A stretch of 64,000 nucleotides of DNA from Pseudomonadales bacterium (GTDB taxonomy: Bacteria > Pseudomonadota > Gammaproteobacteria > Pseudomonadales > JAUIET01), in NCBI GenBank assembly GCA_045105115.1, contig JBGCDE010000207.1:20290-84289 (forward strand). Direction: 5' to 3'. The notes beneath the pieces were generated by a model. The model had not been told where the DNA came from. It did no database searches and worked only from the letters and a program-made list of their open reading frames with translations. Shown here piece after piece: positions 1 through 64,000 of the stretch (the first letter of the stretch is position 1; the number at the start of each line of letters is the position of its first letter). The position numbers and the translations under genes are program-made.

Positions 1-3000
1 GTTTGCGGACCAGCGCCAGTGATACTCAAATTAACCGTTACCGGGCCACCTGCGCCGGTATAGTCCACTCTGTCGAACCCGTTGCCACCTGCCAAGGTGT
101 CGTTTCCGCCGCCACCTGACAAAGTGTCATTGTTTTCACCACCCTCCAGCACGTTAACCCGATCGTCACCACCGATACTGTCAGTACCAGCCGTACCGAT
201 GATATTTTCAACATTGCTGACGATGTCTTCCAGAGCACCGCCCACGCTCACGTTAGCGGGCGTACCCTCACTGAGCTGCACCGAAATACTCGCGCCGTAG
301 CTACTGTAATCCAGCGTGTCAATATCGTCACCACCATCAATAGTGTCATTGCCTGCACCTGCAATTATGTCATCACTGCCAGTACCACCAGTAACGGAGT
401 CGTTTCCGCTGCCACCCTCCAGGGTATCCGCACCTGCCGCACCAATTAGTGTGTCATTTTGACCGCCACCTGAAAGCACATTAGCCAATGTGTCACCGGT
501 TATTTGATCGGCACCACTACTACCAATGACATTTTCAATAGCAGAAATTCTATCGTCATCTGCCAGGCCGTTGAGAGTTACGTCAACTTCGTTGCCACCA
601 TCCAAGGTGACTTCAATGCTGTTCAAGCCGGCGCCTGCCAAGCCTGAATAATCAACCGTATCATTATTCGCGCCACCTTCAAGCGTGTCGCCACCAGTGC
701 TGCCTATGAATACGTCATCGCCCGCTTGGCCCCGCAAGGTATCAGCACCGCCCGCTCCATCAAGAGTGTCGGAACCCAGCGCGCCATCCAATACGTTGAC
801 AAGATTGTTACCACTAATAATATCGTTACCGGCGCTGCCCGTGATGTTTTCGATATTGCTGATGGAATCATCGTCACCATCTACCACAGTAACTGTGGTG
901 GGCGCACCATTGTCACCAAGGTTCACGGAGATGTTAGTGATGCCGCCAAGCGCTTCATAACTTAGCGTATCATTTTGGTTACCGCCGTCCAGGGTATCAA
1001 GCCCGGAGCTTGCGTTAAATATGTCATTGCCGTCAGCGCCACTGACCGAGTCAGCGCCAGCTGAACCACTAATCGTATCGGCCTGGTTACTGGCAATATA
1101 CTGCTCGAAATTACTAAAGAAGCTGGTGTTAATACCGGCTGTGTTAACTGTCGCAAGACCGTTGGCCAAGTCCAATGTCATGGTGTCGGTAATGCCCTGG
1201 TAGCTGAGCACGTCAGCTGTTACATGTGCACCACCATCCAAAGTGTCGGAACCAAGACTGCCAAAGACTGTATCGTCGCCACCACTGCCGTCTATGACGT
1301 TTCCATTGACATCACCGGTTATGCTGTCGTTGCCGGCACTGCCCACTACGTTTTCAATTTGGCTGATCGTCTGCGCGTCTAAACCACCAGCAATCGCTAC
1401 AGTTGCAGCCGTATTACCGCTTAATGTAACAGTAATTGAATTCGCAGCAGAAAAGCTTGAGTAGTCGACTGTATCGGCATCCAGGTTACTGTTACCGCCC
1501 ACCAGTGTGTCCGCACCAGTTGATGCGAAAATAGTATCGTTACCCAAATGACCGTTAATCAGGTTAGCGATATTGTTGCCTGTAATAGAATCTTGCGAAC
1601 GAGACCCAGTGATGTTTTCAAAACCACTGATGGTGTCGTTGGTAACGCCACTGACTATAACAGTAGTGTCTCCGCTGTCTTCCAGGTCTAGAACAATTGC
1701 TCGTGTAGTCTCGTCATAGGTGATGCGATCTGTTTCCGTACCCCCTTCCGCGGTGTTGCCGCCGCCGAAAAACTTAACAACGTCATTGTCAGCACCTGCA
1801 TCAATGACGTTATTCGCGTGCGTACCACGTACATGAATGGTGTCAGTGCCAGCACCGCCATTCATTGTTACGTTGGCGCCATACGAATACAGCTGATCGT
1901 TGCCATCGTCGCCATTAATTTCCATATTTGGCGCAATCCAGAACGTATCATTGCCGGTCGTGCCAGTTATTGTCTCCATGCCGTTAACACGGTCAGTTTC
2001 CGTGCCGCCAATAGTTATGGTGTAGGAGGTCTGGTTCCATGCATCCACACTGAGGATATTCATGTTGACGCTTAAGCCGCTCGCCACACTTGAATAATCC
2101 AGAGAATCGTTCGTGCCCGTGCCGCCGTACACACCATCATTGCCGCCTACCGCAACAAAACTATCGCTGCCGTCCATACCCCAAAGTACGTTGTTGGCAC
2201 CCGTAGCACCCGTCAGCGTATCGTCGCCTGCTGTTGCATAGACGCGCTCGATACCTGTTATCTGGTCATCATCTGCACCAAGGCCACCGTTAACGGTAAC
2301 GGTAGTAGGTGTGGCACTTGCATCTAAACGCAGTTCAATACTGGTCGCACTGCTGTGCGCACGATAATCAATTGTGTCAAATGAGCCGCCGCCGCTGTAG
2401 CTGTCGGCACCCAGACTATCCCGCATCCAATCCCAACCTGAACCGCCCGAGATAGAGTCGTTGCCATCACCGCCATCCAAATCATCGTGGTCACCACCGC
2501 CTTCCAGAGTGTCGTTTCCGGCACCACCACGGATGGTGTCATTTCTATCCAAACCTCGAAGAATATTGTCTTGTGCGTCACCTGTGATGCTGTCAGCACC
2601 AAGACTGCCGTCAAGGTGAATAATATTCGACACAGTATCTGTTTCAGAACCTGCTACAGCCACCGTGAAAACGCCAGAAACTGCACTGCTCATGTCAACA
2701 GTAATAGGGCTGATGGTGTAATCATATGACAAGGTATTGTCGCCAGTACCCCCGTCAAGCGTGTCGTTGCCTTCACCTCCTCTTAAGGTATCGTCGCCTG
2801 CTCCCGCATCAAATACGTTAACTGAGCCATCGCCAGTAATAGAATCATTGCCGCCAGTGCCGATAACATTTTCGATATCATGCACGACATCGTTGTCGAC
2901 GCCGCCGCCATTAACTGTAACTTCTTCCGGCGTACCGCCATTAAGCTCAATCTGAATTGATGTAAACGCTGCATCGCTGTAATCCAGCCAGTCACCATTC

Positions 3001-6000
3001 GTTTGCGCGCCGCCATCAATTTCGTCGGCACCCAGACTTGCAACAATCGTATCGTCACCGTCAAGACCGTGAATATCATTCGCGTCGCCAGAGCCGGTAA
3101 TACTGTCGCCAAAATCAGAGCCGGTAACATGCTCAAAACCACTCAGTGTGTCTTGACCAAGATCACCGTCCTGGGTGGCTTCACCGGCCAGCAAATCAAC
3201 GATAACGCCTTCGCTAGCCGCATCTTCATAACTGACGGTATCTTCAATACCACCGCCGCCGTCCAGCGTGTCATTACCACCACGACCTGCTATCACGTCA
3301 TCGCCTAGTAGCGCCGTAATTTCGTTGTCTTCACTATTACCCGTTAGTTCATCATCACCGTCTTCACTGCCGATGATGTTTTCTATGTCGATCGCCGTAT
3401 CATCGGCCACACTGCTACCGCCAACACCCGCCAGAATGACAGACGCAGTATCCGTGCCCTCGCCTAGGGTTACGGAGACAGACGCCAGGTTCGCCTGATT
3501 TTGATAGTCGATGGTATCGATATCATTACCGCCGTCAAATTCGTTAGCGGCCGAACTTCCAAGGAATAAATCATCGCCGTCTTGACCAAACAAATGGTTT
3601 TCGCTGCCGTCAGCGCCACTCAAGGTGTCAGCACCGTCGCCTGCCCAGAAGTAGTTTACTTGGCCATCACCGGTAAGGGAGTCGTCTCCGGCAGAGCCTA
3701 TCACTCGTTCAACAAAGCGAATGGTATCGGTCTCGTCGGGATCCGCATTAACCAACACGTCAGCATCTGTGCCACCATCTAGGTCAACAGTGATGGAGTC
3801 GCTCGATGCATTCAAATAAGAGTAATCGGCAGTATCTGTTCCACCACCGCCGTCTAGCGTATCGTTGCCCGCGCTTGCGACAAGTCTGTCCCAACCACTT
3901 TCGCCCTGGTACAAATCATCGCCGTCACCACCATCCAAGCGGTCTTCGGCATTACCACCTCTCAGTGTATCGTTACCTACACCACCAATGAGAGTGTCTG
4001 CTTCGTTACCGCCTAAGAGAGAGTCGTTGCCGTCGCCGCCGTCAAGCGAATCAGTGCCTGCATTACCTGTGATTGTATTGTCTTGCGCGTCACCGGTTAT
4101 ATCGTCGTTTCCTGCGGACCCTATCACGTCACGGAAATTAGTAGCCTGATCAGCAACATCGCCATTCACAGCAACGGAGAAAAACCCGCTTGTAACAATA
4201 TTCATATCGGTGGTTACACCGGCTGAAAAATCTTCATAACTGAGCGTATTGTTATCAGCGCCACCATCAAGCGTATCGCTACCCAGTCCACCACGAATCG
4301 TATCGTCACCTGCGCGACCTTCAAGTGTATTTTGCTGAGCATCGCCAAAGATTGTGTCATTGCCTGCCGTACCGATCACGTTTTCTATGGCATAAACTTT
4401 GTCTACTTCGTCGGCACCCACAGTGCGATTTACATTCACATCGGCTTCACTGCCACCGTTGAGTGTTACCGATATAGAGTCAATATCAACTTCGCGAGAA
4501 TAATCGGCGGTATCTACGCCAGTGCCACCGCGAAGTGAATCCTGACCAACTGCACCAACCAAGGTATCAGCACCGTCACCACCATCAAGGTCATTAACAC
4601 GATCATCACCAATAAGAAGATCACCACCGGTACTGCCCACCAAATTCTCGATATCAATCAAGATATCATTAGAGCCGCCCACCACAGTTACTTCGGTAGA
4701 ACCGGCACCATTCAATGTCACCTCAATATGATCGACACCAGGAAGTGGGTCAGAATAGTCAGCCCAGTCAGTGCCAACACCACCGTCAAGCGTATCACCG
4801 CCTGCGCCACCTATAAATGTATCATTGCCAGCAAGGCCTTCAAGCCTGTTCGCGGCACCGTCGCCTTGCAGAAAATCAGAGCCGGCTGTGCCGATTACAT
4901 TTTCAACTTCGGCAACCGTGTCACTGTCACCACCAATTACGGTGACGGCAGAATCACCCGCTCCATTCAATTGAACACGAATTGGATTAGCACCACCAAG
5001 TGAGGAGTAGTTAATGGTGTCAATGCCATTACCACCTTCAAAACGGTTAGCGCCATTGCTGTGCAGGAATTCATCTGCACCTTCACCACCAAGCAAGGTA
5101 TCCTGACCGTCGCCACCACTCAAGGTGTCGTTGCCATCAAAACCTTCAATGCGGTTGTTAAACGTGTCGCCGGTGATTGTGTCAGCACCAGTGGTACCAA
5201 TAACATTTTCGATATTGGTTAAGGTATCGTTGTCAGCGTGCGCTACATTGTTGTCCACCAGCACGGTAGCCGGAGCGGTTCCATTAAGAACCAAATTAAT
5301 AAACGACGCTGTTGTTAGCGTTCGAAAATCAATGGTATCAGCTTGGTTTCCGCCGTCGAGCGTATCGCGCCCCTCACTGGCGCGAAATACGTCTTCCCCA
5401 CCTAAACTATAGACTTCATCAGCACCACTGGAACCAAGAATGGTATCGGCTTGATTAGTCAGGTAGTATTCTTCGAAGTTAACATAGGTGTCTGTACTGC
5501 CATCAGCACTGTAGCTGGCCTGACCGTTGACGAGATCAAGTACAACACCAACACCGCCAAGGTCGTCAAAACGCAACTGATCGGCTGTGGTTTCAGTACC
5601 ACCGTCTAAGAAGTCGCTACCACCGCCGCCCCAAACTGTGTCATCACCTGCACCTGCTGAAATTCGGTTGTCTTCGCCATTGCCACGAATCGCATCGTTA
5701 CTAGCGCCCGTCGTAATGTTTTCGACATCGATCAAGATGTCTTTGTCTGTACCATTGACGGCCACAGTTGTCGCCTGGCTTCCGCCCACGATCGTGTCAT
5801 CAAATGCTATAGCAATAGACGTGACGCCCGCTAACCCGGAATAATCAGCAACATCCTCACCGGCACCACCATCCAATGTGTCGCGGTCGGTTAGGCTAGC
5901 ATTGCCGCTGGCAAGCAGAACGTCGTCTTCAAGCTCGCCTTCGATTAAGTTAGCGCCCGCACCGCCCTGAATTGTATCGGCATGCCGAGAGCCCAGAACA

Positions 6001-9000
6001 TTCTCTATGCCTTCCAACCTATCGACAAATCCGAAACCATCGTCATTGGCACGCAAATTAGACAAGTCAACATTGACGCCATTTACCAACGACAAGGAGC
6101 TGTAGCTTGCGGTATCGACTGTTCCAGCGTGATCGCCACCAATCAATGTGTCAGCACCTTGCAGACCTGCAAGCACATCACTGCCATCTTCACCGCGCAA
6201 TATATTGACCGACGAGTCACCTGTGATCACGTCGCCTTGATCTGAGCCGATGACATCATTTATGTTTATCAAGTCATCTGAAGAACCGTCACCGTCCTGA
6301 AAGGCTTGACCTGCGCCCAAATCGACAATAATTGCACCGGCTTCACTGTAGTCTGCGATATCACGCGACGCACCCGTACCACCATCAAGCGTATCCTGGC
6401 CTCCACGACCACGCAGTATGTCAGCACCCAAACCGCCTTCCAGCAAGTTTCCGCCAACATTATTGTCACCATAAATCAGGTCATCACCATCTGAACCAAT
6501 AATGTTCTCGATATCAATCAGAAAATCTGACGCACCATCACCATCATCACTAGTTCGACCAAGCACCATGTCAACTTCAACACGTGTGTTAGAATTTTCG
6601 TAACTTGCCGTATCAGAGTGATTGCCACCTCGCAAGGTATCTATGCCACCGCCGCCTTCCAGCGTATCACTGCGATTGCCACCATCGAGAACGTTGGCAT
6701 TGGCGTCACCGCGAATCAGATCGTCCTCACCAGTACCGACAACGTTTTCTATACCCTCAAGAACATCTACACCACCATCACCGTCCTGAAGTGCACGCTC
6801 AATGCTAAGGTCGACGGTTACACCCGTACCAGCTTGACTGTAATTTGCAGTATCTACCGTTCCAGCTTGATCACCACCACGCAATGTATCATTGCCAGCG
6901 GCACCATACAGGTCGTCATTACCATCACCACCTTCAAGAACGTTTTCCTGGCCGCTACCAACAATCGTATCGTTGTTGTCTGAACCAATAACATTTTCAA
7001 TAGTTTGCAACTGGTCTGAAGAGTTATCACCATCATCAATAGCCGCACCCAAACCACCACCAACATCAAGGTCTACATTGACCGCATTCGCTGCATCGGA
7101 ATAATCTGCGGTATCAATGTCATTGCCACCGATCAATGTGTCTTGTCCACCCGCACCAATCAGGGTGTCGAATCCATCAGCGCCATCAAGTACGTTATTA
7201 TTTGCATCACCGGTCAATAAATCGTCGCCAGAAGAACCAATGACGCCTTCAATTTCGATCAATGTGTCGATTCGGCCAAAGCCGTCTTCGGTTGCCAGCC
7301 CATCACCGAGGTTAACGGTAACTGCGCCACCCGCAGAATAATCGGCAAAATCGATATCACCATCGCCAACATCGCTGCCGCCATTAAGCGTATCGGCCGC
7401 GGCGCCACCGGCTAATGTATCGTTGCCTTCGTTACCTAAAAGTTCGTTGCTTTCCAGGTTACCTGTAATTTCATCGTCGTTCGCTGAGCCCCATACGTGC
7501 TCAATATTAAGCAGGGTATCGCTGGCCAAGTCGCCATCATTGCTGGCTTCTTCGTTGCCAAGGTCAACGACAATACGACTGCCGACAGAGCGATAATCCG
7601 CGACGTCATCAACACCGGCACCGCCGTCCAGAGTGTCGTTGTCACCGCCACCGCGCAACACATCAGCACCAACCTCACCGCTGATAATATTTCTGCCGCT
7701 GCCGCCACTTAAGGTATCGTCGAAGCGCGAACCACTTAAGTTTTCTATGTCGACAAATGTATCTTCTCCAAACGTGGTTCCTGAAATCAAGTCGCCGTCA
7801 TTGACGGCACGGCCAAGGCCCAAATCGGCCGTTACGGCTGCGCCAGCAAGAGAATAGTCGGCGGTATCCGAACCAAGCGCGCCACCATCAAGAGTGTCAT
7901 CACCAAGACCACCGCGAAGATTGTCATCACCTACTTCACCAAATAGAACATCATTATTCGCGCCACCAAATAGAGTGTCGTCATTGCCTCTGCCCCAAAA
8001 GGTGTTTGCTTCGTCATCACCAATAAGTACGTCAGCACCGCTTGTTGCAACAATGTTCTCAATTTCTCTAATGGTGTCAGTATCGCCACCACCACCGGTT
8101 ACCAGTACAGCACCGGAGCCAGCGCCTTGGAGAATGGCCTGAATATTCTGCACCCCAAGCAAATTCTCGTAGTTCGCTGTATCAACTTGATTACCACCAA
8201 TTAAGGTGTCACGCCCTGCGCTGGCGTTGAAGGTATCAATGCCGTTAAGGCCTTGAAATTCGTTGTTTTCAAGGTCACCAGTGAAGGTATCTGCGCCATC
8301 AGTACCGATAACGTTTTCAATGTTGGTAACCGTGTCGTCGTTCGCTGTGCCAGTGCGATCAATCAGGCCCGGCGCGGAACCTTGTAAGGTAACCGTAATT
8401 GCCGATGCCAGTGACTGGGAATAATCGATGGTGTCGCGGTCATCGCCACCGTCTAGGGTGTCAGCGCCCTCAGAACCCGCGATATTGTCTTCACCATCCA
8501 GTAAGTTAACTACGTCGGCACCGCTCGAACCAATTAATTGGTCTGCTTGGTTAGTGGTGAAATACTCTTCGAAGTTATTAAAAGTGTCTTGCGAACCATC
8601 ACTGGCGTAGTCAGCCGTAGACGCCGCCAGATTAAGCACCACACCGGTATTATCAAGGTCGTCAAAACGCAGCACGTCATTTTCAGGCCCTGCAACGGTA
8701 TTGGTACCACCATCGAGAGTGTCAGAACCGCCACCACCGAAAATTACGTCGTTACCTTGCTCGCCTCTGAGCTCGTTGGCCGCTGAATCGCCGGTAATTC
8801 TGTCGGCGGAACTTGAGCCGGTTACGTTCTCAATACTGTCAAAAGTATCCTGACCCGAGTCACCGTCAGCAGTTGCCCCTGGAATAACCGCGGTCATGTC
8901 GACTGTTATACCCGACCCCGCATTGGTGTAATCAGCAGTATCTCTGCCAGCCCCACCGAATAAAGTATCGTTACCCGCATCACCACGTAAGGTGTCGTTG

Positions 9001-12000
9001 TCCGTGCCACCAAACAGTTGATCCGCATTGGCACCGCCAGACAAGATATCTTCTCCACCCAAACCTCGTAATATATTGGCTTCGCCATCACCTGTGATAG
9101 TGTCGGCTGAGGTGGTGCCTGTGACGTTTTCGATTTCTGACAGTGTGTCTTTGTCAACGCCGTTTATTTGTGAAGTAGCCGGACCTGCGCCTTGCAAGGT
9201 CACGTTCAGTGGGCCGCCGCTAGCTAACGTTGAATAATCAACGGTATCGACACCAAGTCCGCCATCGAAGACGTCTAAACCTTCACTGGTATTAAATAGA
9301 TCGTCGCCTGAAAGGCCGAATACAATATCCACGCCGGCTGATGAATTGGTCACGTCATCTTGATTACTCAAGAAGTACTGCTCGAATTCATCGAAAGTAT
9401 CTGTGCTGCTGTCACCGCCAAAAAATGCTGTTCCAGCGCCCAGCCCACCTACGCCGAGGTTTAGAGTAATACCGGTACCACTTAGGTCGTCGAAGCGCAG
9501 ATCATCATTACCGGCTCCGCCCACCAAACGGTCACTGCCACCGCCACCGCGGATAGTGTCATTACCTAGCCCACCATTGAGCTCATTGGCTAAGGCATCG
9601 CCATTGATGCTGTCATTACCCTGGCTGCCAATGACATTTTCGATCTCAGTGATACTGTCATCTGCCAGACCGCCACCAAAACTAACGCTAGTGGCAATGT
9701 TCTCGTTCAGTGTGACTGTTATAAAATTAGCCGCAGCGAGTGTTGAATAACTGATGGTGTCGGAACCCGCGCCGCCATCTAGAACATCGCCACCGCTACC
9801 GATAAAGTTATCATTACCGCCAAGACCGAAAATAGTGTCTTGAACACTGGAGCCTATCAGTATGTCGCCCTGGTTGGTCGCATAATAAAGCTCGAAATTG
9901 CTAAGCGTATCAATGGTAGCGTCGCCCAGGAAACGCGCTGTGCCATCTTCAATATTCAGCACGATTCCCGCGCCAGTCAGGTCATCGAAGCGAACCTCAT
10001 CGATGGCGGAATCATTACCACCATCCAGCGTGTCAGCGCCACCGCCACCACGAATTGTATCCGCCTCATTGCCACCTAACAGAACATTTTGTCGATGGTC
10101 ACCAATGAGACTGTCAGCATGATCGGTGCCTGTTACGTTCTCAATATTCCACAGCTCATCAATTCCGCCGCGACCATCGCTGCCATTGTTACCAGAAAGA
10201 TCAACAGAGACGCCGGTTGTGGCACCGGCCTGGTAATCAACTGTGTCAATCTGGGTGCCGCCATCATAGTAATCGTTGCCGTCGCCGCCGAGTAAGAGGT
10301 CGTCATTACTGCCGCCATACAGTGAATCATCTCCGGCACCGCCATCTAAAGTATCGTTACCATCATGGCCATCAAGAACGTTCGTGATTAACTCTACAGC
10401 TTCACCGTTTAGGGTGTCATCCCCTCTAGAGCCAATAACGTTTTCAATCAGAGAAATCGTATCATCATCACTTCGGTCACCCGGCGTACCGTTATCGACG
10501 GTCACTGTTGCCTCGTTGGCGCCATCCAAAGTAACGCTTATTGAGTCTACGCCTACAAAATCTGAGTAATCGATGGTGTCGGCATCGTCACCGCCGGACA
10601 ATGAGTCATTACCCTCGCCCGCTTTAAATGTATCCTCACCACGCAAACTTTCAACAATATCGTCACCGAGCCCCGAATAAATCAGGTCATCCTGATTACT
10701 GCTTGCATAGGTTTCAAACCCGGAAAACTGGTCGACACTGCTATCGGCTGCATAGGATGCAGTATTAGATAGAAGCGATAGTGTTACGCCGTCTCCTTGC
10801 AAGTCGTCGAAGCGAAGTTGATCAATACCCAAAGCATCATCGCCACCGCGCAATGTGTCACTGCCGGCGCCGCCAAGAATGGTGTCGCTGCCCAAGCCAC
10901 CGCGAATATCATTGCCAAGAAAGTCACCACCTATGGTGTCATCACCGTCGGTACCAATCACGTTTTCTACATTTCGAACGGTGTCAATCAACGAACTTCC
11001 ACCCATGTCGACTGTGGAAGTTGCATCAACACTAGCAGTAAGTGTTAGATTTACAGACTGAGCGCCCGCTAGGCCTGAATAGTCCAGGGTATCGCCAGCA
11101 TCATCTCCGCCATCGTAAACATTACCACCGACACTGGCTTGCAACAGATCTGAACCCTTGCCGCCATCCAGCGTATCGGGGCCATCACCGCCATTGAGTG
11201 TGTCATCACCCTCAATACCACTAAGCACGTTGCCTGCAGGTAGGTCATCTCCAATCAACAGATCGTCAAAAGTCGAACCGCTAAGGTTTTCGATGCTGTT
11301 ATAGGTATCCAGGCCGCCGTCGCCGTCTATGGTTGATTGACCGGTCGACAGGTCAATTTCTACTGCTCGCTCGGCGAACTCATAACTTGCCGTATCAGAG
11401 CCATCACCGCCCTGCAGCAAATCGTCACCGCCGCGGCCGGCCAAAATATCATCTTCCAGACCGCCGCTAAGCACGTTGTCTTCTTCGTTACCGATCAAGG
11501 TGTCTTGGTGATCGGAGCCGGTTAAATCTTCAATGCCGTCTAATTCGTCACGACCGCCGTCACCGTCATTTGCGACAATACCGCTGGATAAGTCGATATT
11601 TACACCATTACTCGCCAACGAATAATCGGCAGAGTCTCTACCTTCGCCCCCTCGTAAGGTATCGTCACCGGCACCACCTGACAGCACGTCATCGTTACCC
11701 AAACCTTCGAGAACGTTGTCTTGATCGTCACCAAATAGACGATCCGCGCCTTCAGTAGCAATAATATTTTCAACATTTCGCAGCTGATCGTTGTTACCGT
11801 CCGCGTTAGCCGCGTCACCATTTAAAATGACTTCTGCATTGCCAGCACCGCTTAGGGTAACGGCTATCGATCCTGCCTCGGCAAGCCTAGAATAATCGAT
11901 TGTGTCAACGTCGCCGCCACCATCGAAGACGTCCGAGCCAACACTTGCATTAACAGTGTCTTCACCTAGGCCGCCCTCTAGTAGGTCATTACCTAAACCA

Positions 12001-14219
12001 CCATCCAGGCTGTCGTTACCGCCTGCACCATCAATGCTGTCATCACCGTCTTTGCCTAACAGAATTTGTTCGCCGTCGTCACCAACGATGGTGTCGGCAA
12101 ACGAAGAACCCGAGATGTCTTCCAAGTTACGTAAACGATCTACCTCAGCACCCATGACGGCCGTTGTAAACCCATTGCTGTCTTTCGCTTCACCGAGATT
12201 TACGCTAACGCCAACCACGGCATCAGAAAAATCAGCAACGTCGTGATCACCTTCACCACCGTCGAGCTCATCGTTACCACGACCGCCTGAAAGCGAATCG
12301 TTACCTAAACCACCAAAAATGGCATTTTCGCCATCAGAGCCTATTATGCGATCATCAAAATCAGACCCAATCAGGTCTTCAATACCGATCAGTGTGTCAA
12401 TGTTGCCGGAGTCGATAACAACGTTGTCCAACGCCAGTCTCATGTCAGCGTCGATGGCTTTTGTTTCACTGGAATAGTCAACAACGTCAGTGCCACTTCC
12501 ACCGATGAGCGTGTCCATGCCGCCGTTGCCAGCCAGCAAATCATTGCCGGCGCCACCGTCCAAACGGTTGTCGGAGCTATTACCAATCAAAGTGTCGTCA
12601 GCAGTACCTGCCAGAATATTCTCAACTTCACGACTGCTGTCAATTTCTGTTAGCGGGCCATTCTCGCCAACACGAATTTCTGAAAAGCCATTCGTCTCAA
12701 CCGAAAGGTCAGCGGTAATAACTTCACTAAGGTCAGCATAGTCAGCGGTATCACTACCAGCGCCACCCACCAAGGTATCATTTCCAACGCCGCCCACGAG
12801 CGTGTCATCGCCTTCAGCGCCGTCTAGAAAGTCGTCATCTCCGGCACCACTGATATGATCGTTACCGGCACCGGACTGTACGGTGTCTTTTCCTACAGCA
12901 CCAACAATGGTGTCGTCACCAAGACCGGTGAAAACACGGTTGTGGTTAGGATTATTAGCCAGCACCCAAACATCTTCGCCACTCTGGTTTACAAAGTTCA
13001 AGTCTTGGGGGCCAAACACGTTGCGAATGGTGAATAGCTGGCTGTCTTCCGAAATGAGAATTGTTTCTGGCGGCGCCTCTATAGGGTTGCCATCCGCATC
13101 TTCGGTTTCTTCATCGAACCGTGAAGTGACTTTGAAGTTAACACTGAAATCACCCTCTGATGGAACCGGATAACTCAGGTTAATATCTACCGCACCGCGC
13201 TCGTTGACTTCAAACTCTTCAAGAGTCCAGGTATTACCTGATTTGGTGGCGCCTTCTATAACAAAGTCGTCCGGCAAACCAGTGAGCTCGAGCTTGTCGA
13301 TCGCAAAGCCGACCGGAAATTGGGGCGATACCTGAATAACACGACTCATGGTTGTTACACCAAAGAAGTCGCTATTGTCAGATTCTACGTAAAGGTTGTC
13401 AGTTGACGTAGAGAAGTTGATTGTTTCGGTGGAAAACTGAGCTTCGTTGCTTGAATCAAATACCGAGGCTTCGGAACCGCCGCCACCTCGTACAATAGTT
13501 GTTTCTACACCGTCTCTGATTTCGCTGCTACTGGACCTGGCCAATTGCAACAGATTCAGATCAAAAAGTGCGATATCGTCTGGTACGGGTGGTGCTTCTT
13601 CCAAGCCAAAGGTAATGGCACTGCTGGTCGCTTGAGAAACAGCCTCGGCTGGTTCAAGAAAGGTGCCCTCATCATCAATAGAGCGTCGGGTCTGATTACC
13701 TTCGTCTTCAAACTCAAACGTGTGTTCTGATTTACTCTGAGCTTGCTCTTGTTGCGTTTTAACTGCTTGTTGCAAAACAACAAGTACTTCTTGTTGCTGC
13801 TGCGCTTCGGCTTCCGCTTCAGCGGCCGCTTCAGCCTTAGCTTCTGACTCAGATTCCGCTTTTTCCAGCGACTGAAAGCTGTCGCGCATAATGCTGGAAA
13901 TAGCGATGAAGTCCTGAACACTGAGGTTACCTACCTCTCCAATTTTCGACAGTAAAACATGCGTTTCGATCAACTCGTCATCAAAGTATATCTCAGGAGA
14001 TTCTTCTTCTTCGAAGAGCAACAACGCAAGACTGTTGAACACAACTTTTGCGTTGTTCGCTTCGTTGGTAACAACAATATCAGAATCAATAATGTCGATT
14101 TTTGCCTCATTAAGGGTCAAATCGCTGATGGTAATCTTTGCCTTGGGCTCCACCGCGACCGAATCGGTGCTATTGGATTCTGCAAGACTGACATTGATAC
14201 TCGCTACTTTCTGAACCAT
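1..14219 (-). CDS. Giant RTX (hemolysin-type Ca-binding repeat) adhesin-like protein, N-terminal 4739 codons; the 3' end lies beyond the left window edge
   Basis: Absent from the ORF track because it has no stop codon in the window. By manual translation the start is ATG at 14219-14217, with an in-frame upstream TGA at 14249-14247. The product begins MVQKVASINVSLAESNSTDS... The first GGxGxD nonapeptides appear from about codon 432: GLGDDTIVGAVGKDTVQSGAGNDHISGAGDDDFLDGAEGDDTLVGGVGNDTLVGGAGSDTADYAD (about 12926-12732). I re-checked the frame at 12732, 10731, 9909, 9399, 8586, 5490, 1125 and 57, and it was the same every time. All 13 minus-strand track ORFs in this span sit in one other frame, and no listed ORF terminates this frame. 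Confidence 0.9.
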   Translation of the reverse strand, partial: MVQKVASINVSLAESNSTDSVAVEPKAKITISDLTLNEAKIDIIDSDIVVTNEANNAKVVFNSLALLLFEEEESPEIYFDDELIETHVLLSKIGEVGNLSVQDFIAISSIMRDSFQSLEKAESESEAKAEAAAEAEAEAQQQQEVLVVLQQAVKTQQEQAQSKSEHTFEFEDEGNQTRRSIDDEGTFLEPAEAVSQATSSAITFGLEEAPPVPDDIALFDLNLLQLARSSSSEIRDGVETTIVRGGGGSEASVFDSSNEAQFSTETINFSTSTDNLYVESDNSDFFGVTTMSRVIQVSPQFPVGFAIDKLELTGLPDDFVIEGATKSGNTWTLEEFEVNERGAVDINLSYPVPSEGDFSVNFKVTSRFDEETEDADGNPIEAPPETILISEDSQLFTIRNVFGPQDLNFVNQSGEDVWVLANNPNHNRVFTGLGDDTIVGAVGKDTVQSGAGNDHISGAGDDDFLDGAEGDDTLVGGVGNDTLVGGAGSDTADYADLSEVITADLSVETNGFSEIRVGENGPLTEIDSSREVENILAGTADDTLIGNSSDNRLDGGAGNDLLAGNGGMDTLIGGSGTDVVDYSSETKAIDADMRLALDNVVIDSGNIDTLIGIEDLIGSDFDDRIIGSDGENAIFGGLGNDSLSGGRGNDELDGGEGDHDVADFSDAVVGVSVNLGEAKDSNGFTTAVMGAEVDRLRNLEDISGSSFADTIVGDDGEQILLGKDGDDSIDGAGGNDSLDGGLGNDLLEGGLGEDTVNASVGSDVFDGGGDVDTIDYSRLAEAGSIAVTLSGAGNAEVILNGDAANADGNNDQLRNVENIIATEGADRLFGDDQDNVLEGLGNDDVLSGGAGDDTLRGGEGRDSADYSLASNGVNIDLSSGIVANDGDGGRDELDGIEDLTGSDHQDTLIGNEEDNVLSGGLEDDILAGRGGDDLLQGGDGSDTASYEFAERAVEIDLSTGQSTIDGDGGLDTYNSIENLSGSTFDDLLIGDDLPAGNVLSGIEGDDTLNGGDGPDTLDGGKGSDLLQASVGGNVYDGGDDAGDTLDYSGLAGAQSVNLTLTASVDATSTVDMGGSSLIDTVRNVENVIGTDGDDTIGGDFLGNDIRGGLGSDTILGGAGSDTLRGGDDALGIDQLRFDDLQGDGVTLSLLSNTASYAADSSVDQFSGFETYASSNQDDLIYSGLGDDIVESLRGEDTFKAGEGNDSLSGGDDADTIDYSDFVGVDSISVTLDGANEATVTVDNGTPGDRSDDDTISLIENVIGSRGDDTLNGEAVELITNVLDGHDGNDTLDGGAGDDSLYGGSNDDLLLGGDGNDYYDGGTQIDTVDYQAGATTGVSVDLSGNNGSDGRGGIDELWNIENVTGTDHADSLIGDHRQNVLLGGNEADTIRGGGGADTLDGGNDSAIDEVRFDDLTGAGIVLNIEDGTARFLGDATIDTLSNFELYYATNQGDILIGSSVQDTIFGLGGNDNFIGSGGDVLDGGAGSDTISYSTLAAANFITVTLNENIATSVSFGGGLADDSITEIENVIGSQGNDSINGDALANELNGGLGNDTIRGGGGSDRLVGGAGNDDLRFDDLSGTGITLNLGVGGLGAGTAFFGGDSSTDTFDEFEQYFLSNQDDVTNSSAGVDIVFGLSGDDLFNTSEGLDVFDGGLGVDTVDYSTLASGGPLNVTLQGAGPATSQINGVDKDTLSEIENVTGTTSADTITGDGEANILRGLGGEDILSGGANADQLFGGTDNDTLRGDAGNDTLFGGAGRDTADYTNAGSGITVDMTAVIPGATADGDSGQDTFDSIENVTGSSSADRITGDSAANELRGEQGNDVIFGGGGSDTLDGGTNTVAGPENDVLRFDDLDNTGVVLNLAASTADYASDGSQDTFNNFEEYFTTNQADQLIGSSGADVVNLLDGEDNIAGSEGADTLDGGDDRDTIDYSQSLASAITVTLQGSAPGLIDRTGTANDDTVTNIENVIGTDGADTFTGDLENNEFQGLNGIDTFNASAGRDTLIGGNQVDTANYENLLGVQNIQAILQGAGSGAVLVTGGGGDTDTIREIENIVATSGADVLIGDDEANTFWGRGNDDTLFGGANNDVLFGEVGDDNLRGGLGDDTLDGGALGSDTADYSLAGAAVTADLGLGRAVNDGDLISGTTFGEDTFVDIENLSGSRFDDTLSGGSGRNIISGEVGADVLRGGGDNDTLDGGAGVDDVADYRSVGSRIVVDLGNEEASNDGDLASDTLLNIEHVWGSANDDEITGNLESNELLGNEGNDTLAGGAAADTLNGGSDVGDGDIDFADYSAGGAVTVNLGDGLATEDGFGRIDTLIEIEGVIGSSGDDLLTGDANNNVLDGADGFDTLIGAGGQDTLIGGNDIDTADYSDAANAVNVDLDVGGGLGAAIDDGDNSSDQLQTIENVIGSDNNDTIVGSGQENVLEGGDGNDDLYGAAGNDTLRGGDQAGTVDTANYSQAGTGVTVDLSIERALQDGDGGVDVLEGIENVVGTGEDDLIRGDANANVLDGGNRSDTLEGGGGIDTLRGGNHSDTASYENSNTRVEVDMVLGRTSDDGDGASDFLIDIENIIGSDGDDLIYGDNNVGGNLLEGGLGADILRGRGGQDTLDGGTGASRDIADYSEAGAIIVDLGAGQAFQDGDGSSDDLININDVIGSDQGDVITGDSSVNILRGEDGSDVLAGLQGADTLIGGDHAGTVDTASYSSLSLVNGVNVDLSNLRANDDGFGFVDRLEGIENVLGSRHADTIQGGAGANLIEGELEDDVLLASGNASLTDRDTLDGGAGEDVADYSGLAGVTSIAIAFDDTIVGGSQATTVAVNGTDKDILIDVENITTGASNDAIRGNGEDNRISAGAGDDTVWGGGGSDFLDGGTETTADQLRFDDLGGVGVVLDLVNGQASYSADGSTDTYVNFEEYYLTNQADTILGSSGADEVYSLGGEDVFRASEGRDTLDGGNQADTIDFRTLTTASFINLVLNGTAPATVLVDNNVAHADNDTLTNIENVIGTTGADTITGDTFNNRIEGFDGNDTLSGGDGQDTLLGGEGADEFLHSNGANRFEGGNGIDTINYSSLGGANPIRVQLNGAGDSAVTVIGGDSDTVAEVENVIGTAGSDFLQGDGAANRLEGLAGNDTFIGGAGGDTLDGGVGTDWADYSDPLPGVDHIEVTLNGAGSTEVTVVGGSNDILIDIENLVGSTGGDLLIGDDRVNDLDGGDGADTLVGAVGQDSLRGGTGVDTADYSREVDIDSISVTLNGGSEADVNVNRTVGADEVDKVYAIENVIGTAGNDTIFGDAQQNTLEGRAGDDTIRGGLGSDTLDGGADNNTLSYEDFSAGVTTDMNIVTSGFFSVAVNGDVADQATNFRDVIGSAGNDDITGDAQDNTITGNAGTDSLDGGDGNDSLLGGNEADTLIGGVGNDTLRGGNAEDRLDGGDGDDLYQGESGWDRLVASAGNDTLDGGGGTDTADYSYLNASSDSITVDLDGGTDADVLVNADPDETDTIRFVERVIGSAGDDSLTGDGQVNYFWAGDGADTLSGADGSENHLFGQDGDDLFLGSSAANEFDGGNDIDTIDYQNQANLASVSVTLGEGTDTASVILAGVGGSSVADDTAIDIENIIGSEDGDDELTGNSEDNEITALLGDDVIAGRGGNDTLDGGGGIEDTVSYEDAASEGVIVDLLAGEATQDGDLGQDTLSGFEHVTGSDFGDSITGSGDANDIHGLDGDDTIVASLGADEIDGGAQTNGDWLDYSDAAFTSIQIELNGGTPEEVTVNGGGVDNDVVHDIENVIGTGGNDSITGDGSVNVFDAGAGDDTLRGGEGNDTLDGGTGDNTLSYDYTISPITVDMSSAVSGVFTVAVAGSETDTVSNIIHLDGSLGADSITGDAQDNILRGLDRNDTIRGGAGNDTLEGGGDHDDLDGGDGNDSISGGSGWDWMRDSLGADSYSGGGSFDTIDYRAHSSATSIELRLDASATPTTVTVNGGLGADDDQITGIERVYATAGDDTLTGATGANNVLWGMDGSDSFVAVGGNDGVYGGTGTNDSLDYSSVASGLSVNMNILSVDAWNQTSYTITIGGTETDRVNGMETITGTTGNDTFWIAPNMEINGDDGNDQLYSYGANVTMNGGAGTDTIHVRGTHANNVIDAGADNDVVKFFGGGNTAEGGTETDRITYDETTRAIVLDLEDSGDTTVIVSGVTNDTISGFENITGSRSQDSITGNNIANLINGHLGNDTIFASTGADTLVGGNSNLDADTVDYSSFSAANSITVTLSGNTAATVAIAGGLDAQTISQIENVVGSAGNDSITGDVNGNVIDGSGGDDTVFGSLGSDTLDGGAHVTADVLSYQGITDTMTLDLANGLATVNTAGINTSFFSNFEQYIASNQADTISGSAGADSVSGADGNDIFNASSGLDTLDGGNQNDTLSYEALGGITNISVNLGDNGAPTTVTVVDGDDDSISNIENITGSAGNDIISGNNLVNVLDGALGSDTLDGAGGADTLRGQAGDDVFIGSTGGDTLEGGANNDTVDYSGLAGAGLNSIEVTLDGGNEVDVTLNGLADDDRISAIENVIGSSGADQITGDTLANVLSGGGQNDTLIGAAGADTLEGGSGNDSVTGGTGSDDIIAGAGNDTIDGGDDIDTLDYSSYGASISVQLSEGTPANVSVGGALEDIVSNVENIIGTAGTDSIGGDDRVNVLEGGENNDTLSGGGGNDTLAGGNGFDRVDYTGAGGPVTVNLSITGAGPQ

Positions 14220-14443
14220 CTTTGCTTTTGCTCTCGTTTTTAGGTGTCAGGCAAATACGACCACACAAAAAATTTGCACGGACGTATTCAATAAGCGTAG
14301 AAAAAGCACCTAATATGGCTAGTTAGCGATCAAAGTGTTAAGTGGTTTATGTCAAGTATCGGACAGGCGTCACAGAATTGACGAGAGCGTGGTCGTTTAT
14401 CAAACAAACTACAGGTTGTTTTTTATTCAGCTTGAACTAAACG

Positions 14444-16579
14444 CTATGCAGGCGTGTTTTCGATTGATTGAAAATTAAGCGAAACCGCGTTTAGCATGCG
14501 TTTGAAGCTGTTAAGGAAGTCAGAATTTGAGTAATGCGCCTCTATATGACGCTGTGCAGCTTGCACCGTATTTCTGCGCATCTCGGCGTTGTCCAGAGTC
14601 GCCAACAAGATAGTTCCCCAATCGGCTGGATTACTCACCAAGGTACCGCGGCTTCTACCAATCACCTCACGATATACTGAGTGATTACTGGCCACTACGC
14701 TCGCGCCTACCGCACTGTACTCTAGCCACTTTGTATTCGACTTATGCCGGTTGAACCGTATGTTACTCAGCGGACACAGGCCAACAGACCAGCGTCTGCT
14801 CGCCAAAATGCTTAAGAATTGATCGTAATTCCAGTCGGGTGGAATAACCCTGACTCTATCGCCAAATCGCTCAAGCTGGTGTGGTTTAGGAATAGTGCCC
14901 AGTAGCTCAAACTCTGCTTCAGGCCTTTGGTCGAGTACGGCTACTATTCCATCAAGAGCCAGTGCCAGGTCTTGCTCATGCCCAAACCCCATATAGCCGA
15001 AACGCAGAGGCTGAGTTTGATCATAAGTCTGCATCACCTGCCCCGGACACAATCTTTGCGCCGTATGAATAGGTGTATTGAAACGCTGACTTTTCAAAGC
15101 CTCACTAAGTGAAGGGGTCGCAGAATAAATCAGGTCTGCTTCGCGCAGCTGGTAACGTAAGCGCTCCTGGCGGACCGGATCGGAATAGAACTTGTGTTTA
15201 TCCAAACCAATATCAAGCGGTACGTCTAATAAATTATCATCGAGACAGCAGACCACCCGTGCGCCTTGCTGCTTCGCTTTTCGCAAAATTCCCTGGGCAT
15301 GCTGCCCCGTGTAACGACAAAACACCACAAGGTCTGGCTGATAGCGCGACAACACTCTATCTGCATAGGTACGAAACACCAGAGTTCCTGCGCCACGCAC
15401 TCTGCCAACGGCGCCGATATCAAGCTCTGTCAGCACCTCGCACTCAATATCGCCCGCATCGATCACGTCACGTAAAGGATGAGTGAACGCCAATTGCAAG
15501 GTCGGCAAGTTAGTAGAGTTCGCGACCAGTAGCATTTTCAAAGGTGAGCTTTTTCTGGCCCTCGTTACGACTGATGATTTATTTTGGGCGGCACGGTATT
15601 CATTGGCCGCTACCTGCTTTAGCGGCAAATAGACGCGCTGCATGAATCGTTCGAACGCGCCATGTTCTGTCTGTGTCTCGATTGACGCTTGATAACTACG
15701 CTGCAGGCGCTCTCGTTTGCGATTAGCCTGAATGACTTGCTTGTGTGGAACGAAACCAGCCTCTTCATCTATACCATGATATTTTTTTCGATTCTGCTCT
15801 GATATCACTGAGCTATTAGTCCGTGAAATATCATTCAGCTCTTCCAGCAGAGAAGGTCGCGCGTAAGCCAATTTGATTTCAGTTTCAATGCTCTCACGGC
15901 TTATTGCGCCTTCTTGAAGCATTTGATGTAATGTTGATACCCATAAATGACCATGTTTGTTAGCTGCTGAGACCCAGGGTTGCGTGTGCATATCGGTGAA
16001 ATGCAGATTGCAGGTAGAATCATCCCAATACTCCAGACTGTTCCATTGCGGCGGAATGGCGTAGCCCAACTCATGGTCTTCCAATATACAAAGCTCATTC
16101 ATCAGTTCTTTATAGGTGTACTGTCCGTCTAACCCCGCGATGATGTCTTCTGCGTTCCATTCCAGGCGGCCGCAATCCAGCACGCAGACCGCGGTTTGTT
16201 TAGGCCTTCGTTTTTTTTTGAACAATCTGGTATTTGTTTTTTTGGCGATTACATCACTTTGAATCAACATCTTGTGCCCATTCATGGGAATGTCCCACAA
16301 ATCACCAATATCAGAAAACACCAACATGTCAGCGTCCATGTAGATGGCCTTACCTTTATTGCCCGCAAGCTTTGGAATGGCGAATCGGCTGAATGAAAAA
16401 CCTGTGCGCGCAAGTTGACGCTTATCGGTCGGCTCTGGAAGCTCTACATGCTCCAGACTGTGAATCTGAAATGGGCGTTGCGTGTGCTTTGCAATACTGT
16501 ATTCCAGCACCTGCAAACCGATGCGCTGCGAGCGATCGGTACCTACATAGATTTGAATGGTTGCTGTGTTATGGGTCAT
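14444..16579 (-). CDS. Two-domain glycosyltransferase (GT8-like N-terminal domain plus GT-B/GT4-like C-terminal domain), cytoplasmic
   Basis: 711-aa ORF with no signal peptide. The N-terminal domain starts IQIYVGTD and has a DxD motif in AIYMDADMLVF, typical of GT8. The C-terminal ~350 aa has a GT-B-like pattern (KWLEYSAVGASVVASNHSVYREVI). Its stop lies 224 bp upstream of the RTX start codon on the same strand. Confidence 0.75.
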   Translation of the reverse strand: MTHNTATIQIYVGTDRSQRIGLQVLEYSIAKHTQRPFQIHSLEHVELPEPTDKRQLARTGFSFSRFAIPKLAGNKGKAIYMDADMLVFSDIGDLWDIPMNGHKMLIQSDVIAKKTNTRLFKKKRRPKQTAVCVLDCGRLEWNAEDIIAGLDGQYTYKELMNELCILEDHELGYAIPPQWNSLEYWDDSTCNLHFTDMHTQPWVSAANKHGHLWVSTLHQMLQEGAISRESIETEIKLAYARPSLLEELNDISRTNSSVISEQNRKKYHGIDEEAGFVPHKQVIQANRKRERLQRSYQASIETQTEHGAFERFMQRVYLPLKQVAANEYRAAQNKSSVVTRARKSSPLKMLLVANSTNLPTLQLAFTHPLRDVIDAGDIECEVLTELDIGAVGRVRGAGTLVFRTYADRVLSRYQPDLVVFCRYTGQHAQGILRKAKQQGARVVCCLDDNLLDVPLDIGLDKHKFYSDPVRQERLRYQLREADLIYSATPSLSEALKSQRFNTPIHTAQRLCPGQVMQTYDQTQPLRFGYMGFGHEQDLALALDGIVAVLDQRPEAEFELLGTIPKPHQLERFGDRVRVIPPDWNYDQFLSILASRRWSVGLCPLSNIRFNRHKSNTKWLEYSAVGASVVASNHSVYREVIGRSRGTLVSNPADWGTILLATLDNAEMRRNTVQAAQRHIEAHYSNSDFLNSFKRMLNAVSLNFQSIENTPA

Positions 16580-16785
16580 CCTTGCCCGCTCTTGCCCGAT
16601 ATAGTTCTCTTTGGAAAACGCCCAAAGCCCACATTATGTGGCCACGTGCATCAACATGCTGAGAGTACGGCGTCCTTGCTGTATTTTTGCTTTATTCTTT
16701 TCTCTACTCACCCAGTGTAGTTCAAAAAGCGGAAATTCACTGCTTGAATGGCACTAATCCCATGCTGAGCACGGCCTGGCTGTTC

Positions 16786-18990
16786 TCAGTGCAATCGAAT
16801 TTGAGCTTGCTGAGTTGCACGCTCGGTGATCACCCCGATACGTTGTATGCTAGCACCGGCATCCAGCAATTTCTTCTCTTCGTCGCGAGAAAGAATGATC
16901 AGCATGCCCCCATTAGTTTGTGGGTCTAACAGCAAATCTCTTTGAATATTTGAGACTGAATCAGAAATTTCACAGCTGTTAAGATAGTGCTGCAACTCAG
17001 GAAACAAACTGGAATGGCAACCATCTGCAATCAGGCGCTCCGCTCCCGGTAAGGCTGGAATAGCGGCTAACTCTAACTGAGCCGCAAACCCTTCTGCGGG
17101 CAACATTTCCAACAAGTGCCCAATTAGACCAAAGCCACTAATATCGGTTACCGAGCTTGGTAACGTTCCATGCAACAACTGCCACAAACTTCGATTACTG
17201 CCCAACATGCTACTCAGTGTTGAATCTAGCTCACTCACGGTAGCAAGTGATTGCATATCAGCAGCCAGTACAACACCCGTACCCAGACCCTTATTCATCA
17301 CAATGACGTCGTCATGGTTTGCTCCACACTTGGACCAACGATTCGTCAAGGACAGTTCGCCATTCACCACAACGCCGAGATGATCTTCAGCACCTTCTGA
17401 ACTGTGACCGCCAGCCAGTGCCGCCTCATGCATCAGCAAAGCGTCACTAACACCATTCATCATTCTTAGATGGTCACGTTGCTGTAAGCGTGAATGCGCA
17501 AATTTTAAATTTGCCCATACTTGCACGTACTTCGGAGTTGCACCCATTGCGTACAAGTCGTTCATCGCATGATGCACCGCAATCATCGCAAACAAATAAT
17601 GGTCTTCAGTGAAACTGCGAAAGCCGTCGATACTTTGCACCATGGCCATATTGCTTGAAGGTTGCCAAACGACAGCGTCTTCAATCGTATGCAGCGCTGA
17701 ATGTAAGCTTTCGCTATCAGCAGCAGGCAGCTTGGCCAAATTTTCATATAAACCTGCGGGACCCAACTTGCTTCCACAGCCTGCACAATGCATCTTCTCT
17801 TCCGCATTCCCGACACCTGGCCCTGTAGACGAACCCGCCGCCGACACCATTGAATCGTTTTTCGATAGCTCGGAAAACTGTCGCATAAACGCCGCATCAA
17901 TTGAATTCTTCCAGCGCCAGACCCAGCGACCAGACAAGGTCAGACCATTTCGACAAGCTATTGCCGATTTATCTCCCAATGTTATCAATCTTAGGAATTC
18001 AGATTGCAACCGCACTTTTTTATATGCATCTTTAGAAAAAAATCGACGAAGATTCTCAGCCAGATAAGGTGCTTGTCTTACCGCATACACTCCGGCTTTT
18101 GGTTTGGGGTCATTAACCAAACAAGCGATATCACCTGCTGCAAATACATTGTCATGAGAAATACTTTGCAAATAGTCATTAACGTTTATAAAACCTTTAT
18201 CGTCGCAGTCAAGGCCACTCCCAGATGGCCAACCTGCTGCAACGGCATCGGTACTAACAAACACTTTGTCCATTGGCAGGAATTCATCGTTACTGGACCA
18301 AACACCTTCGGCAGTCACCTTACTTAAGGTGAAACCTGCGTGCTGTTCTACTTTCAACAGGGCGAGCTGCGCATTTGCAATTTCAACAGCTTTAGTCGTT
18401 GTTCCCGGCATTACATGCTCGCTGTTGTACAACAAGTGTAATCGGCAGTTATCACGGTCTCGCAAACGGTGCGCAAGCGACAGACATAACTCTGTGCCGC
18501 CAACACCAGCACCAACAACTGCAATACGCTGTAGCGTTGCTTGATTTTGCAGTACACCTTCCAGCTCTGCCCATTGACGATGGAACTGGGCAATCGGCTT
18601 CACACCGGTTGCGTATTCATACCCTTCAATTGAATCGAAAGAAGGACAAGAGCCGGTATCAATTGACAGGCAATCGTAAGACAGCGGCGCCTGGTTTTCT
18701 ATGTGTACTTCACGCGCGTCAAGCTCAAGATCAATCACTCGACCTTTTATAAAGCGAATACCCGCTGCCCTGCATAAGGCATTAAGATTAATTAGCGTAT
18801 CTGATTTTTCGAAATGGCCGGCTATGTAACCTGGCAACATACCTGAGTAGGGCGTATCACCCTGCTCAGACACCAGCGTAATGCGCACCTCTGGAATAGC
18901 TTTCATGGCAAACGATTTTATGGCCAGCACATGAGCGTGCCCGCCGCCAAGTAACACCAGATCGTGTTTGTAGAAGGGCACACTATTCAT
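16786..18990 (-). CDS. selD: Selenide, water dikinase SelD fused to an N-terminal FAD/NAD(P) pyridine-nucleotide-disulfide oxidoreductase (NDH-2-like) domain
   Basis: The SelD N-terminal motif HCAGCGSKLGP aligns with E. coli GAGCGCK and keeps the Cys17 and Lys20 equivalents. The N-terminal half carries dinucleotide-binding motifs VLLGGGHAHV and VVGAGVGGTEL. The longest ORF starts at 19044. I prefer the ATG at 18990 (MNSVPFYKHD), which overlaps the selU stop as ATGAATAG. Confidence 0.85.
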   Translation of the reverse strand: MNSVPFYKHDLVLLGGGHAHVLAIKSFAMKAIPEVRITLVSEQGDTPYSGMLPGYIAGHFEKSDTLINLNALCRAAGIRFIKGRVIDLELDAREVHIENQAPLSYDCLSIDTGSCPSFDSIEGYEYATGVKPIAQFHRQWAELEGVLQNQATLQRIAVVGAGVGGTELCLSLAHRLRDRDNCRLHLLYNSEHVMPGTTTKAVEIANAQLALLKVEQHAGFTLSKVTAEGVWSSNDEFLPMDKVFVSTDAVAAGWPSGSGLDCDDKGFINVNDYLQSISHDNVFAAGDIACLVNDPKPKAGVYAVRQAPYLAENLRRFFSKDAYKKVRLQSEFLRLITLGDKSAIACRNGLTLSGRWVWRWKNSIDAAFMRQFSELSKNDSMVSAAGSSTGPGVGNAEEKMHCAGCGSKLGPAGLYENLAKLPAADSESLHSALHTIEDAVVWQPSSNMAMVQSIDGFRSFTEDHYLFAMIAVHHAMNDLYAMGATPKYVQVWANLKFAHSRLQQRDHLRMMNGVSDALLMHEAALAGGHSSEGAEDHLGVVVNGELSLTNRWSKCGANHDDVIVMNKGLGTGVVLAADMQSLATVSELDSTLSSMLGSNRSLWQLLHGTLPSSVTDISGFGLIGHLLEMLPAEGFAAQLELAAIPALPGAERLIADGCHSSLFPELQHYLNSCEISDSVSNIQRDLLLDPQTNGGMLIILSRDEEKKLLDAGASIQRIGVITERATQQAQIRLH

Positions 18991-20101
18991 GGTTATGGCC
19001 AAGCTCATGCAACCAGTGCAAAACCTCGTTATGTTCGCCTGCAAAAGTAATGCGCTCTTGCTGCTTGCTTAACTGATAGTCATACATTTTGTCATAGTAG
19101 TTACTGAGCAACTGCGAGAATATTTCATCAAAGCCACTCCAATCGTGATGATGACGAAGTTGCTGCATCGCTTCAGGTAATAAATTGCTCAGCAACTGAT
19201 GCCTCGCCCCACCAAGGCGTTTTTTTATTCGATCAAATGAAGACTGTATTGATGTCTGCAAGCTCTCCCAGGCGCTACTTGGCTTTTCATTGTGTACCAT
19301 GAAATGATCAAGTGCGAACTGAACATAGTCACGCCGCAAGCGCTGCAATCGATCGTCAAAGCTTGCAAGCAGTTGCACCATTGGCGCCTTACTCATTGCT
19401 TGTTGCAGTTGTGCGGGTAAGTTCAAACGACCAATTAATCTGGACTCGGCCTCGACCAGTATTGGCCCAGACCCAACTGCGTCTTTTTTTATCCAGTCAA
19501 TAATCACCGCGTTTTCAAAATCGATCTGACTTGGCTGCGGATCAAACATTGCACCAAACGCGCTGCCTCTGTGATTTGCATGTCCCTCCAAATCAATACT
19601 CTGACCAAAGGCCAGCAACAGATCGGTCTTGCCAACGGCTGTTGCACCGGCAACAACAGTTAATCGACTGCTAGCTGACAAGCGCTCTAGCTCGGAAAGC
19701 AGAAAACGACGAAGCGATTTGTAGCCACCTTCTACCAATGGGTACTCTACGCCAGCTTCACGCAACCATTGTTGAGTAGTCTGCGAACGAAGCCCCCCTC
19801 TGTAACAATACAGATACCCATCCGGATAGCGTTGAATGTGACTGAGCCAGGCATCCATACGCTGAGCACGAACATCGGGTGACGCCAGTTCCAAGCCGCG
19901 CTCAATGGCGGCTTCTTGGCCGCTCTGAGCATAGATGCAGCCTATATCGTGGCGTTGCGCGTCATCAAGAATTGGCTGATTACTTGTATTGGGAAATGCA
20001 CCCGCCGCGAATTCAACGGGTGCGCGAACGTCCATCAAGTGCTTGTCACTCAGAAAGAGGTGGCGAAAATCCGCGACGTTGATATTGGCAGTTCCTGCCA
20101 T
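18983..20101 (-). CDS. selU: tRNA 2-selenouridine synthase (SelU/MnmH/YbbB)
   Basis: Rhodanese-type N-terminus with MDVRAPVEFAAGAFP and the active-site loop CYRGGLRSQ, followed by LVEGGYKSLRRF and the P-loop GATAVGKTD. By eye it is collinear with E. coli YbbB. Confidence 0.85.
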   Translation of the reverse strand: MAGTANINVADFRHLFLSDKHLMDVRAPVEFAAGAFPNTSNQPILDDAQRHDIGCIYAQSGQEAAIERGLELASPDVRAQRMDAWLSHIQRYPDGYLYCYRGGLRSQTTQQWLREAGVEYPLVEGGYKSLRRFLLSELERLSASSRLTVVAGATAVGKTDLLLAFGQSIDLEGHANHRGSAFGAMFDPQPSQIDFENAVIIDWIKKDAVGSGPILVEAESRLIGRLNLPAQLQQAMSKAPMVQLLASFDDRLQRLRRDYVQFALDHFMVHNEKPSSAWESLQTSIQSSFDRIKKRLGGARHQLLSNLLPEAMQQLRHHHDWSGFDEIFSQLLSNYYDKMYDYQLSKQQERITFAGEHNEVLHWLHELGHNHE

Positions 20102-20102
20102 G

Positions 20103-20621
20103 CTATTCAGGCACCGCCATTGGCATCAGGGGCAATTCATGTTCTGGCATCCCGCCAAAGGCGACGGCGCAACGAGAGAAGGTATTAAACAACAGTAGGG
20201 CAAGCGACATGTGCGCCAGCTCAGCCGTGGTGAATTCCTTACGCAACTTGTTCTCGGTCGCGTCACTGATGCGTTCAGGCGACTTCAGATAGTATTCACA
20301 AAAAGTGAGTATTAGTTTTTCTCGCTCGCTCAGATCACTGGTCGCGAAGTGCTCATCGATCTTTTCAATTTTTTGTTCGGTCAATCCCGCTTGCGTTGCA
20401 ATATCGTAGCGTACAGCTTTGCAGAAAACACAGCCAACCTCCCTGGCATTGCGCAACCGAATCATCTCAAGCTCTGCCGGGCTCAGAGGTCCCTCTTTCC
20501 AAACGGCGGCATTAAGCTTCAAATACGGCTCTACCACCTCTGGCACCAAACCCAGTGCCGAATCCCTGACAACGTTACCGGTTTTCTCTGTAGGGGAGCT
20601 CGTTATCCGAGATGCCGTCAT
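20103..20621 (-). CDS. Carboxymuconolactone decarboxylase / AhpD-fold protein with a CxxC motif
   Basis: 172 aa with the typical CMD pattern ELEMIRLRNAREVGCVFCKAV. The CxxC is present, but the His that usually follows it is not. There is a 1-bp gap to the selU start and a 4-bp overlap with the upstream CMD gene. Confidence 0.65.
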   Translation of the reverse strand: MTASRITSSPTEKTGNVVRDSALGLVPEVVEPYLKLNAAVWKEGPLSPAELEMIRLRNAREVGCVFCKAVRYDIATQAGLTEQKIEKIDEHFATSDLSEREKLILTFCEYYLKSPERISDATENKLRKEFTTAELAHMSLALLLFNTFSRCAVAFGGMPEHELPLMPMAVPE

Positions 20622-21106
20622 TGTGTTTGCTCCGCTTGATCAATGTCAGCAAAACCCCAGAGTTTGCAAAGACGGACCTCAGCATAAAATACACCCAGAG
20701 CCTGAACCAATGCGACCAGCCCCGGCTCTCCAAAATACTCCTTCACAGCGTCCGCTTGTGCATCAGTGATTGCATGCACGTCTATGGCATACACCTCTGC
20801 AAAAGCCAAACAGGCTTTTTCGCTGGAAGAAAACTGCGAATTGTTTGACCACAGCGACACTGCTTTTGCCAATTCCTGGCCAACAGCTGCATCCCCACTG
20901 TTCGTTGGTAGACTGTGCAATTGCGCCATTCGAATTCTGCAAAGTCGTAACACATCAGCCGGAAGTTGTGACAGCGCGCCAAAGCTCTGTCGAAAATCAG
21001 CGTACAGCGGGCTCAGCTCAGAATGCTGTGCCAGCCAATCGCTTAGACTACCAACGGGACGATCTTCATTCACGGTCGCATACTCGCAGATATAACCATG
21101 CAGCAT
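20618..21106 (-). CDS. Carboxymuconolactone decarboxylase / AhpD-fold protein lacking the CxxC motif
   Basis: 162 aa with a CMD-like helical pattern (LRLCRIRMAQLHS ... EKACLAFAEVYAID ... LVALVQALGVFYAEVRL). It is the first gene of the tightly coupled CMD-CMD-selU-selD string. An AGGAA sequence sits 9 nt upstream of the ATG. Confidence 0.55.
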   Translation of the reverse strand: MLHGYICEYATVNEDRPVGSLSDWLAQHSELSPLYADFRQSFGALSQLPADVLRLCRIRMAQLHSLPTNSGDAAVGQELAKAVSLWSNNSQFSSSEKACLAFAEVYAIDVHAITDAQADAVKEYFGEPGLVALVQALGVFYAEVRLCKLWGFADIDQAEQTQ

Positions 21107-21113
21107 TATAAGG

Positions 21114-21138
21114 ATTCCTAAACATCATTTGTAGGAAT
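21114..21138. promoter_or_regulatory. 7-bp inverted repeat ATTCCTA-N11-TAGGAAT between divergent start codons
   Basis: Read directly: attccta at 21114-21120 and taggaat at 21132-21138. Each arm contains the AGGAA(T) Shine-Dalgarno-like sequence of one of the two divergent genes, whose starts are at 21106 (minus) and 21137-21143 (plus). Confidence 0.3.
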
Positions 21139-22516
21139 GATGATGTCATGCCAATATCTTTACATGGCTGAACTCGACCCACTATTACTGTCCAGACTGC
21201 AGTTCGCGCTGAATATCAGCTTTCATATCTTGTTTCCAAGCCTATCGATCGGTCTTGGCTGGCTACTCTTTTACTTCCGTGTTCGCAACACCATCAGCGG
21301 CGATCAGGCGTGGGCATACGCTTACCATTTCTGGGTGAAGGTATTTGCGCTGACGTTTGCGCTGGGCGTGGTCTCAGGCATTGTGATGAGCTTTCAGTTC
21401 GGCACTAACTGGCCAGGGTTTATGGAGCGAGCAGGCAATATTGCGGGCCCGCTATTGGGTTATGAAGTGCTGACGGCTTTTTTTCTGGAAGCCAGCTTCC
21501 TGGGCATCATGCTGTTTGGTAAAAACCGGGTGTCTAATCGTGTGCACCTGATCGCCAGTTTTTTTGTGGCATTTGGAACCACACTGTCAGCTTTCTGGAT
21601 ATTGGCGCTCAATTCATGGATGCAAACGCCGACAGGGTATCGAATCGAGAATGGCGAATTCTTTCCCGAAAGTTGGTTCGAGATAATTTTTAACCCAACG
21701 TTTCCATATATGTTTACGCACATGATGAATGCGTCGTTTCTAACGGCTGCTTTTTTTGTCTGTGGTATTAGCGCCCTGCGTATCCGCAATGGTTTGGATG
21801 GACCAGCCACGAGAAAGATATTGCGCTCCGTGGTATGCATTGCCGCCGTACTGGCACCGCTGCAAATTCTGATTGGTGATTTTTATGGCTTGCACGTCAG
21901 CAAGAGCCAACCTGCAAAAGTGGCCGCGCTAGAGGCTGTTTGGGAGACCACGCGTGGTGCCAATCTGACTTTATTCGGATGGCCTGATGAAGATCTAAAA
22001 GAAACCCGCTATAGCGTGGAAATACCCAAGCTCGGCAGTTTAATACTAACCCATGATTTGAATGGGGAAGTGAGAGGCTTGAACGAATTTGAGAACGCGC
22101 ACCCACCCGTAGCACCTGTATTTTTCGCATTTAGAGTAATGGTTGGAATTGGCGCATTGATGATTCTCACCGCCTGGCTGGGTGTTTGGCAAACCCGCAG
22201 CCGCGCCGAACCCAATGGCTTAGGCTTGCGACTCATGTCGTGGATGACGTTCTCCGGCTGGGTTGCCACCCTGGCGGGTTGGTACGTCACCGAGGTAGGT
22301 CGCCAGCCATTTATCATTTATGGCCAGTTGCGCGTAGCCGATATTGTTGCGGACCATGGGCAAGGCCCACTGCTGGGCTCCTTGCTGGCTTACGCAGTTG
22401 TGTACTGCGTACTGCTGATTGCTTACATCAGTACCATTCGCTATATGGCCAGCAAACCAGCCGCATCACTGGCTATGCAAGCGCAATGGACCCGACCCGG
22501 AGAATCTCATGGCTGA
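21137..22516 (+). CDS. cydA: Cytochrome bd-type quinol oxidase subunit I (short Q-loop, CioA-like)
   Basis: The sequence ELDPLLLSRLQFALNISFHILFPSLSIGLG is a typical CydA N-terminus. The 459-aa length implies a short Q-loop. There are three tandem ATGs at 21137, 21140 and 21143, and the AGGA at 21133-21136 favours 21143. Confidence 0.85.
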   Translation: MMMSCQYLYMAELDPLLLSRLQFALNISFHILFPSLSIGLGWLLFYFRVRNTISGDQAWAYAYHFWVKVFALTFALGVVSGIVMSFQFGTNWPGFMERAGNIAGPLLGYEVLTAFFLEASFLGIMLFGKNRVSNRVHLIASFFVAFGTTLSAFWILALNSWMQTPTGYRIENGEFFPESWFEIIFNPTFPYMFTHMMNASFLTAAFFVCGISALRIRNGLDGPATRKILRSVVCIAAVLAPLQILIGDFYGLHVSKSQPAKVAALEAVWETTRGANLTLFGWPDEDLKETRYSVEIPKLGSLILTHDLNGEVRGLNEFENAHPPVAPVFFAFRVMVGIGALMILTAWLGVWQTRSRAEPNGLGLRLMSWMTFSGWVATLAGWYVTEVGRQPFIIYGQLRVADIVADHGQGPLLGSLLAYAVVYCVLLIAYISTIRYMASKPAASLAMQAQWTRPGESHG

Positions 22517-23510
22517 GTTTTTACCCGTGTTTTACTTTTTTGTTATGGGTTTGGCGTTGTTGGTATACGTTGTACTGGACGGTTACGACTTGGGAATAGG
22601 TTTGCTATTTCCATGGGCGTCTGACGCTGAGAAAGATCTGATGATCGCGAGCATCGGGCCGTTCTGGGATGCAAATGAGACCTGGATAGTACTTGGTGTG
22701 GGTGTCTTGCTGATCGCATTTCCTCACGCACATGGCGAAATTCTATCGAGTCTTTATATACCGGTAACCCTAATGTTACTTGGTTTAGTGTTGCGCGGCG
22801 TTGCGTTTGAATTTCGCGTCAAGGCCGGCGAACGTTATAAATCGCGATGGAATAAGTGTTTTTTTACAGGTTCGTTGATCGCAAGTCTGTCACAGGGTTG
22901 GATGCTAGGGGCTTATATTACCGCACTCGAACCCAATACCATCAGTAGGTTATTTTCCTTTTGCATAGCTCTGGCGTTACCCGCCCTATACGTTTTATTG
23001 GGTTGCGCATGGCTGTTGATAAAAACCGAAGGTGATCTTTATCGAAAAGCCATCAACTGGGCACAGATAATGCTCGCACCCATGACAATGGGGTTGATAC
23101 TCGTCTCTGTCGCAACACCATTGGTGTCAGAATCCATCGCAGAGAAATGGTTTACGGTACAGAGCTTTATTGGTCTTCTGCCTATTCCACTGAGCTGCGG
23201 TATTGCCTTAGTAACCATTGCCGCTATGCTCCGACATCCAGACTGGTTATTTGGTGGTCGTGAATGGTTTGTTTTCGCGGCCTTGCTCGTCATCTGCTTA
23301 ATGGCAGGCATAGGTCTTGCGTACAGTCTTTACCCCTACATTATTATTGATCGTTTAACGCTATGGGAAGCGGCTGCCGCTACAGAGTCGCTGCAGTTCA
23401 TAGCGTACGGTGTGGTATTGAGTGTGCCAGCGATCGCGGCTTACACAGCATTTACTTATTGGGTATTCAGAGGAAAGAGCTCAACGTTGAGCTATGGAGA
23501 AGTAGACTAA
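22509..23510 (+). CDS. cydB: Cytochrome bd-type quinol oxidase subunit II
   Basis: MAEFLPVFYFFVMGLALLVYVVLDGYDLGIG is a typical CydB N-terminus. The ATG at 22509 overlaps the cydA stop (ATGGCTGA). The track ORF starts earlier, at 22419, inside cydA. Confidence 0.85.
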   Translation: MAEFLPVFYFFVMGLALLVYVVLDGYDLGIGLLFPWASDAEKDLMIASIGPFWDANETWIVLGVGVLLIAFPHAHGEILSSLYIPVTLMLLGLVLRGVAFEFRVKAGERYKSRWNKCFFTGSLIASLSQGWMLGAYITALEPNTISRLFSFCIALALPALYVLLGCAWLLIKTEGDLYRKAINWAQIMLAPMTMGLILVSVATPLVSESIAEKWFTVQSFIGLLPIPLSCGIALVTIAAMLRHPDWLFGGREWFVFAALLVICLMAGIGLAYSLYPYIIIDRLTLWEAAAATESLQFIAYGVVLSVPAIAAYTAFTYWVFRGKSSTLSYGEVD

Positions 23511-23512
23511 AT

Positions 23513-26500
23513 TCAATCACTATCTTCACCTAAGGCAAGCAATGAGGCATTGCCACCCGATGCCGTAGTGTCTGTTGATACATGCTTTTCCAACACAAGA
23601 CGTCTAAGCAAGGGCTCACCTAAGGGTTCATTAATCAACGCAAGCAAAGCGCCATCGCGACGTCTTAACTGCCTTTCCAGATCTGACAATTGCTCGCCTG
23701 TTACATTGCTCAGCAAGCCGTTCATTGCTGGCAATGCAACAAAGCCAGCAAGATCTGCTGCGTTATTAAGTTCACACACGACGTAACATTTGTCACTGAT
23801 TGACTGCAGAGCCAAATCTGCAGGTCGTGGTTGGGCGCCAGCAGAAACACTGGCTAGAACAACATTTCCCAATACCAACGCCATACAAACCGACGGCAAC
23901 AGCTCATCGCCCGTGCCTGCGCTCAAAGCGCACAGCAACCCTCTGGGTATATGAGACAGCAGGTTTTGCTCACCCGTAGGCCCCTTCATTTCAAGCGGCT
24001 CGTCCAATTCAAGCAAGGCGTACTGAACCAAAGCACTCAAGCGAGACCACTCGGCGTCACTGACGTCACAGTCTCGCAACGCCTGCTGCACGATGTCCCA
24101 TCGTGCGGCCATTGGTTTAGCAGCCCACAAGCTTTGCCGCTTAAGCAGGTCGTTTTTCTGAATCTGTAGCTCTTTGCTGACGTGTGTTGTCCCTGCAGTA
24201 TGGCTGAAAACCTGTGGCAAGCTAGAGTTCAACAGTACGGCAGAATCCGTACTCTTATGTCTGAGCAAGCGATACAAATAGGAAGGTCCTCCGGCCTTGG
24301 GACCGGTACCGGATAAACCGTGTCCACCGAACGGTTGCACACCAACCACAGCACCTATGGTATTGCGATTTACATACACGTTACCGGCGTCAACCCGGCG
24401 TGCGGCTTTATCGCAATTTGCATCAATGCGCGAATGAACACCGAAAGTTAAGCCAAAACCTGTGCTATTCACCGCTTCAAGCACTTTGTCGAACTCATTG
24501 CTGCGGTATCGCACAACATGCACGACCGGCCCAAACACCTCTCCACGCAACAAATCGATAGAGTCTATTTCATAAAGGCGCGGAGCAAAAAAACTACCTT
24601 GCGAGCACTGCTCACCCAGCTCACACTCATACACAAGCCGCGCCTTGCCACCAGCGCACAAGCCATCCATGTAATCAACGTGGCTGTGCAATGCGTGCAG
24701 TGCTCGCTGGTCAATCACAGGACCTACATCAGTGGTTAAGTCACTCGGGTCGCCAATACCCAGTTGCTGCATCGCGCCGGCAATCATATCGATGGTTTTA
24801 CCGGCCGCATCGTCTTGAACATACAAAACCCTGAGCGCGGAGCAACGCTGCCCAGCACTTTGAAAACCGGAACTGATCACATCGTCAACAAGCTGTTCAG
24901 TGAGTGCTGTTGAGTCCGCAATCATACAATTTTGGCCACCGGTCTCTGCAACCAAGGCCACACGTGGGCCCGGTCGATCAGCGAGCCGTCGTGCAATCAA
25001 CTGGGCCGTTGCGGTAGAGCCTGTGAACATAACAGCATTTATACGTGCATCAGGAACAAGATGATCACCGGCCACAACACCTCGTGCACAGACCACTTGC
25101 AATACGTGTTCGGGAAGACCGCATTCGCTTAGTAACCTAGCTGCGCTCAGTGCAACAAGACTTGTCTGTTCAGCGGGCTTGGCAATAACACAATTGCCGG
25201 TGGCCAGGGCAGCGGTGACCTGACCAAGAAATATGGCGAGCGGAAAATTCCACGGACTGATACACAACACAGTACCCAAGGCTTCAAGTTGTGGATGCCG
25301 TGTTTCCAGCCCTTTTGCTTGCGCCGCGTAATAACGACAGAAATCAATGGCCTCGCGTACTTCACCAACACCGTCGTTTATCGTTTTACCGGCTTCTTTG
25401 ACGCATAGGGCAATGAACTTATGTTCTTGCGCCTGCAAAGCATCAGCAAAGCGGCACAAAATCTTCGCTCTGTCTTCTGCACTTGTTGCCGACCAGTCAG
25501 AGCGTGCGCTTTCACTTCGCACCAACGCGTGTTCGCAGTCTTCTTGTTCGGCCAGTGCAATATAGCCGAGACATTCGCTTGTCTTCGCAGGGTTATGAAC
25601 GGCGTGTTCCCGACTGACTGACAGGTGTTTCCCAGCGCCTTCAACCGCCGCCGCAGTCCAGCTTTCTATCGCATCATGTAACTCCAGATGCTGAGATTCA
25701 TCGCTAAGATCAATACCCGCTGAATTCCGGCGTTCTGCGCCATAAATATCGGCGGGCAACACGATGCCCGGATTATGTGCTTGCGACCACGCAGTTGCTT
25801 TGGCCACTGGGTCCGCCACCAGCGTTTCCAGCGGCACTGAGTCGTCAACAATCTTGTTGACAAAAGAAGTGTTCGCACCGTTTTCCAATAAGCGCCTTAC
25901 TAAATACGCTAATAGATCCTCGTGCTCGCCAACCGGCGCATAAATACGACAGGGAATTTTGATGTCTGCCATCAAGCTGTCGTACAGCTCGTCGCCCATG
26001 CCGTGCAATCGCTGAAATTCATAAGCTTCGTGGTCGCCCGCAATTTCCAATATCGCCGATACGCTGTTTGCGTTGTGTGTTGCAAATTGTGGATAGACCA
26101 CATCGCGGTTTTCAAGCAATACCCGTGCGCAAGCACGATACGAAATGTCCGTCGTTGCCTTGCGCGTGAAGACTGGATAACCACTCAGACCTTCCAGTTG
26201 CGCATGCTTTATTTCAGCGTCCCAATAGGCACCTTTCACCAGGCGCACCATCAACTGTCGCTTTTCCTGTCTTGCTAACGCAACCAACCATTGAACAAGG
26301 TCCAAAGCCCGCTTCTGATAGGCTTGCACGACTACGCCGAAACCGCCCCAATCACCCAGCTCCGGGTCGGTATACATTCTCTCAATCAAATCCAGAGACA
26401 ACTCCAGACGATCGGCTTCTTCGGCGTCGATGGACACACCAATATCGTAGCTTTTCGCAAGCAATACCAATTGTTTTAGTCTTGGAAAAAGCTCGGCATA

Positions 26501-27295
26501 CACACGCTCACGATTTGCGTAATCGTATCGTGGGTGTAGCGCTGACAGCTTAATGGAAATTCCAGGGCCATCTAAATGATCGCGATTTTCTGACAGTCGA
26601 CCAATTTCATTAATCGCATCTTCATACGACTGCAAATACTCATCCGCCGCTGCCTGCGTGCGACTGGCCTCACCCAGCATGTCGTAACTGTAGCGATAAC
26701 CACGTTGCTCTTGCGGAGCCGCATTTGCGCACGCTTCAGCGATGGTTTGGCCAAGCACAAACTGCGTGCCCATAATTCGCATTGCCTGGCGCATTGCAAC
26801 GCGAATGACCGGCTCGCCCAAGCGACCAACCACTTTACCCAAACCCAAAAGACTGCGATTGCTTTCGCTTCGATTAAAGCCAACAACTTTGCCGGTTAAG
26901 AGTAAGCCCCATGCAGAAGCATGGACGAAGAACGAATCCTGAGACTCCAGATTAGCCGCCCAGTCGCCTTTTAGAATTTTGTCCTGGATAAGTTTGTCGG
27001 CGGTGTCGTTATCTGGCACTCTCAAAAGAGCCTCGGCCAAACACATGAGAACAATGCCTTCTTCGGAACTAAGATCGTATTCGTTTAGTAGAGCCTGAAC
27101 ACCTGACTCACCCGAGGCAATCTCGCGCACTTGCCTGGACAAGCTGAGTGCGCGGCTTTGAATACGTTCTATGGCCTCGGCATCGCTTTGGGCAAGCGGC
27201 ATAAGCCGCTTCAGCACCTCTTCTTCAGAGCTGCGGTGGTACCGCTTTATCGCGCCTCTGAGTTCACCAAGCTCCTGCATACTTTCACCCGACAA
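23513..27295 (-). CDS. putA: Bifunctional proline dehydrogenase / L-glutamate-gamma-semialdehyde dehydrogenase PutA (no ribbon-helix-helix extension, judged by length)
   Basis: 1260 aa. LSSEEGIVLMCLAEALLRVPD marks the PRODH arm. The aldehyde dehydrogenase core carries MFTGSTATAQLI, ETGGQNCMIAD and the catalytic Cys in GQRCSALR. Confidence 0.9.
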   Translation of the reverse strand: MSGESMQELGELRGAIKRYHRSSEEEVLKRLMPLAQSDAEAIERIQSRALSLSRQVREIASGESGVQALLNEYDLSSEEGIVLMCLAEALLRVPDNDTADKLIQDKILKGDWAANLESQDSFFVHASAWGLLLTGKVVGFNRSESNRSLLGLGKVVGRLGEPVIRVAMRQAMRIMGTQFVLGQTIAEACANAAPQEQRGYRYSYDMLGEASRTQAAADEYLQSYEDAINEIGRLSENRDHLDGPGISIKLSALHPRYDYANRERVYAELFPRLKQLVLLAKSYDIGVSIDAEEADRLELSLDLIERMYTDPELGDWGGFGVVVQAYQKRALDLVQWLVALARQEKRQLMVRLVKGAYWDAEIKHAQLEGLSGYPVFTRKATTDISYRACARVLLENRDVVYPQFATHNANSVSAILEIAGDHEAYEFQRLHGMGDELYDSLMADIKIPCRIYAPVGEHEDLLAYLVRRLLENGANTSFVNKIVDDSVPLETLVADPVAKATAWSQAHNPGIVLPADIYGAERRNSAGIDLSDESQHLELHDAIESWTAAAVEGAGKHLSVSREHAVHNPAKTSECLGYIALAEQEDCEHALVRSESARSDWSATSAEDRAKILCRFADALQAQEHKFIALCVKEAGKTINDGVGEVREAIDFCRYYAAQAKGLETRHPQLEALGTVLCISPWNFPLAIFLGQVTAALATGNCVIAKPAEQTSLVALSAARLLSECGLPEHVLQVVCARGVVAGDHLVPDARINAVMFTGSTATAQLIARRLADRPGPRVALVAETGGQNCMIADSTALTEQLVDDVISSGFQSAGQRCSALRVLYVQDDAAGKTIDMIAGAMQQLGIGDPSDLTTDVGPVIDQRALHALHSHVDYMDGLCAGGKARLVYECELGEQCSQGSFFAPRLYEIDSIDLLRGEVFGPVVHVVRYRSNEFDKVLEAVNSTGFGLTFGVHSRIDANCDKAARRVDAGNVYVNRNTIGAVVGVQPFGGHGLSGTGPKAGGPSYLYRLLRHKSTDSAVLLNSSLPQVFSHTAGTTHVSKELQIQKNDLLKRQSLWAAKPMAARWDIVQQALRDCDVSDAEWSRLSALVQYALLELDEPLEMKGPTGEQNLLSHIPRGLLCALSAGTGDELLPSVCMALVLGNVVLASVSAGAQPRPADLALQSISDKCYVVCELNNAADLAGFVALPAMNGLLSNVTGEQLSDLERQLRRRDGALLALINEPLGEPLLRRLVLEKHVSTDTTASGGNASLLALGEDSD

Positions 27296-27304
27296 TCACT
27301 GTAA

Positions 27305-29503
27305 TCAATGCCCGGAGTCAACAGACACTGCAGCTGCTTCCAGCAAACGTTTGCCTCGCCATGATTGCTGTATCACATACTGACGAATACGCTCAGCTTC
27401 CTCAGCGTCAATAACATCTCCAAGTTGCGGCATACCGCGCTCTTTAAGAATGCCGTCGATCACCACGGACTGCCAGGCATTTGCGTCCTGCAAAAACGCG
27501 GAACCGCGAAGGTCAGGAATAAGCAAACCTGATACCGCGTTCAAGCCATGGCAACCCATGCAGAGATCTTGATAGCCGCGGAAACCTTTCTGCAAATCAG
27601 CCTCATTGGCCGTCAGCTTCGGAGGATTAAAGTTAACCACCCGCTGCCAGTCGACTGGCGGTAATTCCTGCTTGGCGCCCAGCTTGAACGTTAGCACCCG
27701 GCTCACATTTGGCAAACTGCCGTCTTGTACATACTCACCAAACACAAGCGCAAACGCACCACCCCAGCCAGCATTTACAGTGACATATTGCTCACCATCA
27801 ATTGTGTACGTCATCGGCGGGGCAACCACACCAGTTTGTGCCGGGAAGTCCCATAATTTCTCACCATCACTGTCTCGATAAGCAACTACATTGCCATCTG
27901 CGGTGCCCTGAAAGACCAATCCGCCGGCCGTACTTAATATGCCACCGTTCCATGGCCCTTTGTGTTCTACGCGCCACGCTTCTTTTTGTGTAACAGGATC
28001 CCAGGCCAATAAACGCCCTTGAATCAAAGCACCCATGGCTTTGCGTTCAGCGTCGGCATCAGGCAGGCTGCCAACAATGCCATCGGTACCCAGGTTAGCT
28101 ACACCGGGGCGATACTTATAGTTTTCATCATTTCCGTACATGGCTGGAAAATCCAATACCGGTATATAAACCAGACCCGTTTGCTGGCTGAATGACATAG
28201 GGTGCCAGTTATGGCCGCCTAGATAAGACGGGAAGATTAATGCAGGTGTTTCGGTGTAACGTGCACCGGGTAGCTCTACGGGTCGGCCTGTTTCCATGTC
28301 TACATGGCTCGCCCAAGTGAGGTTGATGAAATTATTGGCCGACAGAAGCTCGCCAGTCTCTCGATCGATCACGTAGAAGAAACCATTCTTCGGTGCTTGC
28401 ATTAACACCTTGCGGTTTTTGCCGTCTAACTCTAACTCAGCCAGAATAATGTGCTGGGTTGCGGTGTAATCCCAGGTTTCACCCGGCGTGGTTTGATAAT
28501 GCCAAACGTAGTCACCGGTATCGGGCTTGAGTGCAACGATTGATGAAAGGAACAGGTTATCGCCACCACCAGGTGATCGAATCGTTTGATTCCAGGGCGT
28601 GCCATTACCTACGCCTATATAGAGCATGTCCAATTCGGCGTCATAGGCCATGGAATCCCACACGGTGCCACCACCACCGGCCGTCCACCATTCGCCTTTC
28701 CAGGTCTCAGCGGCCATTTTCATGGTGTCGTTTTCGAAGCCCTCTTCAGGGTTTCCAGGCACCGTGTAAAAACGCCATGCCATTGAGCCGTCATCAACGT
28801 TATATGCAGAAATGAACCCGCGAACACCAAATTCGGCGCCGCCATTACCGATTAATACTTTGCCTTTGATGACACGCGGTGCACCGGTGATGGTGTAAGG
28901 CAGGCTGGCATCAACCGTGGCAACATCCCAGAGTACCTTGCCATCTTTGGCATCCAGAGCAATGAGGCGCCCATCAAATGACCCAAGGAATACCTTACCC
29001 TGCCAAACAGCAACCCCTCTATTGACCGCGTCACAGCAGCCATGGCGTATTTTTTCGCGGGCAACTTGAGGATCATAGGTCCATAGCAAGGAACCATCAC
29101 GGGCATCCAGTGCATGAACAATACTCCAGGCAGACGTTGTGTACATCACACCGTCTACCACAATTGGGGTGGCTTCAACGCCGCGCTTGGTGCCCAGATC
29201 AAATGACCAGGCCAAGCCCATATCAGCTACGTTTTCTGTGCTGATTTTATCCAGCGGGGAATAACGCTGCTCTTTATAAGTACGCCCATGAGCCATCCAA
29301 CTACCAGGCTCTGCGTTGGCATTCAATAAACGAGACCCATCAACCGCAGCGGGCTGCTTTTTTTCCTGAATTGTCGGTGCAGCCGCCACATCACTGGCAG
29401 GTGCTTCCGTCTTGCCGCAGGCGACAGCTCCAATTAGAAAAATCGACAGAATAACGGCGCCAGAAGTGCGCGCTGAACATTGCTTCAACATGGCTAGGTT
29501 CAC
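27305..29503 (-). CDS. PQQ-dependent quinohemoprotein alcohol dehydrogenase, possibly lipid-anchored
   Basis: 732 aa with PQQ beta-propeller signatures (GGGGTVWDSMAYDAELDMLYIGVGNGTPWN) and a C-terminal haem c site, CMGCHG. The N-terminal signal peptide has a possible lipobox, GAVAC. It ends 9 bp before the putA start. Confidence 0.85.
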   Translation of the reverse strand: MNLAMLKQCSARTSGAVILSIFLIGAVACGKTEAPASDVAAAPTIQEKKQPAAVDGSRLLNANAEPGSWMAHGRTYKEQRYSPLDKISTENVADMGLAWSFDLGTKRGVEATPIVVDGVMYTTSAWSIVHALDARDGSLLWTYDPQVAREKIRHGCCDAVNRGVAVWQGKVFLGSFDGRLIALDAKDGKVLWDVATVDASLPYTITGAPRVIKGKVLIGNGGAEFGVRGFISAYNVDDGSMAWRFYTVPGNPEEGFENDTMKMAAETWKGEWWTAGGGGTVWDSMAYDAELDMLYIGVGNGTPWNQTIRSPGGGDNLFLSSIVALKPDTGDYVWHYQTTPGETWDYTATQHIILAELELDGKNRKVLMQAPKNGFFYVIDRETGELLSANNFINLTWASHVDMETGRPVELPGARYTETPALIFPSYLGGHNWHPMSFSQQTGLVYIPVLDFPAMYGNDENYKYRPGVANLGTDGIVGSLPDADAERKAMGALIQGRLLAWDPVTQKEAWRVEHKGPWNGGILSTAGGLVFQGTADGNVVAYRDSDGEKLWDFPAQTGVVAPPMTYTIDGEQYVTVNAGWGGAFALVFGEYVQDGSLPNVSRVLTFKLGAKQELPPVDWQRVVNFNPPKLTANEADLQKGFRGYQDLCMGCHGLNAVSGLLIPDLRGSAFLQDANAWQSVVIDGILKERGMPQLGDVIDAEEAERIRQYVIQQSWRGKRLLEAAAVSVDSGH

Positions 29504-29524
29504 CTCTTATATGTTTGCCGCAAG

Positions 29525-29547
29525 GCTATCACGTTTTCTGGTAAAAT
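29525..29547 (+). promoter_or_regulatory. Candidate purC promoter: extended -10 (TGgTAAAAT, 29539-29547) overlapping a PurR-box-like half site (CGTTTTCT)
   Basis: Read directly. The 16-mer gctatcacgttttctg matches the E. coli PurR operator ACGCAAACGTTTTCTT at 10 of 16 positions, and the matches are almost all in the right half. No good -35 element is present. Confidence 0.25.
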
Positions 29548-29580
29548 CCGCTGCTTTCTTGGATTCCGGAACGCTGAACC

Positions 29581-30684
29581 ATGGGTCAAGCCGACAAAGT
29601 ACTTGCTGTTAACAATGATCTTCCAATCCGCACTGACGCCTCTATTCACAGTGGCAAAGTACGCTGTGTGTATTGGTTAAACGAAGCCGATAGCGCACGA
29701 CTGATACGCGAGCGCGGCTATAACGTAGCCCCAAATGCGCCACTTGCGGTTATGGTGATTAGCGACCGTATTTCAGCATTTGAATGCATGTGGCGAGGCG
29801 AAGGCGGTATGGCAGGCGTTCCGAGCAAAGGAGCAGCACTGAACGCCATATCAAATCATTGGTTTGAGAGTTTCCGCGAAGCGGGACTGGCTGACAGTCA
29901 CATTCTTGATGTGCCGCACCCCCTAGTGTGGATTGTACAAAAAGCTCGGCCGGTGATGATTGAAGCCATCGCCAGACAATACATTACCGGGTCTATGTGG
30001 CGCGGTTACCAGCGCGGCGAACGCGAAATTTGCGGCATTCAACTGCCCAATGACCTTGAAAAAGATCAACGCATGCCGGAACTTCTGATTACACCGTCAA
30101 CCAAAGGTATTCTGACCGGCATTCCGGGCGTGCCCGAAATTGATGACGTCAACATCACACGCACCGACATTGAAATGAATTTTGATGCCTTCAAATTCAG
30201 CAACAAGGCCGACATCTCTTTGTATGAAAAGTTACTCAGTGATGGTTTCAGCTTGATTAGCGATCGGCTCGCAAAGGTTGGACAAATATTTGTCGATACT
30301 AAATTCGAGTTTGGTTATGTTGATGATGCCAACGGCAATGAAAAACTCATCTATATGGATGAAGTAGGCACGCCTGATTCTTCGCGCATGTGGGACGCAG
30401 AAGCCTACCAACAAGGAAAAGTGGTAGAAAACTCCAAAGAAGTCTTTCGCCAGGCCCTGCTCGCGCATTTTCCCGACCCGGACATTCTCACCAATAAAGA
30501 TAGAATGGCTGAGCGCACACCGTTGGCAGAAGACAATGAGTTGCCATTGGATATTATGCAGAAGGTATCGGATACCTATGTTGATATGGCCGAAAAGATT
30601 ATTGGCAGCAAGCTGGAAGTGTCAGATAACCCTAAAGCTGAAATTGTGGATGTATTGAACAGTGAATATGGTTTAATCAACTGA
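29581..30684 (+). CDS. purC: Phosphoribosylaminoimidazole-succinocarboxamide (SAICAR) synthase, long form
   Basis: 367 aa. The N-terminus [28 protein letters not shown] ... [13 protein letters not shown] matches the long Vibrio-type PurC by eye. Confidence 0.9.
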
Positions 30685-30686
30685 TA

Positions 30687-30710
30687 GGACGCTCATCAGA
30701 GCGCCCTTTT
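30687..30710 (+). terminator. Candidate intrinsic terminator between the convergent purC and TSP3/OmpA genes
   Basis: The stem is ggacgctc (30687-30694) paired with gagcgccc (30699-30706), 7 of 8 pairs on the plus RNA. On the minus RNA all 8 pair, counting one G-U. The loop is atca, followed by tttt at 30707-30710. Confidence 0.5.
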
Positions 30711-30725
30711 ATCAGCTGTTTTCTT

Positions 30726-33700
30726 TTACTGGCAATCCATTTCATCCAATACCCGAAACTCCACGCGCCGGTTCTCGGCGCGGCCTTGCTCTGTGTCGTT
30801 GCTCGCGATCGGTCTTGATTCACCGTAGCCAGCCGCGCTAAGTTGCTGCGCGTTAACACCTCTATAAACCATATACCGGCGTACCGTTTCGGCGCGTCGT
30901 TTTGATAAGTCATTGTTTGATTCTTCAGAACCCTGAGAATCAGTATGCGCCTGTATCTCAACAGCTGCATTCGACGCTTGTTTGAGAGCGCTTGCAAACG
31001 GCAACAGTGCTTCTTGTGCCGCCCGCGATAATGCTGCAGAGCCGCTTGGGAAGTTAACACCCGGCACCGCACCGCTGAATTGATCACAAGACAGCTTCGC
31101 CATACGTTCCATCGGTGCTTGCGCTATCGCTTCGCGTGGCTGTGGAATAGGCGCCGCTGGAATAGCGGGTGCGGCCACTTCACCTCTTTCCGGTGGCGCT
31201 ATCAGCGCAGTTCGCTTAGGACGTTCACCACCAAAGTAGCGGTTGATCGACGCAGCGGCGTACCAGGCATCAGCATCATAGTGATCAAAATCAAGACGAA
31301 TAAACCAGGGGGAACCTGGCGAGTGAAATTGTGCGCCCACGCCTAATGCGAGCTGTACGTCAGTCACTTCATCAAAACGCACCGTACCGCCATCATCTTC
31401 TGCTTTGTTGTTAATGGCGGCCGCACCGGCCTTGGCGTATACATTCCACCATGAATCTGGTTTTCGCAACAAATAGCCGGCCATCAGTGAAGGTACCTGA
31501 TAGCTAATCGCTGCATCGGGATAGGCGCGATCCAGAGCCGGAACTCTATTACCCAGACCAGCCTCGCCGATGTCAGCGTACTTTAATTCCGCAAACCAAT
31601 GCGGCTTAAAATGCCAACCTACCATTAGCTCCCAGCCGTCGGACGCATCATCATCCGTGCTCCAGCCATTGGACTCGCGCTCTGGATCGACGTGCGACGC
31701 ACCATATCCGATACCAACATACCAACAGTCTCTAAACGCATTGGCGTCTTCGATTTCAAGACCACAATCGGTTTTGTCTGACGCCTTACTGCTTGGCGCT
31801 GTGGTTAACAAGCAAAGCACTAACAGACTGAGCAAAGAACCAAGCCCTGCGGCACCGCCACCGCCATCTACCGAGGTAATCAGCTCCCCGTCGGTATCGG
31901 CCTGCAAGCGATCTGGAATACCATCGTTATTGAAATCTCCGCCGTCTTCACTTTCTAGCGCGTCACTAAAGCCATCATTGTCGCTGTCTGTATCGCGAAA
32001 GTCCGCTAAACCGTCGGCATCAGTGTCGACAGGCATCGCTGGAGTAGCACCCGCCTCCACTGCGTCGGGAATACCGTCATTGTCACTGTCGGTATCCATG
32101 TCGTCGTTATTGCCATCAGCGTCAGTATCAACACCCATCTCAACGGAGTCAGGGATGCCATCCGTATCAGAGTCAGCGTTCGGATCAGGTCCTGGGCCCG
32201 GATCGGGATCAGGGCCATCGTCAACATCGTCAGCGGCATTGCCGGCCGTAGGATCAGTTCCATTGGTCAGCACTTCAGTGCCATCAGCGACAGTGCCATC
32301 GACAGTATCGGTATCCAGCGGATCCGTTGCACCAATACCAGTCAGCGGACCACTGCCGGCGACCTCTGTGCCGTCATTCAGCCCGTCACCATCGGTGTCG
32401 GCGTTATTCGGGTCGGTTTCACCCGTGCCTGCGCTATTGCTATCGCCAATAGTATTGACTGCGGCACCATCACCGTTGGCGTCTTCCTCACCGTCTTGCA
32501 GACCGTCGTCGTCGCTGTCGGGATCACTTGGGTCCGTCGTTGATGCCGGGTCGGCGTCAATAACAAACACAGGGGATGCAGGATCAGTCCCGGTAAACGG
32601 TGTTGCATTGTCGTCGCTGTTACCCGCCGCAACAGCAACCGTGACACCTAGCTCCAGGCCATCTGAAAGACCATCGTTATCGCTGTCAGGATTCAGGGCA
32701 TCTGTCTCATCACCGGTAAATGGCAAGCCGTCACCGCCGAGTTGTTCAGCGCCGTCAGCAAGCCCATCGTCATCGCTGTCGGCATCAAGCGGTGAAGTAT
32801 CACCCGCATCCAGCGAATCGTCATTACCCAATTCGTCACCGTCTTCGATACCGTCATTATCAGTATCAGGGTCGGCTGGATCGGTACCTAGAATCATTTC
32901 CTGAGCATCACTGATGCCATCATCATCAGTATCAACGCCAACATCATCACCACCCATACCTGGGGTTGGATCAGTCGCATTGGCCAGCACTTCCGTGCCG
33001 TCTTGTATTCCGCCGTCGTCAGTGTCTGTATCCAATGGATCAGTAGCACCCAACGCTGCAAGCGGTCCGCTGGCATTTACCTCCTGACCATCGAGCAAAC
33101 CATCACCGTCAGTGTCAGGGTTGCGGGGGTCAGTTTCACCGGCACCCATTGCACCCGTTCCAGCGATAGTATTTGCGGTTGCTCCGTCGCCATTGGCATC
33201 TTCAGCGCCATCAGACAAACCGTCCGCATCGGTGTCTGCGTTACTCGGGTCAGTAGTACTTGCTGGATCTGCATCAACAATAAAGTTTGCCGAACCAGGA
33301 TCCGTACCTGTGAACGCAACGCCTGTTCCTGCACTGGTGCCACCTGGCACGGGCATGGTTACACCAGCTTCAGTGCCATCATTCAAGCCATCAGCATCTG
33401 AGTCTGGATCAAGTGGGTCAGTGGCATCACCGCCACCGGCTGCGCCGTCCAAGCCTAACACTTCAGCACCATCGCTCAGCCCGTCGTCATCGGTATCGGC
33501 GTCCAAAGGATCACTGTCGCCCGCATCCAGACTGCCATCATTACCAACTTCAGTACCGTCGTCTATTCCATCATCATCGGTATCGGCGTCGTTAGGATCT
33601 GTTCCCAGCGCTGTTTCCTGGTCGTCGCTAAGTCCATCGCCATCAGAGTCAGAACCCGTATCATCGCCACCATTACCAGCAGTTGGGTCGGTGCTGTCAG

Positions 33701-35357
33701 CCAGAACTTCCGTACCGTCCTGCGTGCCGCCATCATCTGTGTCGGTGTCGAGCGGATCGGTAGCACCAATACCATTCAAAGGTCCGCTAGCATTCGCCTC
33801 GTCACCATCGGTCAAGCCGTCGCTGTCACTGTCTGTATTATTGGGGTCTGTTTCACCAGAGCCCATGGTAGCTGTTACACCAATTACGTTTACTGTGGCA
33901 CCATCCTGATTAGCGTCTTCTACACCGTCGTCAAGACCGTCTGCATCCGTATCAACCATGGTTGGGTCTGTAGTGCTATCCGGATCTGCATCCCCAGCAA
34001 ACATGCCAGTGGTGCCATCAAACGCAATACTGCTGCCATCAGAGACACCGGCTGCAACACCCGGAGCGGATACGCCGGCTTCAACACCGTCGCCGATCAT
34101 GTCGCCGTCTGTATCAGCGTCAAGCGGGTCGGTTTGGCCAACACCTGCTAGCAAGCCAGTGCCATTTACTTCATCACCATCGTTCAGGCCGTCGTCATCG
34201 CTGTCGGCATCAAGCGGGTCGGTTTCGCCAGCGTCGAGTGTGGTGTCACCACCTAGCTCATCAAAGTCACTTAGACCATCGTTGTCACTGTCAGCGTCAT
34301 CGGGATCTGTGCCTGCTGTTGCTTCTTCTGCATTGCTGAGGCCATCACCGTCATCGTCTGTGGCATTAAGCATGTCTAGCTCATCTATCGCCGCTGTGCT
34401 TGCCAGTACGGCACCCGAAGCGGCGTAGATATCGGCACCACCCGAACGCAAACCCTCATCATCATCGGTGTCTAGCGGAAAGTCGCTCAAGCCAACCAGG
34501 TCGTTAGCGTCAGTGACATCGTCTGGAAAGATCGAAATTCCGAAATAAGTCTGCCCGGGCGTAAGACCCAAATCTGTTCCCCAGCTAACCAGCGCTCCGC
34601 CCGGCGCTTCCATTGAAGAACCCACATTTGGTGCGTTCTGGCCAGTAAAGCTCTGCGCAGGTGCGCTCGCAACCGTTCCTTCAGCAAGAAATCCATACTC
34701 TTGATCAGCAGCCGCTTCGGTCATATCTGCATTGCTGACAGCAACAAGCGTGCCGTAGCTTGCCGGATTACCCGCACCATCAAGGCTTAGAATCGCTGCT
34801 ATCTGGGCACCGTTATTGGCCTGCTTCTCAATCAGCAGGTGACCGCCTTGGTCAATCAATCCAGCCGTGGTGGGTATAATCAGCCCGTCCGCAGTGATGT
34901 AATCAACCCGCTCAATATTGCCGGCAAATTGTGCTGTATCAGCCGTGTTCTTGAAGACATCCAGAATGCCGCGGTTCAGAAAGCGGCCAGTAAGGATTGA
35001 GTCGTAAGAGAATTGCCCCGCTTCGAACGGGTACGAGCTTTGATAATCCAGTAAGCCAGGTGGATTACTCAGCTCTGCGAAGAACTTTGTCCGAGTGCCC
35101 GTGACTAATGTGTTGTCCATAACGCGAACTTGAACATCGAAATCTTGATACACCGACACTTCAAGACCACTGTTGAGTGTTGCCCCTGTAAGTACGATGT
35201 TAAGCCCATTTCCGAAGGTATAATTATCCGGACCGATGCTGTAATTGAACGGCATGGCAGGCTCAGTAACACTGCTTAAATTTGTCGTGCTATCCAATGC
35301 TGCCGATGGCAGACTGATGACGGCAGCAAGTAAGCCGGCCTTTAAATGATGATGCAT
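30726..35357 (-). CDS. Large envelope protein: signal peptide, ~300-aa unknown domain, ~850-aa thrombospondin type 3 (DxDxDGxxDxxE) repeat region, hydrophobic segment, OmpA-like beta-barrel, OmpA C-terminal peptidoglycan-binding domain
   Basis: There are dozens of TSP3-type motifs ([17 protein letters not shown] and similar). The barrel-like stretch reads [13 protein letters not shown] ... [11 protein letters not shown]. The OmpA_C domain reads [11 protein letters not shown] ... [25 protein letters not shown] ... NRRVEFRV. The track ORF starts at a GTG at 35369. I prefer the ATG at 35357 ([20 protein letters not shown]). Confidence 0.85.
31780..31870 (-). other. Internal Gly4 plus hydrophobic helix ([31 protein letters not shown]) between the TSP3 region and the OmpA-like barrel
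   Basis: Manual reverse-complement translation of 31780-31880, in frame with the 30726-35357 ORF. Confidence 0.8.
32000..34300 (-). repeat. In-frame tandem repeat of exactly 717 bp (239 codons) inside the TSP3 region; boundaries approximate
   Basis: The register marker gtttcacc occurs at 32416, 33133 and 33850, spaced 717 bp and 717 bp. The matching peptide blocks are [80 protein letters not shown] and [40 protein letters not shown]. Confidence 0.8.
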
Positions 35358-35484
35358 AGTTTGTCCCACAGAAAAAACTTTTGTCGTTACCTAATCCTTG
35401 CCTTAGGCGATAATCCGCGCAAGGAAATAGGAACAGTATAGGCAGCGATTTACAATAGTTTACAAACTAGGAAGTAATGCCATT

Positions 35485-36507
35485 TTGAAACACTTTGAGT
35501 TTTGGAACCCCAGATTATTTGAGTCTCCCTACTATCTCTATCTAGCTTACCTATGTCTTAAGCATGGTTTGGCGCCTCAAAATCTTGCAAAAGCTAATTA
35601 CGCCCTGGACCATGGGGAGATAGGTATTGGCTCAAAGCTTGCTACACAGCTTGCGTTTGATCAGACGCGATTTCTGCCGTCTGCACTGGTTTTAGACAGC
35701 AGTTCGCAGGAACAAAAAGCCGCACAACTGGAGGCTTTTGCAGAGCGTTATTCCTTCCCAGTGATACTGAAACCAGACATGGGCTGCGTCGGCAAAGGCA
35801 TCACAAAAGTCAAAAGCAAAGAGCACATTCGCAGCATTACAAGCTCTTTGAGCACCGACTACATCGTTCAACAATACACCCCGAACAACATTGAATTCGG
35901 CGTTTTTTATGTTCGCCATAGTGGTCGTGGCCGAGTAACAGGCATCAATGGAAAAGAGTTTCCTGCCGTTATTGGTGATAGTAAGCGCTCACTTCAAGAG
36001 CTTGCAGAAGCGCACCCGCGCTTCACGGCGCACTGGGATCTTTTTCTTCAATATCTCGACACAAGTTACGTGCCCGCAGACAAGGAGCCATTCCAACTAT
36101 CATTCATTGGCTCTCATACTATGGGCTGCAAATTCACCAATGACTCTCATTTGCTTACCCCAGCGCTGGAAGCAGAAATTTGCACAATAGCCGACAGCCA
36201 ACCGGGATTTAATTTTGGTCGTCTGGACGTAAAATCACCTAGTCTGGAGGCATTCCAGCGAGGTGACTTCGTGGTTATCGAAGTCAATGGTGTGGCCTCG
36301 TTGCCCACCAATATGTTCGACCCGGAGCATTCTCTACGTCAGGGTTACCGAATATTTTTTGAGCACGCCAGACACCTGGTTCAGGCGGCTGCGGAGCAAC
36401 GTCATCAGCCAATGGCGTTGCTGTCCGGTCGAGAAATCCTGCGCAAAGTACAAAGCAGTCAGCAGGCGTTGAACAAGGCGCACGACAACAGTCTGGCGCG
36501 CGCTTAA
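35485..36507 (+). CDS. ATP-grasp fold protein (carboxylate-amine ligase-like), function unknown
   Basis: 340 aa with a TTG start. An AGGAAG sits 10 nt upstream. The ATP-grasp-like core reads FPVILKPDMGCVGKGITKVKSKEHI ... YIVQQY ... VVIEVNG. Confidence 0.55.
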   Translation: MKHFEFWNPRLFESPYYLYLAYLCLKHGLAPQNLAKANYALDHGEIGIGSKLATQLAFDQTRFLPSALVLDSSSQEQKAAQLEAFAERYSFPVILKPDMGCVGKGITKVKSKEHIRSITSSLSTDYIVQQYTPNNIEFGVFYVRHSGRGRVTGINGKEFPAVIGDSKRSLQELAEAHPRFTAHWDLFLQYLDTSYVPADKEPFQLSFIGSHTMGCKFTNDSHLLTPALEAEICTIADSQPGFNFGRLDVKSPSLEAFQRGDFVVIEVNGVASLPTNMFDPEHSLRQGYRIFFEHARHLVQAAAEQRHQPMALLSGREILRKVQSSQQALNKAHDNSLARA

Positions 36508-36517
36508 ACCCGCGGCA

Positions 36518-37618
36518 TCAAAGCTCAGAGAGCTTCATTACGCGGGCGTTCAGTTCAGGGTGCTCTGTGGCGCCTATCCAGCGCCAGCACATAGTGCCGC
36601 ATTCATGGCCACAAGTTTCTATCCAATTTGGCAAGCCAGGATCAGTGTGCGAAACAATAACCCTGACACTGCCATCTTCGTTGTAGTGAGCTGTGTGCTT
36701 ATTGACGTGAATCTGGTGATAGCGATAATCCAGGGATTCCATCCACCAGTTATTCAGCTGAAAATTCCAGGTCTGGCATTCCGGTATGACTGGCGCGTCA
36801 ATGACGAACACTTCATCGGGTGCAAGCTTCCAGGCGCTGTGGAAATAAAATATGTTGGGGTCGCCGCCGATTGATTGGCAATAGGCCTGGTCTGCAGGAG
36901 GCATCTCATTTTCTATCGGTAGGAAACTCTCAGACCAATTCTCAAACAGCTGTGCAGAGCCGTTAACGAACATGGTGGCGCGCTGTAAGGCATGCGCTAG
37001 TTTTTCAGGCGTTAGTGGCGAAGGTCGTTCATCGACAGCACCAATGCGCTCTATCTTCAGCTCGGCGCGTTTCTCATTCACCCGATCCTGGAAGGTCTGG
37101 CGAACATTGACCGAGTTAGTTTCGGGCCCCAGCTGCAGCCAATTGCCCGCATGCTCGCGCTGGCTGATCACAATTTCAAACGATCCGTCATCATTGATCT
37201 CCATATCGCGCGCATCAAGATAGCCTGTGGTTTCCATGGTGCCGCCCGAGGCGTACTTGTTAATCACCGCCCCAAACCCTAGATAGTCAACCGTTCCTCG
37301 CGTTCCAAACAGTCGATACTCATATTGTGGGTTCACCGAGCAACTCTCGTATCGATTATCCGGATTATCTGCGCCGAGCTTAATCGTTTCATGAGCACCA
37401 CAACGCAATACCGGATACGCGGAATCGCCAAACTCCATGAAGCTCTCCAAACCACCACGCAGCAGGCGTGTCAGATAACGATACCCCTCTGCCTGATTAA
37501 ATGCGTCATGCGGTGCTTTCTCACTACGAATGATATTGCCTGCCGCCTTCAAGGAATCACAAAATTCATCCCATGCGGTGCCATCCATCACTTTTTGTTC
37601 TGCTGTTTTCTCATTCAT
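36518..37618 (-). CDS. Conserved hypothetical protein (possibly DUF1214-like; assignment from memory only)
   Basis: Long clean ORF. The track start at 37645 is a TTG. The ATG at 37618 (MNEKTAEQK) has a GGAG 8 nt upstream. It lies about 40 bp downstream of the sulfotransferase gene on the same strand. Confidence 0.4.
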   Translation of the reverse strand: MNEKTAEQKVMDGTAWDEFCDSLKAAGNIIRSEKAPHDAFNQAEGYRYLTRLLRGGLESFMEFGDSAYPVLRCGAHETIKLGADNPDNRYESCSVNPQYEYRLFGTRGTVDYLGFGAVINKYASGGTMETTGYLDARDMEINDDGSFEIVISQREHAGNWLQLGPETNSVNVRQTFQDRVNEKRAELKIERIGAVDERPSPLTPEKLAHALQRATMFVNGSAQLFENWSESFLPIENEMPPADQAYCQSIGGDPNIFYFHSAWKLAPDEVFVIDAPVIPECQTWNFQLNNWWMESLDYRYHQIHVNKHTAHYNEDGSVRVIVSHTDPGLPNWIETCGHECGTMCWRWIGATEHPELNARVMKLSEL

Positions 37619-37660
37619 GTATTTTCTCCGTATTTTTTTGTTCAACTGGAAACCAGCTAC

Positions 37661-38812
37661 TCAGTTCATATTCACCTGATACTTCGTCACATAGTCTTTA
37701 AAAAGCGCTTCTACATCAGCTCTGGCAACGCCATAATCTTCCAAACGGTATTCGTGCTTGCCATGGCGACCCTTAGGGTTGTCTTCAAGCCAGCGATGCA
37801 TAGCTGTACGACCCTCTGCACTGATACTTGAACCGGCTGCTGAATAGACTCTTTCCATATCTGGCCAGGGGTCACGAACAAAGTCGTCATGATACACATC
37901 CAGAAACTGGCCTTGGTGACGTGGCTCAAGCTCTGCTCGCGCGGATTCAAACTCTTCGCTGTAAATGCGCATCATCTCCATCCAGTCGCGGCCGATCACG
38001 CGCCGATCGACCTGGTCTGAGTTACCGCTGCGTACCACCTCATTAAAACTGAAACCCGATGCCACAATAGTCATTGGCGCACGATGCGTTTGCACAATGA
38101 TTGCGTCTGGGTGGTTATTGAGAATTGCCCGTACACCCAATTGGTGAAGCGGCGTTTTCATCACCCAGCGACCGGGCTTTTTGAATTGCAGCAACTGCAT
38201 CTGCTTTTTGTGGTACGCATACAGCGGGTCAAAGTTCTGCTGGTAAACCCAACTCGTATAGCTTGGGATGTTATAACTGGATGTGAACTCCACCGACACC
38301 AGGGTTTGATTGAAAAACATGTGGCATTCGTCAGGTGACTCGGCGTCCAGCAAATGTGTTTTCAGAAAGCCCGGCAGAAACTGCTCAGTTAGCTGAACTC
38401 CTTGCCTGGATTGCTCTATTCTTGGGTCGCTGGCATAACTTGCAGTTTCTGCTGGCGGCACCATATCAGCGCCTTCCCACAAACGAATGGTGCGGTTGGC
38501 CGGATCCTCATTCAGCATATGGTGTAACGCCGTAGTACCGGTGCGGGGTAACCCGGCAATGAAGATTGGACGTTCGATACGCTCTTCTAAAACCTCCGGA
38601 TTGACTCCAATGTAGGCTTCAATCTTCAATCGATTCTTCAGAGCGTTTGTAATTGACGCTTGTGCTCGATACACACCAATGTCATTGAGCATGGCTTCAT
38701 TATTGAGCGCATGCACTAATCGATCCAGCGCATCAAGAACATCATCGCCATTAAGGTCTGTCAGTTCGGTATCTTCGCGTGCCTGATTCAGTAAGGACTG
38801 GGCATTAAGCAT
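37661..38812 (-). CDS. Sulfotransferase family protein
   Basis: 383 aa with a PAPS 5'-phosphosulfate-binding loop in IFIAGLPRTGTTALHHML. The overall pattern resembles cytosolic bacterial sulfotransferases. Confidence 0.7.
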   Translation of the reverse strand: MLNAQSLLNQAREDTELTDLNGDDVLDALDRLVHALNNEAMLNDIGVYRAQASITNALKNRLKIEAYIGVNPEVLEERIERPIFIAGLPRTGTTALHHMLNEDPANRTIRLWEGADMVPPAETASYASDPRIEQSRQGVQLTEQFLPGFLKTHLLDAESPDECHMFFNQTLVSVEFTSSYNIPSYTSWVYQQNFDPLYAYHKKQMQLLQFKKPGRWVMKTPLHQLGVRAILNNHPDAIIVQTHRAPMTIVASGFSFNEVVRSGNSDQVDRRVIGRDWMEMMRIYSEEFESARAELEPRHQGQFLDVYHDDFVRDPWPDMERVYSAAGSSISAEGRTAMHRWLEDNPKGRHGKHEYRLEDYGVARADVEALFKDYVTKYQVNMN

Positions 38813-38931
38813 TATTTACAACTAATTGTCGGACTTGGCATTGCATTATACTCAGCCAATCGAGCTCAAGCGTTACCAAACTATTCATGCTGGGCTTGTG
38901 ATGACAATGTACGAATCTTCGGAGAACTTTT

Positions 38932-40416
38932 GTGAGTAAGGACCAAGCATCAGCCATACACCCTGCCAATATTGCTGATATACCTGCGTGGGATTTTGAA
39001 ACCGACGTTGCAATTGTCGGTTATGGCGGCGCCGGCAGCTGCGCCGCGATTGAAGCAAGCGATGCGGGTGCGAAGGTTATGTTGTTCGAAGCCAGTAGCG
39101 ACAGTGGCGGCTCAACAGCTCTATCAAGCGCTGAAATTTATATGGGCGGCAACGGCGGCACACGTGTCCAGCAAGCTTGCGGCTACGACGACTCCAGTGA
39201 AGATATGTTCAATTTCCTGATGGCTTGCCAGGGGCCGCAAGCCGATGAGCCGAAAATAAGAACGTATGTAGACAACAGTCTCGATCACTTCAACTGGCTG
39301 GTAGACAAAGGTGTGCCTTTCAAAGACAGTGAGTACAAAGAGCGCGCTATCATGTCGCTCACTGATGACTGCCTGCTATTCACTGGCAATGAGAAATCCT
39401 GGCCGTTCCGGGAAATCGCCAAGCCTTGTCCCAGAGGCCATAACCTTCACATAGAAGGCGATAATGGTGGCCCCTTATTCATGAAAGTGATGAGTGAAAA
39501 CGTCAGCAAACGAAACATCGACGTTCATTTTGAAAGCCGAGCACTTCGCCTTGTAACTGACGACAACAATGAGATAGTCGGCATCATTATTCGCCAGGAT
39601 AAAAAAGAAAAAGCAGTTCGCGCACGCAAAGGTGTTGTTCTGTGCGCAGGCGGTTTCGTGATGAACGAAGCAATGCTAAAGCGTTACACGCCGTTTCTGC
39701 TTAAAGGTAATGCACCCACGGGCAATCCAGGAGATACAGGCAGCGGAATACTAATGGGTATGGGCGTAGGTGCAGCCGCTATTAATATGCACGAAGGTTT
39801 TGTGTCACTGCCGTTTTATCCACCATCGAGTTTGACCTATGGGATATTTGTGAACGATCGTGGCCAACGCTATATCAGCGAAGACTGTTACCACGGTCGC
39901 GTAGGCTATTACTCGCTTACCCAGGACAGCGATCGGATTTACCTGATATTCAGCGCAGAAGACTTTGAGAGCTACCAGCAAGGCAATTACCTGGGGGCAG
40001 ACATTGCCGGCACTGGCGAGACCATCGAAGAGCTGGAAAGTGAACTGGGATTGTCAGCAGGAAGCCTTAAAGATACGGTCGACTACTACAATAAGCACGC
40101 CGCGGTTGGAGAAGACCCACAATTTAAGAAATCCAAAGAGTGGCTGAAGCCGTTAAGTGCACCGTATGCGGCGCTGGACTGCACGCCAGGCAGAGGCGTA
40201 TTCGTGCCTATGTTTACTCTGGGTGGGCTAGATACACTGCCAAGCGGTGAAGTACTTACCGCCGATGGATCTGTCATTAAAGGCTTGTATGCAGCCGGGC
40301 GGACAACAGCTGGCTTACCGCGCAGAGCGCAAGGTTATGCCAGCGGTATGTCAGTCGGCGACGCGACCTTTTTTGGTCGACTGGCCGGTACTGCGGCCGC
40401 CAGTCGCACTACCTAG
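38932..40416 (+). CDS. FAD-dependent oxidoreductase (3-ketosteroid dehydrogenase / fumarate reductase flavoprotein family)
   Basis: 494 aa with a GTG start. The FAD-binding fold reads DVAIVGYGGAGSCAAIEASDAGAKVMLFEASSDSGGST, and the C-terminal motif is GLYAAGR. Confidence 0.7.
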   Translation: MSKDQASAIHPANIADIPAWDFETDVAIVGYGGAGSCAAIEASDAGAKVMLFEASSDSGGSTALSSAEIYMGGNGGTRVQQACGYDDSSEDMFNFLMACQGPQADEPKIRTYVDNSLDHFNWLVDKGVPFKDSEYKERAIMSLTDDCLLFTGNEKSWPFREIAKPCPRGHNLHIEGDNGGPLFMKVMSENVSKRNIDVHFESRALRLVTDDNNEIVGIIIRQDKKEKAVRARKGVVLCAGGFVMNEAMLKRYTPFLLKGNAPTGNPGDTGSGILMGMGVGAAAINMHEGFVSLPFYPPSSLTYGIFVNDRGQRYISEDCYHGRVGYYSLTQDSDRIYLIFSAEDFESYQQGNYLGADIAGTGETIEELESELGLSAGSLKDTVDYYNKHAAVGEDPQFKKSKEWLKPLSAPYAALDCTPGRGVFVPMFTLGGLDTLPSGEVLTADGSVIKGLYAAGRTTAGLPRRAQGYASGMSVGDATFFGRLAGTAAASRTT

Positions 40417-40434
40417 CGGCCTCTGCAAAGCCTG

Positions 40435-42111
40435 CTAGCGTTGCTTAGATCCTCTGGAGGTTCGTTCCTGGCGCCGCTGTGGTGCGACTTTTTGAACCCT
40501 GGGTTGCGCTCGGCTGGCGCTTGCTTGCCTGGCCGGTGGTGCTGCTCGTTGCTGGCGCACCATTGATGACTGGTTGCGCATTCGCTGTTGCGAGCGGGCT
40601 TGCTGAACAGCCTGTGGCCGCTGTGCAGGTCGTGAAGATCTTGCGCTTGTGTTTCCTGCGCGACTTATGCGGTTAGCATTAGTTCGACGCGGCGTATTCT
40701 CCATACGGCGCGAGGTATTAGCAATACGCGAAGTATTAGCAATAGTTGCAGCGCTTGAGCGAGTGCCGCTAGTGCTTACTATACGGCGATTAGACTCAGT
40801 AGCTACGCGACGTTGCTGACGAGATAGCGCACCATTTCGGGCCGCCGCTCCCCCTTTGAATGCACGCGTATTCATGTCAGGACGCGGCCTCTGATTACGC
40901 TCACCACTACCTTGCCTGTTCGAATTGCCGATTGCAGCAGACGTATCAACTCTGTTGTCACGACGCTCACTTTGGCGTCGTTGGTCGCGACGCTGCTCGA
41001 CTGGTTCTGAAAAATTTCGAACCCTGTTGCCAACTATATAGGAGCCATTGCGGTTATAGCGGTGGCGGTAACGCTCCTGCGATCTATTTGAGTATTCATG
41101 TCGCCGGTCCAAACCGTGTCGACCATACGTGTTGTAACGACGCTGATCGTGTCGCCAGCGCAAACCGCGATAGGGACTGCGCCCGTAATGATTGTAGTTT
41201 CGCGTATACGAGGTATACGGGCGATAGTGACTATAGCGGTAATAACGCTGATACGCGGTGCTGTGATAGGGCTGATAAAACAGATGGCCGTGGTGCCAAT
41301 CCAGTGTGTGGTGTAGCCATCCACCTAACAGAAGACCAACACCGAAATTAACACCTGCATGACTGTGCCCATGCCTATGCGACGTTCGATCACTATGCGA
41401 ATAGACATAATCAGGGTCGTATACTGGCACATGAACATACAGAGGGTCTGCGTGAACAATACGAATGATGGTTTCAGACCCGGTACTGGAACGCTCGCGT
41501 ACGACGTCTTGCTGCTCGCTGTCGTTAAGATGGCCAGCGGCATCAGCTTTCCTGCGCAAGCGCTGGATAGCTTCGAATACGGCATCTGGCTGGGCAAGAA
41601 ACGCATCACCCAATTGCTGGGTCCATTCAATATCCTGGTTCATCTGAGCCAATACATCTGGATAACGGGTAAGCGCTTTAACACTGTCTGACCAATTCTG
41701 CTCATCTCGAACTTCAGAGTTCGGATTGCCCTCACGCCACCGCGCTGCCTGAACAATTTCCAGTGGATACGTTGAAGCCGGCAGCATCTCACTTAGTAAT
41801 ACATCAGGGTGCAAAGCAATAGGTCCTAGCAACAGATCGAGTTGAGAATCGCTGTACAAAGAATCCAGTGGCGGCAAATAAATCTTTTCGCCAATTCGAA
41901 CCGCGCCGGATTCATCGACCTGCGGGTTATTGGTCAATAAAGCACTTACCGACGTACCACAACGCTGGGCAATACCACTCAGCGTATCGCCCGATCTAAC
42001 AGTAAGAGGACTACTGCAATCAGTAGCATTCGCGGCAACGACAAGCGGCGCAAAATTCATCGCGATTAAGGTGGAACTCATCACCACCGTTTTTCGAAGA
42101 AAAGACTTCAT
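40435..42111 (-). CDS. Exported LysM plus DUF3300-like protein with an Arg/His/Tyr-rich low-complexity C-terminal tail
   Basis: The LysM domain reads LTVRSGDTLSGIAQRCGTSVSALLTNNP. The DUF3300-like block reads LDLLLGPIALHPDVLLSEMLPASTYPLEIVQAARW. I prefer the ATG at 42111 (MKSFLRKTVVMSSTLIAMNFAPLVVAANA), which has a signal peptide and a GGAG 7 nt upstream. The track ORF extends to 42276. Confidence 0.7.
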   Translation of the reverse strand: MKSFLRKTVVMSSTLIAMNFAPLVVAANATDCSSPLTVRSGDTLSGIAQRCGTSVSALLTNNPQVDESGAVRIGEKIYLPPLDSLYSDSQLDLLLGPIALHPDVLLSEMLPASTYPLEIVQAARWREGNPNSEVRDEQNWSDSVKALTRYPDVLAQMNQDIEWTQQLGDAFLAQPDAVFEAIQRLRRKADAAGHLNDSEQQDVVRERSSTGSETIIRIVHADPLYVHVPVYDPDYVYSHSDRTSHRHGHSHAGVNFGVGLLLGGWLHHTLDWHHGHLFYQPYHSTAYQRYYRYSHYRPYTSYTRNYNHYGRSPYRGLRWRHDQRRYNTYGRHGLDRRHEYSNRSQERYRHRYNRNGSYIVGNRVRNFSEPVEQRRDQRRQSERRDNRVDTSAAIGNSNRQGSGERNQRPRPDMNTRAFKGGAAARNGALSRQQRRVATESNRRIVSTSGTRSSAATIANTSRIANTSRRMENTPRRTNANRISRAGNTSARSSRPAQRPQAVQQARSQQRMRNQSSMVRQQRAAPPARQASASRAQPRVQKVAPQRRQERTSRGSKQR

Positions 42112-42266
42112 ATTGATACTCCGCGCCCCAAAACTGTTAACTGACACAGCAAACCCCCTGGAAAGCGACTGGAAGGGACACTGCAGCCAGAGTAACACTT
42201 TACTGAGCACCAACTGAACACTTCCTGAACAAGCAGCCGATAAACGCAATAGTCTATACTGCATAA

Positions 42267-43568
42267 ATGATAACAAGCGCTAAAAATCAAACACTTAGGC
42301 TCATTATTACGATTGTATTGCTGAACTCAGGCGTCAGCTTTGCGCAGTCGCAAACGGCCAGTACGCTTTTCGACCGCTACAGCAGCGGGGTCGTTCAGGT
42401 AAGAACTATCGACCTGGCTTCCGGCGACAAAACCAGTATCGGCTCGGGCTTTTCAGTTGACGGTGGCCGTTACGTGGCCACCAACTTTCATGTTGTGTCG
42501 CTGCTGATCCATGCACCCGAAACCTATCGCCTGGAACTGGTGGATGACGAAGGAGAAACGATAGAGGCCACGGTAGCCGCGATCGACGTGATACATGACC
42601 TCGCCTTACTTTCACCTGCAAGAGAGGTAACACGCAGCCTGCGGCTCAGAACAACAACACCGAGCCAGGGAGACCGAATATTCTCGCTTGGTAACCCGCA
42701 AGATCTCGGCATGACCATTATCGAAGGCAATTACAACGGCCTGGTCAAGAAATCACGCTATCAAAAAATTCTGTTTAGTGGCTCACTCAATTCCGGCATG
42801 AGCGGTGGCCCGGCGATTGACTCGCGTGGTCGCGTACTTGGCATCAATGTCTCGAAAGGCGGTGAGCAAATTTCGTTTCTGGTACCCGCCGAACAATTGC
42901 AATTTGTTATAGATAAAGCGCGGCGAGCCAATTTGGGCAGTGACAATTCATCTGAATTTCAGCGTCCTGACTTCGTTGAGCAAATCAGAACAGCACTGTA
43001 TAACGATCAATCTACCTTTTACAGCAAATTGCTGGAAGACGACTGGTCGCTGGAAACCTTTGGCGGCTTGATGCTACCCCAAAAAATAAGCAACACACTG
43101 AAGTGCTGGGGACATACCGTTGAAGACGACGACTTACTGTATGAAAGCTTCCATCAGCATTGCCAGTCTAATGACGCTATCTATATTGATGACAATTTTT
43201 ACACCGGTCAATTCGAATACGATTTTGAATGGCTGGAATCCAATGAACTGAATACGTTCCAGTTTTACAATGCGGTTGAGCGGCGCTTCAGTCACAAATC
43301 ACAGCACAGCGGCAGTGATGAAGAAGACGTCAGCGAATATCAGTGTAATACTGACATAGTGAGCATTGCCGACAGTCGCTGGAAAGTGTCGAGTTGTTTT
43401 CGCGCCTATCAAAGTTATGACGATCTGTATGACGCGCTGCTACTGATGGCAGCACTTGATAGCAATAACACCTCGGCCGTGTTGAAAGCATCAGCAACCG
43501 GAATCAGCCAAAACAGTGCCACCGCCCTGTTTGCCAAATTGATGGGGGCCATCGCATGGAAACCCTGA
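42267..43568 (+). CDS. Exported trypsin-like (S1) serine protease with a ~220-aa unknown Cys-containing C-terminal domain
   Basis: Signal peptide LLNSGVSFAQS. The catalytic triad contexts are ATNFHVV, HDLALL and NSGMSGGPA. No PDZ-like region was recognised. Confidence 0.75.
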   Translation: MITSAKNQTLRLIITIVLLNSGVSFAQSQTASTLFDRYSSGVVQVRTIDLASGDKTSIGSGFSVDGGRYVATNFHVVSLLIHAPETYRLELVDDEGETIEATVAAIDVIHDLALLSPAREVTRSLRLRTTTPSQGDRIFSLGNPQDLGMTIIEGNYNGLVKKSRYQKILFSGSLNSGMSGGPAIDSRGRVLGINVSKGGEQISFLVPAEQLQFVIDKARRANLGSDNSSEFQRPDFVEQIRTALYNDQSTFYSKLLEDDWSLETFGGLMLPQKISNTLKCWGHTVEDDDLLYESFHQHCQSNDAIYIDDNFYTGQFEYDFEWLESNELNTFQFYNAVERRFSHKSQHSGSDEEDVSEYQCNTDIVSIADSRWKVSSCFRAYQSYDDLYDALLLMAALDSNNTSAVLKASATGISQNSATALFAKLMGAIAWKP

Positions 43569-44515
43569 TCATACAGATTGGTCTGAAGCAAGGTCGCAAT
43601 GCCGACATTTACAAACTCAGTGAACGTGAGTTGTATGTGGGCCGCGCCTACAGTAACGATATTGTGCTGACTGATCCATACGTCGCACCTCAACAGTTGC
43701 GAATTTATCGTTACGGAGTTGGTAGTGACGAACTAAGTTGGCATATTAATGTTCTGGACGCAACCAATCCCGTTCTCGTAAACGGCGAACCTGTTGATTC
43801 GGCCACTCAATCTGTGCAGCCCGGCGACTCAATCACCGTTGGCCGTACTACCATGCGCTTGTATTCAGACGAGCATGAAGTAGAACCCACTCGAAAACTT
43901 CTTGTCAGCAGCTGGCTTCATACGGCCGCACAAAACGCCTGGATACCCGTGTGTTTGTTCGCACTTGTTTGCCTGACCGATAGCGTACTCAATTACGGCT
44001 TCGGCAACACGGATGGCGAATGGAAAGAACATGGCATCAGCAGCATCGCGGGTATGGGCTTATTGCTGGGCTGGGCAGGCTTTTGGTCAATTGTCGGCCG
44101 AGTATTGCGACACCAACCGCATTTCAATTATCAGCTGCTAGTCACAACCTTGATCGCCGCTATTGGTCTAACTCAAACACCTATTGAACTCTTTGCAGAG
44201 TTTCTAACAGACAGCTCGCACGTTAGAACCTTCATCGCTTATGCATTTGGTACCGTGTTACTGGCCTACCTGCTGCATTACAACTTATTCTTTGCAACAA
44301 ATATCAAGCATACAGCGGTGTTAGCAATTTGCTTCAGCGTTGGGTTGAGCCTATTGGTATTTTTATTCTCTATGTCAGAAGAGAATGACTTCAGTTCAGC
44401 ACCTGCATACTCAAGCACTCTACTACCACCCGCTGTTAACCCGCGAAATGCAACACCACTGGATGATTATGTAGGCAGCTTTGGCAAAACATTCGCCGAC
44501 AGTCACGAGCAATAG
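43556..44515 (+). CDS. FHA-domain membrane protein (N-terminal FHA domain, about 5 predicted TM helices)
   Basis: FHA pattern ELYVGRAYSNDIVLTDPYVAPQQLRI ... NPVLVNGEPV ... GDSITVGRTTMRLY, followed by hydrophobic helices. It overlaps the protease gene by 13 nt. Confidence 0.7.
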   Translation: METLIIQIGLKQGRNADIYKLSERELYVGRAYSNDIVLTDPYVAPQQLRIYRYGVGSDELSWHINVLDATNPVLVNGEPVDSATQSVQPGDSITVGRTTMRLYSDEHEVEPTRKLLVSSWLHTAAQNAWIPVCLFALVCLTDSVLNYGFGNTDGEWKEHGISSIAGMGLLLGWAGFWSIVGRVLRHQPHFNYQLLVTTLIAAIGLTQTPIELFAEFLTDSSHVRTFIAYAFGTVLLAYLLHYNLFFATNIKHTAVLAICFSVGLSLLVFLFSMSEENDFSSAPAYSSTLLPPAVNPRNATPLDDYVGSFGKTFADSHEQ

Positions 44516-44526
44516 CAAGGGGCGAA

Positions 44527-46413
44527 CTACGCCCCAGCAAGACGCTCAACCCACTGGTCAACAATACGCTGCAACACATTCAATGGTACTGCACCGTATT
44601 TAAGCACTTCATCGTGATAGGCACGGATGTCAAATTTCTCGCCTAACGCTTCGCGAGCATTTTCGCGCAGTTCCAGAATTTTTAACATACCCACTTTGTA
44701 AGCGGTGGCCTGCGATGGCATAACAATATGGCGCTCTACCATTTTAGTAGCATCCCATACACTATTAGGCGTGTTCGTCACGTAATAGTCGATACCTTGT
44801 TCGCGGGTCCATTTTTTAGCATGAATACCGGTATCGACCACCAATCGGCAAGCTCGCCATAATTCCATAGCCAGCCGTCCAAAATCTGAATACGGATCTG
44901 AGTACAGGCCTATTTCCTTTGGAATGAATTCTGAGTACAAGCCCCAACCTTCGGTATAGGCCGTGTATCCGCCGTGCTTACGAAATTTTGGAACGCCATT
45001 GAGCTCTTGAGCAATAGCCAGCTGCATATGGTGACCAGGAATGCCCTCATGGTAGGCCAGCGCCTCCATCTGATACGTTGGCATAGACTTCATGTCGTAG
45101 AGATTGGCGTAATAAATTCCAGGCCGGCTGCCATCTTCCGATGGTCGTTGATAAAACGCCTTACCTGCAGATTGCTCGCGAAATGGTTCTACGGCTTTAA
45201 CAATCAATTCGGCCTTGGGCTTGGTAATAAAAAACTCGTCCAATCGCAACTTCAAGTTGTCGATTAATGCGGTGGCTTCAGTCAAATAACGTTGCTTGCC
45301 TTGCTCAGTTTCAGGGTAGTAAAAGCGCTGGTCATCACGCATAAACTGCATAAATGCGCTTAAGTCGCCATCAAACTCAACCTGATCCTTAATAACGTTC
45401 ATTTCTTCATGAATGCGCGCAACCTCACTGAGTCCAAGCTTATGAATATCTTCCGCGGTCATATCTGTGGTGGTAGTGCGCTTAAGTGCAACGTTGTAAA
45501 AGGCGTCACCTTCCGGCCATTTCCAAACGCCATCATTGGTGTCAGCGCTCTTCTCCAGGGTTTGAAGGTGTTGTACCAAGCCTTCATAAGCTGGCTTAAG
45601 TTCAGTGAGTAGGGCTTTTTCTAATGAGGCAACAAGTGCAGCCTCTTTCTGTTCGGAAACCGCGCCCTTCTTTACCAGTGCGCTGACCTTCGACTTGAAA
45701 TCTGCCAGCAAAGCATTATCTTCTGCGTCGCTTTCAAAAGGCGCGCCTTTGATGATATTCAAGCTGTCACGAATAACGTGAGCAAAAACAAATTTTGGTG
45801 GCGAAATGCCGATAGCGGCACGTTCATCAATTCCATCGCGCATTTGGGCAAAGAAGGCCTTAACAGTCTTGACCCGATTGATATAGGCCTTGGCATCAGC
45901 CAAATCCGTAACCCGATGTTGATTTATCAACAGTGATGGTACCGCACTGTGCGTGCCATGCATTTGCTCAACAGGATAGTTATGCATACGCCATTTGAAA
46001 TCGGCAATGCTGTTCTCAAGATCCTGACGCATCAGCTCAAAACTGAGCGCTTCATTCGGCTCTAAAAGATCTACGTTCAGCGTGTGCAATTCAGCAAGCT
46101 GACGCTTGTGCATTTCCAGCGTTTCGCGCTCATAGGCTTCGCTGAGGTTATCCCATTTATCATTGTCTTGTTGCCGGCCAAGATAAGTCTGATACATTGG
46201 GCTTCGAGCAACAGATTCTTCGAAGAAACGGGCAAACATTTCGTTGGCTTTACTGGCCTCCATCTGCGCATTCGATACTGCACTAGATTCTTGTTCTGCA
46301 GGTGCCTGCGACGCCGTATTCGCGGTATTTTCAGCCCCGCAAGAGGGTAAAATTGACAAGGAAGCAACGACAGCAATCATTGCAGCCCATTTTCTATTCA
46401 ATGCAAAATTCAT
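44527..46413 (-). CDS. DUF885-family lipoprotein (metallopeptidase-like)
   Basis: 628 aa with lipobox LPSC and the motif YHEGIPGHHMQ, which is characteristic of DUF885. Confidence 0.65.
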   Translation of the reverse strand: MNFALNRKWAAMIAVVASLSILPSCGAENTANTASQAPAEQESSAVSNAQMEASKANEMFARFFEESVARSPMYQTYLGRQQDNDKWDNLSEAYERETLEMHKRQLAELHTLNVDLLEPNEALSFELMRQDLENSIADFKWRMHNYPVEQMHGTHSAVPSLLINQHRVTDLADAKAYINRVKTVKAFFAQMRDGIDERAAIGISPPKFVFAHVIRDSLNIIKGAPFESDAEDNALLADFKSKVSALVKKGAVSEQKEAALVASLEKALLTELKPAYEGLVQHLQTLEKSADTNDGVWKWPEGDAFYNVALKRTTTTDMTAEDIHKLGLSEVARIHEEMNVIKDQVEFDGDLSAFMQFMRDDQRFYYPETEQGKQRYLTEATALIDNLKLRLDEFFITKPKAELIVKAVEPFREQSAGKAFYQRPSEDGSRPGIYYANLYDMKSMPTYQMEALAYHEGIPGHHMQLAIAQELNGVPKFRKHGGYTAYTEGWGLYSEFIPKEIGLYSDPYSDFGRLAMELWRACRLVVDTGIHAKKWTREQGIDYYVTNTPNSVWDATKMVERHIVMPSQATAYKVGMLKILELRENAREALGEKFDIRAYHDEVLKYGAVPLNVLQRIVDQWVERLAGA

Positions 46414-46507
46414 GGTAAGAAATCCTTAAGCGCGTATTAGTCGTGAAACGATCGAATTCGTATTTCCCTCAATGAATTACCGCGCAAGCCCGCCGGTTTG
46501 CAGCCGA

Positions 46508-46696
46508 TCATTCGCTGTCGGTAGTGACCCACACAGACGCATGGCCGAAGCCATCGACCGAGACCGTGAGTTCGATAGGGCGACAACACACCTGACAGTC
46601 TTCAATATACTCTTGCTGTTCTACTGAGTCGTCGACCAACACAGTGATGGTTTCTCCGCAGTAAGGGCATTGGGTTCGCTGTTCTAGAAGCTGCAT
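46508..46696 (-). CDS. CPXCG-motif cysteine-rich small protein
   Basis: 62 aa. It carries the CPYCG ... CQVCC pattern and sits 12 bp downstream of the aldo-keto reductase gene. Confidence 0.6.
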   Translation of the reverse strand: MQLLEQRTQCPYCGETITVLVDDSVEQQEYIEDCQVCCRPIELTVSVDGFGHASVWVTTDSE

Positions 46697-46708
46697 GGGG
46701 TATGGGCA

Positions 46709-47635
46709 CTAAAGAGCATTGAACGTATCAAGAATTTTTTGCCGCTGCGCCGCATCTGGCAAAGCACCAAAACCGGCCGCCATATTGTCTCGAACATGCT
46801 TGGGTTTACTGCTTGCGGGTATAACGCAGTTTGCCGCCGGATGGCCGAGAATCCATTTAAGAAACAGCTGCCCCCAGCTTGTGCACTGCAAGTCTTGGGC
46901 GATCGCTGGCAGCGGCTTACCACGGCTGCGCGAAAATAAATCACCACGTTGGTAAGGCCGGTTAATTAAGGTTGCAATACCTTTGTCTCGCGCCATTGGC
47001 AGCAACACCTGCTCGGCTTCCCTGTCCATAATGTTGTAGCTTAACTGAACAAAATCCAGTGGCTCATTGCGCATAATATCAATCAGCTCACTGTGAAATC
47101 GGCCGTGCGATGTTGTGATACCTAGATAGCGAATTTTGCCCTGCTCTTTCCATTCTCTTAGAGTCTTAAGATGTGTCTGCCAGTCTTTAAGATTGTGAAT
47201 CTGCATCAGATCCATAACCGGCGCAGACATCTTACGCATGGAGTCCTGCATTTGTTCAATACCGGCTTGTTCCCCACGGGTCCAAACCTTGGTAGCCGCA
47301 AACAAGTCTCCGGTATTATCTAACTTAGGCAGAAGCTGCCCAACTATGCTTTCTGCGGGTCCATACATTGGTGAAGAGTCTAACAATTGCCCACCTTCGC
47401 TGAAAAAGATGTTCAGCACTTCCAACAATTGTTGCTGAAACTCAGAATCATTCGGATTCACAAACGTTCTCGAGGTGCCCATACCTATCACTGCAAGTCG
47501 TTCACCGCTGGATGGTATCGCTTTTTTAATCGGCAACAGAGTGTCTGCCGCCATTAGTGGCGGGACATTCGCTGCCAGAGCCAATAGTGCTGCACTCTTG
47601 ATAAAATCTCGCCGGTCATTTGAAGTGGGTGACAT
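46709..47635 (-). CDS. Aldo/keto reductase with a twin-arginine (Tat) signal peptide
   Basis: The Tat signal reads NDRRDFIKSAALLALAANVPPLMA. The AKR-like body reads GMGTSRTF ... LLDSSPMYGPAESIVG ... IRYLGITT. Confidence 0.7.
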   Translation of the reverse strand: MSPTSNDRRDFIKSAALLALAANVPPLMAADTLLPIKKAIPSSGERLAVIGMGTSRTFVNPNDSEFQQQLLEVLNIFFSEGGQLLDSSPMYGPAESIVGQLLPKLDNTGDLFAATKVWTRGEQAGIEQMQDSMRKMSAPVMDLMQIHNLKDWQTHLKTLREWKEQGKIRYLGITTSHGRFHSELIDIMRNEPLDFVQLSYNIMDREAEQVLLPMARDKGIATLINRPYQRGDLFSRSRGKPLPAIAQDLQCTSWGQLFLKWILGHPAANCVIPASSKPKHVRDNMAAGFGALPDAAQRQKILDTFNAL

Positions 47636-47647
47636 AATGATTCCTCT

Positions 47648-49936
47648 CTAAGGTGATATTCGCCGATAACTGCCCATCGGACCCTGCAACAGAATGCTTG
47701 CATCTTCCATGCGCACCCACAGAGTGGACGCTGCAAATTCATCAATAGCTCTAAACTTATCATTACCTAGCGCTATCAGCCGGTTACGATACCCAATCTT
47801 TCTTCGATCATACCAAAACAATCCGTCAGCATCGGAACCAATACTAATTTCCCTTTTTTTTCTTGAAGCGGTTATTTGCCGGTAGTCACCAAGGTAACGT
47901 TCTAACTGTTTGTCATTTAATGCGATAGCAGCTTGCACTTCTTGCTCCGCGCCATCTTCGACTAGCCAGACATCAAGCTCATTGACGAAGTTGCGTAGCA
48001 AATCGTGTCGGAAGGCATTAATAACAACGTAGTAAGCCCGCTCAGTAGCTGGTGAATACGCAAAGCGTGCCAAATAGCCGTCGGCATCGCCATTGTGACT
48101 CCACAGCCAATGGCCGCGATATTGCGACACGCTCAGCCCCATGCCACGACCCTGCATTACTCCCGCTCGCGCCATTACGGTGGTTTGCGGCCGGGCCATT
48201 TCAGACACGCTGGCCGTCGACAACCAGTGCTCATCACCCTTGGAGTTCCGGTTTGTAAACACTTTCAGAACCTTGCTCATATCACGGGCAGTGGCGCTGA
48301 CTCCGCCAAATGCACGAAACAAGGTATGCCAATAAGGTAGCTGGGTTTGCAAGTCGCGGTCGTAGCCACTGACTAACTGAGACTGTAACTGTGCGCTCCA
48401 TGTGATGCTGGATTGTTGCATACCCAAGCCCTGAAGCACTTCGCGTTGAAACCAGTCATCGAACGTTTCACCCGTGCGCACCTCAATCACGCGACTCACC
48501 AAGCCCGCACCGGCATTACTGTATTGACTATAGTGGCCTGGAGGCCATAACAATGTGCGATTTTGTGGCTCGAGTCGTAACGCCTCTTGCAGGCTCAGCG
48601 CCGTTGGATAATCAAACTCTTTGCGAGATAAACGCCCCAGCCCTGCACTGTGCTCAAGTAGCATTCTCGTGGTGACCGCTGTGTCTTGCCATGCGCTATG
48701 CAAAGGTAACTTCGGCGCTATTGCGCGCACCGGCTTATCCAGATCAAGCAGGCTCTGCTCACTGAGTTTCGCGCTGGCAAGCGCCAGTAAGGTTTTGCTA
48801 ATCGAACCAATTCGAAACACGCTGTCAGCGTGTACGGGTCTTTTACCAGCATTACTGTAATAACCACTAGCACCCAGTGCGACGGTATCAGCGCCCTCAA
48901 CCAAAGCCCAACTTGCAGCGCCGACGCCAGTGCGCCGAGCAATCGCCTTTAAATCCGGCACAGGTTCCACGCTGGACACACCCTGCGCAATGCCTTTGGA
49001 TATGGATCGGTTAAAGATCTGTTCGTCATTGAACTCAACGTTCTTTCCATCCGTCTGTACACCCATTGCCCGCAACAGGTCTCGATAGGCCGTAATACTT
49101 GTGGACTGTCTGTAGGCTAAATAATTGTTTTCAAACAGCGCTAGATCATTTGCCTTATCCAGCGCACGCATAATATTGATGGGCGACATAGACTGCTTTT
49201 CGCAACATTGCTTCAAATTCAAAAGTGCTGTGTCCAGCGACTGCTGGTTATTGGTAGAGCTGCGCAGCCGAAAGTCCATATCCAGCCAGAACAAGGCACC
49301 GTGCCAGTGTATTCGCATGTACTGTCGGGTGTTGCTGCTCACGTAATCCAAAGAACGGGCACTATTATTGTTCTGCGCGCGTGCGCGCTCAAAACCCGCT
49401 AACAATTTTTCCCACATTTGTTGCTCAGTGAGCAGGCCCGCCCGGGCTTGAATCACGTTCTGATAGTAGCTGGCCAGTCCTTCGGAAACCCATCGACTAC
49501 CGCTCTTGTAAGGAATAAAAAGATGACTCAACTCGTGAAACACGGTCCAGTCAGCGCGCAAGGAATCAAAGCTGTGCGACAAATCAACCAGCAGTTTTAC
49601 AGTGTCGGGGCTTTGAACAGAATGAGACCGAATAACCTCACCCCAGGGAACCGGAGAGCGACCACTTGTGCCGCTATACGGTTCAATACGAATCTTGATG
49701 TGATCCTGCGGCAAGACACCATATACAGACATCAATGCATCCAACGCAATACGTAGCCAATCTTGCAGCACTTGCCGATCATCACTGCTGAACTGCTGGT
49801 CAAAATCAAGCTCTGCCAGTTGCGAGCCGTAGTGGATGTTATCGGCAACTGATGCGTGCGAGAACAAGCAGAGACTAAACACAAGCGACGTCATTAAACG
49901 ACGCGGCAGCAGCGCACAGTAAGGTAAGAATCGCAC
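47648..49936 (-). CDS. Exported fusion protein: M61-like HExxH domain plus beta-lactamase/S12-type serine hydrolase domain plus C-terminal domain
   Basis: The N-terminal part carries FHELSHLF ... VSEGLASYY. The serine hydrolase part has the SxxK motif in FRIGSISKT and the YxN motif in YSNAG. A signal peptide is present. Confidence 0.65.
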   Translation of the reverse strand: MRFLPYCALLPRRLMTSLVFSLCLFSHASVADNIHYGSQLAELDFDQQFSSDDRQVLQDWLRIALDALMSVYGVLPQDHIKIRIEPYSGTSGRSPVPWGEVIRSHSVQSPDTVKLLVDLSHSFDSLRADWTVFHELSHLFIPYKSGSRWVSEGLASYYQNVIQARAGLLTEQQMWEKLLAGFERARAQNNNSARSLDYVSSNTRQYMRIHWHGALFWLDMDFRLRSSTNNQQSLDTALLNLKQCCEKQSMSPINIMRALDKANDLALFENNYLAYRQSTSITAYRDLLRAMGVQTDGKNVEFNDEQIFNRSISKGIAQGVSSVEPVPDLKAIARRTGVGAASWALVEGADTVALGASGYYSNAGKRPVHADSVFRIGSISKTLLALASAKLSEQSLLDLDKPVRAIAPKLPLHSAWQDTAVTTRMLLEHSAGLGRLSRKEFDYPTALSLQEALRLEPQNRTLLWPPGHYSQYSNAGAGLVSRVIEVRTGETFDDWFQREVLQGLGMQQSSITWSAQLQSQLVSGYDRDLQTQLPYWHTLFRAFGGVSATARDMSKVLKVFTNRNSKGDEHWLSTASVSEMARPQTTVMARAGVMQGRGMGLSVSQYRGHWLWSHNGDADGYLARFAYSPATERAYYVVINAFRHDLLRNFVNELDVWLVEDGAEQEVQAAIALNDKQLERYLGDYRQITASRKKREISIGSDADGLFWYDRRKIGYRNRLIALGNDKFRAIDEFAASTLWVRMEDASILLQGPMGSYRRISP

Positions 49937-50135
49937 AGAGAACCCTTGTTGATCTCAACTAAAACGAATATTTGTTAGACTGACTCGTTGCCATTAGTTT
50001 CTCACAATACAAGCTATACCTATACTTGCGAACAGGCGCCTGGGTGGCCGTTTTACGTTTTATTTACGCTTGAAGTTTAACGCCGATCGGCATGCATCCG
50101 TTATGCTGTGACCTTGGAATGACGCGAGGAATGCA

Positions 50136-51383
50136 TTGAGTATTATCGACCGCCTGGACAGGCGACTACTGCCACTAATTATTTTGCTCGGTTTACTACT
50201 GATAGCGGGCCTGTTTTATGTCAATGAACCAGCGCCCGCACGATCTGCTCCCGCCAGGCCAGCCCCTATTGCTGTTGATGTCATGCCTCTGGCGCTTGAA
50301 AATATTGAGATTAAGGTTGAGAGCTATGGAACCGTGCAACCGCGTACGCAAAGCATGCTGGTAGCTCAGGTTTCCGGGCAGATTACCAAGGTCAATTCCG
50401 CATTTAGAGACGGCGGGTTTTTTAACAAGAACGACGTATTGCTGGAAATTGACCCACGCGACTACGTCGCGAACGTCAGAATTGCCGAAGCCAGTCTGGT
50501 AGACGCACAGCAAGTTCTCATGGAGGAGACCGCCAGAGCCGAGCAGGCTTCAAAAGACTGGCAGCGACTTGGACGTGGCGAAAAACCCAGCGACCTGGTG
50601 TTACGTAAGCCGCAGATGCTGGCAGCAAAAGCACGTCTTGCCTCAGCCAGCGCAAATTTGGATAAGGTACGACTGGATCTGGAGCGCACTAAAATTCGTG
50701 CGCCCTACGCAGGCCGAACACTAAAGAACCTTGTTGATCTGGGTCAGGTTGTGTCTATGAATGCGCAACTAGGCGAGATATACGCAACCGATGCTGTAGA
50801 AATTCGATTGCCAATACGAAACCGTGACCTAGCCTACGTAAGTCTGCCCGAGCGATATTCAAATTCGCAACTCGAATCCAGCGATCTACCCAAAGTGGTA
50901 TTGACTTCACAGCTTACTGGTAATGAATCCTGGGAAGGAGAGATTGTGCGCACTGAAAGTGCAATTGACACGAATGCGCGTCAATTGCATGTGGTCGCAA
51001 AAATTGATGAACCTTTTGCCGCAGGTGAGCAAACAGACAACGAGCAACCACCGACACGACCGATAAAAATTGGCGAGTATGTAAATGCGTTTATTACTGG
51101 AAAAACTATGGAAAACGTATTATCCATACCAGTTGACGCGATCTACCAGAATAGCTATGTGTACACAGTTGTAGACGGACTTCTGCAGCGTCAAGATATC
51201 AACATCACCTGGAGAAGTGGTGAGCGGGCCGTTATTCAATCTGGTTTGGCAGAAGGTGACCAACTGGTACTCACTCCACTCGGTCAAGTAACTTCAGGTG
51301 TGCGGGTTACACCGAACGAATTCCAGCCGCAAACCACCGCTGAAGTGCAGGAAAGTCGTAAAGGTCGAGATTCAGGCACATGA
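50136..51383 (+). CDS. RND efflux periplasmic adaptor (membrane fusion protein)
   Basis: 415 aa with a TTG start and a GAGGAA 6 nt upstream. It has an N-terminal TM anchor, an HlyD-like coiled-coil region, and a 4-bp ATGA overlap with the pump gene. Confidence 0.85.
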   Translation: MSIIDRLDRRLLPLIILLGLLLIAGLFYVNEPAPARSAPARPAPIAVDVMPLALENIEIKVESYGTVQPRTQSMLVAQVSGQITKVNSAFRDGGFFNKNDVLLEIDPRDYVANVRIAEASLVDAQQVLMEETARAEQASKDWQRLGRGEKPSDLVLRKPQMLAAKARLASASANLDKVRLDLERTKIRAPYAGRTLKNLVDLGQVVSMNAQLGEIYATDAVEIRLPIRNRDLAYVSLPERYSNSQLESSDLPKVVLTSQLTGNESWEGEIVRTESAIDTNARQLHVVAKIDEPFAAGEQTDNEQPPTRPIKIGEYVNAFITGKTMENVLSIPVDAIYQNSYVYTVVDGLLQRQDINITWRSGERAVIQSGLAEGDQLVLTPLGQVTSGVRVTPNEFQPQTTAEVQESRKGRDSGT

Positions 51384-54300
51384 TTAATTGGTTTATTCGC
51401 AATACAGTTGCCGCCAACTTGTTGATGCTCTCAATCATTATCGGGGGCTTGTTGGCCTTTTCTGACAAGGTGTTGCTGGAGGTTTTTCCAGCGGGTGATT
51501 TGCGCATGGTGACGGTATCAGTACCACTGCGCGGTGCCACTCCAGAAGATGTAGAACTGGGCATTGCCGTTAGAATTGAAGAAGCGGTCCAAGACCTGGA
51601 GGGTGTTAAGGAAATAGTCAGCACCTCAGCCGAAGGCTCTACGAGCATTTCCATAGAAATCACGGAGGGTTATGACGAGAGAGAATTTCTAGCCGATATA
51701 AAGTCTCGCGTTGACGCCATCAACACACTTCCGGCAGATGCCGAAAAACCGATTATCAGTCTGGCGCAGTTTCAGTATTCAGTGATTGATCTGGTGGTGT
51801 CTGCAAATCTGCCGGAGGTAGAGCTTCGCACTTACACCGAACAAATTCGCGATGAGATTCTTCGAATTGATGGCATATCAGTGGCTGAAATTCAATTTGG
51901 GCGTAACTATGAAATTAATATCGAAGTCTCACAAGATAAATTGCGCGACGCGCAGCTAACGCTGTCAGATGTTGCAAATCTTATCCGGGAAAGTTCTCTG
52001 GATATATCTGCAGGCAATCTGCGTGCGCAAGGCGGTGATGTGCTAATTCGCTCCAAAGGGCAAGCCTATCGTAAGAACGACTTCGAATCGATTGTTGTCA
52101 AAACCAATTCAGACGGTTCAATTCTGCGAATTGCCGATATCGCTGAAGTGCGCGACGGCTTTGAAGAAGACAGTATTAGCTCGCGCTTCAATGGTAAGAA
52201 AACACTGTTTGTAAAAGTGTATCGTGGCAGTACAGAAGGTGCACTGGAAATCGCGAAAAACGTTCATCAATACATTGCCGACAAACAATCCAAACTGCCC
52301 GCAGGTGTAGAGCTCAGTTACTGGGATGATGACTCTGAACTCCTGAAATCGCGGCTAGGCACCTTAGTGAGTAATATCTGGCAAGGCGGCCTGTTAGTCA
52401 TATTGTTGCTCACGCTGTTTCTGCGCCCAGCGGTATCTTTCTGGGTTTTTATTGGTATACCTATTAGCTTCATTGGCGCATTTATGGTGCTGGGCTTTCT
52501 TGATGTCAGTATTAATATGATGAGCTTGTATGGCTTCATATTAGTATTGGGCCTTGTAGTAGACGATGCGATTGTGACCGGGGAGAGCATTTACACCTCA
52601 TTGGCTGAACACGGCCCGGGGGATCATGCGGCCATTGAGGGTACGCATCGGGTGGCTATTCCCGTGACGTTTGGTGTACTAACCACTATCGCTGCGTTTA
52701 TGCCTTTGCTTGCACTTGACGGTCATATGTCGCGAATGATGGCGCCAATCCCCATTGTAATTGGCTCAATTCTTATGTTCTCGCTGATTGAGAGCAAATT
52801 TGTACTGCCTGCCCATTTGAAGAACATTGATGTACGCCGACAAAATAATGCTAATGAGCGTAGTAGCTGGTTTCGTCGCTTTGAGTTGTGGCAGCAAGAT
52901 TTTGCCGACGGATTCGAGCAAGCCATTATCAGATATTACAAACCAGCGCTCGAAGTAGCTATCAAGAATAGATACAGCGTGCTGGCTGCATTTATTGGCT
53001 TGTTCGCGCTGGCATTGTCTCTGCTATTAAAAGGTTGGTTACCCTTTACCTTTATGCCACGCATTCCCGCCGAAACGGTAGCGGCAAGCCTTACCATGCC
53101 GGTTGGCACTCCGTTTCAGGTCACCGACCGACACATAGCGCGAATTACTGAAGCGGCCGAGCAAATACGCGAAAAATACACTGACGCCGACGGCAATAGC
53201 GCAATACGCCACATCCTGTCGGTCAGTGGCGGCACAGGCCGAGGTGGTGCGGCAACGCATAGGGGTACGGTGGCCATTGAAACGGTGCCATTGACAGAGA
53301 GAACGATTCAGTTAGACCCAGCGGAAGTGACCCGCGAATGGCGAAAACTGATAGGCCCGGTGGCCGGTGCTGAGTCATTAAATATGCGCTCTGAATTGTT
53401 TCGCTTTGGCGACCCAATAAATATTCAACTGAGTGGGCATTCACTGGATACGCTGGGCAAGGTAGCCGATCAAGTTAAACAGCGACTAGCCAGTTATCCA
53501 ACGGTATTCGATGTATCAGATTCGCTATCTGATGGTAAAGACGAGCTGCGCGTTGAACTGACCGACCAGGGTACAGTACTAGGCTTAACCCGCTCGAGCA
53601 TTCTCAGGCAAATCAGCGAAGCATTTCGCGGTTTTGAAGCGCAGAGAATCCAGCGCGGTCGAGATGATGTGCGGGTTCTGGTACGGCTACCAAAAAATGA
53701 AAGAAGCAATCAAGATACTTTAAACGAACTACTGATGACCACACCCGATGGCCGGCAGGTGCCGCTTGCGCATGTTGCCGAGATTTCGCCATCAACCGGG
53801 CCATCAACTATTCGCCGCGTAGACCGCTATCGCGTAGTTAATGTGATGGCCGATTTCGATAAGAAGAACACCAATGCAGTTACACTCAATGCCGATCTTG
53901 GTCAGTTTCTGGATGAATTGCTGGCCCAATACCCTGGCATCAGTTACTCCCTGCAAGGCGAGGCAAGAGAGCAGCGGGAAACAACTGAAAGCTTGAGCGT
54001 TGCCTTAGTCGCATTGCTGTTTTTGATTTATTGCCTGTTGGCATTACCACTGAAGTCTTATACCCAACCTTTGATTGTGATGTCTATCATCCCCTTCAGT
54101 TTAATCGGCGCGGTTATTGGTCACATGATAATGGGCCAATACTTCGCAATGGTCAGTTACATGGGTTTGCTCGCGCTGGTGGGTGTTGTAATCAATGACA
54201 GTCTTGTGCTCGTCGATTTCGTTAACCAAAGCAGCCGCAAAGGTATGAAACTATTTGATGCCGTGAGCAATGCCGGTCCGAAGCGATTTCGTGCGGTCAT

Positions 54301-54526
54301 GTTGACCTCTGTAACAACTTTCGTTGGATTAATGCCGATGATGTTTGTAAGCTCAACCCAATCTTTGTTTATGATCCCGATGGCCATTTCACTTGGCTTT
54401 GGCATTCTATTCGCTACAGCTATCACGCTGTTTCTGGTTCCGTGTAATCTGTTGATCGCAAATGATATGGGTAACGGTTTAAGGAGTTTGTTCGGTCGAA
54501 GCAGAAACACCGAAGTCGCCTCCTAA
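51380..54526 (+). CDS. RND efflux permease (AcrB/AcrD/AcrF family)
   Basis: 1048 aa with the typical 12-TM, two-large-loop RND layout. The N-terminus reads MINWFIRNTVAANLLML. Confidence 0.9.
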   Translation: MINWFIRNTVAANLLMLSIIIGGLLAFSDKVLLEVFPAGDLRMVTVSVPLRGATPEDVELGIAVRIEEAVQDLEGVKEIVSTSAEGSTSISIEITEGYDEREFLADIKSRVDAINTLPADAEKPIISLAQFQYSVIDLVVSANLPEVELRTYTEQIRDEILRIDGISVAEIQFGRNYEINIEVSQDKLRDAQLTLSDVANLIRESSLDISAGNLRAQGGDVLIRSKGQAYRKNDFESIVVKTNSDGSILRIADIAEVRDGFEEDSISSRFNGKKTLFVKVYRGSTEGALEIAKNVHQYIADKQSKLPAGVELSYWDDDSELLKSRLGTLVSNIWQGGLLVILLLTLFLRPAVSFWVFIGIPISFIGAFMVLGFLDVSINMMSLYGFILVLGLVVDDAIVTGESIYTSLAEHGPGDHAAIEGTHRVAIPVTFGVLTTIAAFMPLLALDGHMSRMMAPIPIVIGSILMFSLIESKFVLPAHLKNIDVRRQNNANERSSWFRRFELWQQDFADGFEQAIIRYYKPALEVAIKNRYSVLAAFIGLFALALSLLLKGWLPFTFMPRIPAETVAASLTMPVGTPFQVTDRHIARITEAAEQIREKYTDADGNSAIRHILSVSGGTGRGGAATHRGTVAIETVPLTERTIQLDPAEVTREWRKLIGPVAGAESLNMRSELFRFGDPINIQLSGHSLDTLGKVADQVKQRLASYPTVFDVSDSLSDGKDELRVELTDQGTVLGLTRSSILRQISEAFRGFEAQRIQRGRDDVRVLVRLPKNERSNQDTLNELLMTTPDGRQVPLAHVAEISPSTGPSTIRRVDRYRVVNVMADFDKKNTNAVTLNADLGQFLDELLAQYPGISYSLQGEAREQRETTESLSVALVALLFLIYCLLALPLKSYTQPLIVMSIIPFSLIGAVIGHMIMGQYFAMVSYMGLLALVGVVINDSLVLVDFVNQSSRKGMKLFDAVSNAGPKRFRAVMLTSVTTFVGLMPMMFVSSTQSLFMIPMAISLGFGILFATAITLFLVPCNLLIANDMGNGLRSLFGRSRNTEVAS

Positions 54527-55897
54527 AGCGAGATAAAAGCCAATACGGTTCTTCAATAATTCGGTTTCCAACTGCAACAATTGGCTTTGTCTATCAAATG
54601 CGGTGCGCTGCGCTTGCAACCATGTATTCAGGTTACTCAAACCGGCAACGTATGACTCAAATGCCTGCTGCTCGGCTTGCTGCGATATTTGATCAGCACG
54701 CCGAGCTGCTGCCAAGCGCTCTTTGAAGAGTATTTCATTGTCGATGCTTTGCTCTACTTCGCTAATGGCCGTTAGCAATGTGCTCTTGTATTCAGCAGCA
54801 TTGGCGTTTAATAGTGCCATTTGTCTGCGCTGCTCAGCCGCTAACTGCCCGCCTTGAAATAACGGCGCTGTAATGCCAGCGACCGCGCTCCAGAAAATGT
54901 CATCGCCATCAAGCACATCGCGTAAACTTCGATTGCTGGCGCCATAAGAACCGCGCAAATTCAGAGCTGGAAGGCGATTTGCTTTTGCAACCCCAAGATT
55001 AGCTTGCTGGCCGATCAAGGCATGCCGGCCGGCGACAACATCCGGCCGCCTTTCCAGCAGTGTAAGAGGTAACTGTTTTGGAATATCCATACGCAACGCG
55101 GGCGCACTACCCGGAAGCGTCATTGTATTTCCAGGATAGCGGCCAAGCAGCACTTCCAACTGGCGTACCAGGCTTTGATAATTTTGCTGCCTAAGAACGG
55201 TGTTGGCTTGTGATGCATCCGCTTCAGCACGTGCGGAATACACATCCAGAGCATCGCGAATACCGGCGCCAAATCCATTTTCGATAATATCAAGATTATC
55301 GCGAAGGTTTTTCTCTCGCTGCTGGGCAAGACGCCATTGCTGCTGAGATTCAATAGAATCCAGCCAGGTACGGGCAATTTGCGCAGACAGGGAGAACTGC
55401 GACCAACGTAGTAACTGCTGCTGCTGCAAAGCCGTGTTGATCGCCGCTTTCTGACCCAGTGCCAACTCACCCCAGAGATCAACTTCCCAGCTCGCCGATA
55501 CGTTGCCGCTCACGGTTTCAGTGATCGCACTTCCCGCGGTGGTGAATGCCGTGCTGGCTCGCTGCTGTCGATTACCATCTAGAGCTGCACTTACCGCTGG
55601 CCAACGGCGACCGCTGGCTATTCTGGCTTGTTCAAATGCAGCGTTGCGGCGCGCTATTGATACCTGCAAATCAAGATTGTTTAGCTGCGCCTCGTTAATG
55701 ATTTCTGTCAGCGCAGGCGAATCGACAAATTCATTCCATACGAGATCGGAGTTTGCCAATTCATCGCTGCTCCAGCCGGGAGCAAGTTCGCTGGCTTGCG
55801 GCACGGTCTCAGCTGCGGGTTTATCTAATAATGGCGTGCAGGCAGTCAGACCGCCAATAACGCTTGCAACGATAATTCTGAGCGAAGAACGAACCAC
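54479..55897 (-). CDS. Outer-membrane efflux lipoprotein (NodT/TolC family)
   Basis: 472 aa with a GTG start, lipobox LTAC and a duplicated OEP coiled-coil pattern. It is convergent with the RND pump gene, and their 3' ends overlap by 48 nt. Confidence 0.85.
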   Translation of the reverse strand: MVRSSLRIIVASVIGGLTACTPLLDKPAAETVPQASELAPGWSSDELANSDLVWNEFVDSPALTEIINEAQLNNLDLQVSIARRNAAFEQARIASGRRWPAVSAALDGNRQQRASTAFTTAGSAITETVSGNVSASWEVDLWGELALGQKAAINTALQQQQLLRWSQFSLSAQIARTWLDSIESQQQWRLAQQREKNLRDNLDIIENGFGAGIRDALDVYSARAEADASQANTVLRQQNYQSLVRQLEVLLGRYPGNTMTLPGSAPALRMDIPKQLPLTLLERRPDVVAGRHALIGQQANLGVAKANRLPALNLRGSYGASNRSLRDVLDGDDIFWSAVAGITAPLFQGGQLAAEQRRQMALLNANAAEYKSTLLTAISEVEQSIDNEILFKERLAAARRADQISQQAEQQAFESYVAGLSNLNTWLQAQRTAFDRQSQLLQLETELLKNRIGFYLALGGDFGVSASTEQTP

Positions 55898-56039
55898 TAT
55901 GCTACTGGCACCTGATTTTCAATTGGCTGTGATACTACTTAATACACCCGCCATTGTCAGTCTTCCTGCGGTAAAGATGCGGTAAATTCAGAGCGCGTCC
56001 ATGATAAGGTGATGGCATACGTCGATGTAGGGCATAGCA

Positions 56040-56594
56040 ATGAAACGATGCACTTGGGCAAATGGCTCAGAGCTGGAACAGCAATACCACGATACAGAAT
56101 GGGGCGTGCCCGTGTATGACGATCAGGTTTTGTTCGAATTTCTGGTTCTGGAAGGCGCCCAAGCGGGTCTGAGCTGGTCGACTATATTGAACAAGCGCGA
56201 AGGCTACCGGAAAGCATTTGATAATTTTGAGGTAAAAAAAATTGCTCGCTATTCGGAAACGAAAATACAACGCTTGCTAAACAATCCGGAGATAGTTCGA
56301 AACAAGCTCAAGGTTCGTGGAACGGTCACCAACGCCACGCTTTTTATGGATGTGCAGGAAGAGTTTGGCAGCTTTAGCAACTATATCTGGGAATTTGTAG
56401 GCGGCGAGCCTATTGTCAACTCGCCGAAAACAATGGCCGATGTGCCCGCAACCACAGAACGCTCAGACGCCATGAGTAAAGCCTTGAAGAAACGCGGTTT
56501 CAAGTTTGTGGGTAGCACAATTTGTTACGCCTATATGCAGGCGATTGGCATGGTTAACGACCATTCCACCGACTGCTTCCGCTACTCTAATTAA
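56040..56594 (+). CDS. tag: DNA-3-methyladenine glycosylase I
   Basis: 184 aa. The sequence WGVPVYDDQVLFEFLVLEGAQAGLSWSTILNKREGYRKAF is a close match to Tag. Confidence 0.9.
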   Translation: MKRCTWANGSELEQQYHDTEWGVPVYDDQVLFEFLVLEGAQAGLSWSTILNKREGYRKAFDNFEVKKIARYSETKIQRLLNNPEIVRNKLKVRGTVTNATLFMDVQEEFGSFSNYIWEFVGGEPIVNSPKTMADVPATTERSDAMSKALKKRGFKFVGSTICYAYMQAIGMVNDHSTDCFRYSN

Positions 56595-56715
56595 GCGACC
56601 GTCGGTCGAAAACAGCGCTTAAAAGGGCCTGAAACGTTCTTTGAGTAGTTTAGAACTAGCCTCTGTGGGACAATTGTGTTTTCCTGAACTGATCATAATT
56701 TGACCGTTTTCCACG

Positions 56716-58053
<1,338 letters not shown>

Positions 58054-58087
58054 CACCCACCTGATCGTAAAAGGTTTGGAAGTCAGC

Positions 58088-58519
58088 TTACTGATAGATG
58101 ATGTCGGGTCGCAGTTTTGCTAGTCGCGCCAGCAGCTGATTGCGCACAGCAAGGCTCACTTCATTTTGATCCAGGGCTTTTATCAGAAGATCTACCAGCC
58201 CGTTGAAGTCTGACTCACTTACATTCATGCCACCGTGCACCAGCAACATCGTATCACCGGAATAATCACACGGCCCATCGCTGATCTCGCATAAATACTC
58301 GATCAGTTTGTCTCTAAACCGCGACATATTCGTGTGCTCGAAATGCTTGTGAACATCGTGATTTGTCGGATGCAATAGCAGCATCGCATCTACAATTCTG
58401 GTAATACCTTGCAAGCCATGAAGCTGATCGTATAACGGTAGCTTGGCGCCGTGTGCGAAAACACTTGTCAAAAACAGGCCCGCGAATATCAGGGTCTGAA
58501 GTTCTGGCTTGTTTTTCAT
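58088..58519 (-). CDS. Group 1 truncated haemoglobin (trHbN-like) with a predicted signal peptide
   Basis: 143 aa. The signal peptide is MKNKPELQTLIFAGLFLTSVFA, with cleavage before HG. The globin pattern is LYDQLHGLQGITRIVD ... DGPCDYSGDTMLLVHGGMNVSESDFNGLVDLLIKAL, with the proximal His in the LVHGG context. Its start overlaps the upstream stop as ATGA. Confidence 0.7.
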   Translation of the reverse strand: MKNKPELQTLIFAGLFLTSVFAHGAKLPLYDQLHGLQGITRIVDAMLLLHPTNHDVHKHFEHTNMSRFRDKLIEYLCEISDGPCDYSGDTMLLVHGGMNVSESDFNGLVDLLIKALDQNEVSLAVRNQLLARLAKLRPDIIYQ

Positions 58520-59340
58520 AAACTGAGCTGCACAGACAAATACATACCATTCTGACCAGGAACACCTGCAATCGAGCCTAAATCAACATAGGCGCCTGTG
58601 ACCGAGAAACGCTTGCTAATAAAATAGGCTATCCAGAAATCCTGCCAATCATCTTCACCAAGCCCAAGATTGTCTGGCTTCTGACGATACTCCATACCGA
58701 TCGCCAGTTTTCGCGTAAGGAATACACCGGCCGCTAACTCAAGCTGCAGCTTATAGTCATTAGAGCTCTGACCACCGAATCCCAAGATGCCCGTTTGGTT
58801 AGCCTTGGTCAACCTGGCGGTAGCATTTAGCAAAGTCGTTCGATGAAACACGCCATCCAACCATACCTTTGTGGCGGCCAGGTACACGTCAGTGCCTGTA
58901 TCGTCTGCAGCCCCAACCGAAAATGCTACGTCTGAATCCTGCAAACGTTTATGCTGGATGCCAATCGACAATTGTGGCGCGCTGCTAAAAATTGCATCAC
59001 CAAACACTCGGTATTTAACTGAAAAAATATTTTGTACTATGTGCGTGTCGCTGGCCTTAATTTCAAAATCATGGTGAGCATACACCACTTCCAATCTATT
59101 GTTGAAACCAACAGAAACGCCGGCAACATTCACAGCATAGTCATCAACAGTTAAATTACTGTAGAACGCAGCGCCGCCTAATTCGTCGCGCGTCGCGTAC
59201 CCACTAATCAATGCCCAGGGTACAATGCCGCCACCGCCGGCGCCCTCAATCGTCGATACGCCAGCTGTACCAATCAATTTTCCGTCAGCTTGCGCGACGC
59301 TGCTCAGCGTCAGCAGAGCCAGACAAAGAATTCTCTTCAC
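58516..59340 (-). CDS. Exported Gly-rich beta-rich protein, DUF3034-like (family name from memory)
   Basis: Contains GTAGVSTIEGAGGGGIVPWALISGY. I prefer the GTG at 59340 (VKRILCLALLTLSSVAQA, a signal peptide, with an AGGAAG upstream). The track start at 59367 is also a GTG. Confidence 0.6.
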   Translation of the reverse strand: MKRILCLALLTLSSVAQADGKLIGTAGVSTIEGAGGGGIVPWALISGYATRDELGGAAFYSNLTVDDYAVNVAGVSVGFNNRLEVVYAHHDFEIKASDTHIVQNIFSVKYRVFGDAIFSSAPQLSIGIQHKRLQDSDVAFSVGAADDTGTDVYLAATKVWLDGVFHRTTLLNATARLTKANQTGILGFGGQSSNDYKLQLELAAGVFLTRKLAIGMEYRQKPDNLGLGEDDWQDFWIAYFISKRFSVTGAYVDLGSIAGVPGQNGMYLSVQLSL

Positions 59341-61666
59341 CCTTGGTTCTTCCTTGAACAAATGCACTTTTGAATTCGAAGCTTCCCATCCACAACAGGA
59401 AGTCTTCGTAGGGCAGCGGCTTACTAAAATAAAAACCTTGTAGTTTATCGCAGCCCCATTGTTCTAATAGAGCCTGAGCTTCTGCGTCTTCAACACCTTC
59501 AGCAACTACCTTTAACCCAATATTGTGGGCCATCGCAATCGTGGATTTCACAATCACCTGATCACTGCTGTCCGTGCTTAGCTTGCGCACGAAACACATA
59601 TCAATTTTTAACTCATCAACCGGCAATTGCTTCATTTGACCCAGCGAAGAATAGCCAGTGCCGTAATCGTCAATCGCTAAAGTGAATCCTTGTGATTTGA
59701 AGCGATTGAGCACGCTGAGCGCCTTATCCGGGTCTTCCATCATGGCCGACTCGGTCACTTCCAGAATCAGGCGCGAGCTTGAATACTCACTATTGCTTAG
59801 CAGTGTATCCAGAAACACTGGCAAATCGTCATGCATCAAGTCATAAGCTGACAGGTTGATAGCCACTGATACATCATGACCAACAGACTGCCAGGCGCTT
59901 GCATCACGAATACCTCGCGTCAAAATCCACCGCGACAATGCTGGCATAAGCCCAGATTGCTCCGCCAGACCAATGAATTCATCGGGCGGAATAAATCCTA
60001 ATTCTGGATGAATCCATCGCACCAATGCCTCCACTTCGGTGACACCACGCTTTGCCACATTGATTTTTGGTTGGTAATACAGTGTCAACTGATCGGCTTG
60101 CATGGCTTGCTTCAAGTCATTGATCAGTCGAATCTGCTTCAAATGTTTTTGATCTTCGCCCTGCTCGTAGTATTCCGACTGGTGGCGTAATTCCAGCGCT
60201 CTATTCAACGCCATGTCCGAGCGCCGCAGAAGCTCTTCTGCCAGAAGACCGTTCTCAGGCGATCGCGCAAAGCCCAGCGTTAACGGTACGTTGATTTCGA
60301 AACCGCTTACCTCAAAAGGCTCAGACCAGGCCTGATGCAGATTGTCTGCAACTTGTTCGAGGCTTTCTTTTTCAGACAAAACATACAACAGGATAAACTC
60401 ACTCGCTGTTGAGCGACCAATAACATGCGGTGCTGGAAACAATTGCTGCCAACGTGCAGCACAAGCGCATAGCAATTTGTCACCTACAGCAAAGCCTAAA
60501 GAATTATTGATCGACTTTATGCGTTGAACGCTAATGCTGACGATTGCTACTTCATTTGTATTGTCACAATTGATAAGTTGTTGCAGATCTATGGCAATTT
60601 TATCTCGCACAGGAAGCTTGGTAAGTGCATCGTGATGGGCTTGATAAACAATTTGCTTTTCACGGCTGGCAACCGCAGATTGCATCTGATTAAAGCTGTC
60701 AGCGAGCACAGTGATTTCGGATCCACCAGCACGCACCAATTCAATAGGTGCGGTGTAGTCGCCACTGGCTATGCGCTGTGCACCATGCACCAACTTACCA
60801 ATTGGCTTGGTTATACCGCGAAGCATAGGAATCATAACCATTAAACAGCCAATCAAAATAACCGCACTAATAAGAAGTATTTGTAGTTTTAGTTGGTTGA
60901 AGCGGGCACGCTCTTCAGCCAGCGACACACTCAGAATCACTTTCAGATCCAAGCCATTGCTAAGAACAGTGGGTAAATGTGAGTATTCAGATTCATCCAT
61001 CGTAGACAATGTTTGAAGTTGCCTTGAATGTACGTCCGGTAAGGTGGTGACCAATAAGCTGCGCTGATTCTTTTGCGCAAAACTGACATCCAGCAATGTC
61101 ATCTGCTTCAAATTTTGCGCAAACGCTTTATCTATTTCATAGGCAATCACCGCCCAAGCGACGGGTGCCGGCGCACGAACCTGCACCATGACTAACTGAT
61201 AAGCCTTGTCTTCGAGCGTTGTCGTGGTCTGCACACCCGTTGCCGCTGCATCATCGGCGAGCATTTTTTGAATCAGCTCAGTGTGCGCTTCTGACTTAAA
61301 AGAGGTCGTTGATGCCAGTAACTCACCGGATAGATCAAATAGCGAAATCAGGTCAGCGTTAATACGCGCACCATGGTTTTCCAACACCGATTCAATCGTT
61401 GCTTTGTCACGCAGCGCTACGGCTTGCTTGAAACCAAAATCTGCGGTTAGCACACGCGCAGACTCCAACAGCTGCTTGCCTTGGTTTTCCAGCATCGATT
61501 CCAGAACAGAGCTACCAACCTGCAAGCGCGCATTTGCCTCTCGCTCAATATTATTGTCGGTTGCCGTAATAACAGCAATCAAAGTCGCACTACTGGAAAC
61601 GATCAGTAAACTCAATACAAGCAGCAAGAGTCGGGTATACAACTTAGCTTTACCCGAAGCAAACAT
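59285..61666 (-). CDS. Inner-membrane c-di-GMP phosphodiesterase: TM, ~240-aa periplasmic domain, TM, HAMP, degenerate GGDEF, intact EAL
   Basis: The GGDEF position reads RSTASEF and is degenerate. The EAL signatures are intact: EVEALVRW, DDYGTGYSSL, ELKID, AEGVE and QGFYFSKPLP. The HAMP-like region is PIGKLVHGAQRIASGDY ... LADSFNQMQ. Confidence 0.85.
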   Translation of the reverse strand: MFASGKAKLYTRLLLLVLSLLIVSSSATLIAVITATDNNIEREANARLQVGSSVLESMLENQGKQLLESARVLTADFGFKQAVALRDKATIESVLENHGARINADLISLFDLSGELLASTTSFKSEAHTELIQKMLADDAAATGVQTTTTLEDKAYQLVMVQVRAPAPVAWAVIAYEIDKAFAQNLKQMTLLDVSFAQKNQRSLLVTTLPDVHSRQLQTLSTMDESEYSHLPTVLSNGLDLKVILSVSLAEERARFNQLKLQILLISAVILIGCLMVMIPMLRGITKPIGKLVHGAQRIASGDYTAPIELVRAGGSEITVLADSFNQMQSAVASREKQIVYQAHHDALTKLPVRDKIAIDLQQLINCDNTNEVAIVSISVQRIKSINNSLGFAVGDKLLCACAARWQQLFPAPHVIGRSTASEFILLYVLSEKESLEQVADNLHQAWSEPFEVSGFEINVPLTLGFARSPENGLLAEELLRRSDMALNRALELRHQSEYYEQGEDQKHLKQIRLINDLKQAMQADQLTLYYQPKINVAKRGVTEVEALVRWIHPELGFIPPDEFIGLAEQSGLMPALSRWILTRGIRDASAWQSVGHDVSVAINLSAYDLMHDDLPVFLDTLLSNSEYSSSRLILEVTESAMMEDPDKALSVLNRFKSQGFTLAIDDYGTGYSSLGQMKQLPVDELKIDMCFVRKLSTDSSDQVIVKSTIAMAHNIGLKVVAEGVEDAEAQALLEQWGCDKLQGFYFSKPLPYEDFLLWMGSFEFKSAFVQGRTKGEENSLSGSADAEQRRAS

Positions 61667-61668
61667 CT

Positions 61669-62301
61669 TTATTGATCTCCACCGGCTACATTGATAGTAA
61701 CTATATGACTAAGCTGTACGCCGTTACTTGTCATGGTATTGAATTCTTTAGCCGCCAATTGGTCCGGATGCCAGTAACGAAGCGTGGTTGGTGATGACGC
61801 TGTTGTGTCAAAGCTAACTGTGCCGCTCTCATTACTCACGCCCACATGTTCGTGCTCAGCGACGTAAATATATCCAATCATGCCGTCGTGTATGTTGCAG
61901 CCAAGAGTCACCAAGCCCGCCGTATCAAACTTCATCGGCGCGCCTGGAACGCCTTTGTAAAGCTTGATCTCAAAGGTCTTAGCTGGCGAAAAGGAATACA
62001 CATGGTGGCGCACATTATCGCTATTGGGTAAAGCCACCTGACGACCTTTGCGTATGGCCAGCACTCTGGGTGCAAAACGTCTGTGTTTTTGGTCCATGAT
62101 CGCGGGTTGTGCTGCAACAGTGCGCACAGGTTCAGTCAGCAGTTCTACGACCGCGTCAGATAAAGGTTTCCCATGCTGGTCTACCACCGTGAACTCAATG
62201 GCAAACATAAGTTGGCTGCTTGATAACAGCAACACTGCGATCAACTGGCGGATACCGATCAACATTTTCATTCCTTTGCGCGAACGCAAAACTCGCATCA
62301 T
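61669..62301 (-). CDS. Exported cupredoxin-like protein (family usually annotated 'methylamine utilization protein')
   Basis: 210 aa with a signal peptide. Candidate type-1 copper ligands are RHHVYSFS and LGCNIHDGM (Cys-x2-His-x2-Met). There is a 2-bp gap to the next gene. Confidence 0.55.
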   Translation of the reverse strand: MMRVLRSRKGMKMLIGIRQLIAVLLLSSSQLMFAIEFTVVDQHGKPLSDAVVELLTEPVRTVAAQPAIMDQKHRRFAPRVLAIRKGRQVALPNSDNVRHHVYSFSPAKTFEIKLYKGVPGAPMKFDTAGLVTLGCNIHDGMIGYIYVAEHEHVGVSNESGTVSFDTTASSPTTLRYWHPDQLAAKEFNTMTSNGVQLSHIVTINVAGGDQ

Positions 62302-62396
62302 TTAAGCCTAGCAATTGGGTGCAGATACACCGGACTATTTTGATCTGGAATCAGGGCATCAGCAGGCAAACCTAGCCGGCTATTATTTGATCGATT

Positions 62397-62705
62397 TTAG
62401 CGAGAGTGAGGCGGTATCGCCGAGAGCCTGGCAGTAAAATCGGCCAGCTCTTGCTGAGTATAAGGCGTGTGCACGCGGTTACACGAGGGTGGTTGATGGT
62501 CCAGGCTTACGCCGGAGCGATGTGCATTTTTCGGTCGGATTGGTCGCGGGGCAAAGCCACCGCCACAATTTGGGCACACGTTGTTCAGGACCTGAGCAAC
62601 ACAATCTGCACAGAACGTGCACTCATAAGTACAGATACGCGCTTGGTCGCTATCAGGCGGAAGGTCCCTGTCACAGGCCTCGCAATTTGGACGTATTTCC
62701 AACAC
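62397..62705 (-). CDS. DUF1272 zinc-ribbon-like protein
   Basis: 102 aa. MLEIRPNCEACDRDLPPDSDQARICTYECTFCADCV ... CPNCGG is the typical DUF1272 pattern. It has a GTG start and no purine-rich SD upstream. Confidence 0.65.
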   Translation of the reverse strand: MLEIRPNCEACDRDLPPDSDQARICTYECTFCADCVAQVLNNVCPNCGGGFAPRPIRPKNAHRSGVSLDHQPPSCNRVHTPYTQQELADFTARLSAIPPHSR

Positions 62706-62723
62706 AGAGGAGAACAGGATTGT

Positions 62724-62746
62724 CCGAATGCGAACTGCGCATCCGG
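62724..62746 (-). terminator. Candidate hairpin downstream of the cold-shock gene
   Basis: On the minus RNA, CCGGAUGCG-CAGUU-CGCAUUCGG forms a 9-bp stem including one G-U pair. It starts 25 nt after the csp stop. The trailing sequence is only moderately U-rich. Confidence 0.35.
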
Positions 62747-62770
62747 ACCTGTGGGGCTAGAAGAGCCTGC

Positions 62771-62977
62771 TTAGCAGGGTACTACGTTGTTAGCGCATGG
62801 CCCTTTCTGGCCTTGACCAACTTCATATTCAACTTCTTGGCCGTCATCCAGAGTAGCGTAGTTGCTGCCGCTCTTGATTTCGGAATGGTGAACAAACAAA
62901 TCTTTGCCACCGTCTTCAGGCTTAATGAATCCGTATCCTTTGTCGGCATTAAACCACTTAACTGTACCTTTACTCAT
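62771..62977 (-). CDS. Cold-shock protein (CspA family)
   Basis: [34 protein letters not shown] carries the RNP1 and RNP2 motifs. I prefer the ATG at 62977, which has an AAGAGAG just upstream. The track ORF extends to 62995. Confidence 0.9.
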
Positions 62978-63004
62978 ATTACTCTCTTTACTCAACTATT
63001 TATC

Positions 63005-63051
63005 GCAGACGTCTGCCGCGCCATTATAACTATTAATAGATTGCAGGCTAA
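63005..63051 (-). promoter_or_regulatory. Candidate csp promoter (-35 TTAGCC 63051-63046, 17-nt spacer, -10 TATAAT 63028-63023) with the 12-bp palindrome GCAGACGTCTGC at 63005-63016
   Basis: Read directly from the reverse complement. The -10 element is a perfect consensus match, the -35 is weak (3 of 6), and the palindrome is perfect. Confidence 0.3.
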
Positions 63052-63219
63052 TGTAATTGCCATTTTTCTGCCCATAAATGTACGATATTTAGGCAATTTT
63101 TAATTATTTGACCATTTTCGCAACATTTTCGTGCTAGGCAGACTAAAAAGACAAGCCTGCAGTCGGCAAGTACAATAGGCGTTTTCCCTACTAATAAGCC
63201 AATAATCCCAAGGAGCACA

Positions 63220-64000
63220 ATGATTCTCAAGAAGTGTTTACATGATCTCTACGTCATGGTCATGAAGACTATGGTGCTTTTTATGCCATCGGCAAGCTAT
63301 TCAGTGTTTGCGGGCGAAGGCAGCGCCAGCCAATTGTGTCGCCATATCGTCAGAAACGGCTATAAAAGAACACTGATTGTCACAGACAAGCCCTTGGTAG
63401 AGCTGGGAATCGTCGCCAAGGCATCGTCTGAGCTAAAAGACGCGGTGGTCTTTTCAGATGTTGAACCTGATCCCAGCTATCAGGTGGTTACAGCGGGCGC
63501 CGCAGTCTACAAGGAACATAGCTGCGACAGTATTTTGGCGATTGGTGGCGGATCGTCCATCGATGCGGCCAAGGGCATTGGCATTCAGGTGTCGTGCTCT
63601 GGCCAGGCCAAAGATTATGTCGGCTTCAATAAAGTCAAAGACGACATACCCGCTCTTTACGCCATACCTACCACCTCCGGAACAGGGTCTGAAACAACAT
63701 CTGGCGCCGTACTTAGCGACACAGAGACTCATGAGAAAGGCGTAATTTCGGGCAAGCAGTTGCTGCCGCTGGCGGCGTGCCTGGACCCAACATTATTGAC
63801 CGGCCTGCCCCCGCACATAACGGCAGCCACCGGCATGGACGCACTCACACATGCAATTGAGGCCTATATTGGCGTTTGGGATCGCGGCGACTGTATGCAA
63901 CGCGCTGCCTCTGCCGTTGAGCAAATATTTGTTTATTTACCACGCGCGGTGAGCAACGGCCATGACCTTGAGGCCCGCGACGCAATGGCACACGCTTCCT
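63220..64000 (+). CDS. Iron-containing (group III) alcohol dehydrogenase, 5' part; continues beyond the right window edge
   Basis: Absent from the ORF track because it has no stop codon in the window. Manual translation from the ATG at 63220 (AGGAG at 63211-63215) gives MILKKCLHDLYVMVMKTMVLFMPSASYSVFAGEGSA ... ILAIGGGSSIDAAKGI ... PTTSGTGSETT ... ATGMDALTHAIEAY. The frame stays open to 64000. The true start could be one of the downstream Met codons. Confidence 0.8.
   Translation, partial: MILKKCLHDLYVMVMKTMVLFMPSASYSVFAGEGSASQLCRHIVRNGYKRTLIVTDKPLVELGIVAKASSELKDAVVFSDVEPDPSYQVVTAGAAVYKEHSCDSILAIGGGSSIDAAKGIGIQVSCSGQAKDYVGFNKVKDDIPALYAIPTTSGTGSETTSGAVLSDTETHEKGVISGKQLLPLAACLDPTLLTGLPPHITAATGMDALTHAIEAYIGVWDRGDCMQRAASAVEQIFVYLPRAVSNGHDLEARDAMAHAS

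Follow-up and report, generated by a model that had tools for sequence, protein, structure and literature searches.

Organization of the operon

The stretch of DNA that we analyzed, 64,000 nucleotides of a Pseudomonadales MAG (hereafter the window), carries on its minus strand four consecutive ORFs, the coordinates of which we confirmed, in the order CMD1, CMD2, selU, and a gene for an Ndh-SelD fusion (Table 1). The CMD1 stop and the CMD2 start share the ATGA at positions 20618-20621, giving a 4-bp overlap, and a 1-bp gap separates the TAG stop of CMD2, which ends at 20103, from the selU ATG, which begins at 20101. The end of selU (18983) and the selD ATG (18990) overlap by 8 bp (ATGAATAG), a value that assumes this selD start, the longest ORF beginning at a TTG at 19044; the TIGR03169 model starts at residue 10 of the version beginning with the ATG. 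CMD1 could alternatively start from a GTG at 21073. Judging from the overlaps, the four genes are probably cotranscribed. A promoter and terminator scan of positions 16300 to 21600 stayed at chance level, with 5 promoters found versus 5.6 expected.

Table 1. Coordinates of the four genes and of the two domains of the fusion in the window
Feature	Position	Strand	Description
CMD1	20618-21106	minus	162 aa; divergent AhpD/CMD fold without CxxC
CMD2	20103-20621	minus	172 aa; AhpD-like/CMD, PF02627, invariant CVFC
selU/mnmH, tRNA 2-selenouridine(34) synthase	18983-20101	minus	NF008751, TIGR03167
Ndh-SelD fusion, NDH-2-like flavoprotein::SelD	16786-18990	minus	TIGR03169 and TIGR00476
N-terminal NDH-2/SQR-like FAD-dependent pyridine-nucleotide oxidoreductase domain of the fusion	17875-18963	minus	TIGR03169, PF07992
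C-terminal SelD (selenide, water dikinase) domain of the fusion	16786-17802	minus	TIGR00476

selU and the Ndh-SelD fusion form a known cassette

The selU product scored above the cut-offs of NF008751 (444.7 bits; cut-off, 361) and TIGR03167 (318 bits; cut-off, 219.75), and its translation contains the rhodanese Cys motif CYRGGLRS and the P-loop GATAVGKT, which we take to be the catalytic motifs from established knowledge of E. coli SelU. The fusion matched TIGR03169 ("Nterm_to_SelD"; 422.3 bits; cut-off, 310) over residues 10-372 and TIGR00476 selD (217.2 bits; cut-off, 125). Its flavoprotein domain scored 91.8 bits against PF07992 and has two dinucleotide-binding motifs, GGGHAH and GAGVGG. 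The active-site motif of the SelD domain reads C-A-G-C-G-S-K, with the Lys retained and with the CxxC that is usual in Ndh-SelD fusions; in comparison with E. coli SelD (3u0o, E=3.7e-29), Cys17 and Lys20 are conserved, whereas Cys19 is replaced by Ser. We rejected an assignment to TIGR04369, an oxidoreductase/SelD-related fusion that is not SelD, since the score of 416.2 bits fell below the cut-off of 700; this assignment is also opposed by the congeners, whose only selD is this gene, beside selU, selA, and selB. A second Ndh-SelD is encoded in this genome, on contig C52, and is absent from the five congeners. The composition of that contig (GC of 0.506 versus 0.50 for the genome) did not support its being a binning contaminant.

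Ndh-SelD fusions, including the CxxC active-site motif, have been described since 2008 (PMC2398784; also PMC4561486) and account for about 40% of the Cys-type SelDs in ocean metagenomes (PMC2398784). The fusion in the window has the same two-domain architecture, with an N-terminal extension and a Cys-type SelD with CxxC, and the same marine or aquatic gammaproteobacterial setting, with no substantive difference (PMC2398784, PMC4561486). As in known selD-selU (ybbB) pairs, selU lies directly beside selD on the same strand; unlike in those pairs, two AhpD-like genes lead the unit, an arrangement that we saw nowhere outside this genus and one sister lineage. The selU-Ndh-SelD cassette itself is ordinary and previously described. 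A literature search for the biochemistry of the oxidoreductase domain of the fusion returned nothing relevant, and a 2015 candidate-gene survey (PMC5322559) makes no mention of AhpD or CMD proteins.

CMD1 and CMD2 are AhpD-like proteins

CMD2 matched PF02627 (34.5 bits; cut-off, 23), and a profile search of the PDB related it to PA0269, Atu0492, and D. radiodurans AhpD (E=1e-12 to 1e-10). Foldseek gave TM scores of 0.77-0.83 for its AF2 model (pLDDT 87.5). In an alignment of 23 CMD2 homologues (A1), the CVFC motif (C64-V-F-C67) is invariant and C151 nearly so. CMD1 had no Pfam or NCBIfam match and did not reach the PF02627 gathering score, although 4 of the 16 members of its family match PF02627. 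It was related to the CMD2 family by hhalign (96.9%) and to PA0269 in a PDB profile search (E=9e-4), and its AF2 model (pLDDT 79.8) matched PA0269/AhpD (2ijc) with a TM score of 0.73 and a probability of 1.00. By profile and model, CMD1 is an all-helical AhpD-fold protein. The CxxC redox motif of catalytic AhpD is present in CMD2 but absent from CMD1, in which H-S-L/G-S stands in its place; across the CMD1 family, C56 and C99 do not vary (alignment A2).

Both proteins have the all-helical fold of the PA0269-type AhpD-like proteins (PDB 2ijc, 2o4d, 7xw1; Atu0492, 2gmy; PMC3141380), with Foldseek TM scores of 0.73-0.83, and in CMD2 the CxxC sits on the helix that corresponds to theirs, but the sequence identity of the pair to PA0269 is only 17-27%. 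Unlike the PA0269-type proteins, CMD1 and CMD2 are two different paralogues that occur as a fixed pair, one of them without CxxC. Up to this point, our analysis agrees with an earlier note made on this DNA from its letters and ORF translations, which had read four coupled minus-strand genes with these identities and junctions, given both small proteins an AhpD fold, and regarded the Ndh-SelD fusion as known and mechanistically unexplained (PMC2398784, PMC4561486).

AhpD-like selenoprotein families with a CxxU motif (COG2128/PF02627) have been reported in the GOS marine metagenomes (PMC2398784). CMD2 belongs to the same superfamily and has its redox motif at the same position; unlike those selenoproteins, CMD2 and all of its homologues examined encode Cys, not Sec. 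The codon at the second redox position is TGC in the window, and none of the 21 genomic matches to CMD2 contains an in-frame stop. UGA-encoded homologues of the 172-aa protein, which the earlier note had proposed to look for as UxxC forms, did not emerge from 241 million metagenome records: a strict-pattern search of metagenome contigs, covering the CxxU form (TGY GTN NNN TGA AAR NNN GTN CGN TAY GAY), gave only two chance matches. We rejected both, which were out of frame and had no CMD2 homology.

The CMD pair is widespread and rarely linked to selenium genes

In all 80 species genomes compared, the gene immediately upstream of CMD2 is CMD1. These at least 80 species belong to the Halieaceae, to related gammaproteobacteria, and, in some cases, to the alphaproteobacteria. 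selU and Ndh-SelD follow the pair in only 4 of the 80 loci, the closest ones (L011 to L014), and the neighbors vary in the other 76, including genes for acyl-CoA ligases, SDRs, thiolase, acyl-CoA dehydrogenase, PurE, and BVMO. In the CMD2 tree, the selenium-linked loci group with the window in a single clade (94/92) that lies amid Halieaceae/Cellvibrionales sequences. Three of them come from close relatives (SelU 68-78% and SelD domain 73-83% identical), and the fourth, L014, keeps the four-gene order though its SelU is only 54% and its SelD domain only 46% identical. Members of the genus retain this order, and their junctions overlap or are separated by 1 bp; its retention both there and in L014 argues to some extent for a linkage that is tolerated or favored rather than transient.

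A sample of 301 genomes of the order contained CMD2 in 21 and selU in 146, with CMD2 adjacent to selU only in the genus of the window (6/6). Both selU and selD are missing from five of the CMD2-positive genomes, among them a single-contig genome that is 98% complete and another that is 99% complete. Co-occurrence of CMD2 with selenium genes was not enriched at the genus level (5/8 versus 62/126; Fisher p=0.72); at the genome level it was nominally enriched (16/21 versus 130/280; p=0.011), driven by two genera. On the selenium side, 26 of the 40 genera sampled had selD no more than 5 kb from selU, and the order selU to Ndh-SelD recurred in several of them. None of the 40 selU loci, each from a different genus other than that of the window, contained a CMD1 or CMD2 homologue, a result that covers this family rather than all AhpD-like proteins, since the A1 and A2 HMMs are family specific and detect a single pair, this one, genome-wide. 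Three genomes (G089, G180, and G024) have selU-selD or selU-Ndh-SelD cassettes without the CMD pair, and a member of the sister genus (G220) has selU followed by Ndh-SelD and CMD2 nowhere in its genome. In one congener (G187), an unrelated gene for an exported DUF3604 lipoprotein lies between CMD2 and selU.

By these comparisons, the CMD pair is older than its selenium linkage and far more widespread. The earlier note had envisioned a self-contained selenium module including the pair and had proposed to test the co-occurrence of the pair with selD and selU. Such a module is not supported, as the pair is autonomous, stays together in all 80 genomes, and is joined to selU and selD in one clade only, and as no association with selenium genes stood out at the genus level or at the 40 selU loci of other genera; this is essentially the lack of enrichment that the note had named in advance as speaking against its proposal.

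A selenium role confined to this lineage may still be considered, in which the CMD pair would have been recruited in the genus of the window as a selenium-trafficking or -reducing partner. The CxxC of CMD2 would reduce selenite, selenotrisulfide, or perselenide and, together with the flavoprotein domain, deliver selenide to the CxxC of SelD. CxxC AhpD-like proteins are chemically capable of handling Se-S intermediates. The tight translational coupling of all four genes, an arrangement shared by the whole genus and by L014 with its distant SelD domain, the invariant CxxC and third conserved Cys of CMD2 along with the two invariant Cys of CMD1, and the marine AhpD-like CxxU selenoprotein families (PMC2398784) are consistent with such a role. 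We nonetheless consider it unlikely, as the pair predates the linkage and is spread far beyond it, occurs in genomes without selD or selU, and is missing from all 40 selU loci sampled from other genera, and as identical selU-Ndh-SelD cassettes in other lineages do without it. The DUF3604 gene that splits CMD2 from selU in a congener and the lack of a Sec-containing homologue in the CxxU search or of in-frame stops in the genomic matches also speak against it.

In a bolder version, the CMD1/CMD2 hetero-pair would have been co-opted in the genus as the missing thiol partner of Ndh-SelD, with electrons passing from NAD(P)H through FAD to the CMD2 CxxC for the reduction of selenite or selenotrisulfide and with selenide going to the SelD CxxC. 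If this were true, the flavoprotein domain would gain a defined electron acceptor, but we regard the idea as a long shot.

The genomic neighborhood and a possible oxidative-stress arrangement

The genes for cytochrome bd oxidase, cydAB, divergently adjoin the operon in the window. They are also adjacent in L011 to L013, as judged by ORF length and position only, and are not adjacent in L014, although the four-gene unit is kept there. This neighborhood allows a second explanation for the linkage, in which the CMD pair would serve in peroxide or disulfide defense and its promoter, shared head-to-head with the cytochrome bd oxidase genes, would also drive selU and selD, so that the oxygen-sensitive selenium chemistry is protected or coexpressed without the CMD proteins touching selenium. 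It accords with the divergent cydAB genes and with the nearest structural relatives of the pair, the AhpD-type antioxidants PA0269, D. radiodurans AhpD, and Mlr4105. However, L014 keeps the unit without an adjacent cydAB, and the promoter scan did not exceed chance. Catalytic AhpD acts with the AhpC peroxiredoxin and a lipoamide/SucB-type reductant, but we noticed no AhpC or peroxiredoxin partner among the ORFs adjoining the operon. Coregulation of this kind seems quite improbable to us.

Selenocysteine machinery and other selenium traits

We found no selA, selB, or tRNA-Sec within the window, as the earlier note had remarked for selA, selB, and selC. selA and selB are present in 4 of the 5 congeners, in which the operon selD is the sole selD, and the region syntenic to selA of a congener (G062) corresponds in this MAG to an assembly gap, which lies between contigs C54 and C201. 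It is therefore unsafe to claim, as the note had suggested, that selenium serves only tRNA 2-selenouridine here. Being the only SelD in the genus, the fusion would also serve the synthesis of selenocysteine in those members that have selA and selB.

A selenoneine (senABC) cluster was considered and rejected; the downstream 711-aa glycosyltransferase belongs to the GT8 and Glyco_trans_1_2 Pfam families and has no NCBIfam match, and no protein in the genome exceeded the cut-off for SenB (TIGR04348). A search for the third selenium trait (YqeC) gave no match.

Interpretation and significance

The explanation that we favor, and consider reasonably probable, is that a known selU-Ndh-SelD cassette and an autonomous AhpD-like pair of different ancestry have been joined and are cotranscribed in one lineage. 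The SelD domain would convert selenide and ATP to selenophosphate, which SelU would use to turn 2-thiouridine into 2-selenouridine at position 34 of tRNA-Lys, -Glu, and -Gln, while the flavoprotein domain may perform an NAD(P)H- and FAD-dependent redox step that feeds or recycles the CxxC site of SelD. The CMD unit is an autonomous, widely distributed two-gene cassette of the PA0269 type, in which CMD2 has the redox-active CxxC and CMD1 is a paralogue lacking it. CMD1 and CMD2 most likely assemble into a hetero-oligomer that acts as a thiol-disulfide or peroxide redox protein and whose role is general rather than specific to selenium. In the ancestor shared by the genus of the window and one sister lineage, the selU-selD cassette would have ended up immediately downstream of this pair.

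Because the pair is a separate unit, found beside the selenium cassette only in close relatives, a dedicated selenium-delivery module that includes it is not supported, and nothing in the data calls for the pair to be linked physically or metabolically to selenium. If the AhpD-like pair were the redox partner of the Ndh-SelD flavoprotein domain, the role of that domain would become testable. The comparative evidence argues against such a partnership, as the pair behaves as an independent cassette that appears to share a transcript with selU-selD in one small clade. For the proposed link of the CMD pair to selenium, the result is cleanly negative. The comparison also brings to light a fixed, heterotypic pair of AhpD-like proteins, only one of which has a CxxC, that is conserved in at least 80 species and has no assigned function.

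Operon organization

The earlier note had described four consecutive minus-strand genes, namely, two small AhpD-fold genes (CMD1 and CMD2), selU, and a gene encoding an Ndh-SelD fusion. Their identities and junctions were confirmed in full by the open reading frames (ORFs), the sequence, the domain matches, and the fold of CMD1. In the sequence, CMD1 and CMD2 overlap in ATGA, CMD2 and selU are separated by 1 bp (TAG-C-ATG), and selU and the Ndh-SelD gene overlap by 8 bp (ATGAATAG), an arrangement suggesting that the four genes form one transcript. The longest ORF of the Ndh-SelD gene opens at a TTG at 19044.

Genes of the operon and the downstream glycosyltransferase gene
Gene	Position	Strand	Product	Basis
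CMD1	20618-21106	-	162 aa	ORF list and sequence
CMD2	20103-20621	-	172 aa	ORF list and sequence
selU	18983-20101	-	372 aa	ORF list and sequence
Ndh-SelD gene	16786-18990	-	734 aa from ATG	
Glycosyltransferase	14444-16579	-	711 aa, two domains (GT8 and Glyco_trans_1_2)	

CMD1 may alternatively start at a GTG at 21073 (151 aa) instead of the ATG at 21106; the equivalent position is the start in more distant homologues and in P0127, and its use would widen the head-to-head spacer between CMD1 and cydA from ~30 bp to ~63 bp. The glycosyltransferase gene lies downstream of selD here and in all four relatives in which the CMD pair is linked to selU and selD (L011-L014). Its product was considered as a candidate SenB and rejected as not SenB-like.

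SelU and the Ndh-SelD fusion

The selU product was identified as tRNA 2-selenouridine synthase (NF008751, 444.7 bits), with a rhodanese CYRGGLRS motif and a P-loop. The flavoprotein domain of the fusion matched TIGR03169 ("Nterm_to_SelD," 422 bits; cutoff, 310) and includes two GxGxxG-type motifs, while its SelD domain matched TIGR00476 (217 bits; cutoff, 125) and retains the catalytic Cys17 and Lys20 in an alignment to E. coli SelD (3u0o), with C-A-G-C-G-S-K as the active-site loop. TIGR04369, the model for an oxidoreductase/SelD-related fusion ("fusion_not_SelD"), was rejected, as its score of 416 bits was under the 700-bit cutoff. Homology shows that SelD makes selenophosphate, which SelU uses on tRNA. 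Zhang and colleagues found Ndh-SelD to account for ~40% of the Cys-type SelDs in GOS data, always with a CxxC at the SelD active site, and its function was termed "not fully clear" (PMC2398784). A later study described it as the commonest SelD fusion, with the Ndh part always N-terminal, and predicted its selenophosphate synthetase activity to be retained (Mariotti et al. 2015, PMC4561486). The fusion in the window matches the published description in each respect tested.

The metagenome-assembled genome containing the window (G000) encodes a second full-length Ndh-SelD of 750 aa (contig C52, L001:156-2408, plus strand; TIGR03169, 487 bits; TIGR00476, 262 bits; active-site CGGC), adjoining genes for a class I SAM methyltransferase and a GtrA-like membrane protein. 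This copy was found only in G000 and was absent from five genomes of the same genus (congeners); the GC content of its contig (0.506) matches that of the genome.

Selenocysteine capacity

In the G000 assembly (89.7% complete, 284 contigs), we failed to find selA, selB over the cutoff, YqeC, or SenB, and tRNA-Sec was not among the 31 tRNAs detected. However, the part of G000 that would be syntenic to the selA-containing segment of the congener G062 (L101, G062:C1:12000-31900) falls exactly where contig C54 ends, broken inside tuf, and contig C201 begins. This interval is an assembly gap, and the absence of selA and selB from G000 is not readable as loss. Both genes scored over the cutoffs in four of the five congeners, and the single selD of each congener is the operon copy; the SelD of this genus therefore also serves selenocysteine synthesis. 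The idea that selenium here serves only tRNA 2-selenouridine was therefore not established. Unlike the other four congeners, G150 (98% complete) had neither selA nor selB.

UGA-encoded homologues of CMD2, a search proposed in the earlier note, were not found: none of 21 genomic CMD2 matches had an in-frame stop, and when the metagenome collection was searched with a degenerate pattern for a CxxU version of the conserved family block, the two matches were out of frame and nonhomologous.

The CMD1-CMD2 pair

CMD2 matches PF02627 and carries a CVFC motif; C64 and C67 are invariant and C151 nearly so in the family alignment, and homology shows that CMD2 has the AhpD redox motif. CMD1 is a genuine AhpD-fold protein despite having no Pfam or NCBIfam match: its family matched that of CMD2 in a profile-profile comparison (96.9%) and found PA0269 in the PDB, 4 of its 16 members matched PF02627, and its AlphaFold model (pLDDT, 79.8) aligned with PA0269 and D. 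radiodurans AhpD (TM, 0.73; probability, 1.00), which were also the top matches of the CMD2 model (pLDDT, 87.5). PA0269-type AhpD-like proteins (PMC3141380) are thus structural relatives of both. CMD1 lacks a CxxC, with C56 and C99 invariant across its family.

Scanning the CMD2 family alignment against one genome per species gave 80 loci (L011-L090), whose neighbors were identified by tblastn with the window's proteins in flanks of up to 8 kb. In all 80, CMD1 was the gene immediately upstream of CMD2, in the same orientation. The arrangement is invariant in gamma- and alphaproteobacteria alike, with neighborhoods that are otherwise unrelated. We infer that the two proteins function jointly, probably in a hetero-oligomer with CMD2 as the only catalytic member, and that they have a general thiol or peroxide redox function.

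Association of the pair with selenium genes

Of the 80 loci, only the four closest (L011-L014; CMD2 identity, at least 63%) had selU and Ndh-SelD genes downstream of CMD2. The other 76, from Halieaceae, other Cellvibrionales and Pseudomonadales, Steroidobacteraceae, and Rhodospirillales, had neither gene in the fetched flanks, including L015 on a complete 3.4-Mb chromosome (8-kb flanks). Their neighbors varied by locus, among them acyl-CoA ligases, SDRs, thiolase-like proteins, acyl-CoA dehydrogenases, PurE, and Baeyer-Villiger monooxygenases. In a maximum-likelihood tree of CMD2, the window and L011-L014 form one clade (94/92) nested among unlinked sequences, which fits a linkage that arose once.

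Among 301 genomes drawn evenly from the same order, CMD2 was present in 21 and selU in 146, and the two were adjacent only in the window's genus (6/6 genomes). Counted by genus, selU occurred in 5 of 8 with CMD2 and in 62 of 126 without it (Fisher p=0.72); at the genome level, the heavy sampling of two genera inflates the result (p = 0.011). Five CMD2-positive genomes (G192, G285, G229, G107, and G262) had neither selU nor selD over the cutoff, with G192 (single contig) being 98% and G107 99% complete. The proposed association of the pair with selenium genes was accordingly not borne out. Where CMD2 occurs outside the genus, selU and selD lie away from it: side by side with selD unfused (G089), as adjacent selU and Ndh-SelD (G180), as a fused selD beside selU plus one unfused selD (G024), or dispersed (G077).

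Conversely, the ~5-kb flanks of selU, taken from 40 other genera with one genome per genus, contained no CMD1 or CMD2 homologue (0/40; HMM E<=1e-3). Since these HMMs are family specific, matching only one pair in the whole of G000, this result concerns the CMD1/CMD2 family and not AhpD-like proteins in general. The adjacency of selU and selD is common elsewhere too, with selD no more than 5 kb away from selU in 26 of these 40 genera, 9 to 10 of the 26 being Ndh fusions. In G220, of a sister genus in the same family, selU is followed by the start of an Ndh-type gene at the contig end, and CMD2 is absent from the whole genome.

The CMD2-selU junction is not inviolate. In the congener G187, a 669-aa DUF3604 gene (PF12228, 758 bits; L098:4846-6855), with a putative lipoprotein signal peptide recognized by eye only, lies between the two, with a 4-bp overlap at the CMD2 stop. 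DUF3604 has ~20 paralogues in G000. The G187 gene seems to be an unrelated insertion into the operon.

An integrated selenium module in which the CxxC protein (CMD2) and the flavoprotein domain would reduce or traffic selenium and deliver selenide to SelD, as proposed in the earlier note, is thus not supported by comparative genomics, and our literature search turned up no published connection between AhpD or CMD proteins and SelD or SelU. A selenium role of the pair restricted to this lineage seems unlikely: L014 keeps the four-gene linkage with a SelD domain of only 46% identity, but no evidence from beyond the linked clade points to such a role. The locus is instead a known selenium cassette that shares an operon, in one small clade, with a widespread, uncharacterized AhpD-like pair; CMD1 and CMD2 constitute a fixed heterotypic pair of a kind with no described function.

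Follow-up and report, generated by a model that had tools for sequence, protein, structure and literature searches.

Here we describe a widespread four-gene envelope module, one copy of which spans positions 58088-62301 of the window, a 64,000-nucleotide stretch of Pseudomonadales DNA. All four genes, encoding a cupredoxin-like protein, a c-di-GMP phosphodiesterase (PDE), a DUF3034 protein and a truncated haemoglobin, occur together in about 90 further loci of Alpha-, Beta- and Gammaproteobacteria, and hundreds of proteobacteria carry the set. The most economical reading is that the exported redox proteins are coupled to the periplasm-sensing phosphodiesterase, and, from genomic inference only, we tentatively propose, as our best model, a haem/copper redox or gas sensor that spans the envelope and controls c-di-GMP hydrolysis. 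The analysis establishes gene anatomy, domains, fold predictions, the conservation of ligands and export signals, and linkage, and from these we infer cofactor loading, physical contacts, the signal and the direction of regulation. A preliminary description of the locus had suggested an envelope input of this kind; its gene products, export signals, operon-like packing and neighbourhood were borne out by the ORFs, domain matches, junctions and survey, whereas four points, on the globin's role, the barrel, the haem pocket and the loci without a PDE, needed correction. The suggested input had been called undescribed, and full-text searches turned up no account of the four-gene module in the literature available.

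ORF calling and reading of the sequence place all four genes on the minus strand (Table 1), and the tight packing noted earlier can be read at each of the three junctions. The overlap of the PDE and DUF3034 genes is 56 nt from GTG 59340 and becomes 83 nt if the first GTG is used; across loci, the spacing from the DUF3034 gene to the globin gene is mostly -7 to +15 nt.

Table 1. Features of the four-gene locus, in window coordinates.
Feature	Position	Strand	Extent	Basis
Gene 1, secreted cupredoxin-like	61669..62301	-	210 aa from ATG 62301	ORF call; predicted fold and ligands
Gene 1/gene 2 junction	61664..61671	-	TAA-ag-ATG, 2-bp gap	sequence
Gene 2, inner-membrane c-di-GMP phosphodiesterase	59285..61666	-	793 aa	ORF call; Pfam, motifs in 80 orthologues
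Periplasmic dCache_3 sensor domain	61064..61543	-	aa 42-201	PF14827, 38.9 bits (cut-off 25.7)
HAMP domain	60677..60823	-	aa 282-330	PF00672, 43.6 bits
Degenerate GGDEF domain	60194..60640	-	aa 343-491	PF00990, 79 bits; site ASEF
EAL domain, intact	59417..60121	-	aa 516-750	PF00563, 242 bits
Gene 2/gene 3 junction	59285..59340	-	56-nt overlap, PDE 3' end and GTG 59340	sequence
Gene 3, DUF3034 protein	58516..59367	-	283 aa	ORF call; PF11231, 343.6 bits
Gene 3/gene 4 junction	58516..58519	-	ATGA stop/start overlap	sequence
Gene 4, exported group-1 truncated haemoglobin, TrHbN-2	58088..58519	-	143 aa	ORF call; PF01152
Globin Sec-type signal peptide	58445..58519	-	about aa 1-25, MKNKPELQTLIFAGLFLTSVFAHGA before K	sequence reading

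Neither a promoter nor a terminator pattern stood out clearly in consensus scans of both directions, which would suit a purely fortuitous adjacency of four functionally unrelated genes. That explanation, extremely improbable, is effectively refuted by the neighbourhood survey, since the four are found together in about 95 loci from three classes, in shuffled order, with different flanks and at 35-55% protein identity. The canonical order is found in 77 loci, where the PDE gene lies between the cupredoxin and barrel genes and its junctions are overlapping or 2-bp. The globin, earlier taken for an optional extra beside a known trio, proved to be a constant member, adjoining DUF3034 in 79/80 genome loci (the 80th ends at the locus edge) and in 15/16 plasmid or chromid records. 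With cup for the cupredoxin gene and EAL for the PDE gene, Burkholderia has DUF3034-globin-cup-EAL, Novosphingobium has EAL<-cup / DUF3034->globin, and the metagenome contigs L094 and L095 have DUF3034<- / globin-cup-EAL. Every PDE-bearing arrangement keeps the cupredoxin gene directly 5' of its PDE gene. For all the differences in order and orientation, the genes fall into two units, one of cupredoxin and PDE, the other of DUF3034 and globin. No other conserved flanking gene was found across the loci, the best candidate occurring in only 14.

The phosphodiesterase has the architecture first ascribed to it: TM1 (about aa 10-38) and TM2 (about aa 259-282) enclose a periplasmic domain, and HAMP, degenerate GGDEF and intact EAL follow. 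Pfam searches matched these domains as well as DUF3034 and Bac_globin in the neighbouring products and identified the periplasmic sensor as dCache_3. All EAL catalytic motifs are present (EAL, N, ExxE, DDYGTGYSS, KxD, EGVE, QG), and the signature is kept in 80/80 orthologues. The GGDEF site, by comparison, is canonical in only 4/80, the variants being TGGEL, SGGEL, NGGEF, AGDEF or ASEF. In the dCache_3 domain, which had no relative in a sequence search for solved structures, residues conserved in 90% or more of the orthologues (n=80) form the patch L66..L73..D76-F-G-F79..A82..D87..T90..S93..L95..N97..R101..D105. This patch, the intact EAL and the mostly degenerate GGDEF count for the sensor model. 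With named phosphodiesterases, DibA, DosP and GepA among them, the protein gave only partial matches, all far under cut-offs, and the match to YfiN/DgcN (110.6 bits against a cut-off of 325) is limited to HAMP-GGDEF.

The product of gene 1 matched no family above threshold in Pfam or NCBIfam, copper families included; its source names are "methylamine utilization protein" or "plastocyanin". The fold is recovered by modelling: the AF2 model (pLDDT 89.6, pTM 0.84) has amicyanin, Cupredoxin_1 4hcf, plastocyanin and pseudoazurin as its best Foldseek matches, and amicyanin, plastocyanin and pseudoazurin share the predicted fold at a TM of 0.55-0.76 normalised to the target. Type-1 copper is predicted to be bound by His99, Cys135, His138 and Met141 (210-aa numbering). 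They lie in the RHHVYSFS and LGCNIHDGM motifs from which a cupredoxin was first suspected, are invariant in 30/30 and 86/86 orthologues, and follow the pattern His...Cys-x2-His-x2-Met-x-Gly with amicyanin spacing (C-x2-H-x2-M). The protein differs from blue copper proteins in an added β-rich part at its C-terminal end (model residues 138-190, approximately) and in its context, the partner gene encoding a c-di-GMP phosphodiesterase, with no methylamine dehydrogenase. Translation likely starts at ATG 62265 rather than 62301; upstream of this ATG, at a distance of 6 nt, the DNA reads AAGGA, a Shine-Dalgarno sequence, and the resulting 198-aa form is identical to the NCBI protein P0128. Its signal peptide ends in QLMFA, before IEF.

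The DUF3034 protein had been described as a secreted, Gly-rich, β-rich protein. The signal peptide (ending in SVAQA, before DGKL) and the Gly-rich segment stand, while a structural model and Foldseek make an outer-membrane β-barrel of 12 strands the most likely form of the protein as a whole. The probable start is GTG 59340, giving 274 aa, which NCBI also uses for the identical protein P0008. Before the predicted barrel, at the N-terminus, comes a Gly-rich stretch, GKLIGTAG..EGAGGGGIVPWA, which is highly conserved. The AF2 model, of moderate confidence (pLDDT 66, pTM 0.69), has 12 long antiparallel strands and lacks the N-terminal 50 residues, the most conserved part of the protein. Its top Foldseek matches are all outer-membrane barrels (FapF, the COG4313 channel 4rl8, OmpG, NanC and KdgM), the best structure matches among them, FapF, 4rl8, NanC and KdgM, having E values of 3e-6 to 3e-4 and a TM of about 0.5. 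The barrels of FapF and COG4313 are of similar size, and both proteins, like DUF3034, begin with a segment that lies outside the wall of the barrel. Identity to 12-stranded barrels is only 7-14%, the Gly-rich motif has no counterpart in them, and a profile search of PDB sequences with DUF3034 returned nothing. Of 97 orthologues, 71 end in W, F or Y, and the invariant residues are charged or polar.

The fourth product is the group-1 truncated haemoglobin with a signal peptide that had been reported: it scores 40.7 bits against Bac_globin (cut-off 21), and a signal is found at the N-terminus of 93/96 orthologues, accompanied by a lipobox in at least 60 of them, and of 98/108 nearest cluster representatives. 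In most orthologues the globin is thus a predicted lipoprotein. The proximal His95 (F8) is invariant in 92/92 globins; Leu47 (B10), His50 (B13), Phe60 (CD1), Phe68 (E7) and Leu72 (E11) occupy the other key positions, and the apolar distal pocket and a Cys-x6-Cys pair (Cys77/Cys84) are kept in all orthologues. The Tyr B10/Gln E7/Gln E11 network of high-affinity, enzymatic truncated haemoglobins is missing. The protein belongs to the little-studied TrHbN subgroup 2, assigned by the published definition (PMC11904497), whose Shewanella benthica member SbHbN (PDB 8tls, 7tt9, 8ugz) is its closest solved relative (8tls/7tt9, E 4e-14 over the full domain). The two share His F8 and apolar B10/E7/E11/G8, and within the window's own clade also His at B13; SbHbN differs in having no signal peptide as crystallised and aligned, Tyr at CD1 in place of Phe, and no second Cys. 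The text of that report mentions neither signal peptide, periplasm, operon nor c-di-GMP (PMC11904497). It predicts low O2 affinity for the apolar pockets of TrHbN-2, describes extensive hydrophobic tunnels and reactivity with peroxides in SbHbN, and shows that a Phe-CD1 variant forms an oxy complex (PMC11904497). Because the pocket is apolar and low O2 affinity is predicted, O2/NO sensing is not an obvious fit. The Cys-x6-Cys pair of the exported globins, of which cytoplasmic SbHbN lacks the second Cys, fits a periplasmic disulfide. The signal peptide has no twin-arginine motif; the signals being Sec- or lipoprotein-type and not Tat, haem b would have to be inserted after export, for which cytochrome b562 is a precedent.

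Export by Sec also means that haem must be acquired outside the cytoplasm, and this would suit a different role, in which the barrel and the lipoprotein with its globin fold work as a pair in the outer membrane, taking up or shuttling haem or another hydrophobic molecule, the globin being carrier rather than sensor and the PDE responding to the cargo. The nearest DUF3034 structures include the COG4313 channel as well as FadL-type and substrate-specific 12-14-stranded channels, the globin is mostly a predicted lipoprotein translationally coupled to the barrel gene, and the SbHbN tunnels would agree with a carrier. We nevertheless regard this role as improbable: known haem uptake runs through TonB-dependent 22-stranded receptors, none of the conserved residues of DUF3034 is a His, Cys or Met able to ligate haem, the conserved neighbours surveyed include no ABC or other inner-membrane transporter, and the invariant type-1 copper site favours electron transfer over transport.

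In the sensor model, the globin would be a Sec-exported haem-b TrHbN-2 protein, soluble in the window's clade and in most others a lipoprotein anchored to the outer membrane, that acts at or near the DUF3034 barrel, its directly upstream, translationally coupled neighbour. Its haem ligation or oxidation state would answer O2, NO, peroxide or another oxidant entering the periplasm, and this state could be passed by electron exchange to the secreted cupredoxin with its putative type-1 copper site. The cupredoxin may then bind the dCache_3 domain of the PDE in a redox-dependent manner, and the HAMP domain would carry the change to the cytoplasmic EAL, raising or lowering c-di-GMP hydrolysis, with the degenerate GGDEF domain as a presumed regulatory module. 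Signal peptides on all three non-PDE products count for the model, as do the linkage and tight junctions of the four genes, the invariant haem and copper ligands, the predicted cupredoxin fold and outer-membrane barrel, the Cys-x6-Cys pair and the oxy complex of the Phe-CD1 variant of SbHbN; the Sec and lipoprotein signals, the apolar globin pocket, the moderate barrel model and the lack of a Pfam copper match count against it. In YfiBNR (TpbB) and LapD/LapG, outer-membrane or periplasmic partners control c-di-GMP enzymes through their periplasmic domains. The present locus appears analogous, with an inner-membrane c-di-GMP protein bearing a periplasmic sensor domain and HAMP, and genes linked to those of periplasmic and outer-membrane or lipoprotein partners. 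The partners here have no homology to YfiR, YfiB or LapG and carry predicted haem and copper cofactors, and the output is an EAL phosphodiesterase where that of YfiN is a cyclase. The globin-coupled sensors DosC, BpeGReg and HemDGC and the haem-PAS protein DosP, which aligns with the GGDEF-EAL part of the PDE, also tie a haem protein to c-di-GMP turnover. In these, a full-length sensor globin or a haem-PAS domain is part of one cytoplasmic polypeptide, whereas here the globin is a separate, exported protein of the 2-on-2 truncated type and the PDE has no haem domain.

Some loci keep the envelope genes without the PDE, which counts against the sensor model: the PDE is missing from L044, L047, L058, L072 and L082, with cup-DUF3034-globin kept in L044 and L047 and DUF3034-globin only in three Granulosicoccus loci, and on one Caballeronia plasmid there is just a cache fragment. 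It follows that the envelope proteins do without this PDE and are not mere accessories to it; they probably have a function of their own, on which the PDE reports. From here one may go further and suppose that cupredoxin, globin and barrel make up an autonomous periplasmic redox enzyme system, for NO dioxygenation, removal of peroxide or other oxidants, or auxiliary O2 reduction, in which the cupredoxin re-reduces the haem and the PDE is merely co-expressed or senses a small molecule directly through dCache_3, with no contact to the partners. dCache domains usually bind small molecules directly, which favours such a system over the sensor model. We consider it rather unlikely: in the 77 canonical loci the PDE gene sits between the other genes with tight junctions, cup-EAL adjacency outlives every rearrangement, which co-expression alone hardly accounts for, and no reductase or cytochrome to feed the cupredoxin electrons was found among conserved neighbours. 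In its favour are the peroxide reactivity of SbHbN (PMC11904497) and the pentahaem cytochromes of cable bacteria, whose predicted periplasmic TrHb domains have been proposed as O2-reducing modules (PMC11976967). Those domains are fused to multihaem c-type cytochromes and restricted to cable bacteria, unlike the stand-alone, mostly lipoprotein globin linked to cupredoxin, barrel and PDE. The cup-EAL pair, for its part, can take another partner, as on a Comamonas plasmid where it occurs with DUF4394 and without DUF3034 and globin, which again speaks for the autonomous system.

The cluster at 58088-62301 consists of four open reading frames on the reverse strand, exactly as the preliminary description had drawn it, and the tight packing claimed there is borne out at every junction of the DNA. 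The cupredoxin gene (gene 1) closes with a TAA stop, followed after 2 nt by the ATG of the c-di-GMP phosphodiesterase (PDE) gene (gene 2). The 3′ end of the PDE gene overlaps the DUF3034 reading frame (gene 3) by 83 nt when the latter is counted from its first GTG and by 56 nt when it is counted from the GTG at 59340, which is the NCBI start for an identical 274-aa DUF3034 protein, and DUF3034 is joined to the globin gene (gene 4) by an ATGA overlap. Gene 1 more probably begins at the ATG at 62265 (198 aa), with AAGGA lying 6 nt ahead of this codon; the NCBI protein P0128 (198 aa) is identical to the product read from there. The cluster comes from a Pseudomonadales metagenome-assembled genome, and its base composition is the same as that of its surroundings. 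Promoter and terminator scans of the cluster returned sites no more numerous than in shuffled sequence, and a search with Rfam found no riboswitch or other RNA element within it.

Features of the cluster and its surroundings in the window
Feature	Position (nt)	Strand	Remark
Gene 1, cupredoxin	61669-62301	-	
Gene 2, PDE	59285-61666	-	
Gene 3, DUF3034	58516-59367	-	
Gene 4, globin	58088-58519	-	
DUF1272 protein gene	62397-62705	-	Cys-rich; 102.8 bits
cspA thermoregulator match (Rfam RF01766)	62719-63094	-	41 bits, below gathering score 78
Cold-shock-domain gene	62771-62995		
Esterase gene	56716-58053	+	Probable lipoprotein (LAACSGG); BD-FAE/α-β-hydrolase domain
Pro-Glu repeat (PEPEPE...)	about 56814-57149		~110 residues, preceding the esterase domain
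RND-type efflux pump gene	51380-54526	+	
Outer-membrane-factor-like gene	54479-55897	-	

The layout proposed earlier for the PDE, with a degenerate GGDEF and an intact EAL domain, agrees with both the Pfam matches and a reading of the motifs: a transmembrane segment, a dCache_3 domain (38.9 bits, cut-off 25.7), a second transmembrane segment, HAMP, GGDEF and EAL. The EAL domain matches PF00563 with 242 bits, and its catalytic and metal-binding motifs (EAL, N, ExxE, DD, K, EGVE, Q) are complete in the window protein and in all 80 orthologues. The active site of the GGDEF domain reads ASEF in the window protein, the GG[DE]EF motif being absent, while most orthologues carry TGGEL, SGGEL, NGGEF or AGDEF and only 4 of the 80 have the canonical GGDEF; an active diguanylate cyclase was rejected on account of this degenerate site. 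By curated family models the PDE is the orthologue of none of the named phosphodiesterases. The profile searches suggested in the preliminary description placed Bac_globin, DUF3034, EAL and GGDEF above their cut-offs and identified the periplasmic sensor as dCache_3.

Sequence and profile searches of the PDB gave nothing significant for the periplasmic domain of the PDE, for the cupredoxin (best match, the NirK cupredoxin domain, E 0.64) or for DUF3034, and because of this the structures of the latter two proteins were predicted. No Pfam or NCBIfam family reaches threshold for gene 1, with only a weak CarboxypepD_reg match, and thus no curated copper-protein model covers it; databases name its family 'methylamine utilization protein' or 'plastocyanin'. 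The AlphaFold2 model, built from 30 homologues (pLDDT 89.6, pTM 0.84), is a cupredoxin β-sandwich: the top 50 Foldseek matches in the PDB are all cupredoxins or cupredoxin domains, with amicyanin, Cupredoxin_1, plastocyanin and pseudoazurin the best among them. Every one of the 86 distinct orthologues keeps His99, Cys135, His138 and Met141 (210-aa numbering), four residues that follow the pattern by which we recognized type-1 ligands, His ... Cys-x(2-4)-His-x(2-4)-Met; their spacing, C-x2-H-x2-M-x-G, is that of amicyanin. By modelled fold and ligand set, the product of gene 1 is a type-1 cupredoxin with a predicted copper site, in keeping with the ligand pattern first noticed, and its N-terminal signal peptide ends in ...MFA, before IEF.

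Gene 3 had been called DUF3034-like, and PF11231 matches it at full length (343.6 bits, profile positions 1-255 of 255). Its signal peptide ends in AQA, before D. The AlphaFold2 model, of moderate confidence (pLDDT 66, pTM 0.69), has 12 long antiparallel strands, and all of its top Foldseek matches are outer-membrane β-barrels (FapF, a COG4313 channel, OmpG, NanC and KdgM). The chain ends in an aromatic residue (W, F or Y) in 71 of 97 orthologues and in Leu in the window protein, and the most conserved part of the family is a Gly-rich N-terminal segment that lies outside the modelled region.

The fourth product matches Bac_globin (PF01152, 40.7 bits, cut-off 21) over residues 29-140. Its PDB relatives are TrHbN proteins (E 4e-14 to 1e-4), the closest being structures of SbHbN, the truncated haemoglobin of Shewanella benthica (E 4e-14). 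In alignments with SbHbN and HbN, His95 falls on their F8 His, and all 92 orthologues and all 108 nearest representatives have this proximal residue. SbHbN defines a 'little-studied' subgroup 2 of group N, which has hydrophobic residues at B10, E7, E11 and G8, prefers Phe at CD1 and is predicted to be low in O2 affinity (PMC11904497). The window globin, with Leu47 (B10), Phe60 (CD1), Phe68 (E7), Leu72 (E11) and Leu108 (G8), fits this subgroup by its residues and is predicted to bind haem b; it also has His50 at B13, as in SbHbN. Its orthologues carry I, V or L at B10, F or L at E7 and L, F or M at E11, and have Phe at CD1 in 89 of 92.

Export of the globin, first proposed for the window protein, extends, to judge from the N-terminal signals, to nearly the whole group, as 93 of 96 orthologues from related loci carry a signal peptide, with a lipobox in at least 60. 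The nearest 108 single-domain representatives (50%-identity clusters) include 98 with a signal and 73 with a lipobox, the rest being mostly fragments. Tat export was rejected, since there is no twin-arginine motif; with Sec or lipoprotein export, haem would therefore be loaded after export. Among the lipobox sequences listed, position +2 is never Asp, from which the sorting rule of E. coli predicts outer-membrane anchoring of the lipoprotein globins. All 92 orthologues share Cys77 and Cys84, which fits a periplasmic disulfide, whereas the cytoplasmic SbHbN lacks the second Cys of the pair. An exact-sequence look-up of the window globin found no record, and a word-index search gave only 7 matches because the protein is short, these seven closest homologues all having a hydrophobic N-terminus that ends in an AxA-type site; an exhaustive search of representatives returned 1,684 relatives. 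Among the best of these are tandem truncated-globin proteins (P0248, P0251, P0256, P0263 and P0378), of which P0263 (1386 aa) has up to 10 Bac_globin stretches.

A DUF3034 profile scan with one genome per species found at least 578 relatives, of which the best 80 loci were kept and their six-frame open reading frames searched with the four window proteins. The globin lies directly 3′ of DUF3034 in 79 of these 80 loci, the remaining locus being cut at its end, with a spacing mostly of -7 to +15 nt. The globin had been taken for the exceptional member of the cluster; it is instead a constant one. In the plasmid collection, of 16 DUF3034 records, 15 have the globin adjoining DUF3034 and 15 have the cupredoxin; a metagenome scan with the globin alignment gave only 3 loci. 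The arrangements were tabulated for 98 loci, among them metagenome contigs and records of plasmids or chromids; the rest of the 98 are short contigs whose partial clusters (e.g. DUF3034-globin or EAL-DUF3034-globin) are cut by the contig end, and the apparent lack of cupredoxin and EAL genes in one locus (L084) is uninformative, its upstream sequence being masked.

Gene arrangements among the 98 loci (cup, cupredoxin; EAL, PDE)
Arrangement	Where found
cup-EAL-DUF3034-globin (canonical)	77 loci
cup-DUF3034-globin without PDE	2 loci (L044, L047)
DUF3034-globin only, upstream sequence complete	3 loci (Granulosicoccus L058, L072, L082)
DUF3034-globin-cup-EAL	Burkholderia
DUF3034-globin-cup-cache fragment	Caballeronia plasmid
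EAL<-cup divergent from DUF3034->globin	Novosphingobium
DUF3034 divergent from globin-cup-EAL	L094, L095
DUF4394-cup-EAL without DUF3034 or globin	Comamonas plasmid

The variants therefore resolve the cluster into two units, [cupredoxin-PDE] and [DUF3034-globin], whose linkage has survived rearrangement in Alpha-, Beta- and Gammaproteobacteria. The preliminary description had staked its reading on a conserved neighbourhood, and the module is indeed conserved across the three classes, reshuffled as it is. Such persistence argues strongly for a functional connection, and adjacency by chance is a very improbable account of it. No fifth gene is conserved, the best flanking cluster occurring in 14 loci only. 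The module can exist without the PDE, as in L044, L047 and the Granulosicoccus loci that have DUF3034 and globin alone.

Several single loci deserve description. On the Comamonas aquatica plasmid NZ_CP104280.1 (L099, 4949-8903), the DUF4394-cupredoxin-EAL variant suggests that the cupredoxin-PDE pair can combine with another secreted partner. On plasmid pSBC1_4 of Caballeronia sp. SBC1 (L091, 6043-8435), all that is left of the PDE is a 138-aa 'cache domain-containing protein', and a second plasmid of this strain carries another copy of the module. A canonical module with about 49% identity to its gammaproteobacterial counterparts stands in a metagenome-assembled genome labelled Flavobacteriales (L040, JBNMPD010000036.1), which could reflect mis-binning or horizontal transfer.

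The envelope-input reading of the preliminary description is partly supported: the link between the genes is conserved, with the corrections that the globin is no exceptional member and that the module can do without the PDE. The most likely model, which we hold tentatively, is a relay of globin and copper protein acting on the dCache_3 domain of the PDE. A haem globin at or near the putative outer-membrane barrel (DUF3034) would alter its ligation or oxidation state upon meeting a periplasmic oxidant or gas and would exchange electrons with the type-1 copper protein; the latter, whose gene is always beside the PDE gene, would then act on dCache_3, and HAMP would pass the change on to the EAL domain. 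The fuller claim, that an exported and usually lipid-anchored haem globin docked at the barrel forms with the blue-copper protein a trans-acting envelope sensor of O2, NO or oxidants that controls the PDE through dCache_3, is possible though doubtful. The PDE-less variants speak for another account, in which cupredoxin, globin and barrel work as a redox enzyme system in their own right, while the PDE either is just expressed along with them or itself senses a small molecule; the embedding of the PDE gene within the cluster and the persistence of the cupredoxin-EAL adjacency argue against it, and we regard it as rather unlikely. A transport or shuttle function for the module appears improbable, and we rank it, like chance adjacency, below both the sensor model and the autonomous enzyme.

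We class the locus as a candidate member of the known systems in which partner proteins control a c-di-GMP enzyme across the envelope; its predicted haem and copper partners are unprecedented. It may be analogous in its working to YfiBNR or LapD/LapG, with partner proteins that have no homology to those systems. A YfiBNR system requires homologues of YfiN (a PAS/Cache-HAMP-GGDEF cyclase), YfiR and YfiB (an OmpA-like lipoprotein); the partners here are cupredoxin, DUF3034 and globin, with no homologue of YfiR or YfiB, and the PDE matches DgcN/YfiN only in part, over HAMP-GGDEF (110.6 bits, cut-off 325). A globin-coupled sensor, in which a sensor globin is fused to an output domain in one cytoplasmic polypeptide, was likewise rejected, the PDE having no globin domain and the globin being a separate 143-aa exported truncated 2-on-2 protein. 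The haem-based c-di-GMP inputs known to us (DosC/DosP, globin-coupled sensors, and H-NOX and NosP partners) are all cytoplasmic. Periplasmic truncated-haemoglobin domains are so far described only in fusion proteins, joined to cytochromes of cable bacteria (PMC11976967), and the paper on SbHbN makes no mention of export or gene context (PMC11904497). A full-text search of the open-access literature found no description of DUF3034 or of the four-gene set.

If the fuller claim of an envelope sensor is true, the module would be the first globin-based c-di-GMP input to work from outside the cytoplasm, and DUF3034, the 'methylamine utilization protein' family and the exported TrHbN-2 branch would each gain a first function. 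Through a conserved envelope module of this kind, redox or gas information would reach c-di-GMP by a different route. The module also offers testable hypotheses of function for three families: the DUF3034 proteins (~2,700 clusters at 90% identity), the cupredoxins named 'methylamine utilization protein' (~2,350 clusters) and the exported TrHbN-2 globins, most of which are lipoproteins. It also poses the question of the route by which haem b is loaded into globins that are exported by Sec or as lipoproteins. Its occurrence in cultivable genera (Alteromonas, Pseudoalteromonas, Marinobacter, Colwellia, Methylophaga, Burkholderia, Caballeronia and Novosphingobium) makes the module tractable.

Neither the DUF1272 and cold-shock genes upstream nor the esterase gene downstream belong to the module; the DUF1272 gene, on the same strand and 95 nt upstream of the cluster, is not conserved beside the module in other genomes. 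Further upstream, the cspA thermoregulator match lies upstream of and overlaps the cold-shock-domain gene. The esterase gene is convergent with the cluster, and its Pro-Glu repeat gives rise to long spurious reading frames on the opposite strand. The efflux pump gene and the outer-membrane-factor-like gene, named from their translations, are convergent, and their 3′ ends overlap by 48 nt.
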